From Candidatus Aenigmatarchaeota archaeon (GTDB taxonomy: Archaea; Aenigmatarchaeota; Aenigmatarchaeia; QMZP01), in the NCBI GenBank assembly GCA_043824495.1, contig JBDRSV010000004.1, positions 1 through 30,241 of the forward strand: a DNA stretch of 30,241 nucleotides, given 5' to 3'. Position numbers and translations under genes: made by a program. Positions 1 through 30,241 of this stretch are shown here, piece by piece. The notes beneath the pieces were generated by a model. That model ran no database searches. It had not been told where the DNA came from and was given only the letters and a program-made list of their open reading frames with translations. Each line of letters opens with the position of its first letter. The stretch's first letter is position 1.

Positions 1-240
1 GTATCTCTTCACTTCTATCTCAGGATTATTACAATCATTTCTTATATCTTCTATCAATAGTTCAGTTTGTTGTTCTGTGAAAGGTTTGAAAGAGAATTCT
101 GCTGCTGGATGCTCTTCTAAATAAGATGCTATAGTAGGGTCTAGAAGAGCAATGTCTTCTATAGAAATATTCTGAATGTTCGTGCATCCAGAAATAAGTA
201 TTACAAGAAATACTGGAAGGAGTATTAACCAGGTGCGCAT
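1..240 (-). CDS. Putative lipoprotein, N-terminal part (runs off the window start; not in ORF track)
   Basis: Manual translation from ATG at 240: MRTWLILLPVFLVILISGCTNIQNISIEDIALLDPTIASYLEEHPAAEFSFKPF... It is open to base 1 and has a hydrophobic signal ending in an ISG-C lipobox-like motif. Confidence 0.75.
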   Translation of the reverse strand, partial: MRTWLILLPVFLVILISGCTNIQNISIEDIALLDPTIASYLEEHPAAEFSFKPFTEQQTELLIEDIRNDCNNPEIEVKRY

Positions 241-310
241 ATTATATAATTGTTTAATATAGTATTTATACTTCAGTGAAACTTATTACATACTAAATTA
301 AGAATAAAAT

Positions 311-1153
311 ATGGGAATTTCTTCCAAGTTTGTTAAGAAGTGGATAGCTGGAGAGACAATTGAAGATGCTATCCAAGCAGGGAAAGAAGCGAATGAGAGA
401 GGAGTCTTCGCTTTACTTGATATAGTTGGTGAGCACAGATTGCGTGCATCCAAAATGTACGAAGCCGAGATAGATTATATTCAACTTCTTAGACTGATAG
501 AATCTAACAAACTAAAAGCTGGTATATCTCTCAAGCTTACTCAGCTTGGTTTAGATGCGGATCCTATAGCATGTTATGAGTATATAGGGAACATAGCTAA
601 GCAGGCTTCTAAGAGGAAAATATTTGTTTGGATAGATATGGAGGATGCCAAATACACAGAAGATACGATTAAGATCTATTCAGCTCTTTACAAAAAATTC
701 AAAAGTATTGGATTGTGTGTACAAGCTAATCTAAAGCGTAGTGAGGAAGATTTGATCAATCTACTGAAACAAAAAGCCAATATCAGGCTTGTGAAAGGTG
801 CATACAAAGAGACAGAGGAGATAGCTTATCAAGGATACGGGGACATACAAGATCAATTCTCTAAGCTCATGAAAATATTATTCCAAAAGGGAGACAATTT
901 CGCAATAGCTACTCACGACAAGAAGCTTGTAGAAGAGGCTATCAAGCTCCAGAAGAAGTGGAAAAGAAAAATAGAATTTCAGTTCTTGAAGGGGGTAAGA
1001 GGAAAGATGAAGTGGGATCTAGTAGGTGATGGCTACAAAGTAGCTGAATACATCCCATTTGGTGAGAATTGGTATCCTTATTTCAAGCGCCGCCTTATGG
1101 AAAGGAAGAGAAATGCCCTTCTAATTGCCAGATCTGTGTTGGATCAGGGTTAG
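311..1153 (+). CDS. putB: Monofunctional proline dehydrogenase
   Basis: Motifs WIAGETIEDA, ISLKLTQLGL, VWIDMED, IGLCVQANL, RLVKGAY, AIATHD, FQFLKG and EYIPFGENWYPYFKRRLMER match the PRODH barrel. Confidence 0.92.
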   Translation: MGISSKFVKKWIAGETIEDAIQAGKEANERGVFALLDIVGEHRLRASKMYEAEIDYIQLLRLIESNKLKAGISLKLTQLGLDADPIACYEYIGNIAKQASKRKIFVWIDMEDAKYTEDTIKIYSALYKKFKSIGLCVQANLKRSEEDLINLLKQKANIRLVKGAYKETEEIAYQGYGDIQDQFSKLMKILFQKGDNFAIATHDKKLVEEAIKLQKKWKRKIEFQFLKGVRGKMKWDLVGDGYKVAEYIPFGENWYPYFKRRLMERKRNALLIARSVLDQG

Positions 1154-1188
1154 GGAAACAATTTAAATTTTCTTTCTAATCAAATAAC

Positions 1189-1584
1189 ATGGGTTTCTTT
1201 GATAAAGAGAATAAGTTAAGTAATAATATTTTGTTCTTTAAAGGTAAGAGGAATTATTCTTTCCAAGCTGATATAGTAAAGGACATATCATCTAGACCAT
1301 TTGCTAGTCAAAGTGTTAAAGAAGGAAAAGTTGTTATCTATATGTTTCCTGGAGAAGGAATTGTTCAGTTTCCTGTAACAAAGATGAAGAAACCTGTTGA
1401 TATTATTTTTGTCTCGAGAAATCTGGAAATAAATGATGTTGACAAGATAAGAGAGACAGATATCAAAGGACGCGGAATGATAGTAAGAGCTAAACATCCT
1501 ACACAGTATGTACTGGAGACTTCTAGTGGTTTTGTAAAAAAATATGGTTTAGGTCCTGGTGATACAATTAAAATTTTGAAATAG
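1189..1584 (+). CDS. DUF192-like protein (divergent)
   Basis: PVDIIFVS and YVLETSSGFVKKYGLGPGDTI match the DUF192 C-terminal pattern; the RGLM and FWMKN motifs are degenerate. Confidence 0.7.
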   Translation: MGFFDKENKLSNNILFFKGKRNYSFQADIVKDISSRPFASQSVKEGKVVIYMFPGEGIVQFPVTKMKKPVDIIFVSRNLEINDVDKIRETDIKGRGMIVRAKHPTQYVLETSSGFVKKYGLGPGDTIKILK

Positions 1585-1593
1585 TTGTGTACG

Positions 1594-2775
1594 TCATTTC
1601 AGAACTTTAGTTTCCTCATCTGACCATCCTATGCTTTGTAGAATTTTCTTATTTTTCTTTGTGATGATCTTGAGATATGGGAGGTATGTCTGAGCTTTCT
1701 GTCTTGAGCAATGTGTATGTTTTCCTAGAGTTTTTAGAGCTTCTGCTCTCAGAGCTCTTTTAGCTTTTGTTTTTCCCATGAGCATGAATTTGTCAGGAGG
1801 TTTGTACATGAAAAATCCTGATTTTTTCTTCTCTCCCTTGAATAATGAGACTCCTGCGAGAAGATCAGCCATGATTGCTTTGAATCTCCAATTCTGCATC
1901 TTGAACACTCTTCTTCTCATGATGTCGGCTTTAGAAAGAAGATCATATGTATCTATAAAGGCCTGTGGTTCCACAAGCTCATATGGTAGATTTGTTTCAA
2001 CCCACGCAAATACTTCATCAGAGTCCTTTCCACATTCCCTAATGGCTTTTCTGCCTGCTTTCACGTTTCTGGATTTGAGTATTATTTGTAAACTCGAGAA
2101 AATGTCATTTGATCTTTCTCTATAACCCAAGAACTCTAAATGTGATTCATCAAACTCAGAAGAACCTTTGGTGGCTGTCTGTAGATCACTAATTGCGGAT
2201 CTAAGATCCCCTCCAGACCATTTGGATAGAACTCGTATACTATTACCTTTAGCTTCTATCTTCTCTTGTTCGCATATGTGTTTAAGTCTTTTCATGATGT
2301 CATACATGTGAACTTTCTTGAATTTGGCTTCTTCACAATGAGTCTTTATGGTTCTTATTTTAGGGTTCCATGGATTTATTGCAATTAGAAATACTGGGAA
2401 TTGGGATTCCTTTATTATTTGTATGATAGCTGCTCCAGATCCTCTATCCCTTCCAGAAATTGTATCAACTTCGTCTATCAAAATGATTTTTCCTTTGTGA
2501 AATAAGGCTTTCTGTTTTGATGGTTGTCCAATAAGCCTTTCTATCTCATCTGGACTTCTCTTATCACTGGCATTTAAACTCACTATCTGATAATTCATTT
2601 CATTTGCAATAGCTTCTACTAGTGCTGTTTTACCACAACCAGTAGGTCCATGAATAAGTATTCCCTTTCCCGGTTTCCACGATCTAACAAATTCTTTTAC
2701 TTTGCCAACAGCTAGATCTTGACCTATTATATCAATTGCATTCTTTGGTTTGTACTTGTCTGTCCACATCTCCAT
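1594..2775 (-). CDS. rfcL: Replication factor C large subunit
   Basis: WTDKYKPK start, Walker A GPTGCGKT, LNASDKR, Walker B LIDEVD, GGDLRSAISDLQ and the C-terminal QNWRF region. Confidence 0.93.
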   Translation of the reverse strand: MEMWTDKYKPKNAIDIIGQDLAVGKVKEFVRSWKPGKGILIHGPTGCGKTALVEAIANEMNYQIVSLNASDKRSPDEIERLIGQPSKQKALFHKGKIILIDEVDTISGRDRGSGAAIIQIIKESQFPVFLIAINPWNPKIRTIKTHCEEAKFKKVHMYDIMKRLKHICEQEKIEAKGNSIRVLSKWSGGDLRSAISDLQTATKGSSEFDESHLEFLGYRERSNDIFSSLQIILKSRNVKAGRKAIRECGKDSDEVFAWVETNLPYELVEPQAFIDTYDLLSKADIMRRRVFKMQNWRFKAIMADLLAGVSLFKGEKKKSGFFMYKPPDKFMLMGKTKAKRALRAEALKTLGKHTHCSRQKAQTYLPYLKIITKKNKKILQSIGWSDEETKVLK

Positions 2776-2902
2776 GTATATAATTAGAGAAAAGATTAAA
2801 ATTGATTCTTGTTCTCAAGAACTATACTTTTAGCTGCCTGGTTAAAAACGAAACTTTAATATTAAACGTCAATGTTTTATTATGTCTGTCCAAGCCTAAA
2901 CT

Positions 2903-3073
2903 ATGAATTGTATGGTTTGTGGCGAGAAAGCTGACAGAGAATGCTACGGAACTATCAAGGGTCTTAAAATCGGTTTTTGTTGTAAGCATTCAGAAGAAGA
3001 CATACAGGCAAATTCGTTCTCATGTGACTCAGGAATAGTCGCCAAAGAAATAACTGCTGAAGCACAAGTTTAA
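2903..3073 (+). CDS. Small Cys-rich metal-binding protein, 56 aa (TRASH/zinc-finger-like; not in ORF track)
   Basis: Manual translation MNCMVCGEKADRECYGTIKGLKIGFCCKHSEEDIQANSFSCDSGIVAKEITAEAQV has CxxCG and FCCxH. It fills the intergenic gap. Confidence 0.65.
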   Translation: MNCMVCGEKADRECYGTIKGLKIGFCCKHSEEDIQANSFSCDSGIVAKEITAEAQV

Positions 3074-3098
3074 ATAATTTCATATGTAATTTCAAATC

Positions 3099-3320
3099 AT
3101 GGAAATAACTTTGAGATTGTTTGAAAGTTTGCTTGGAAAAGCTGGTCTTCCTAACACAGGAGATAATAGAAGACTCCTTGAAGATGCTATGAGAGAGACA
3201 TTGGAAGCTGGAAGAATACCTCAGAAAGACCTCCTTGAAATGGCATATGAGACTTGGAAAGATCCAGAAACAAGAGAAGAATTTGAAAAGAGTGTGATTT
3301 CAATGTTATTGGGAATGTAA
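3099..3320 (+). CDS. Hypothetical small acidic helical protein
   Basis: 73-aa ORF with normal composition, preceded by TTTAAATA about 22-29 nt upstream; abuts the convergent argF stop. Confidence 0.7.
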   Translation: MEITLRLFESLLGKAGLPNTGDNRRLLEDAMRETLEAGRIPQKDLLEMAYETWKDPETREEFEKSVISMLLGM

Positions 3321-4229
3321 TTACTTTCCTAGACACCACACCATAATACCTTTTTGTACGTGTAGTCTGTTTTCTGCCTGGTCAAGTATTATTGATTGAG
3401 GACCATCCATAACACCATCTGTTATTTCATTTCCTCTATGTGCAGGTAAATCATGCATCACAACAGCTGTTTTCTTTGCATGTTTCATGAGATCAGAATT
3501 GATTTGGTATGGAGTAAGATCTTTGATTCTCTTCTTTGCTTGTTTATCCCCCATACTTATCCATGTATCTGTGTAAACTACATCTGCATTTTTCACAGCT
3601 TCTTTTGGATTCTTTGTAATTTTGATGTCTGTGAATGATTGTATTTCTTTATCAGGTTTGTAATTTGGTGGACAACCAATAGTCATTTCTAAACCTAACT
3701 TGTTTGCTGCATACATAAGAGACTGACAAATATTATTTCCCGCATCTCCAACATAAGATAGTTTCAATCCTTCTAATTTACCGAATTTCTCTCGGAGTGT
3801 ATACATGTCAGCTAGAATTTGGCATGGGTGTAGTTTGTCTGTTAAACCGTTTATCACAGGAACTTCTGCTTTGTCTGCTAGCTCTAAAATATCATTGTGA
3901 TCAAACAATCGAGCCATGATTATATCCACATATCTACTCAGAACTTTTGCTGTGTCTCCAATTGTTTCACCGTGTCCTAACTGTATATCATGCACTCCTA
4001 GGAAAATTGCATGACCACCTAGTTGTTGCATTCCAACTTCAAATGATACACGGGTGCGTGTGGAAGGTTTTGCAAATATCATTGCTAAAGTTTTGCCTGA
4101 TAGTATATTTGATCCTTGTCCTAATCTGAGAAGATTTAGGTTATTTTTCTTTAATCTTTCTGTAACACCAAAAATATACTTAATTTCATCTAGCTTCAGA
4201 TTGTCAATAGAAAGGAAATCTCTTTTCAT
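3321..4229 (-). CDS. argF: Ornithine carbamoyltransferase (ArgF/ArcB family)
   Basis: PSTRTRVSFE carbamoyl-phosphate motif, HPCQILAD, YVGDAGNN and DTWISMG; HDLPAHRG replaces the usual HCLPAHRG. Confidence 0.92.
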   Translation of the reverse strand: MKRDFLSIDNLKLDEIKYIFGVTERLKKNNLNLLRLGQGSNILSGKTLAMIFAKPSTRTRVSFEVGMQQLGGHAIFLGVHDIQLGHGETIGDTAKVLSRYVDIIMARLFDHNDILELADKAEVPVINGLTDKLHPCQILADMYTLREKFGKLEGLKLSYVGDAGNNICQSLMYAANKLGLEMTIGCPPNYKPDKEIQSFTDIKITKNPKEAVKNADVVYTDTWISMGDKQAKKRIKDLTPYQINSDLMKHAKKTAVVMHDLPAHRGNEITDGVMDGPQSIILDQAENRLHVQKGIMVWCLGK

Positions 4230-4339
4230 TTGTCTAATTATTAATTAGAGGAAACTTAAGCTTTTCTCTGCTTCTCGAATTAAAACGAATTTTTCGGTTT
4301 CAAATACAACATTATAATGCATAGTTGGGTATATGAACA

Positions 4340-4426
4340 ATGAAGTTTGCCCTCGTTCCGATTTTAGTGCTTAGCCTTGTAGTATTCGTATCTGGTTGTA
4401 CGACCGGTCAACCCGCCGATCCTTAA
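4340..4426 (+). CDS. 28-aa micro-lipoprotein or truncated lipoprotein remnant (not in ORF track)
   Basis: MKFALVPILVLSLVVFVSGCTTGQPADP* is a signal peptide plus VSG-C lipobox-like motif. The frame continues after TAA as PATTGSEKLNMEKK* to 4471. Confidence 0.5.
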   Translation: MKFALVPILVLSLVVFVSGCTTGQPADP

Positions 4427-4483
4427 CCAGCTACTACAGGCTCAGAGAAACTTAATATGGAGAAGAAGTGACTAAGTAAATGG

Positions 4484-5212
4484 GTGAAGAAGTTGGACAG
4501 ACAAAGTGTAATATTTTTGAATTCAGTGGCATTTGTTCTAGGGTTTACAATAGTTTTCTCTTTAGTTGGAGTTTTACTCCAGACTGTGTTATCAAGTATA
4601 GCTTTTGATGCAAGTAATGCTTTCAGAACAGTTGGTGGAGTAATCATAGTTATATTTGGTTTGGTGTTAACGGCAGCAATTAAATACAGAATACCTTTCC
4701 TATCAAGTGATCATAAGATAAAAGTTAAGAAATTTAATAACAGCTATATCAGTTCTTTTGTGTTTGGTGTAGCTTTTGCAATTGGTTGGACACCTTGTGT
4801 GGGTCCAATATTAGGTGCAATATACACACTAGCTGCTACGTCTCCTGGAGCTGGATTCTTGCTATTATTTGCTTACTCTCTTGGAATAGGAGTGCCATTC
4901 TTAATAGCAGGTATGTTCACATCTAGAGTTTCTGTGTTCCTCGAGAAGTCACAAAATGTTCTCAAATATTTCAATATAATAGGTGGCATATTACTGATTA
5001 TAATAGGATTGCTTGTATTTTTCAACTATTTAGGAATAATAGCTTCCTTTTTTGTAAGCGCTGAGGGTGCTGTTGATGTTTCAGGACAGCTTAACTTCTT
5101 AATAGCTTTCATAGCAGGAATAGTCACATTTATCTCGCCTTGTATATTGCCTTTACTGCCTGCATTTTTTTCATACATGGCAGGAACTACAGTGACAGAG
5201 GTTAAGAAATGA
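4484..5212 (+). CDS. ccdA: Cytochrome c biogenesis/thiol-disulfide transporter CcdA, circularly permuted
   Basis: FVLGFTIVF, FAIGWTPCVGPIL, AYSLGIGVPFL and GGILLIIIG are present. The normally N-terminal AFIAGIVTFISPCILPLLP helix is at the C-terminus. GTG start as called by the ORF track. Confidence 0.88.
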   Translation: MKKLDRQSVIFLNSVAFVLGFTIVFSLVGVLLQTVLSSIAFDASNAFRTVGGVIIVIFGLVLTAAIKYRIPFLSSDHKIKVKKFNNSYISSFVFGVAFAIGWTPCVGPILGAIYTLAATSPGAGFLLLFAYSLGIGVPFLIAGMFTSRVSVFLEKSQNVLKYFNIIGGILLIIIGLLVFFNYLGIIASFFVSAEGAVDVSGQLNFLIAFIAGIVTFISPCILPLLPAFFSYMAGTTVTEVKK

Positions 5213-6231
5213 GAGTAGAATACATCGTATTCGGAGTTATTATAGTAGGAGTGATAGTCTTGTCTCTATTCAACTTTGGTGGCGGAGGTTCGAATTATAC
5301 GAACCAGGGAACAGCACCAGATCTTGTAGGAATATCTGGTTGGATAAATACAGAACCCTTAAGTTTAGATCAACTTAGAGGTAAGGTTGTTTTGATTGAC
5401 TTCTGGACATACAGTTGCATAAACTGTATAAGAACTTTACCACACTTGAAAGGTTGGCATGAAAGATATTCTGATGATGGTTTGGTTATCATAGGTGTAC
5501 ATACACCAGAATTTGAATTCGAGAAAGATTATAATAATGTGAAAGCCGCTGTAGAGAATTATGGTCTGGAGTATGCAATAGCTCAGGATAATGACTATGC
5601 TACTTGGCAAGCTTATGGTAATAGATACTGGCCTAGGAAATACATACTAGACGCACAGGGAAATATCAGATATGATCATATAGGTGAAGGCGGATATGAA
5701 GAGACGGAAAGAGTTATACAGGATTTACTCAAAGAAGCTAATTATCAAATAAATGAAACAATTGGAAGCTCAGATTCTGGACCTGGCCTGAGACCAATAG
5801 GATTTACTCCTGAATTATATTTTGGATATAATTTTGCAAGAGCTCCTCTAGGCAATCCAGAAGGATTGTCACCAGGAGGTACAGTGGATTATCAGAAGAT
5901 AGATGTCACACAACCAAATATAATCTATTTAGAAGGTCAATGGACAAACGGTCCAGATGGTATGACAGCTGTTGGAAATGGTAAGGTCTTCTTACGCTAC
6001 ACAGCAAAGAGTGTAAATATAGTGGCTGGTGGTAGTGGAAACGCAAAGATTCTAGCAGATGGAAATGTTTTATCTGAAACTAATGTAGGAACTGATGTAA
6101 ATCAAGATTCTTCAATTGATGTGACAGGCAGAAAATTGTATAACATCGTCTCAACTGTTAATTATGAATCTCATTTATTAGAAATACAAGCAGAAGACGG
6201 CTTTGAGATTTATACATTTACTTTTGGTTAA
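5209..6231 (+). CDS. Membrane-anchored DipZ-type thioredoxin (TlpA-like redoxin plus DipZ C-terminal domain)
   Basis: N-terminal anchor; LIDFWTYSCINCIRTLP, IGVHTPEFEFEK, NRYWPRKY, HIGEGGYEETE, TPELYFGY and RKLYNIV...FEIYTFTFG are DipZ hallmarks. ATGA overlap with ccdA. Confidence 0.88.
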   Translation: MRVEYIVFGVIIVGVIVLSLFNFGGGGSNYTNQGTAPDLVGISGWINTEPLSLDQLRGKVVLIDFWTYSCINCIRTLPHLKGWHERYSDDGLVIIGVHTPEFEFEKDYNNVKAAVENYGLEYAIAQDNDYATWQAYGNRYWPRKYILDAQGNIRYDHIGEGGYEETERVIQDLLKEANYQINETIGSSDSGPGLRPIGFTPELYFGYNFARAPLGNPEGLSPGGTVDYQKIDVTQPNIIYLEGQWTNGPDGMTAVGNGKVFLRYTAKSVNIVAGGSGNAKILADGNVLSETNVGTDVNQDSSIDVTGRKLYNIVSTVNYESHLLEIQAEDGFEIYTFTFG

Positions 6232-6232
6232 T

Positions 6233-6322
6233 TCACTTAAGTTCGACAAATCTCCCCTCTTTTGCTTTTTTATGTTGATTCTCTACAAGCTTATCGATGG
6301 ACTCTAATTTTTTATCTTTCAT
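6233..6322 (-). CDS. Possible 29-aa microprotein or gene remnant (not in ORF track)
   Basis: MKDKKLESIDKLVENQHKKAKEGRFVELK*; it lies downstream of another small same-strand ORF. Confidence 0.35.
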   Translation of the reverse strand: MKDKKLESIDKLVENQHKKAKEGRFVELK

Positions 6323-6343
6323 ATATTATTCACACGGTTAATT

Positions 6344-6475
6344 TTAAGGTGTAACAGGTCTAATTGCTTGTATGAAACTACCTGCTGGTTGTTGAGTCAT
6401 GATAAAGAAAGCCGCAATTACTGCTATGATTATAATAACGATGAATGCGATCATGTAGGTTTGTCCGAATTTCAT
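6344..6475 (-). CDS. 43-aa single-pass membrane microprotein, possible pilin-like N-terminus (not in ORF track)
   Basis: MKFGQTYMIAFIVIIIIAVIAAFFIMTQQPAGSFIQAIRPVTP* has a basic N-terminus, a G-Q and then an 18-residue hydrophobic stretch. Confidence 0.6.
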   Translation of the reverse strand: MKFGQTYMIAFIVIIIIAVIAAFFIMTQQPAGSFIQAIRPVTP

Positions 6476-6495
6476 AACTATAATTAGAAAGGAGG

Positions 6496-7440
6496 TTATT
6501 TAATTATTGTGGTTCCAGCTTTACCTTCTAGGGATTTCTCTAGTGAGTTGAAATCAGTTATTATGACCTTCTTGCCTCCCTTTTCTAAGTACTTAATAGC
6601 TGCTCTTATTTTAGGATCCATACTACCTGAGGCAAAATGACCCTCCTTTTCATATTTCTTGATGTCTTTCAGTTTGACTTTTCCCAGTTTTTCTTGATTC
6701 GGTTTTTTGTAATTTAGATAAACTCCATCCACATCAGTTAAGATGATAAAAATATCAGGTTTAATTGTTTCAGCTAGTTTAGCTGAAGCTAGATCTTTGT
6801 CTATTACAGCATCTATTCCTTCATAGCCTTTGGGGCCTTTAATTACAGGAATACCTCCACCACCCGCAGCAAGAATAACTGTTCTAAAATTAATTAGTTT
6901 TTTTATTGTTTTTATTTCAATAATTTTTATTGGTTTAGGAGATGGTACAACACGCCTGTATCCGTTTCCCACGTCAATAAAAACATGTCCTTTTTTCTTT
7001 AGTTTCTCAGCATGTTTTTTTGTATAGAAAGGACCTACAGGCTTAGTTGGGTTTTTAAACGCCTGGTCATTCTTGTCTACTAATATTTGTGTGATAATTG
7101 AAACTACTGGAATACTAATATTCTGTTTATTTAACTCGTTAATTAGTGTTTGTTCGATCAAATAGCCCAACTGACCTTGAACTTCTGCATCCAGAACATT
7201 TAAGGGCATTGGAGAAACAGTATCTTTTGCTATCTCATTCTGAAGAATAAGAGAACCGACTTGTGGTCCACTGCCGAAAGTAATTATCAATCTCAAATTT
7301 CTATTTCCTTTGAGTATATTAACAATAGATTTGCTTGTTTTTTTTATATTTTGAATCAAATCATTATACTCCACTATATTTTTAGATGTTGTAAGAGAAT
7401 TCCCACCCAAAGCGATAACTGCTATTTTCATTATTATCAT
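6496..7440 (-). CDS. arcC: Carbamate kinase
   Basis: VIALGGNSL, GPQVG, KPVGPFY, YRRVVPSPKP, GGGGIPV, AVIDKD, LTDVDGVY and GSMDPKI. The true start may be the second Met (7431). Confidence 0.92.
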   Translation of the reverse strand: MIIMKIAVIALGGNSLTTSKNIVEYNDLIQNIKKTSKSIVNILKGNRNLRLIITFGSGPQVGSLILQNEIAKDTVSPMPLNVLDAEVQGQLGYLIEQTLINELNKQNISIPVVSIITQILVDKNDQAFKNPTKPVGPFYTKKHAEKLKKKGHVFIDVGNGYRRVVPSPKPIKIIEIKTIKKLINFRTVILAAGGGGIPVIKGPKGYEGIDAVIDKDLASAKLAETIKPDIFIILTDVDGVYLNYKKPNQEKLGKVKLKDIKKYEKEGHFASGSMDPKIRAAIKYLEKGGKKVIITDFNSLEKSLEGKAGTTIIK

Positions 7441-7446
7441 CTTCTA

Positions 7447-8493
7447 TTATTTCAAACGAACTCGTGTTTTTAGTGAATGGTCTTTAAAATATAATGCTCT
7501 GTTAATATGTATTGGTTTGTTGCAATAAGGCAAGATCACATCATCAATAAATTTTGGCCAAGATTTCATAGTAAATCTTAATAAAGTGGATTTACTTATT
7601 CCTGTGTACACCATTCCATTATTTTTAGTTATTTTATACTTTCTAATTCTAGTATTCACTCTTATCGAATATTTTTTGTTTAGGTGTTCAATAAAAGAAT
7701 TAAACCATGATTTACCTTCTGTTTGCTCTACTCCTATTCTATCTGGTGCTCCTTTTCGCAATATAAAATAACCATCTGCATCAAAAAAACCCGCTGTGAA
7801 TGCATTGTCTAAGAGTGGAATAGACCATATTGTTTCTAATGTGATTCTAAAAACCTTTTTATTTTTAAAAAGGTTAGAAAATGCTGACCAATAAAAATAT
7901 ATGCGCCATGCAGAAACATCTTTGTGTTTACGATCCAACTCTCTATCTCTTTTATCATAGTATTTGACCAGAACTTTTCTATCCCCTAAATATTTTCCAA
8001 GCTGTAACGCCTTTGGATAAATTCTATCAAGAAAATCGTAAGATCCGCCTCCTGCTACATATATTTTTCTGTTGTCAACATGACCATCACCTAGTATAAG
8101 ACCGATAAAATATGCAAAAAGAGGGTTAACATTGACATAAAATGCTCTAAAAAAGTCATTACTCATCTTGTTATATCTAGTATGTTTTACTTCGTGTTTT
8201 TCAATGTCTAAAGTAGTAATAATTATAGATTTTTTAAATCCTTTATAATAAGCAGATTTTAACTCGTATCTTTTATACCATTGATGTAAAACATGTCTGT
8301 TCTTTCCGAGTAGTCTACCTATAGTAGCAGGTGTTAAACCATCAGAAGCAGCTTTTCTAAGGACTTTTTTCATTTTACCTTTACCAAGTTTTTGAGTTCC
8401 ATTTCCTAAAAATCTTTCTATTTGATTAATTCTATGATTTTTGATAAAGAATATGGTTCTCTTATCAAAGAGTCTAAATATGTTTCCAGACAT
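7447..8493 (-). CDS. Free-standing two-motif LAGLIDADG endonuclease-like protein with N-terminal HTH
   Basis: Motif 1 FAYFIGLILGDGH, motif 2 AFTAGFFDADGY, HTH-like GLTPATIGRLLGKNRHVLHQWYKRY; very Lys/Arg-rich; preceded by an SD-like GGAGAT. Confidence 0.8.
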   Translation of the reverse strand: MSGNIFRLFDKRTIFFIKNHRINQIERFLGNGTQKLGKGKMKKVLRKAASDGLTPATIGRLLGKNRHVLHQWYKRYELKSAYYKGFKKSIIITTLDIEKHEVKHTRYNKMSNDFFRAFYVNVNPLFAYFIGLILGDGHVDNRKIYVAGGGSYDFLDRIYPKALQLGKYLGDRKVLVKYYDKRDRELDRKHKDVSAWRIYFYWSAFSNLFKNKKVFRITLETIWSIPLLDNAFTAGFFDADGYFILRKGAPDRIGVEQTEGKSWFNSFIEHLNKKYSIRVNTRIRKYKITKNNGMVYTGISKSTLLRFTMKSWPKFIDDVILPYCNKPIHINRALYFKDHSLKTRVRLK

Positions 8494-8657
8494 TAAATAT
8501 TAACATCTCCTTTTAATTTATCTTTCATAAAATTTTCTACCTGTTTCGATATTATAATACCTTCTTTTTCACAGTATTTTTTGTACTCATCCAGAATTTT
8601 TTTGTTTATAGATAAAGTAAGTTTTACATTCCCACCTTTAATTTTATAAGTAGCCAT
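8493..8657 (-). CDS. Ribbon-helix-helix (CopG/Arc-like) DNA-binding protein, 54 aa (not in ORF track)
   Basis: MATYKIKGGNVKLTLSINKKILDEYKKYCEKEGIIISKQVENFMKDKLKGDVNI* shows the strand KLTLSI, helix A, EG turn and helix B SKQVENFM. Its stop overlaps the next ATG (TAATG). Confidence 0.75.
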   Translation of the reverse strand: MATYKIKGGNVKLTLSINKKILDEYKKYCEKEGIIISKQVENFMKDKLKGDVNI

Positions 8658-8676
8658 ACGTATAATTACGTATAAT
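8657..8676. promoter_or_regulatory. Tandem 10-bp repeat (TACGTATAAT x2), candidate RHH operator
   Basis: Exact direct repeat at 8657-8666 and 8667-8676; each unit contains the palindrome TACGTA and the pair abuts the RHH start codon. Confidence 0.5.
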
Positions 8677-8775
8677 CATTAATAAGTTTATGTATTCTGA
8701 AGCATATGCTTTGGTATATTGTCATATTTATTACATTTTTCCAAATAAAACATAAGATGTTTTTAGGAGGCATAT

Positions 8776-9090
8776 ATGTTATTAACAACTACTGAAACTA
8801 TAACAGGTAAGAAGATTGTTCAGACAATTGGACTTGTAAGGGGTAACACAATAAGAGCTAAGTGGTTCGGAAAAGATATAGTCGCAGGTTTGAGGAACAT
8901 TGTGGGCGGAGAATTGAAAGAATACACTGAAATGCTCACAGAAGCACGACAACAAGCCATACAAAGGATGGAACAGGAAGCCAAGAAAATGGGTGCAAAT
9001 GCCGTTATATGTGTCAGATTCACAACAGCACAGACAATGGCAGGCGCTGCTGAGCTTTTAGCTTATGGTACTGCTGTGATTGTTAAGTAA
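8776..9090 (+). CDS. ybjQ: YbjQ/UPF0145 family protein
   Basis: LTTTETITGKKI, GLVRGNTIRAKWFGKDIVAGLRNIVGGELKEYT, GANAVICVRF and YGTAV; SD AGGAGG 6 nt before the ATG. Confidence 0.93.
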   Translation: MLLTTTETITGKKIVQTIGLVRGNTIRAKWFGKDIVAGLRNIVGGELKEYTEMLTEARQQAIQRMEQEAKKMGANAVICVRFTTAQTMAGAAELLAYGTAVIVK

Positions 9091-9118
9091 ATATTTTAAT
9101 GGTTTGGGAGTTTCGGAA

Positions 9119-11695
9119 TTATTTCAAAGGAGCTGGAAGATTTCCAGGACACTCTCCCCCCTTTACACAGTCAATTTCCTTTCTTACACAATCATGTGTT
9201 TCTACAATACAGGTGTCTAATTTTGAACAACTTCCACAACTCCAACAATTATTAGAACTTCTTCCACAATCCCAAGAAGAATCACAATCATTCGGAGCGC
9301 CTGTGTTTGTTGTTTGTTGACAATACGAAGTTTCTAATCCAGGATTAATGCACTTTCCAACTGTACAGATATTTTCATCATTACAATCACCATCATTGTT
9401 ACAAGTTATACACAAACCAGTATATTGATTACTGCAAACACTTCCAGTTGGACAAGTGGTCTGAAAAAGACATATTGGGTTACATTTTATTAGGTTTTGC
9501 CCGTTATTACAATAATTATTTTCACTGCATTTCCCAAACTCAATCCCATTAGTGCATTTAGGAATTCCCCAAATATTCAAGTAAGGATCATTTACGCTTT
9601 CAGAAGAGCCAAAACTATACGTTCCACTTCCTCCAGCATTTCTTAGTTGGAATGCAGTAACATGTCCTCTTTCTACATCATAATAAGGATCAAATATGTC
9701 TGTTATATCAATACTAGTCCATCCTCCAACTTCAGGAGTAAATCTTATTAGATCACACCAAAGTTGTTCCCAATCTTCGGGGTATTGTAAAATATCATGG
9801 TTTTGCCACCAACCATAATCATTACAAAGATAAAGCAAATCAACTTCTGAAGGTGTTCCTGTGGAACTGTCTGTATAAATATTGAAAGTAACTGTAGACC
9901 TTTCTATTACATCTCCAATAAATCTTAAATAGGATCTATGATCAGTGCCAACCATGAGTGATGAGCCAGCATAATCTATGCTCCCGGTTGAGTATTGCAT
10001 ATATGCATCCTGAACAAGAGGAATATTTTTTATGTGAGTATAACAGTCTCCACTGGGGTTGTTGCAACTAGATTGACATGTGTTCCAAAATGGGTCACAC
10101 ACGTCATCTTCAACTCCTAAACACTCACAAATCTTACAGTTTATACTAGGATCATTGGCACAATCTACACATTTCCCCTCATTACAAACATCAGGATAAG
10201 GACAAGTGTATGATTCAACTTGAGGTTCATTATTAGCATCACAGTACCACTCATGTAATATTTTTTCAGGAGAACACCAATCTGTATGTGTTGCAACTTC
10301 TCCTGCGTCGTTCCTAAAACTTACGGTTCCTTGAGTTTCATAATCAATTCCTAAGTCATTATCAATACATGTTAATCTTTCTAAAACAGGAACAAGTTTA
10401 AGGTCAGAGTCTCCTGATAATACCATACATCCCTCACATCCAGGATACCAAGCATTAGCTATATTAATTGAATTTCCAACACTATATTCATAATTTAGAT
10501 TGTGAAAAAAATCATTTTGCCAATCTACAGATACAGGCCAACATTCTGATTTACATGGTTCGAGATTCATTTCGCAAGGGCCAACAGTAGCAGTGTCTTT
10601 ATTAGAGCCTTTTCTAAATGCGTATGAGATACTAATCGGTCCATCACTACAAGATGCTTCACAACTCATCATCATGGCAAAAGTCATTTTTGGGTAATCT
10701 TTAATCCATTCTTTTATATCATATGTCTGAGTAATCTGGTCACAATTTGATACAAACTCATCCCACTTACCATGGGCTACATGATAATAAACAGCAGTAT
10801 CAAATGATTGGAGATGGGTCATGATTTCGGATTTCTCAGGATTAATAGCAGTTTGTGTATTATAGCCCATAGTATTAAACCAATCTTCTGCACTATCTTG
10901 CCATTCATTCCACTCCCCCAATTCGCATGCACCATTCATATATTCCTCTGGACCTTGAAGAGCAAATCCAGTATAACTAGGAGGAGAAATTCCTTCTCCA
11001 AGATATTTTCCAGTAACAGCATCAATCACCGATATTTTTGGATTTGAAAACCCCTGCTCATTATAGCATCCTTCTCCTTTTCCGCCATTTTCACATCCAT
11101 AGATAACCCAAACAGGATTTTCAGGGATGGGGTCAAGTTTTGAGAAAACGTTTGTTTCAGGGGAGATGATGTACAAACTTGATGATTGAACCTCATTTCC
11201 ATAGATACTCTCTGCTTCTTGTTTGCTTATTAAATTGCTGGGAAGAACATCAGGAAGATCATCCCTCCATTTTATTCTTTGATCAACAAATTCTCCAGTG
11301 CTTTTATCAAAATGGAAAACTATTCTGTCTTTTTCAACTATTGCATCCCCTATTTTTCTTTGTTGCCAAAAAACCTCCCTTTCTCCAACAACAACTCTAT
11401 CTAAATCCACTGAACTTCTTTTAAGATTATCCTGGAATTTTTGTGAATTACACTCCCCTATTCCACAAATATCTCTTAATAAACACGTTTTTCCCTCATC
11501 CACTGAATTATCACAGTCATTGTCTATCCCATCGCATAATTCGTCAGATGGTATGCATATATGAGCTAGAGGGGTAGTGATCCCAGGCAATCTAAACAAT
11601 CCAGCAGGATTCTCATAAACAGAAGAAACAGCAAATACAGCCACAATTACTATGCATGCAAAAATTATGGAGTATGATAATGAAGATAAACCCAT
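9119..11695 (-). CDS. Large secreted Cys-rich protein: MopE-like motif, PepSY-like propeptide, clan CD (gingipain/caspase-like) protease domain, DNRLRE-like domain, Cys-rich tail
   Basis: N-terminal hydrophobic helix; ELCDGIDNDCDNSVDE; ISKQEAESI...PVWVI...VIDAVTG; YYHVAHG...AMMMSC; QDAYMQY...RSYLRF...WTSIDIT...PYLNI. Confidence 0.7.
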   Translation of the reverse strand: MGLSSLSYSIIFACIVIVAVFAVSSVYENPAGLFRLPGITTPLAHICIPSDELCDGIDNDCDNSVDEGKTCLLRDICGIGECNSQKFQDNLKRSSVDLDRVVVGEREVFWQQRKIGDAIVEKDRIVFHFDKSTGEFVDQRIKWRDDLPDVLPSNLISKQEAESIYGNEVQSSSLYIISPETNVFSKLDPIPENPVWVIYGCENGGKGEGCYNEQGFSNPKISVIDAVTGKYLGEGISPPSYTGFALQGPEEYMNGACELGEWNEWQDSAEDWFNTMGYNTQTAINPEKSEIMTHLQSFDTAVYYHVAHGKWDEFVSNCDQITQTYDIKEWIKDYPKMTFAMMMSCEASCSDGPISISYAFRKGSNKDTATVGPCEMNLEPCKSECWPVSVDWQNDFFHNLNYEYSVGNSINIANAWYPGCEGCMVLSGDSDLKLVPVLERLTCIDNDLGIDYETQGTVSFRNDAGEVATHTDWCSPEKILHEWYCDANNEPQVESYTCPYPDVCNEGKCVDCANDPSINCKICECLGVEDDVCDPFWNTCQSSCNNPSGDCYTHIKNIPLVQDAYMQYSTGSIDYAGSSLMVGTDHRSYLRFIGDVIERSTVTFNIYTDSSTGTPSEVDLLYLCNDYGWWQNHDILQYPEDWEQLWCDLIRFTPEVGGWTSIDITDIFDPYYDVERGHVTAFQLRNAGGSGTYSFGSSESVNDPYLNIWGIPKCTNGIEFGKCSENNYCNNGQNLIKCNPICLFQTTCPTGSVCSNQYTGLCITCNNDGDCNDENICTVGKCINPGLETSYCQQTTNTGAPNDCDSSWDCGRSSNNCWSCGSCSKLDTCIVETHDCVRKEIDCVKGGECPGNLPAPLK

Positions 11696-11735
11696 GATAT
11701 AATATTATTATGAAAAGAATAAAAGGTTTTAAAAC
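11591..11735 (-). repeat. Copy 1 of a 145-bp leader-plus-promoter cassette shared with 16387-16531
   Basis: Ungapped manual alignment gives 87/105 identical nt over the first 35 codons and 31/40 over the upstream region. Confidence 0.8.
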
Positions 11736-11769
11736 TAAAAAACAAATCAAGTAGAAAGGAGGAAATTCT

Positions 11770-11970
11770 ATGAAGACATTAGCTTGTGCCGATTTAGGCG
11801 TAGACAAGGAATGCGATTTCAAAGCATCTGGCGAAGATGATGGTGAAGTAATAGATGCTATGTTTGAGCACGCAGAAAAAGTACATAAAGACAAAGTGAA
11901 AAAGATGTCAGAAGAAGACAAAGAAGAAATGGAAGAAAAGATGTATGATCTTCTTGACACACAAAAATAA
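11770..11970 (+). CDS. DUF1059 family small metal-binding protein
   Basis: MKTLACADLG..ECDFKASGEDDGEVIDAMFEHAEKVH pattern; SD AAGGAGG upstream. Confidence 0.85.
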   Translation: MKTLACADLGVDKECDFKASGEDDGEVIDAMFEHAEKVHKDKVKKMSEEDKEEMEEKMYDLLDTQK

Positions 11971-11981
11971 TTTCTAAGACC

Positions 11982-12007
11982 TTTGTTTTTTGGGTTTTCT
12001 AGTTTTT
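11982..12007 (+). terminator. T-tract region, candidate archaeal intrinsic terminator for the DUF1059 gene
   Basis: Successive T runs immediately after the stop, between convergent genes. Confidence 0.4.
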
Positions 12008-12012
12008 AGAAA

Positions 12013-15000
12013 TTAATGACAAATCCATGATCCTGTTCTCTTGTCATATGTACAGTCTGGTTCTTGTGGTCCTGTAGGTGGAGCATCAAACCGGCATGAT
12101 CCGTCTCTACATCCGTTCACACACGCAGTTGTTGTCGTTTCGCACACACCTAAAACAGAACAACTCCATGTTCTCATATTACTACCACTACAGAAAGGTT
12201 CTCTTAATAGCCCGTCAATACCTATACATGATCCAGTTGTTGGACCATTTGAGCATGTTGGGATTTTTATCAAGAAAATATCATCCACGTAATTATATCT
12301 TCCTGCAGGTAATCCGCTTCCTTGTAAGATAGTATGTATTATAACCGGATCATTTGAATTCAAAGTTGTAAATGTACACTTTTTCTGTTCCCAGTCTGGT
12401 GTTTGTGTTTGATGCATACAATCCAATAAATAGTTTTGTTCTGCTTGGGCAAGATTTAATCTTGTATAATAGTTTTCTGGATTGTATCCCATTTTGGTCC
12501 AGTAAGAAAGTTCATATTCTGTGTTTGGTTCTAAATAAACTTCTTGTCTTGGCCACCATGATTCTGTTGTGGCTTTTCCACAGTTAATTCCAGATTTACA
12601 CACTTCACCATTATTGATCTCAACGGTCAAAACATCTGTGCTCCATCGGAACATTGTACCACCTTGAGTTATTTCAAAATCACCATTGATGAGATAATTT
12701 TCTTTTGCAGAGGAATATGTTATTTCTAAATAAGGAGCATATTCAGGAGATGCTGAAGATCTGTACATATGGAATCTATCTAATCCCACATCCTGAGGTA
12801 GATCATTTCCTATCAATCTAAATACAATTGAATCATTTACAGGTGGAAGATCTCCCGTAACAAGTGGTGTCACATCTATACTATCCCAACCACCAGAAGG
12901 ATTTGGTGTAAATGTTAGTTCCCCAAAACTTACTAGATCAGGGTTATTTACATCCTCTACGCCTGGGTCATAAAAATCACGAATTCTGAATATATCCACA
13001 TCAGGGTGCATAGGGCCCCACAATCCCTGTCCTTCAACACCATCACTGTACATATGAAGCGTTGCTCCTGTTATACCATCTATGTTTTCTACATTGAATC
13101 TGATTAAAGCTCTGGTATTAAAGTCCCAAAGATATTCTGGATGTGTTGGGTCTCTTACTTCTCCATTACCTATATAGAACCTATTAAACTGGATAAGACC
13201 TCCTCCATCTCCATCGAAATTGAAAATGAAATCTTTGTTTGGTGTTACAAAAATCTTGTCTTGGTTACACGTGTCTGTTGTTCTTTCGCAGTTTTGTCTG
13301 TCTCCTGCAGCAAAGCATCCACATTGACCACAATTCAAAACAGGAGTTTCAAATGTTCTCTCAGGAGCTCGTATAAAATTCTCATCATCAACTTCTATTT
13401 CCCATTTATCAGCCCATAATGTAGCAAATCCATCTAGTTTGTCTCCTCTCATTGGGTTTCCACATCTAGGTTCTGTGCATCTTGGATTAAGTCCACCAAA
13501 AGTTTCAATTTGTTTGTATCCAAGTCTTCCTATATAATATGAAGTATCATGATTGCATCCATTAAAAGCACCACTCTGGTCAGTCCATTGATAGAAAACA
13601 ATTTTATGATAAGCTTCCTCAAGTTCAGCTATTGAATCTGGTATACAAGTAGGATCACTAGCTGATGGGGGAGTATCACATCCTGCATATGATGGAGGAT
13701 CTTCATCATACTCGTCACATAAATAATAATCTTGTGGGCAGAATACTATTAATCCATCACCACCCATTGTGACTCCTTGTATTTCCCAGCAGTCTTCAGA
13801 ACAAGCATAGTGATCGGGGTGTGGAGGATCACATATTTTTTCCCCTTGGAAAGTTTCAGGAATAACATCTGCTCCCCTTCTCCAGTCATTATCTAAAGAG
13901 TAATAAAGAGGTTTTGGATCAGTAACTACAGCTATTAATTCACATGCATGATCATCTGGTCCATGTCCTGTAGTTTTAGTCATACAAACCATTCTAGGGA
14001 AAGTGTCACGTGGGGTTGGCATTTTCTTAAATGTAACAGTTTCAATTTCTTCAGTTCCTGCTGCATCTACAGTTAATTGGCTTTGATAGAAGCAACCTGG
14101 TAATAGCTGATTTGCATCAGTTGTGCCTAGAGTTGAGTTTGAAACTGAAACTAAACCCCCTCCAGTTAATTCTATTCCAGCAGAATCCCACTCAGAATCA
14201 ATTACTCTTTTACCAAGTGAGAAACTTCCTTCTCCTGGAGCAAATTCTGCTGATCCAATTGATTGGAATTCTGTGAATGAACCATCTATCAATCCTCTAT
14301 CAGGTGGAACATTATATTCTGCATATATGTGACCGGCTGGGATTACAATATCATCTGAAGGTGCACAATCAGGGTCAGTAATGAATCCACACTCAGGGTC
14401 CCATATACCATGATTGGCACAGAATGCCTGACATATCTTATCAATATTCGGTGTACCAGTTGAGGGATTATTATCTCCTCCAAAAGCAGGAAGGTCATCG
14501 ATTAATAGAATATCTGCTAGATATTCTTCAAAAGTCATAGGCTTCTCTTTCATAGTCATAATCATTCTATCATTTGCCCATTCGACTCCAACTGTGTAAT
14601 CTAATCCTTGGCCCTGTGCATCTTGTAAGAAGTATTCTCTTAGATCCCACATTCCTCCGGCAAGAATCAGTCCATTTTTATGTTCTATACCATGCCCAGG
14701 AATTAAATCAGAATCATTATAATCATCGGGGTATATTCTACCATTTACCAAACTAAATACATAATCATTTGGCCATCCTTCAGACCCGAGTTGAGCTGCA
14801 TCTCCACCATAATTAATAAAATTCCCTGCCCAATACATGGAATGAGCTTCTGTGATCGGTTTTTCATATCTTTGCAAAAATCCAATAGGATAATATGTGT
14901 AGGCTGTTACAATGTGTGTATACTCATGATACAATGAAGCTGTAAGTAGAGCTTTGGATTCACACCATCCTGTGATACCTGAAAAAATAGAAGTATAATC

Positions 15001-16491
15001 TCCTGAAGGACCCAATCTAATAAGTGGAGGAATGTGTGGGTACATTGGTAAGTTGTTTCTGGCATAAGCTTCACATGGTCCAGCATTTAAGTCCGGATAT
15101 TCAGAAGATCCTTCACCTATTATAACATCTACAAGTATATCACTTCCATCAAAATCTGTAATATTGTAATATCCTCCCTTTGAAAAATAATTCTTTACCC
15201 AATTAATATGATAAAATGCGTTGCTAGCTTCTCCAACGCCACCTGTCACATCTGCATCTCTACCTTGGTATGTATTATCATCAAGTGCTATGTCATAATA
15301 CACGTCATCACCTGCATACGCATTACTCGAGATATAATATATCCCGCTACTTAATATTCCTGGAGGTTCAAAACCATTTTCTGATGTTCCAAGTATTCTC
15401 GTTGAATAAGGAAAACTCGTACCCACCTGATAAGAAATTCCAGAAGAGATATCTGGGTGAGTAATTGAAAATTTACCATGGTCGCCTTGTATCTCTTTTG
15501 ATGTGTCATTGGCTATAAGACCAAACCCAGTTCTAAAGATATAAACTGGAACATCGTCGAATCCAATATCAGTCGCTACAGGAGTGTAATCAGCTATTGG
15601 ACTAGTGTCATATGCTCTTCCGTCTAAAGTTCCAGTTATTGTATCTTCTTCTACAAGATTGTCTCTTATTATTTTATCGCCAGTGTTAGCATCAATGTAA
15701 TATAATACAAAATTACTCGATTCTTCTGAACCTAATCTAACTATAATTTTCCATGCTAATCTATAATCATTATATTCTTTTGTTGGAGAAATTATAATCA
15801 AATCTCCTTGATAGAGATTAATATTATAATTATTGGAAAAAGCAATCTCAAAATTCTTTGATGCTTCAAATGCTTGATCTTTAGTTAGTTGTGGGATTGT
15901 TGAAATATCTATTTCTCCATGACCGCCTTTATATAGAACTAGGTTATTCTCACTGAATGTAGTTGATATTGTCCTCCCTTCTATTGGTATTCCTTTATAG
16001 TTTTGTGTGTAATGAGAAATTACTATTCTTTTATCTGAATTCTCACTTGGTCTGTTATCCCAGACTCTTGTAATCTCTAAGTCATCAGGATTTACTTTTA
16101 ATACATCTTGATTGGATCTTAAGAATTCTTTAGTTATTTCTTCTACGTTATCTTTCGTGACTTCTGATGTGTCTGTTTTTATACTGGTCACAGGAATACT
16201 AGAACCATAAATTCTTTCAGGAGCTTGTGTAATTTTGTTCTTCTGCACATACCACTTTCCGCCATACTTGGTGTTGAATTCTGTTAATTCTACTCTTGTG
16301 TCTCTAGGATCCTTTGCTGCCACTTCTGGTGTTTCTATAGGTTCTGGAGATGTGGATGGTTCTATTGGTGTGATTGTACCTACTCCTCTAAACAAACCTG
16401 CTGGGTTCTCATATATAGAAGAAACAGCGAAAACAGCTACAATTACTATACATGCAAAAATAATAGCGTATGAAACAGGAGTTAAACCCAT
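12013..16491 (-). CDS. Giant secreted zinc metalloprotease (M4/M36-like) with FTP/PepSY propeptide, DNRLRE-like and CBM-like domains, Cys-rich tail
   Basis: HYTQNYKGIPIEG (FTP), LAWKI...YYIDANTG (PepSY), NAFYHIN, HEYTH, downstream TEAHS, HKNG...GGMWDLR, RALIRF...WDSIDVT...PYLEI and NYLINGDFE. Confidence 0.82.
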   Translation of the reverse strand: MGLTPVSYAIIFACIVIVAVFAVSSIYENPAGLFRGVGTITPIEPSTSPEPIETPEVAAKDPRDTRVELTEFNTKYGGKWYVQKNKITQAPERIYGSSIPVTSIKTDTSEVTKDNVEEITKEFLRSNQDVLKVNPDDLEITRVWDNRPSENSDKRIVISHYTQNYKGIPIEGRTISTTFSENNLVLYKGGHGEIDISTIPQLTKDQAFEASKNFEIAFSNNYNINLYQGDLIIISPTKEYNDYRLAWKIIVRLGSEESSNFVLYYIDANTGDKIIRDNLVEEDTITGTLDGRAYDTSPIADYTPVATDIGFDDVPVYIFRTGFGLIANDTSKEIQGDHGKFSITHPDISSGISYQVGTSFPYSTRILGTSENGFEPPGILSSGIYYISSNAYAGDDVYYDIALDDNTYQGRDADVTGGVGEASNAFYHINWVKNYFSKGGYYNITDFDGSDILVDVIIGEGSSEYPDLNAGPCEAYARNNLPMYPHIPPLIRLGPSGDYTSIFSGITGWCESKALLTASLYHEYTHIVTAYTYYPIGFLQRYEKPITEAHSMYWAGNFINYGGDAAQLGSEGWPNDYVFSLVNGRIYPDDYNDSDLIPGHGIEHKNGLILAGGMWDLREYFLQDAQGQGLDYTVGVEWANDRMIMTMKEKPMTFEEYLADILLIDDLPAFGGDNNPSTGTPNIDKICQAFCANHGIWDPECGFITDPDCAPSDDIVIPAGHIYAEYNVPPDRGLIDGSFTEFQSIGSAEFAPGEGSFSLGKRVIDSEWDSAGIELTGGGLVSVSNSTLGTTDANQLLPGCFYQSQLTVDAAGTEEIETVTFKKMPTPRDTFPRMVCMTKTTGHGPDDHACELIAVVTDPKPLYYSLDNDWRRGADVIPETFQGEKICDPPHPDHYACSEDCWEIQGVTMGGDGLIVFCPQDYYLCDEYDEDPPSYAGCDTPPSASDPTCIPDSIAELEEAYHKIVFYQWTDQSGAFNGCNHDTSYYIGRLGYKQIETFGGLNPRCTEPRCGNPMRGDKLDGFATLWADKWEIEVDDENFIRAPERTFETPVLNCGQCGCFAAGDRQNCERTTDTCNQDKIFVTPNKDFIFNFDGDGGGLIQFNRFYIGNGEVRDPTHPEYLWDFNTRALIRFNVENIDGITGATLHMYSDGVEGQGLWGPMHPDVDIFRIRDFYDPGVEDVNNPDLVSFGELTFTPNPSGGWDSIDVTPLVTGDLPPVNDSIVFRLIGNDLPQDVGLDRFHMYRSSASPEYAPYLEITYSSAKENYLINGDFEITQGGTMFRWSTDVLTVEINNGEVCKSGINCGKATTESWWPRQEVYLEPNTEYELSYWTKMGYNPENYYTRLNLAQAEQNYLLDCMHQTQTPDWEQKKCTFTTLNSNDPVIIHTILQGSGLPAGRYNYVDDIFLIKIPTCSNGPTTGSCIGIDGLLREPFCSGSNMRTWSCSVLGVCETTTTACVNGCRDGSCRFDAPPTGPQEPDCTYDKRTGSWICH

Positions 16492-16531
16492 GGTATAGTA
16501 TTGTCAGGAAAAGATAAAAACCTTTTAAAAC
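16387..16531 (-). repeat. Copy 2 of the 145-bp leader-plus-promoter cassette
   Basis: Colinear with 11591-11735; the ATG and the TTTTAAAAC element are at identical offsets. Confidence 0.8.
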
Positions 16532-16657
16532 GGATTTTTACAATTAGAACTAACCTATTTATCCACATAGAATAATCTTTTGATAGGGGTTAGTCGTGAA
16601 TGTATAGACTTATTATTAGATAGTCTAAACATAACATTTCTAATCCCGAGGGATAAT

Positions 16658-16987
16658 ATGAATCAATCACTCACTAAGCAAAAGTGCAAGCCATGCGAAA
16701 GCATGTGTTCTCAATTGTCTTCGGAAGAAGAAAACAAATTAATAAAACAAGTTCCATCCTGGAAACTGGGAATGAAGCACGTGAATAAGATAATAAAAGA
16801 ATATGAGTTCAAGGATTTCAAAGAAGCCATGGCGTTCTTGAATAAGGTAGCTGTACTAGCAGAAGAAGGACATCACCCTGATATTTTCATTTCTTATAAT
16901 TTTGTAAGCATAGAGCTTTACACTCATTCAATTCAAGGTTTATCTCAGAATGATTTCATTCTAGCAGCTAAGATAGATAAATTATAA
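16658..16987 (+). CDS. phhB: Pterin-4a-carbinolamine dehydratase
   Basis: KCKPCE, FKDFKEAMAFLNKVAVLAEEGHHPDI and THSIQGLSQNDFILAAKID. In-frame ATG 16658 is preferred over the track's start at 16580. Confidence 0.9.
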   Translation: MNQSLTKQKCKPCESMCSQLSSEEENKLIKQVPSWKLGMKHVNKIIKEYEFKDFKEAMAFLNKVAVLAEEGHHPDIFISYNFVSIELYTHSIQGLSQNDFILAAKIDKL

Positions 16988-17911
16988 GTTTATTCGAGCT
17001 TGACGTATCTGTTCTATTATGTATTTATGTATCTCAGGATTTGCTGCAAATACTACATTAGGATGTGGACTTCTACCTCTAAATTGATATGCATCCAGTA
17101 AATTTCCACCATAATCTGAAGTTATACCACCTTTACCATTAGGTCCTGCAGCTTCAAATATTATTCTAGGGCCAATTGTGTTTTCTATTTTAGCGTTCAT
17201 TGCTACTGCACCTGCATATCCAGGTTCAATACCTTCTGGGTTCACTGAAGCCATAGCCTCTAAACCAAATCCGTATAATCTTCCACTATCTTTGAATCCC
17301 AATCTTAAAGGAAGGAATAATTTTTCACATAACTCTCTATCTTCTGCTGTATATGAATCAAGTATTATTCTTAGTTGTGCAGGATCTGTTATAGCTGTTG
17401 TTACTAATTTTTGGATAGTATTGCTCCTTCTATCCTGTTTGAAGGATTGCTCTCCTACTCTTCCCATCCATGTTCTTTCTCTCATAGTCTCTATTTCTGA
17501 GACAATGCCTGCATAGAAATCTCTGAATGTTAAATCACTTACATCCTTGTCTGTTGGTTGAGTATATGCCTGAAGAGTAGAAAAGAAAGGAATGCCTGTA
17601 ACAGCATTCCATGATGCGTCTATAGGATCAAGAGAACCATATACTCTTATACCACCACTAGGGTACCCTAATTGTATGTCTTCACTAGGCTCTTCTTCAT
17701 CAAACAGTATGATTTTAATTCCATGAACTTTGCCAATTGTGTCAAGTCTGCTGTGTGCAGCATCTGAGGCAACTTTATCTATTCTTTTTGTTTGGTCACC
17801 TCCTCTATCATTAACTAGCTGTCCTCTTTCATCTACAGGAAGGTTAGCTACTGCTTTTCGCACGTCATGTGCAACTTCTAAACCCACTTCAGTTAAATCT
17901 AATTTAGGCAT
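16982..17911 (-). CDS. Divergent inositol monophosphatase/FBPase (FIG superfamily) protein
   Basis: GDQTKRIDKVAS, FDEEE, LDPIDASWNAVTGIPFFS and IFEAAG...GITSDYGG. Confidence 0.75.
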   Translation of the reverse strand: MPKLDLTEVGLEVAHDVRKAVANLPVDERGQLVNDRGGDQTKRIDKVASDAAHSRLDTIGKVHGIKIILFDEEEPSEDIQLGYPSGGIRVYGSLDPIDASWNAVTGIPFFSTLQAYTQPTDKDVSDLTFRDFYAGIVSEIETMRERTWMGRVGEQSFKQDRRSNTIQKLVTTAITDPAQLRIILDSYTAEDRELCEKLFLPLRLGFKDSGRLYGFGLEAMASVNPEGIEPGYAGAVAMNAKIENTIGPRIIFEAAGPNGKGGITSDYGGNLLDAYQFRGRSPHPNVVFAANPEIHKYIIEQIRQARINL

Positions 17912-17990
17912 AGTTTTATCCTAATAATTTAGATTTTTAAATCTATTCCCATCTCTAAGAAGAGAAATTAAAAGGGTCCGAATTTGGGAC

Positions 17991-20618
17991 TCACTTTTTC
18001 AAAAGGAGTGCGAATCTTACAATTAAGATTACGATTATTATTATTGTGATTATTGCAACTACTGCTGTCTTCCAGAATGGTCTGTCATCATCACCAATTA
18101 CCAAACCTGCTAAGTTCTTGTCTTCGTCAAGTGTGATGTTTCCAATGTAGATTGAACCTGAGTCATTGATTACAAGAGTGTCTTTTGGTTCTTCTGTTGG
18201 GATTAAAACAGTGTCAATTGCATGTATTATTCCGTTGTTTGCTACAAGATCTGTTTCTATAATCTTTGCTTCATTGTTTATCATGACATCATCAGTTGCA
18301 TCAATGTGCAAATCTGTTCCTTGTAATGTTCTTGCAGTTTCGATATCAACTATCTCTGCTCCTGTTACATCAACTGGAACAATATGATATTTTAAGATCT
18401 TTGCTAGCTCTTCTGGGTTTTCTAATAGATCATCAAGTAATCCTTCTGGTAGATTCTTAAATGCTTCATCAGTTGGTGCGAATAATGTGAAAGGACCTTT
18501 TCCTTCCAATGTTTCAAACAAATCTGCAGCTTTTAATGCTTCTACCAATATGTTTAGGTTGTCAGCTTCTATCGCAGTATCAATGATGTTCTTTCCTTCT
18601 TCCATTACTGGCTCATCAGGTTCAACTGGTGTCACTGGTTCTTCTGGTTCCACAGGTGTTTCGGTGTCTACTGGATCTGTGTCAGATAAAACATTTACTA
18701 ATACTGTTAGATCAACTTCAGATCTTTCGGATTTTGCTACTATTTTTATTTCATATTCACCTGAAGCTGTGCCAAAAGGTGGTAGTACGTAAAGATAAAC
18801 ATTCTCATTTTCTCCTGGTTCTAGCTCTAGTGTAATTGGTCTCAAGTATGACCATTCAGGTCCATCTCTTGTTATTTGGTATGAAGTCTTTGCTTCTCCT
18901 GTGTTTTCTATCTTTATTGGGATTGTTGCCCCTCTTTGTTCTCTGACTGATACAGCTCCGTCATCTGTTCTCTCAATTGTTGAAGAGAAACAATTTGTTA
19001 ATGCTTTTACTGTGATATCTACTGTGTCTGTTTTTGTTACGAAGTCAGATTTCAATTCAGCCGTTTCTGTGAAAGCACCAGAGTCTTCTGAATATAATGG
19101 AAGAACAAATGTTCTTTCTTGTCCTGCAGTCAAAGTAACTGATTCAGTTATTTCTCCCAAAGTTAACACGTAATTATCAGTTAGTTTACCTGTGTTCTTC
19201 ACCATTATTGTTAAATCAGATTCGAAGAACGGGCAAACTGTTTTTTCATTTTCTACAATGTTTACTGTAGCTTCATAGCAGTTATCTACAGTTAATAATG
19301 CGCTCATTTGATCTGAGACTTCATTACCTTCAGATTTTGCTTTTATTCCAACTGTGATATCTCCGCTAAGTTCATTTGTGTCTATCATAAGTTTTGTTGT
19401 TTGTGTGCTTCCTGAAGTAAGTGAAAATGATGTTTTTTCAAGTGTACCAATAGATGATGTTAATTCAAATGTGTCTTTGACTGCACCAATGTTTCTTAGA
19501 CTAACTGTGTATTCTACTTCTTCTCCTCCACAAACTGTTTGTTCTTCAGGGAAGATGAATACAACTACACCTCTGCATTCTTCAGCTTCTACACTACTTG
19601 AAACTGTTGTTTCGCTCTTTGTGGATGTAACTGTTATATCAAAATCAATATCACCAACTTGTGGTGGTGTTACTTTGAATTTTATTCTTTTTGTTTCGCT
19701 CTTTGTTAAAGAAACTTCTGTCTGATCAAAAGCTAACATGCTTGGTCCCGAAATGTCAAAGGCATCAGATTCTATTCCTGTGTTTTCAATTACAAGTGTG
19801 TATTCTATGGATTCTCCATGGCATACACTCTTTACAGGAGCTTCTATTTTAGCGTCAACTCCATAGCATGATTTTATGTTTAGATTGACCTTTTTACTTA
19901 CTTCTGAATATGAACTCTGAGATGATGCTGTAACTGTTATTTCTTGATTTCCTAGCAATCCCTCAGGTGGATTTGCTACCAAATCGAATGTTTTTGAACT
20001 GCCAGAACTTACTGTTAGTGTGTCTACTGACAAAGCTGCCCAAGAACTTGATGAAGATAAACTGAATGTTTCAGGGTATTTACCATTGTTCTCTAATGTG
20101 AATGTGTATTTTTCTTGTATAGTATCTTCTTTGCAAACTTCTCTTGAAGCATCTGTTACACTTAGATCGGCTGCATGGCAATTAAGAATCTCTATATAAA
20201 CACTCTTTTTCTGAATGTCTGAAGGATTATTTGAGGATTTTGCGTTTATGTCAACCTTGTATATTCCAGGCTCTGTTGTAGGAGGTATGTAGCTAATAAG
20301 GAAAGGGTTTACTTCTGTTTTTTCCCCAGGCATTAATGAGAATCCTGATCTTATAGGACCTAGTTCCCATCCAGCTGGAAGATCAACACTAACTGTGTAT
20401 GTATCAGTTACTGAACCAGTGTTCTTAACTGTAATTAGCAAATCTTGTGGAGTTAAAGGTTTAGGACAAATGGATAAAGGGTTTGATTGAGTTGCAATAA
20501 TGTTATCATTATTATCAGTTACACTCACGGAATGAACTGCGAGAACACCTGTTGAAAGTGTACCTAATATGAGTATTAAAGTTGTTATAAAAAACAATTG
20601 GTTTTGTACATTTTTCAT
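17991..20618 (-). CDS. Membrane-anchored surface protein: about six Ig-like (NEW3/CARDB-like) repeats, fasciclin (FAS1) domain, C-terminal TM
   Basis: Signal peptide; repeated xNxGxxxDT(Y/F)xL units flanked by Cys; FAS1 motifs GPFTLFAPTDEAF, LKYHIV and NGIIHAIDTVL; C-terminal hydrophobic helix plus KK. Confidence 0.85.
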   Translation of the reverse strand: MKNVQNQLFFITTLILILGTLSTGVLAVHSVSVTDNNDNIIATQSNPLSICPKPLTPQDLLITVKNTGSVTDTYTVSVDLPAGWELGPIRSGFSLMPGEKTEVNPFLISYIPPTTEPGIYKVDINAKSSNNPSDIQKKSVYIEILNCHAADLSVTDASREVCKEDTIQEKYTFTLENNGKYPETFSLSSSSSWAALSVDTLTVSSGSSKTFDLVANPPEGLLGNQEITVTASSQSSYSEVSKKVNLNIKSCYGVDAKIEAPVKSVCHGESIEYTLVIENTGIESDAFDISGPSMLAFDQTEVSLTKSETKRIKFKVTPPQVGDIDFDITVTSTKSETTVSSSVEAEECRGVVVFIFPEEQTVCGGEEVEYTVSLRNIGAVKDTFELTSSIGTLEKTSFSLTSGSTQTTKLMIDTNELSGDITVGIKAKSEGNEVSDQMSALLTVDNCYEATVNIVENEKTVCPFFESDLTIMVKNTGKLTDNYVLTLGEITESVTLTAGQERTFVLPLYSEDSGAFTETAELKSDFVTKTDTVDITVKALTNCFSSTIERTDDGAVSVREQRGATIPIKIENTGEAKTSYQITRDGPEWSYLRPITLELEPGENENVYLYVLPPFGTASGEYEIKIVAKSERSEVDLTVLVNVLSDTDPVDTETPVEPEEPVTPVEPDEPVMEEGKNIIDTAIEADNLNILVEALKAADLFETLEGKGPFTLFAPTDEAFKNLPEGLLDDLLENPEELAKILKYHIVPVDVTGAEIVDIETARTLQGTDLHIDATDDVMINNEAKIIETDLVANNGIIHAIDTVLIPTEEPKDTLVINDSGSIYIGNITLDEDKNLAGLVIGDDDRPFWKTAVVAIITIIIIVILIVRFALLLKK

Positions 20619-20694
20619 ACTTCTTTATAGAGAACAATTTTTTTAAACCTATCTGCGATAGCTTTTTAAAAGTTCTCTTACCCCTTCGATTGTT

Positions 20695-21306
20695 TCACTT
20701 GAAATTTCGAAGCAAAAACCATATGAAGAAGCCCGTAAGTAGGAGTAAAGATGCCACATACATGACAGTTGAGGAAGATCCTAAGTTTTGGAACAAATAA
20801 ACTGAAACTGTAATGACTAATATTATAGAACTTATGACATTTATTGTCATTTTTGGGTCCACTGGGAATTTTTTGAAGTTCACAAGTCTTATTAAAATCG
20901 ATTTACTTAGCTTGTGAAACATTTTAGACAATGCTATCATAGCAACTCCTATGAATAATAGCAAATAACCTGAGAACATTTCAAAATAGTTCATGGATCC
21001 CATTTCCACGTAAGGTGCGAATGCAAAGTCTAGTACTACAAGACCTAACGCTATGAATATAGCTCCTGCTATCATTGTAATGAACCTAGTAGCTTCTATC
21101 GCAGGTTTTATACTACCAGAACTCTTTTTTGAGAGAAGAGTTTCCGCTATTGCCACTATGATACAGGCAATCCCATAGTATATAATAGTATAGAGGATTA
21201 TGAATTCTGGGTTGAAGAAAGGGAAAATAGAATTTGTTATCAATATAGAAGCAACAAGAAAGGCTTTGCTTTCTGTTAGCTTAAAGAAATTCCAAATAGA
21301 ACTCAT
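20695..21306 (-). CDS. Multi-pass membrane protein of unknown function
   Basis: About six hydrophobic segments in a 203-aa ORF. Confidence 0.75.
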   Translation of the reverse strand: MSSIWNFFKLTESKAFLVASILITNSIFPFFNPEFIILYTIIYYGIACIIVAIAETLLSKKSSGSIKPAIEATRFITMIAGAIFIALGLVVLDFAFAPYVEMGSMNYFEMFSGYLLLFIGVAMIALSKMFHKLSKSILIRLVNFKKFPVDPKMTINVISSIILVITVSVYLFQNLGSSSTVMYVASLLLLTGFFIWFLLRNFK

Positions 21307-21342
21307 AATATATTATTTGCTCTTCATTAGTTAAAAACTGTA

Positions 21343-23124
21343 TTACTGTTTCATTCTGATAGAAGCAAATGCTATTATGATTATAATTATTCCAATAGCA
21401 AATGGGATAAAAATGAATGGACTTAATACGCTTCTAATACTGTCTTTGCTCACTACATCTCCTGTGAAGCTTAACCCTTCATCTGTTGATTCTTCTACGT
21501 TTTCCTGGTTATCTTCGGGTTCTGGTGCAGGAGCAGAAGCTACGAAAAGATCAATCTCTTTCTTGAATAACTTGTTTTGTTCTTCTGCTTTTACGCTTAT
21601 ATCAAATGTGTAAGTTCCACCATCTTGTGGATATATGTAAATATATGAAGTTTCTTCACTGTATGCATTTACATTAATAGTATCATCAAATGTTACCCAA
21701 CCTTCTGGAGCACCTGAGATTTCAATTGTGAAATCTTGATCCTGTGTGCTGTACATTTTTACTGAAACAATTTTTGCTCTGTTAATCTTTGTGTCTAAAT
21801 CTGTAGGACTGATTGTTACACTTGTTGATTTTGCTGGTTCTGCTGTAAAACAATCATTTGGACATGTACTTGCTGATTCAAATGATTCACAAACATTGTT
21901 GTTGTTACAAGTTGTTGGTTTACTCTTGTCTTTGTATACAACTGTTGCTGATTCTGAATCTACATCACCACAGTTTGCTGTTGCTATGAATAGAATATCA
22001 TGTTCTCCTGTAGTTGAAATGAACTTAAGCTCTTTTGTCTTGACATCTCCAGTACTTACGTAGAAAGAATCTTTTTCCTTGCTTACACCATCTACAAATA
22101 TTTCTAGTTTCACATATTCTAGCATATTACCCTCATTTAGTATGCTTGCTGTGACAGATGCTTTATCTCCTGATTCTAGATTTGTTGTGTAATCAAAAGA
22201 TGAAATTTCTATCTCACATGTTCTCTTTGTGTAGTATGGGTAGTCATATATGTGATAATAAGGATCATAATCATTGTAATTACCATAGTAATCATCATAA
22301 TAATAACCTGTACATCTTCCGCTAGAACAACCAAATTCACAGTCTGTGTATAGATCATCTCTGTGTCCACAAGAATCATATGTCCATACATCTCCATTGT
22401 AACAAGTTTTGTATGCATCTTGAGTGCATATGTAACTATCTTCTACACACTTCCCACCAAAACAACCGTCTTCACAGTTTTGATATCTTACTTCTCTGTG
22501 GTTGTTTGAATCATACCACCATAAATCACCTACATAGCATTGGATGTATCTGTTTGTGTCATAGTCGTAATCAGGATAATAATCATTGTAATAATTATCA
22601 TAGTTGCATCTATTGTTACTGCAACCGTCGTCACAATATTGTACATTTACCCATCTTGAATCGCAGCTAGAGTCTTGATATTTTTGTTGTAAATATTGTC
22701 CTGAACATCTATAATCTCCTGTGTAGTGTGAGCTGCAATAATTATAATTGTCTGACTCGTATGTAATTGTTTTTGAATCAAAAGAAGTTCCATAAGGATA
22801 ATAACCATATTCAGTGCATCTTGATCTTGCTTCAACTCTAACTTCATATCTGCCGTTTCCGAAGTTGTAATCTCTGTCTACGTGATAGCTCTCACCAGAT
22901 CCTAAACTGATTATATTTGAAACAATGAATCTGTTGCCTACATATATAGCATAAGTAATATCAGAATCATGATCACCTGTGTTTTGGATTGTAGCATCTA
23001 TTCTCTCATCTCCGTTTACTTGGACATTATTAACAGAAACATCACAACTAGCTGCATCAGCTAGAGGTATATTTACAAATAACAAGATGAATATTGCTGC
23101 TAATAGCCAAATTTGCTTGTTCAT
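21343..23124 (-). CDS. Membrane-anchored surface protein with CARDB-like domains and Cys/Tyr/Asp-rich repeats
   Basis: Signal peptide ending ADA; Ig-like xNxG segments; three CxxGCxxxxC-ending repeats; CNNNNVCESFESASTCPNDC; C-terminal TM. Confidence 0.8.
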   Translation of the reverse strand: MNKQIWLLAAIFILLFVNIPLADAASCDVSVNNVQVNGDERIDATIQNTGDHDSDITYAIYVGNRFIVSNIISLGSGESYHVDRDYNFGNGRYEVRVEARSRCTEYGYYPYGTSFDSKTITYESDNYNYCSSHYTGDYRCSGQYLQQKYQDSSCDSRWVNVQYCDDGCSNNRCNYDNYYNDYYPDYDYDTNRYIQCYVGDLWWYDSNNHREVRYQNCEDGCFGGKCVEDSYICTQDAYKTCYNGDVWTYDSCGHRDDLYTDCEFGCSSGRCTGYYYDDYYGNYNDYDPYYHIYDYPYYTKRTCEIEISSFDYTTNLESGDKASVTASILNEGNMLEYVKLEIFVDGVSKEKDSFYVSTGDVKTKELKFISTTGEHDILFIATANCGDVDSESATVVYKDKSKPTTCNNNNVCESFESASTCPNDCFTAEPAKSTSVTISPTDLDTKINRAKIVSVKMYSTQDQDFTIEISGAPEGWVTFDDTINVNAYSEETSYIYIYPQDGGTYTFDISVKAEEQNKLFKKEIDLFVASAPAPEPEDNQENVEESTDEGLSFTGDVVSKDSIRSVLSPFIFIPFAIGIIIIIIAFASIRMKQ

Positions 23125-23215
23125 GCACTACTATTAAATGATAACTATTTAAAGATTTCGGTCTTCCGAGCTCAAATTATCACGTTTATTTATCTTTTAA
23201 TAGGTAAAAATAAAT

Positions 23216-23395
23216 ATGGCTGAAGATAATCTCGATACTGGATATAAGTGTTTAGGACTGACACCAGACGATGTGACAAGAATACACTTTGAGCTTATGG
23301 TTGCTCTTCCTGGTTTATACAGACAACTAGAAGCTGTAGGTGAGCGACTTGATAATTACGGTAGAAGAACAATGATGCTTGAGTTTACGGTTTAG
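23216..23395 (+). CDS. Hypothetical 59-aa protein (not in ORF track)
   Basis: MAEDNLDTGYKCLGLTPDDVTRIHFELMVALPGLYRQLEAVGERLDNYGRRTMMLEFTV*; an AT-rich TATA-like segment lies upstream; overlaps the convergent gene by 11 bp. Confidence 0.55.
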   Translation: MAEDNLDTGYKCLGLTPDDVTRIHFELMVALPGLYRQLEAVGERLDNYGRRTMMLEFTV

Positions 23396-25694
23396 GTTCT
23401 TCAGAGAGTTTATCTAGGAGTAATCTTCTCTCTATTCGTGCTATAGAGGCTCTAGTTTCTTCAAAGTTATCAGTTTCTGTTGATATAGATTTTATACCTG
23501 CTCGTATCAAACTTTCGAGTAGTTCAATATCAAAAGAACTTGAGGTGACAGATACTTTTCTCTCGTATTTTTTGCATGTTTCTGCAACCTTTTTTACTAA
23601 ACTTAAGACAGCTGGATCTGATTCTGAATATAATTTAGATATTCTTGGGTTTTCTGAATCCACTCCTAGTGTTAGTTGAGTAAGCATTCCTAGATTGATT
23701 GAGACAAAATCTATTCCCTCTTTACAGAATTCCTCTATATTCATAGCAGCTGCTGGTGTGTCTATTGATATTCCTAATTTGATAGGGAATGTGATCATTT
23801 CCTTTACTTTTCTAATCTCATATACATTGGTTACGAATGGTAGTAATAATGAGACGTTTGTAAGACCCTGGGAATGCAATCTTCTGAGTGCTTCTATTTC
23901 AGATCTAAGTAACTCTATCTGATCCACACTTCTTCTTATTCCATGACACCCTATTATTGGGTTTTGTTCTCTTACACCATCTGTATCATCAAATTCATCT
24001 GTTCTAGAATCTAGGCTTCTGTATACAACAGGCTTTGAGTTTCTTGCTATGGTTCCTATAGAACTTGTAAGTAGATTTACAATCTCCTCTGGGCTTGATG
24101 TGGATAATGAGAATGGTCTTCTCCCATATGATGTTAGAATATGTTCTGATCTGAATAGACCCACACCATCAGAATTCTTAAGAATGTCTTGGTTCACCTC
24201 AGATGTGATCAAATTAAGAGTTAATTCAGTTCCTGTTATTTCATATTCTTGTGGTACATGTGGTTCTGTTTTCCATTCAGTTGTCCATGATTCTGTTCTT
24301 TCAGGTTCTTCTGATTTATGGTATATATTACCACTTAGAGCATCAATTGTGATTTCTTGAAAATCTGTTAATTTCTCAGACGCATCTTCTGTTGATATTA
24401 TACATGGAATACTGAATTCTCTTGACATGAGAGACAAGTAACCAGTGAAACTGTTATGGTCTGTTACTATACCAGCTGCTTTCTCTAAAGCAGGGAACAT
24501 TTCAGGTGTGAAATTCTTTGTAACCATTATGTCTCCATGTTCTATCTTGCTCATATCAATTGCGTCATTTACTAGCTTCACTTTACCTTTTACAGTTCCT
24601 GGAGATACGCCAACACCTGTCATTATGTGCTTGCCGTCTATGATTTCTGTTTGTTCAGAAGCTTCCATGGATTTAATTGGTCTGGATTGAATTATGAAAA
24701 CTCTGTTTCTTTCTTCACACCATTCAACATCCTGAGCTTGATAATTATAACTTAGTTCTATTCTTTTCCCAATATCACAGAGTTTCTTAATTTCATTATC
24801 ATCAAGAATTTCCATATCAACTTTACTTAAAGGAACCTTTTCTTGTACTATGTTTCCTGACATTGGATCTTTCAATCTCATCCACATCTTTTTGCTGATT
24901 TTTTTCTCAATAATTTCGCCGTTCTCCTTTCCAATAATATAATTATCTGGGATCACGATTCCATAGAAAACAGAATCTCCCATTCCCCAGGAACCATCAA
25001 TTATGATCTTTGATTTGTCATTTCTTACAGGATCTGAAGTAAACATAATACCTGATTTCTCTGAATTTATCATCTTCTGAATTATTACTCCCATGAGAGG
25101 GATACCCTCTATCCTCTTTGCTTTTCTATATAGCATTGCTTTTGCACTGAAAAGAGAAGCCCAAGAATCCTTTATTGCTCTCTCTATTTGTTCGTTTCCA
25201 GAGACATTTAGAGAATAAGACAACTGACCTGCAAAACTAGCTTCTTTTGGATTATCTGTAATAGGAGACGATCTAACTACAACAGCTTCGTGTCCTCTGC
25301 CTGCTCTTATCATGTCTAAAGCTATTTTGCCTATTTCTGCTGCTTGTTTTCCAATAGATAGCTCTTCATATTCTTTCTTAATCTCTTGTAGTATGTAGTC
25401 GGGTATATTGGATGTTTTGATTAGAGCTTCTATTTTACCAGATTCATTGTATACTGATTCCTTGTCTTCGTAGTTTATTCCAGCTATTATACTTCTTATC
25501 TGATCATCTATTTTGTTTGCTTTCAAGAATTTATCTAAAGCTTCTCCAGTGATAACAAAACCAGCTGGTACCGGAAGACCAGATTTTATTAGATTGGTTA
25601 GAGAGGAGGCCTTTATACCTACATTCTTTGTATCCTCTGCAGAATCAAGTTTTAGTACGTACATTGAATCACTTGTTTTATTTAATAGATTCAA
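23385..25694 (-). CDS. ppsA: PEP synthase (PpsA)-like protein with degenerate catalytic motifs
   Basis: LPVPAGFVIT, VRSS, SFAGQ, QKMI..SGIMFT, WGMGD, QDVEW..IIQSRPI, G.SPG.VKGKV, GVGLFRSE and VVYRSLD show the full three-domain layout. The TSH, GTND and ICG motifs are absent. Confidence 0.85.
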   Translation of the reverse strand: MNLLNKTSDSMYVLKLDSAEDTKNVGIKASSLTNLIKSGLPVPAGFVITGEALDKFLKANKIDDQIRSIIAGINYEDKESVYNESGKIEALIKTSNIPDYILQEIKKEYEELSIGKQAAEIGKIALDMIRAGRGHEAVVVRSSPITDNPKEASFAGQLSYSLNVSGNEQIERAIKDSWASLFSAKAMLYRKAKRIEGIPLMGVIIQKMINSEKSGIMFTSDPVRNDKSKIIIDGSWGMGDSVFYGIVIPDNYIIGKENGEIIEKKISKKMWMRLKDPMSGNIVQEKVPLSKVDMEILDDNEIKKLCDIGKRIELSYNYQAQDVEWCEERNRVFIIQSRPIKSMEASEQTEIIDGKHIMTGVGVSPGTVKGKVKLVNDAIDMSKIEHGDIMVTKNFTPEMFPALEKAAGIVTDHNSFTGYLSLMSREFSIPCIISTEDASEKLTDFQEITIDALSGNIYHKSEEPERTESWTTEWKTEPHVPQEYEITGTELTLNLITSEVNQDILKNSDGVGLFRSEHILTSYGRRPFSLSTSSPEEIVNLLTSSIGTIARNSKPVVYRSLDSRTDEFDDTDGVREQNPIIGCHGIRRSVDQIELLRSEIEALRRLHSQGLTNVSLLLPFVTNVYEIRKVKEMITFPIKLGISIDTPAAAMNIEEFCKEGIDFVSINLGMLTQLTLGVDSENPRISKLYSESDPAVLSLVKKVAETCKKYERKVSVTSSSFDIELLESLIRAGIKSISTETDNFEETRASIARIERRLLLDKLSEEPKP

Positions 25695-25711
25695 ATTTTA
25701 TATTAATTCAT

Positions 25712-26035
25712 ATGAAAATTGGTAAAGATAACAAAAAAGAGAAGAAACCAGTTAATTCGACAGATCAGGAATTAAGAGAACAAACAGAAAAATGGTTAAC
25801 CAAGCTAGAAGAAGAAGTTCAGTACATGCAATTCACTGAAAAAATTGAAAAAAGAGTGATACAAGAAGCTACCGATAATATACATTCTTACATAAGTGAC
25901 TCTAAATACTTCAGAGATAAGGGTGATATGGTTCGCGCTTTTGAAGCGGTGATGTATGCATGGGGTATTTACGAAACATGTTTGAGAGCTGGTTTAGTTG
26001 TGAAAGGGCAAAAACTACCTGAGAAAAAAAAGTAA
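25712..26035 (+). CDS. DUF357 domain protein
   Basis: SYISDSKYFRDKGDMVRAFEAVMYAWGIYE pattern. ATG 25712 is preferred because the track's start at 25628 overlaps ppsA. Confidence 0.8.
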   Translation: MKIGKDNKKEKKPVNSTDQELREQTEKWLTKLEEEVQYMQFTEKIEKRVIQEATDNIHSYISDSKYFRDKGDMVRAFEAVMYAWGIYETCLRAGLVVKGQKLPEKKK

Positions 26036-26036
26036 G

Positions 26037-27050
26037 CTAAATGCAGATTCTTGGTGGATTTCTTAGGATTTTTTCAAGTATTACTATCATGTTTTTTATA
26101 TCAGATACATTTGCAATGCTTACTGTTGTGTGTATATTTCTAACAGGAATAGAAATAACAGTTGAAGGTACTCCACCTCTTGTAACAGAAATGTTTGTTG
26201 CGTCTGTTGTTCCTTCGGCTGAGGCTTCTATTTGATATGGTATTTTGTTGTCTTTGGCTATTTTGATTAGCGCGTCGTTTATGCACCTGTTTGCGATAAA
26301 TTCCCCGTCTTTCATTGTTATGCAAGGTCCTTTTCCTATGCATCTCGTTGGATTTTCTAAGAAATCATTTGCGCTTGTTGTTTCAACTACTATTGCCCAA
26401 TGTGGGTCTATGTTAAATGCTGAAGTCTTTGCTCCGTAAAGGCCAATCTCTTCCTGAACTGTGAAAACATAATAAATATCTGAATTATTTTTCTTCAATT
26501 TCTTAGCTAGCTCTATGAGAATGTAACATCCTATTCTGTCATCCAATGCTTTACCTGATATAATCTGGTCACTTCCCAAGAATGTTGCTTCTCCTTCTAC
26601 GTATACATATGTTCCTATTTGTAAACCTATAGCCTCAAGCTCCTTTTTTGTTAGCCCAGTATCTACAATGAAACTGTCTATTGTGGGCAATTCTTGTAGG
26701 TTCTCTCCTATGCTTGTGTCTTTGGATGTGATTATACCTCTGATGTAGCCCTTTTCTGATTTTAGAGAAATTCTTTGACCAATTAAGCCATCTATTGTAA
26801 TACCACCAATATCTGTACAGAATATTTTACCGTCTTCTGTTATCCTCTTAATCATCAAGCCTACTTCATCCATATGTGCAGCAAGCATAACGCTTGGTCT
26901 TTTACCTTTTTTGTGTGCTATTAGGTTTCCCATCTCATCCACATGTATGTTATCTACATACTTTTTGATCTCTCTGTGTATCACGGTCCTGACATCTTCT
27001 TCATTTCCACTAGGGCCATTTGCATTGATGAGTTCCTTCAGAAGTTCCAT
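26037..27050 (-). CDS. M42 family (TET-like) aminopeptidase
   Basis: GPSGNE, AAHMDEVG, GKALDDRIG, TVQEEIGLYGA, GTTDA and IPVRNIHT. One metal-ligand Asp position reads Glu (IVVET). Confidence 0.92.
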   Translation of the reverse strand: MELLKELINANGPSGNEEDVRTVIHREIKKYVDNIHVDEMGNLIAHKKGKRPSVMLAAHMDEVGLMIKRITEDGKIFCTDIGGITIDGLIGQRISLKSEKGYIRGIITSKDTSIGENLQELPTIDSFIVDTGLTKKELEAIGLQIGTYVYVEGEATFLGSDQIISGKALDDRIGCYILIELAKKLKKNNSDIYYVFTVQEEIGLYGAKTSAFNIDPHWAIVVETTSANDFLENPTRCIGKGPCITMKDGEFIANRCINDALIKIAKDNKIPYQIEASAEGTTDATNISVTRGGVPSTVISIPVRNIHTTVSIANVSDIKNMIVILEKILRNPPRICI

Positions 27051-27141
27051 AGATAATTATTATTCTGCTGCTAAATAAACCTTCATTATATATAGTATAG
27101 TAGTAGTGATTCAAAGTAAGTTGAATGATTAAAACCACAAC

Positions 27142-27150
27142 CTTTAAATA
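27142..27150 (+). promoter_or_regulatory. Candidate TATA box for the DsbA gene
   Basis: CTTTAAATA preceded by an A-rich BRE-like stretch, about 35-40 nt upstream of ATG 27183. Confidence 0.45.
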
Positions 27151-27182
27151 CTCAAAGTTCAAATATGAACAACTGATGCCTT

Positions 27183-28037
27183 ATGTCGAAAAAACGATTT
27201 GATTTTAATTCCAAAGAAAACGCAGATGTAAGTCCATCAAAAGAAGAAGGAAATTATGAGTTTAAACCACAAACAACAGAAAATAAGATTCAAGAGAGAG
27301 AAACTATGAGCGAAACAAAAAGTCCATGGATGTATACAACTGTGGTCTTGGCCGTTGTTTCTTTAGCTTTGGTTTTTGCAAACGTTTCTATGGTTAGTTT
27401 AGCATTCTCAGGTGCAGACCTTACTGGCGCTATGGTAGCAAATGATCCAACACCAACACCTACGCCAACACCTACTCCAACACCTACGCCAACACCTACT
27501 CCAACAGCACAGTTAAAGTCAGGTACTGAAGGTGTGTTTGAAGGTGATGTAAATGCTCCTATAACAATCATAGAGTTCTCTGACTTCCAGTGTCCTTTCT
27601 GTGCAAGATTCTATACAGATTCATTGATACCGCTAAGAACAAACTGGATTGACACAGGAAAAGTCAGGTTAGAGTTCAGGGATTTCCCATTGAGTTTCCA
27701 TCCAAATGCACAACCAGCTGCAGAAGCTGCTGAATGCGCAAAGGAACAAGGAAAATTCGTGGAATTCCATGATAAAGTTTTCGAGAATCAAGGTGCTATA
27801 GGAACAGCAGCATACAAAGCTTGGGCAGAAGAATTAGGCCTAAACACAGAACAATTTAACAGTTGTTTTGATTCAGGCAAATACAGAACAGAAGTTCAAG
27901 CAGACTTTGCAGCAGGTCAGGCAGCAGGTGTAAGCGGCACACCAACATTCTTTATTGGAAACGATGAAGATGGATATCAGAAATTAGTTGGTGCTCAACC
28001 TTACAGTGCATTCGAAGGTATCTTGAATGGTTTGTAA
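27183..28037 (+). CDS. Membrane-anchored DsbA/thioredoxin-4 family oxidoreductase with Pro-Thr linker
   Basis: TM helix, (PT)n linker, APITIIEFSDFQCPFC, RDFPLSFHPNAQPAAEA and GVSGTPTFFI. Confidence 0.92.
   Translation: MSKKRFDFNSKENADVSPSKEEGNYEFKPQTTENKIQERETMSETKSPWMYTTVVLAVVSLALVFANVSMVSLAFSGADLTGAMVANDPTPTPTPTPTPTPTPTPTPTAQLKSGTEGVFEGDVNAPITIIEFSDFQCPFCARFYTDSLIPLRTNWIDTGKVRLEFRDFPLSFHPNAQPAAEAAECAKEQGKFVEFHDKVFENQGAIGTAAYKAWAEELGLNTEQFNSCFDSGKYRTEVQADFAAGQAAGVSGTPTFFIGNDEDGYQKLVGAQPYSAFEGILNGL
27447..27506 (+). repeat. Coding tandem repeat encoding (Pro-Thr)10
   Basis: CCAACACCTAC(G/T) 12-mer x4, forming a perfect 24-bp unit x2, flanked by CCAACA. Confidence 0.9.
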
Positions 28038-28051
28038 GTCAAACTATTCAA

Positions 28052-28071
28052 TTTTTTTCTTTTTTCATTTT
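28052..28071 (+). terminator. T-tract, candidate archaeal intrinsic terminator after DsbA
   Basis: TTTTTTTCTTTTTTCATTTT starting 15 nt after the stop. Confidence 0.5.
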
Positions 28072-28129
28072 AATTCTCTAGAACTCTTTCCATAGATCAT
28101 AATTTATAATATTCTACCAATAATTTGTT

Positions 28130-28696
28130 ATGAGAATAATCCTAGCTTCAGAATCTCTATTTAGGAAACATGCACTGGAAGTGTTGGGTCTTGAATATGA
28201 AACAATACCAAGTAAAATAGATGAATCTACAATTCGCCATGAAAATCCAAATGAACTTGCTAAATTGTTGTCCCAAGCTAAAGCTAAAAAAATCGGAGAA
28301 ACACAGAAAGACGCTATTATAATTGCTGCAGACATGTTTGTTGTGTACAATAATGAAATAATTGAAAAACCTCGTAATGAAGCTCACGGAAAAGAAATGC
28401 TAAAGCTGCTTTCTGGAAACACTTTTAGCATTTTATCCGGTTTAACAGTTTACAATAGCACTACTAAAAAGCTTCTTTCTAGTACAGACGTGTGTAGAGT
28501 AGTGTTCAGAAATCTTACAGATTTTGAAATTAATGATTATGTGTCTAATCATCCAGTAATAAAATATGCTGCAGCTTTTGAAGCAGATGGGCTATTAAGA
28601 TTCGCTGAACATATTGAAGGAAATTATAATTTTAGAGCTGGTTTGCCTGTTAACAAACTCATTATTTTCCTAAGGGAGAATGGAGTAAACGTGTAA
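28130..28696 (+). CDS. maf: Maf family nucleoside-triphosphate pyrophosphatase (divergent)
   Basis: IILASES, IDE, AKAKKI, IIAADMFVV, IEKP, LSG and GLPV. Confidence 0.85.
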   Translation: MRIILASESLFRKHALEVLGLEYETIPSKIDESTIRHENPNELAKLLSQAKAKKIGETQKDAIIIAADMFVVYNNEIIEKPRNEAHGKEMLKLLSGNTFSILSGLTVYNSTTKKLLSSTDVCRVVFRNLTDFEINDYVSNHPVIKYAAAFEADGLLRFAEHIEGNYNFRAGLPVNKLIIFLRENGVNV

Positions 28697-29461
28697 TTAC
28701 AAGTGTCGCACTAACCATTCTCTAATGAGATCTGATACCATAAGTGACATTAATGGGTCAAGAAACATGTGATCCCCACCCTTTATTACTTGGAGATCTG
28801 TGGTTCCTTTTGCTCTTTTAAGCAAAATATCTGCATTTTTCATTTCCACTATATTGTCTTGATCTCCTTGTATTATTCTGAATGGAATCTTGATATTCTT
28901 TGCTATTTCCTCTCCGTCATATTCTTTTAGATCCTTGTAAAAATCATAATTTATTTCAACTTCACTTTTCTTGTCTGTTTTGAATTTAAGAACTCTGTCA
29001 TGTTTCCATATTTTTCCTAGTTCATCTGTTAGCATGTTCTGCCATTCTAGTTTTGCTGGCGCAGCTATTGTGATTAAGGATCTAACCCTTCTGTCTCTAG
29101 CTGCGACTATCAATGATGTAAGTCCACCAAGGGAGTGTCCAACCAAAGCTATTTTTCTCTTGTCTACAAATTCTTGCTTTTCTATAAAATTTATAGCTGC
29201 ATTTAAATCAGATACTTGATGTGTTAACATCATATCATTACATGTTCCTTGACTTCCTCCCATACAACCAGAAAAATCAAATCTTAACACAACAAATTTA
29301 TCCTCCAGAGCATTCGCTATCTTGTACAAGAGTTTGTTTTCCTTGTAGGAAAGAAATCCATGAGAAATAATAACAGCTGGGAGTTTCTTACCTTCTTGGT
29401 ATGTGATAACTCCATTTATTTTCGTGTTTGTGTGATCAGTGAAATTGACAATCTTGTCCAT
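28697..29461 (-). CDS. Alpha/beta hydrolase (serine esterase/peptidase, OsmC-fusion-like N-domain)
   Basis: ISHGF, RFDFSG, nucleophile GHSLGG, IQGDQDNIV and GGDHMF triad. ATG 29461 is preferred over 29506. Confidence 0.88.
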   Translation of the reverse strand: MDKIVNFTDHTNTKINGVITYQEGKKLPAVIISHGFLSYKENKLLYKIANALEDKFVVLRFDFSGCMGGSQGTCNDMMLTHQVSDLNAAINFIEKQEFVDKRKIALVGHSLGGLTSLIVAARDRRVRSLITIAAPAKLEWQNMLTDELGKIWKHDRVLKFKTDKKSEVEINYDFYKDLKEYDGEEIAKNIKIPFRIIQGDQDNIVEMKNADILLKRAKGTTDLQVIKGGDHMFLDPLMSLMVSDLIREWLVRHL

Positions 29462-29646
29462 GTTTATAATTGTTTCAAATGAATAAAAGAAGCTGATTGA
29501 ATTCACAAAACTCTATGAAACTATGATATAACCATTCAAAATTATACAATTCTCCATCGATTATCCCAAAAAAGAGAACAAAAGTAGGTATAACACCTTG
29601 TTATAAGAAATCGTTGGTCATGATTGGTTAAAGGAGATCGCCGTCA

Positions 29647-29685
29647 TTTGGCTTCGCCAAAGATAGCCCGCCTTCGGCAGGATAT
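29647..29685 (-). other. Twin GC-rich hairpins with GAA loops in an intergenic region
   Basis: Minus strand: TTTGGC-GAA-GCCAAA (29647-29661, perfect 6-bp stem) and ATATCCTGCC-GAA-GGCGGGCTAT (29663-29685). Confidence 0.5.
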
Positions 29686-29721
29686 AGAAAGGGTATTCTT
29701 TGTTTTGGGAGTTAGGAAAAG

Positions 29722-30241
29722 TTAATTTAGAGCAGGAGGAGAATCGTCGTCTATACAGGTTCCTTGAAGTATTTGTAATTTAGTGCATTTGGGTTTAGGT
29801 TTGGATAATGGACAGCTACCAGGACTTTCATCCAAGCTAGCAGCAATTCGTTGTATTTTTATCACATCTCCTACATTTAGTATTCCATCTCCGCTTACAT
29901 CAGCACAGCAAATATCAGAAGGGCCTTCAATTAATTCAGCCAGAATTTGTTCTACAGACTTAGCGTCTTTTTCTGTTATTGTTCCATCACCATTAACGTC
30001 TCCAATTAATTGCCCCTTTTCACATGAAAATGGTTGGCAAACAGGAGAAGCAGGCCACTCCACTGGAGAATAATATTGATCGTAAGGACATGAGTCAATA
30101 ACATTTTCTCTATTCGAATCCCAATTATTTATACAATTTAGGTGTTGGTTTCCATATTCACAAAAGTATGGCTCTTCAGTTCTGTTCCAGAAATTACCTT
30201 GGTTTTGATGGGAAAGCTCGAAAGAATGTGGATAATAAAAG
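29722..30241 (-). CDS. C-terminus of a large Cys-rich protein carrying a dockerin type I-like domain (5' end outside the window)
   Basis: The frame is open from 30240 to the stop at 29722; duplicated Ca-binding loops GDVNGDGTITEKDA and ADVSGDGILNVGDV. Confidence 0.8.
   Translation of the reverse strand, partial: FYYPHSFELSHQNQGNFWNRTEEPYFCEYGNQHLNCINNWDSNRENVIDSCPYDQYYSPVEWPASPVCQPFSCEKGQLIGDVNGDGTITEKDAKSVEQILAELIEGPSDICCADVSGDGILNVGDVIKIQRIAASLDESPGSCPLSKPKPKCTKLQILQGTCIDDDSPPALN

What the first reader, a model, noticed from the sequence alone, without database searches (positions are those of the whole stretch)
4484..5212. Circularly permuted CcdA: catalytic helix 1 moved to the C-terminus
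Canonical CcdA/DsbD-beta begins with AGxxSFxSPCxLP (Cys 1), followed by FVLGF, then WTPCxGP (Cys 2), AYxLG and a final GxLLI helix. Here the order is TM2-TM3-TM4 (WTPC105VGP)-TM5-TM6, then the linker FVSAEGAVDVSGQLN, then TM1 (AFIAGIVTFISPC220ILPLLPAFFSYMAGTTVTEVKK-stop). Both catalytic Cys and their Pro motifs are intact. The new ends (MKKLDRQ... and ...TEVKK) are the two halves of the basic cytoplasmic loop after TM1, and the old N- and C-termini, both expected outside, are joined by a short linker. The permutation is therefore topologically coherent. The stop overlaps the next ATG (ATGA), and no TM1-like sequence exists upstream, which argues against an assembly accident. I know of no described natural permutant of this transporter, but I cannot search.
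Basis: partly seen in the sequence, partly recalled or inferred. Interest (0 to 1): 0.9.

Follow-up and report, generated by a model that had tools for sequence, protein, structure and literature searches.

The report
Circularly permuted CcdA membrane reductase
This archaeal gene encodes the membrane electron carrier CcdA with its first, cysteine-bearing helix moved to the end of the chain; the rearrangement is real, is conserved in many tiny uncultured archaea and bacteria, arose more than once, and appears in no paper I could find.

Summary
The ORF at 4484/4493-5212 matches Thermus CcdA (PDB 5VKV) in two pieces in swapped order: TM2-TM6 first, TM1 last. Both catalytic cysteine motifs are intact (WTPC, TGT 4796-4798; SPCILP, TGT 5141-5143).

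It is not a misassembly. All full-length sequences among the 120 closest database proteins (62-81% identical) have the same order, as do 52 of the 80 best species-representative genomes. These span Aenigmatarchaeota, Micrarchaeota, Woese-/Nanoarchaeota, Nitrososphaerales and CPR/Patescibacteria.

The nearest canonical CcdA is 52% identical over TM2-6 and 56% over TM1, so the C-terminal helix is a true TM1. The cut lies in the cytoplasmic TM1-TM2 loop, and the charge bias fits an N-in/C-in topology.

An AU test rejects a single origin for all permuted forms (p about 1e-7). The DPANN/CPR family that holds this window is compatible with one origin.

Permuted and canonical genes are followed by the same DipZ-like membrane-anchored thioredoxin gene, so the job is probably the ordinary one: exporting reducing power. 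I found no cytochrome c assembly gene in the 80%-complete genome.

No searched paper describes the permutation. This scan has already noted it on other DNA (44 notes, at least 42 genomes). The likely start codon is TTG 4493, not GTG 4484.

The parts
4340..4426 (+). 28-codon ORF encoding only a signal peptide with a lipobox (…FVSGC…). It is probably the stub of the thioredoxin-lipoprotein gene that precedes permuted ccdA in close relatives.
   Evidence: Sequence read. In L003, L006, L007 and L008 the gene just upstream of ccdA starts with a similar lipobox signal peptide. The L003, L006 and L008 genes (213-227 aa) were scanned and carry a Thioredoxin domain. Homology of the stub is judged by eye only.
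4483..4487 (+). GGTGA Shine-Dalgarno-like motif 5 nt upstream of TTG 4493
   Evidence: Read directly from the sequence. Function not tested.
4493..5212 (+). Permuted ccdA gene (239 aa from TTG 4493; 242 aa if GTG 4484 is used). The stop TGA is at 5210-5212.
4493..5056 (+). Core equal to canonical TM2-TM6 (residues 1-188), including the WTPCVGP motif with Cys102 (TGT 4796-4798).
   Evidence: Aligns to 5vkv_A 41-211 and to canonical P0124 52-229 at 52% identity. The AF2 model superposes on 5vkv with Z 7.4 over 175 residues, model 3-187.
5057..5095 (+). TM6-TM1 linker (SAEGAVDVSGQLN) joining the former C- and N-termini, predicted to lie outside the cell.
   Evidence: It has no K/R and 2 D/E here. 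Across 90 permuted relatives the mean net charge is -0.8. The linker length differs by clade: HMM-envelope gaps of 8-11, 16-17, 17-23 and 25-28 residues.
5096..5209 (+). Relocated TM1 (residues 202-226, SPCILPLLP motif with Cys217, TGT 5141-5143) plus the basic cytoplasmic tail ending in KK.
   Evidence: Aligns to 5vkv_A 3-35 and to P0124 2-42 at 56% identity, E 5e-14. A208 G209 F213 S215 P216 C217 L219 P220 P223 A224 are invariant in 50 relatives.
5209..6231 (+). Translationally coupled partner gene. It encodes an N-terminal membrane anchor, a TlpA/ResA-like thioredoxin fold (WTYSCINC) and a DipZ-type C-terminal domain.
   Evidence: Pfam Thioredoxin_10 at 1e-30, AhpC-TSA, Redoxin and Thioredoxin_8. 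The same gene follows both permuted and canonical ccdA in related loci.

Best explanation
The gene encodes a genuine, functional, naturally circularly permuted CcdA. This is the six-helix DsbD-family membrane protein that passes reducing equivalents from the cytoplasm to the outside through a Cys-Cys pair buried in the membrane. The chain is cut in the cytoplasmic TM1-TM2 loop, and the old external C- and N-termini are joined by a 13-residue external linker. The order is therefore TM2-3-4-5-6-TM1 and both ends lie in the cytoplasm. Shown: the permuted order, its conservation, its several origins, and its fixed coupling to a DipZ-like anchored thioredoxin gene. Inferred: the fold re-forms with Cys102 (TM4) facing Cys217 (relocated TM1), and electrons flow from thioredoxin reductase to a cytoplasmic thioredoxin, then to the CcdA Cys pair, the CxxC of the downstream thioredoxin-like protein, and finally extracytoplasmic substrates. 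Because no cytochrome c assembly gene was found and a VKOR oxidase is present, the likely role is disulfide isomerisation or repair of surface proteins and not cytochrome c maturation. The most economical origin is tandem duplication with in-frame fusion followed by loss of both ends. No intermediate was found.
For: Two swapped local hits to solved CcdA 5vkv and to the nearest canonical homologue P0124 (52% over TM2-6, 56% over TM1). Pfam DsbD_TM is above its cut-off. 119 of the 120 closest 90%-identity clusters carry WTPC near residue 102 and then SPC near residue 217; the 120th is a truncated entry. Profile order classification of the 80 best GTDB species loci permuted, and 18 of the 150 best 50%-identity clusters. 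7 of 121 sampled genomes of the window's phylum carry the permuted form. The Cys/Pro motifs are invariant. K+R bias: N-tail +1.0, loop 3-4 +4.2, loop 5-6 +3.0, C-tail +1.0, against loop 2-3 +0.3, loop 4-5 0 and the linker -0.8. The AF2 model has pLDDT 73.6, and its only clear PDB match is CcdA 5vkv (Foldseek TM 0.52; Z 7.4, rmsd 4.5 A, 175 residues, next best Z 4.8). A DipZ-like thioredoxin gene lies directly downstream of most permuted and most canonical loci. The genome has a TrxR-like gene (290 bits, full length), a VKOR gene and no PF01578 match. Several origins: strongly supported branches force at least 4 changes, and the AU test rejects one clade with dlnL 312.9, p 1e-7.
Against: There is no biochemical evidence. 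The distance between the two cysteines in the model could not be read, and sequence-order-dependent structure alignment cannot place TM1. Only a weak candidate for a small cytoplasmic thioredoxin was found (21.5 bits, below the cut-off). The genome is 80% complete, so absence of cytochrome c maturation genes is not proven. No tandem-duplicate intermediate turned up among 120 longer homologues.
Confidence: 0.85

Rival explanations
1. The permuted chain does not close on itself. Instead it works as a domain-swapped dimer, with the C-terminal TM1 of one chain completing the TM2-6 core of the other, or it uses an otherwise altered transfer mechanism.
For: The TM6-TM1 linker in this clade is short (13 residues here; HMM-envelope gaps of 8-11 residues in the Aenigmat-/Micrarchaeota clade). 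Intramolecular packing of TM1 was not verified. AF2 confidence is moderate.
Against: The monomer model folds as a compact six-helix bundle whose TM2-6 part superposes on monomeric CcdA. Other permuted clades tolerate linkers of 16-28 residues and more, which fits a simple loop. Solved CcdA 5vkv is a single-chain entry.
Confidence: 0.07
2. The permuted protein has left the reductant-export job and does something else, for example acting as a small-molecule or anion exporter as the database label 'sulfite exporter TauE/SafE' suggests, or as an ArsG-like permease.
For: NCBI names several close homologues TauE/SafE family. The best NCBIfam hit by E-value is ArsG. DsbD belongs to the LysE transporter superfamily (PMC4608589).
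Against: No TauE Pfam match appears at E up to 1. ArsG scores 49 bits against a cut-off of 200. Both redox cysteines and their proline motifs are invariant. The gene stays translationally coupled to a CxxC thioredoxin-like partner, exactly as its canonical cousins do.
Confidence: 0.05
3. It is an assembly, binning or gene-calling artefact, or a decaying pseudogene.
For: The window comes from a fragmented 29-contig genome.
Against: The same architecture occurs in well over a hundred independent assemblies from NCBI, JGI, ENA and Logan, some on contigs of 0.5-0.6 Mb. The frame is open, and conservation is strongest at the catalytic motifs.
Confidence: 0.01

Closest known systems
CcdA of Thermus thermophilus (PDB 5VKV) and canonical CcdA generally (Pfam PF02683 DsbD_TM; the CcdA class of the DsbD family, PMC3322552)
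   Same: Six helices, the 3+3 internal repeat (third HSP), both membrane-embedded redox cysteines in SPCxLP and WTPCxG motifs, and sequence and predicted-fold similarity. A partner thioredoxin-like protein lies outside the membrane.
   Different: The chain order is TM2-3-4-5-6-1 and not 1-6. Both termini are predicted to be cytoplasmic and not external. TM1 is tied to TM6 by an external linker and is no longer tied to TM2.
Canonical CcdA of related DPANN and CPR genomes (e.g. P0124; loci L042, L059, L066, L041)
   Same: About 50% identity in both pieces. The same downstream DipZ-like gene is present, in the same kinds of organisms.
   Different: These keep the normal order. They sit in the same strongly supported part of the tree as the permuted clades, so the permuted form is derived from within them.
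DipZ of Mycobacterium tuberculosis (CcdA fused to a thioredoxin domain and the Thioredoxin_10 C-terminal domain; known to me from the literature, and Pfam PF17991 names that domain)
   Same: The same three modules are present: a CcdA membrane domain, a TlpA-like CxxC domain and a Thioredoxin_10 domain.
   Different: Here they are two genes joined by an ATGA overlap, and the membrane module is permuted. The split is not a consequence of the permutation, because canonical relatives are split too.
Other permuted CcdA lineages (P0158 Dehalococcoidia; P0182, sister to an Anaerolineales canonical protein; P0145; P0170/P0256) and the half-swapped form P0231 (TM4-6, TM1, TM2-3)
   Same: The same kind of rearrangement, with cuts in cytoplasmic loops and the old termini joined.
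   Different: They have separate origins by the AU test, longer linkers, and in P0231 a different cut point.

Membership tests
CcdA / DsbD_TM (PF02683) | Significant match to the family profile above the curated cut-off | tested here: met
   54.8 bits against a cut-off of 27.1. 5vkv_A at E 4.3e-33.
CcdA / DsbD_TM (PF02683) | Two membrane-embedded redox cysteines, one in xSPCxLP (TM1) and one in WTPCxG (TM4) | tested here: met
   C217 lies in ISPCILP and C102 in WTPCVGP. Both cysteines are invariant in 50 relatives.
CcdA / DsbD_TM (PF02683) | Six transmembrane helices built from a 3+3 internal repeat | tested here: met
   Helices are seen in the AF2 model. The internal-repeat HSP aligns TM4-6 with TM1-3 (third alignment).
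CcdA / DsbD_TM (PF02683) | Colinear order TM1 to TM6 with both termini outside the cell | tested here: not met
   Hits are in swapped order. The charge bias indicates N-in/C-in. This is the one feature that makes it a variant.
CcdA / DsbD_TM (PF02683) | Fold like solved CcdA, with the two cysteines adjacent in the membrane core | tested here: inconclusive
   TM2-6 superpose on 5vkv (Z 7.4, 175 residues). The placement of TM1 and the Cys-Cys distance could not be read with the tools.
CcdA / DsbD_TM (PF02683) | Works with an extracytoplasmic thioredoxin-like acceptor | tested here: met
   By gene context only. A coupled downstream anchored CxxC protein is present and is conserved in related loci.
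CcdA / DsbD_TM (PF02683) | Transfers electrons from cytoplasmic thioredoxin across the membrane | not testable with these tools
   This needs genetics or biochemistry.
DipZ-type fusion protein | CcdA, thioredoxin and Thioredoxin_10 modules in one polypeptide | tested here: not met
   There are two ORFs with an ATGA overlap. Fused relatives exist but are rare, e.g. P0280.
TauE/SafE sulfite exporter (the label on database homologues) | Match to the TauE family profile | tested here: not met
   Only DsbD_TM and DsbD_2 are listed at E up to 1.
ArsG permease (NF040495) | Score above the NCBIfam equivalog cut-off | tested here: not met
   49.2 bits against a cut-off of 200.

The most novel reading that the evidence does not exclude
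The repeated, independent appearance of the same permutation is adaptive and not neutral. Starting the chain with an ordinary N-in signal-anchor helix and inserting the catalytic TM1 last would remove the need to translocate an N-terminal tail. It could also change which cytoplasmic reductant docks. This would suit ultra-small DPANN and CPR cells with reduced insertion and thioredoxin machinery. A stronger version is that the permuted chain functions as a domain-swapped dimer. Either would make it a natural experiment on how helix order governs folding and mechanism of a polytopic redox transporter.
Probability: 0.12. Interest if true: 0.8.

Novelty: new variant of a known kind. Interest (0 to 1): 0.6.

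Why it matters
To my knowledge, natural circular permutations of multi-pass helical membrane proteins are rarely documented. Here one occurs in a protein with a solved structure and a simple, assayable chemistry. It is conserved across many genomes and arose several times, so the CcdA fold clearly tolerates moving a catalytic, half-buried helix from first to last in the chain and flipping both termini to the cytoplasm. That gives membrane-protein folding and insertion studies a natural matched pair: canonical and permuted forms about 50% identical, in the same lineages, with the same partner. It also bears on the proposed elevator-type mechanism, because TM1 is now tethered on the opposite side of the membrane. 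In practice, databases label these proteins as ordinary CcdA or as TauE/SafE exporters, and profile hits cover only part of the protein. Annotation and topology predictions for this subfamily are therefore misleading.

Tried and rejected

Complex prediction with the TM2-6 core and the TM1 segment as two chains gave no verdict (score 0.02). That is neither support nor evidence against.

The first AF2 run, on a shallow alignment, was poor (pLDDT 60.9). A second run on a 150-row alignment was usable.

An AU test on a 141-row set did not finish in three runs. It was replaced by an 85-row set.

The search for tandem-duplicate or TM1-at-both-ends intermediates found none among 278 near-length and 120 longer homologues or in 80 loci.

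Literature: four full-text searches for permutation with CcdA, DsbD or the LysE superfamily found nothing relevant. The one hit containing all the terms cites GFP permutation only. The Bushweller 2020 review is not held.

Readings rejected: misassembly, a convergent C-terminal helix, TauE/SafE or ArsG identity, and cytochrome c maturation as the main role. The last is weakly rejected only, because no PF01578 match was found in an 80%-complete genome.

Full report
**What is in the sequence**

ORF 4484-5212 on the + strand is open, and its TGA overlaps the ATG of the next ORF as ATGA at 5209-5212.

Pfam places residues 4-176 on positions 39-212 of the 219-position DsbD_TM profile. The score is 54.8 bits against a cut-off of 27.1.

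Against all PDB chains, the protein hits T. thermophilus CcdA (5vkv_A, E 4.3e-33) in two pieces in swapped order:
- residues 203-235 align to chain 3-35 (TM1 with SPCxLP);
- residues 12-191 align to chain 41-211 (TM2-TM6 with WTPCxGP).

A search of the whole 1.01 Mb, 29-contig, 80%-complete genome with PF02683 finds only these two pieces, both in this ORF. A TM1 profile scanned over all six frames of the window finds no second TM1.

The start is probably TTG 4493 and not GTG 4484. It coincides with the ATG of the homologues, and a GGTGA motif lies 5 nt upstream. In that numbering the protein has 239 residues and the cysteines are C102 (TGT 4796-4798) and C217 (TGT 5141-5143).

**It is a real gene**

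The 120 best database clusters are 62-81% identical over 88-100% of the length and come from NCBI, JGI, ENA and Logan assemblies. All carry WTPC near residue 102 followed by SPC near residue 217, except one entry that is cut off before the SPC motif.

In an alignment of 50 of these sequences, the relocated helix keeps A208 G209 F213 S215 P216 C217 L219 P220 P223 A224 invariant.

I built profiles of the TM2-6 core and of TM1 and classified sequences by the order of their hits. The results were:
- among the 150 best representatives of 50%-identity clusters, 18 are permuted, 122 are canonical and 10 are fragments;
- among the 80 best loci from one-genome-per-species GTDB contigs, 52 are permuted.

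The permuted loci carry the labels Aenigmatarchaeota, Micrarchaeota, Woesearchaeota, Nanoarchaeota, Nitrososphaerales and many CPR/Patescibacteria lineages. A few labels are probably binning errors.

In a sample of 121 genomes of the window's own phylum, 19 have a CcdA. Seven of them (the window's included) have the colinear permuted form, most others the canonical form.

**The last helix is TM1 and the cut is in the TM1-TM2 loop**

BLASTP against the nearest canonical protein, P0124, gives three alignments:
- 52% identity over TM2-6 (7-186 to 52-229);
- 56% identity over TM1 plus the start of the loop (198-238 to 2-42, E 5e-14);
- a weak third alignment that is the known 3+3 internal repeat.

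The new C-terminus (…TEVKK) and the new N-terminus (MDRQSV…) are therefore the two sides of the cytoplasmic loop. The former C- and N-termini are joined by SAEGAVDVSGQLN.

Across 90 permuted sequences the net K+R minus D+E charge is as follows:

| Segment | Net charge |
|---|---|
| N-tail | +1.0 |
| Loop 2-3 | +0.3 |
| Loop 3-4 | +4.2 |
| Loop 4-5 | 0 |
| Loop 5-6 | +3.0 |
| TM6-TM1 linker | -0.8 |
| C-tail | +1.0 |

**Structure**

With a 150-row alignment, AlphaFold2 gives pLDDT 73.6 and pTM 0.67.

The only clear PDB match is CcdA 5vkv. Foldseek gives probability 1.00 and TM 0.52. VIA-align gives Z 7.4, rmsd 4.5 A and 175 residues, model 3-187 on chain 35-210, with the next best Z at 4.8.

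These aligners follow chain order, so they show that TM2-6 keep the CcdA arrangement but cannot place TM1. I could not read coordinates, so the Cys-Cys distance remains untested.

**Origins**

On an 85-row tree built from TM1 plus core columns, the permuted state needs 13 changes, and strongly supported branches alone force at least 4.

Holding all 37 permuted rows together costs 312.9 log-likelihood units, with p-AU 1e-7. The permutation therefore arose, or reverted, several times.

The window sits in a 99%-supported clade of Aenigmat-/Micrarchaeota and Nitrososphaerales sequences, where the gap between the core and TM1 HMM envelopes is 8-17 residues. A second, 97%-supported clade holds Woese-/Nanoarchaeota and CPR sequences with gaps of 17-28 residues.

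Forcing these two clades together gives a slightly better likelihood than the free search, with p-AU 0.68. One origin for this DPANN/CPR family is therefore likely, followed by spread between archaeal and bacterial ultra-small lineages.

Other permuted lineages fall among canonical proteins elsewhere in the tree:
- P0158, labelled Dehalococcoidia;
- P0182, next to an Anaerolineales protein;
- P0145;
- P0170 and P0256.

P0231 shows a different cut, with order TM4-6, TM1, TM2-3.

No intermediate with TM1 at both ends, or with two cores, was found.

**Function**

The next gene (5209-6231) encodes a membrane anchor, a TlpA/ResA-like thioredoxin fold with WTYSCINC, and the DipZ-type Thioredoxin_10 domain.

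A homologue of this gene lies directly downstream, on the same strand, of most permuted and most canonical ccdA genes in the 80 loci. The permutation therefore did not change the partner. The two-gene arrangement is also not a consequence of the permutation.

Close relatives also have a thioredoxin lipoprotein gene upstream. In the window only a 28-codon lipobox stub remains, at 4340-4426.

Elsewhere in the genome I found:
- a full-length thioredoxin-reductase-like gene;
- a VKOR gene;
- only a weak small-thioredoxin candidate;
- no CcsA/CcmF-type cytochrome c assembly gene (the genome is 80% complete).

My reading is an ordinary CcdA relay. Electrons pass from cytoplasmic reductant to the C102-C217 pair, then to the external CxxC protein, and on to surface proteins. 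This is the reducing arm opposite VKOR, and not cytochrome c maturation. It is inferred from family knowledge (PMC3322552) and gene context, not shown.

**Novelty**

Full-text searches for permutation together with CcdA, DsbD or the LysE superfamily returned nothing relevant. Much subscription literature is not in the library.

Database names for these proteins are 'cytochrome c biogenesis protein CcdA' or 'sulfite exporter TauE/SafE'.

This scan has already recorded the same phenomenon on other DNA: 44 notes in at least 42 genomes, with the same conclusions. The present window is therefore a further member of an apparently undescribed but common subfamily, not a new discovery within the scan.

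I rate it a new variant of a known kind, with moderate to high interest for membrane-protein folding and evolution.

Noticed in passing
window 4340-4426 (+): A 28-codon ORF encodes only a lipoprotein signal peptide (MKFALVPILVLSLVVFVSGC…). In close relatives (L003, L006, L007, L008) the same position starts with a similar lipobox signal peptide, and in L003, L006 and L008 it holds a 213-227 aa thioredoxin lipoprotein with DGTM(V/I)KP repeats. The window seems to have lost all but the stub.
   Followed up: partly
P0231 (274 aa), P0251 (183 aa), P0230 (360 aa): Other rearrangements of the same fold. P0231 has the order TM4-6, TM1, TM2-3 (halves swapped). P0251 has only TM4-6 plus TM1. P0230 is permuted, with about 115 extra residues between TM3 and TM4.
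   Followed up: partly
P0280 (475 aa) and P0279 (553 aa): Rare fused forms of the permuted CcdA. P0280 continues into a redoxin domain; this may be a read-through of the ATGA overlap or a true fusion that keeps the partner's anchor helix. P0279 (Micrarchaeota) has a 313-residue N-terminal extension of unknown nature.
   Followed up: no
L034, L045, L056, L057, L061, L064, L081 versus L026-L038: The permuted CcdA of CPR/Patescibacteria bacteria nests inside a clade of Woese-/Nanoarchaeota sequences (97% support). This suggests transfer of the gene pair between ultra-small archaea and bacteria. Several MAG labels in these clades (Methanosarcinales, Acidoferrum, Saccharimonadales) look like binning errors.
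   Followed up: partly
window 3321-4229 (-) and 6496-7440 (-): The ccdA pair is flanked by an ornithine/aspartate carbamoyltransferase (OTCace domains) and an amino-acid-kinase family protein that looks like carbamate kinase. These may be parts of an arginine deiminase-type ATP-yielding pathway.
   Followed up: partly
window 7447-8493 (-): A free-standing 348-aa ORF with an HTH and a LAGLIDADG-like domain. It may be a homing-endonuclease-type gene lying next to the carbamate-kinase-like gene.
   Followed up: no
G000 contig C18: 2875-3762, 9657-10058, 16175-16333: A thioredoxin-reductase-like gene, a VKOR gene and a weak 104-aa thioredoxin candidate lie within about 14 kb of one another on another contig. 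This may be a redox gene neighbourhood.
   Followed up: no
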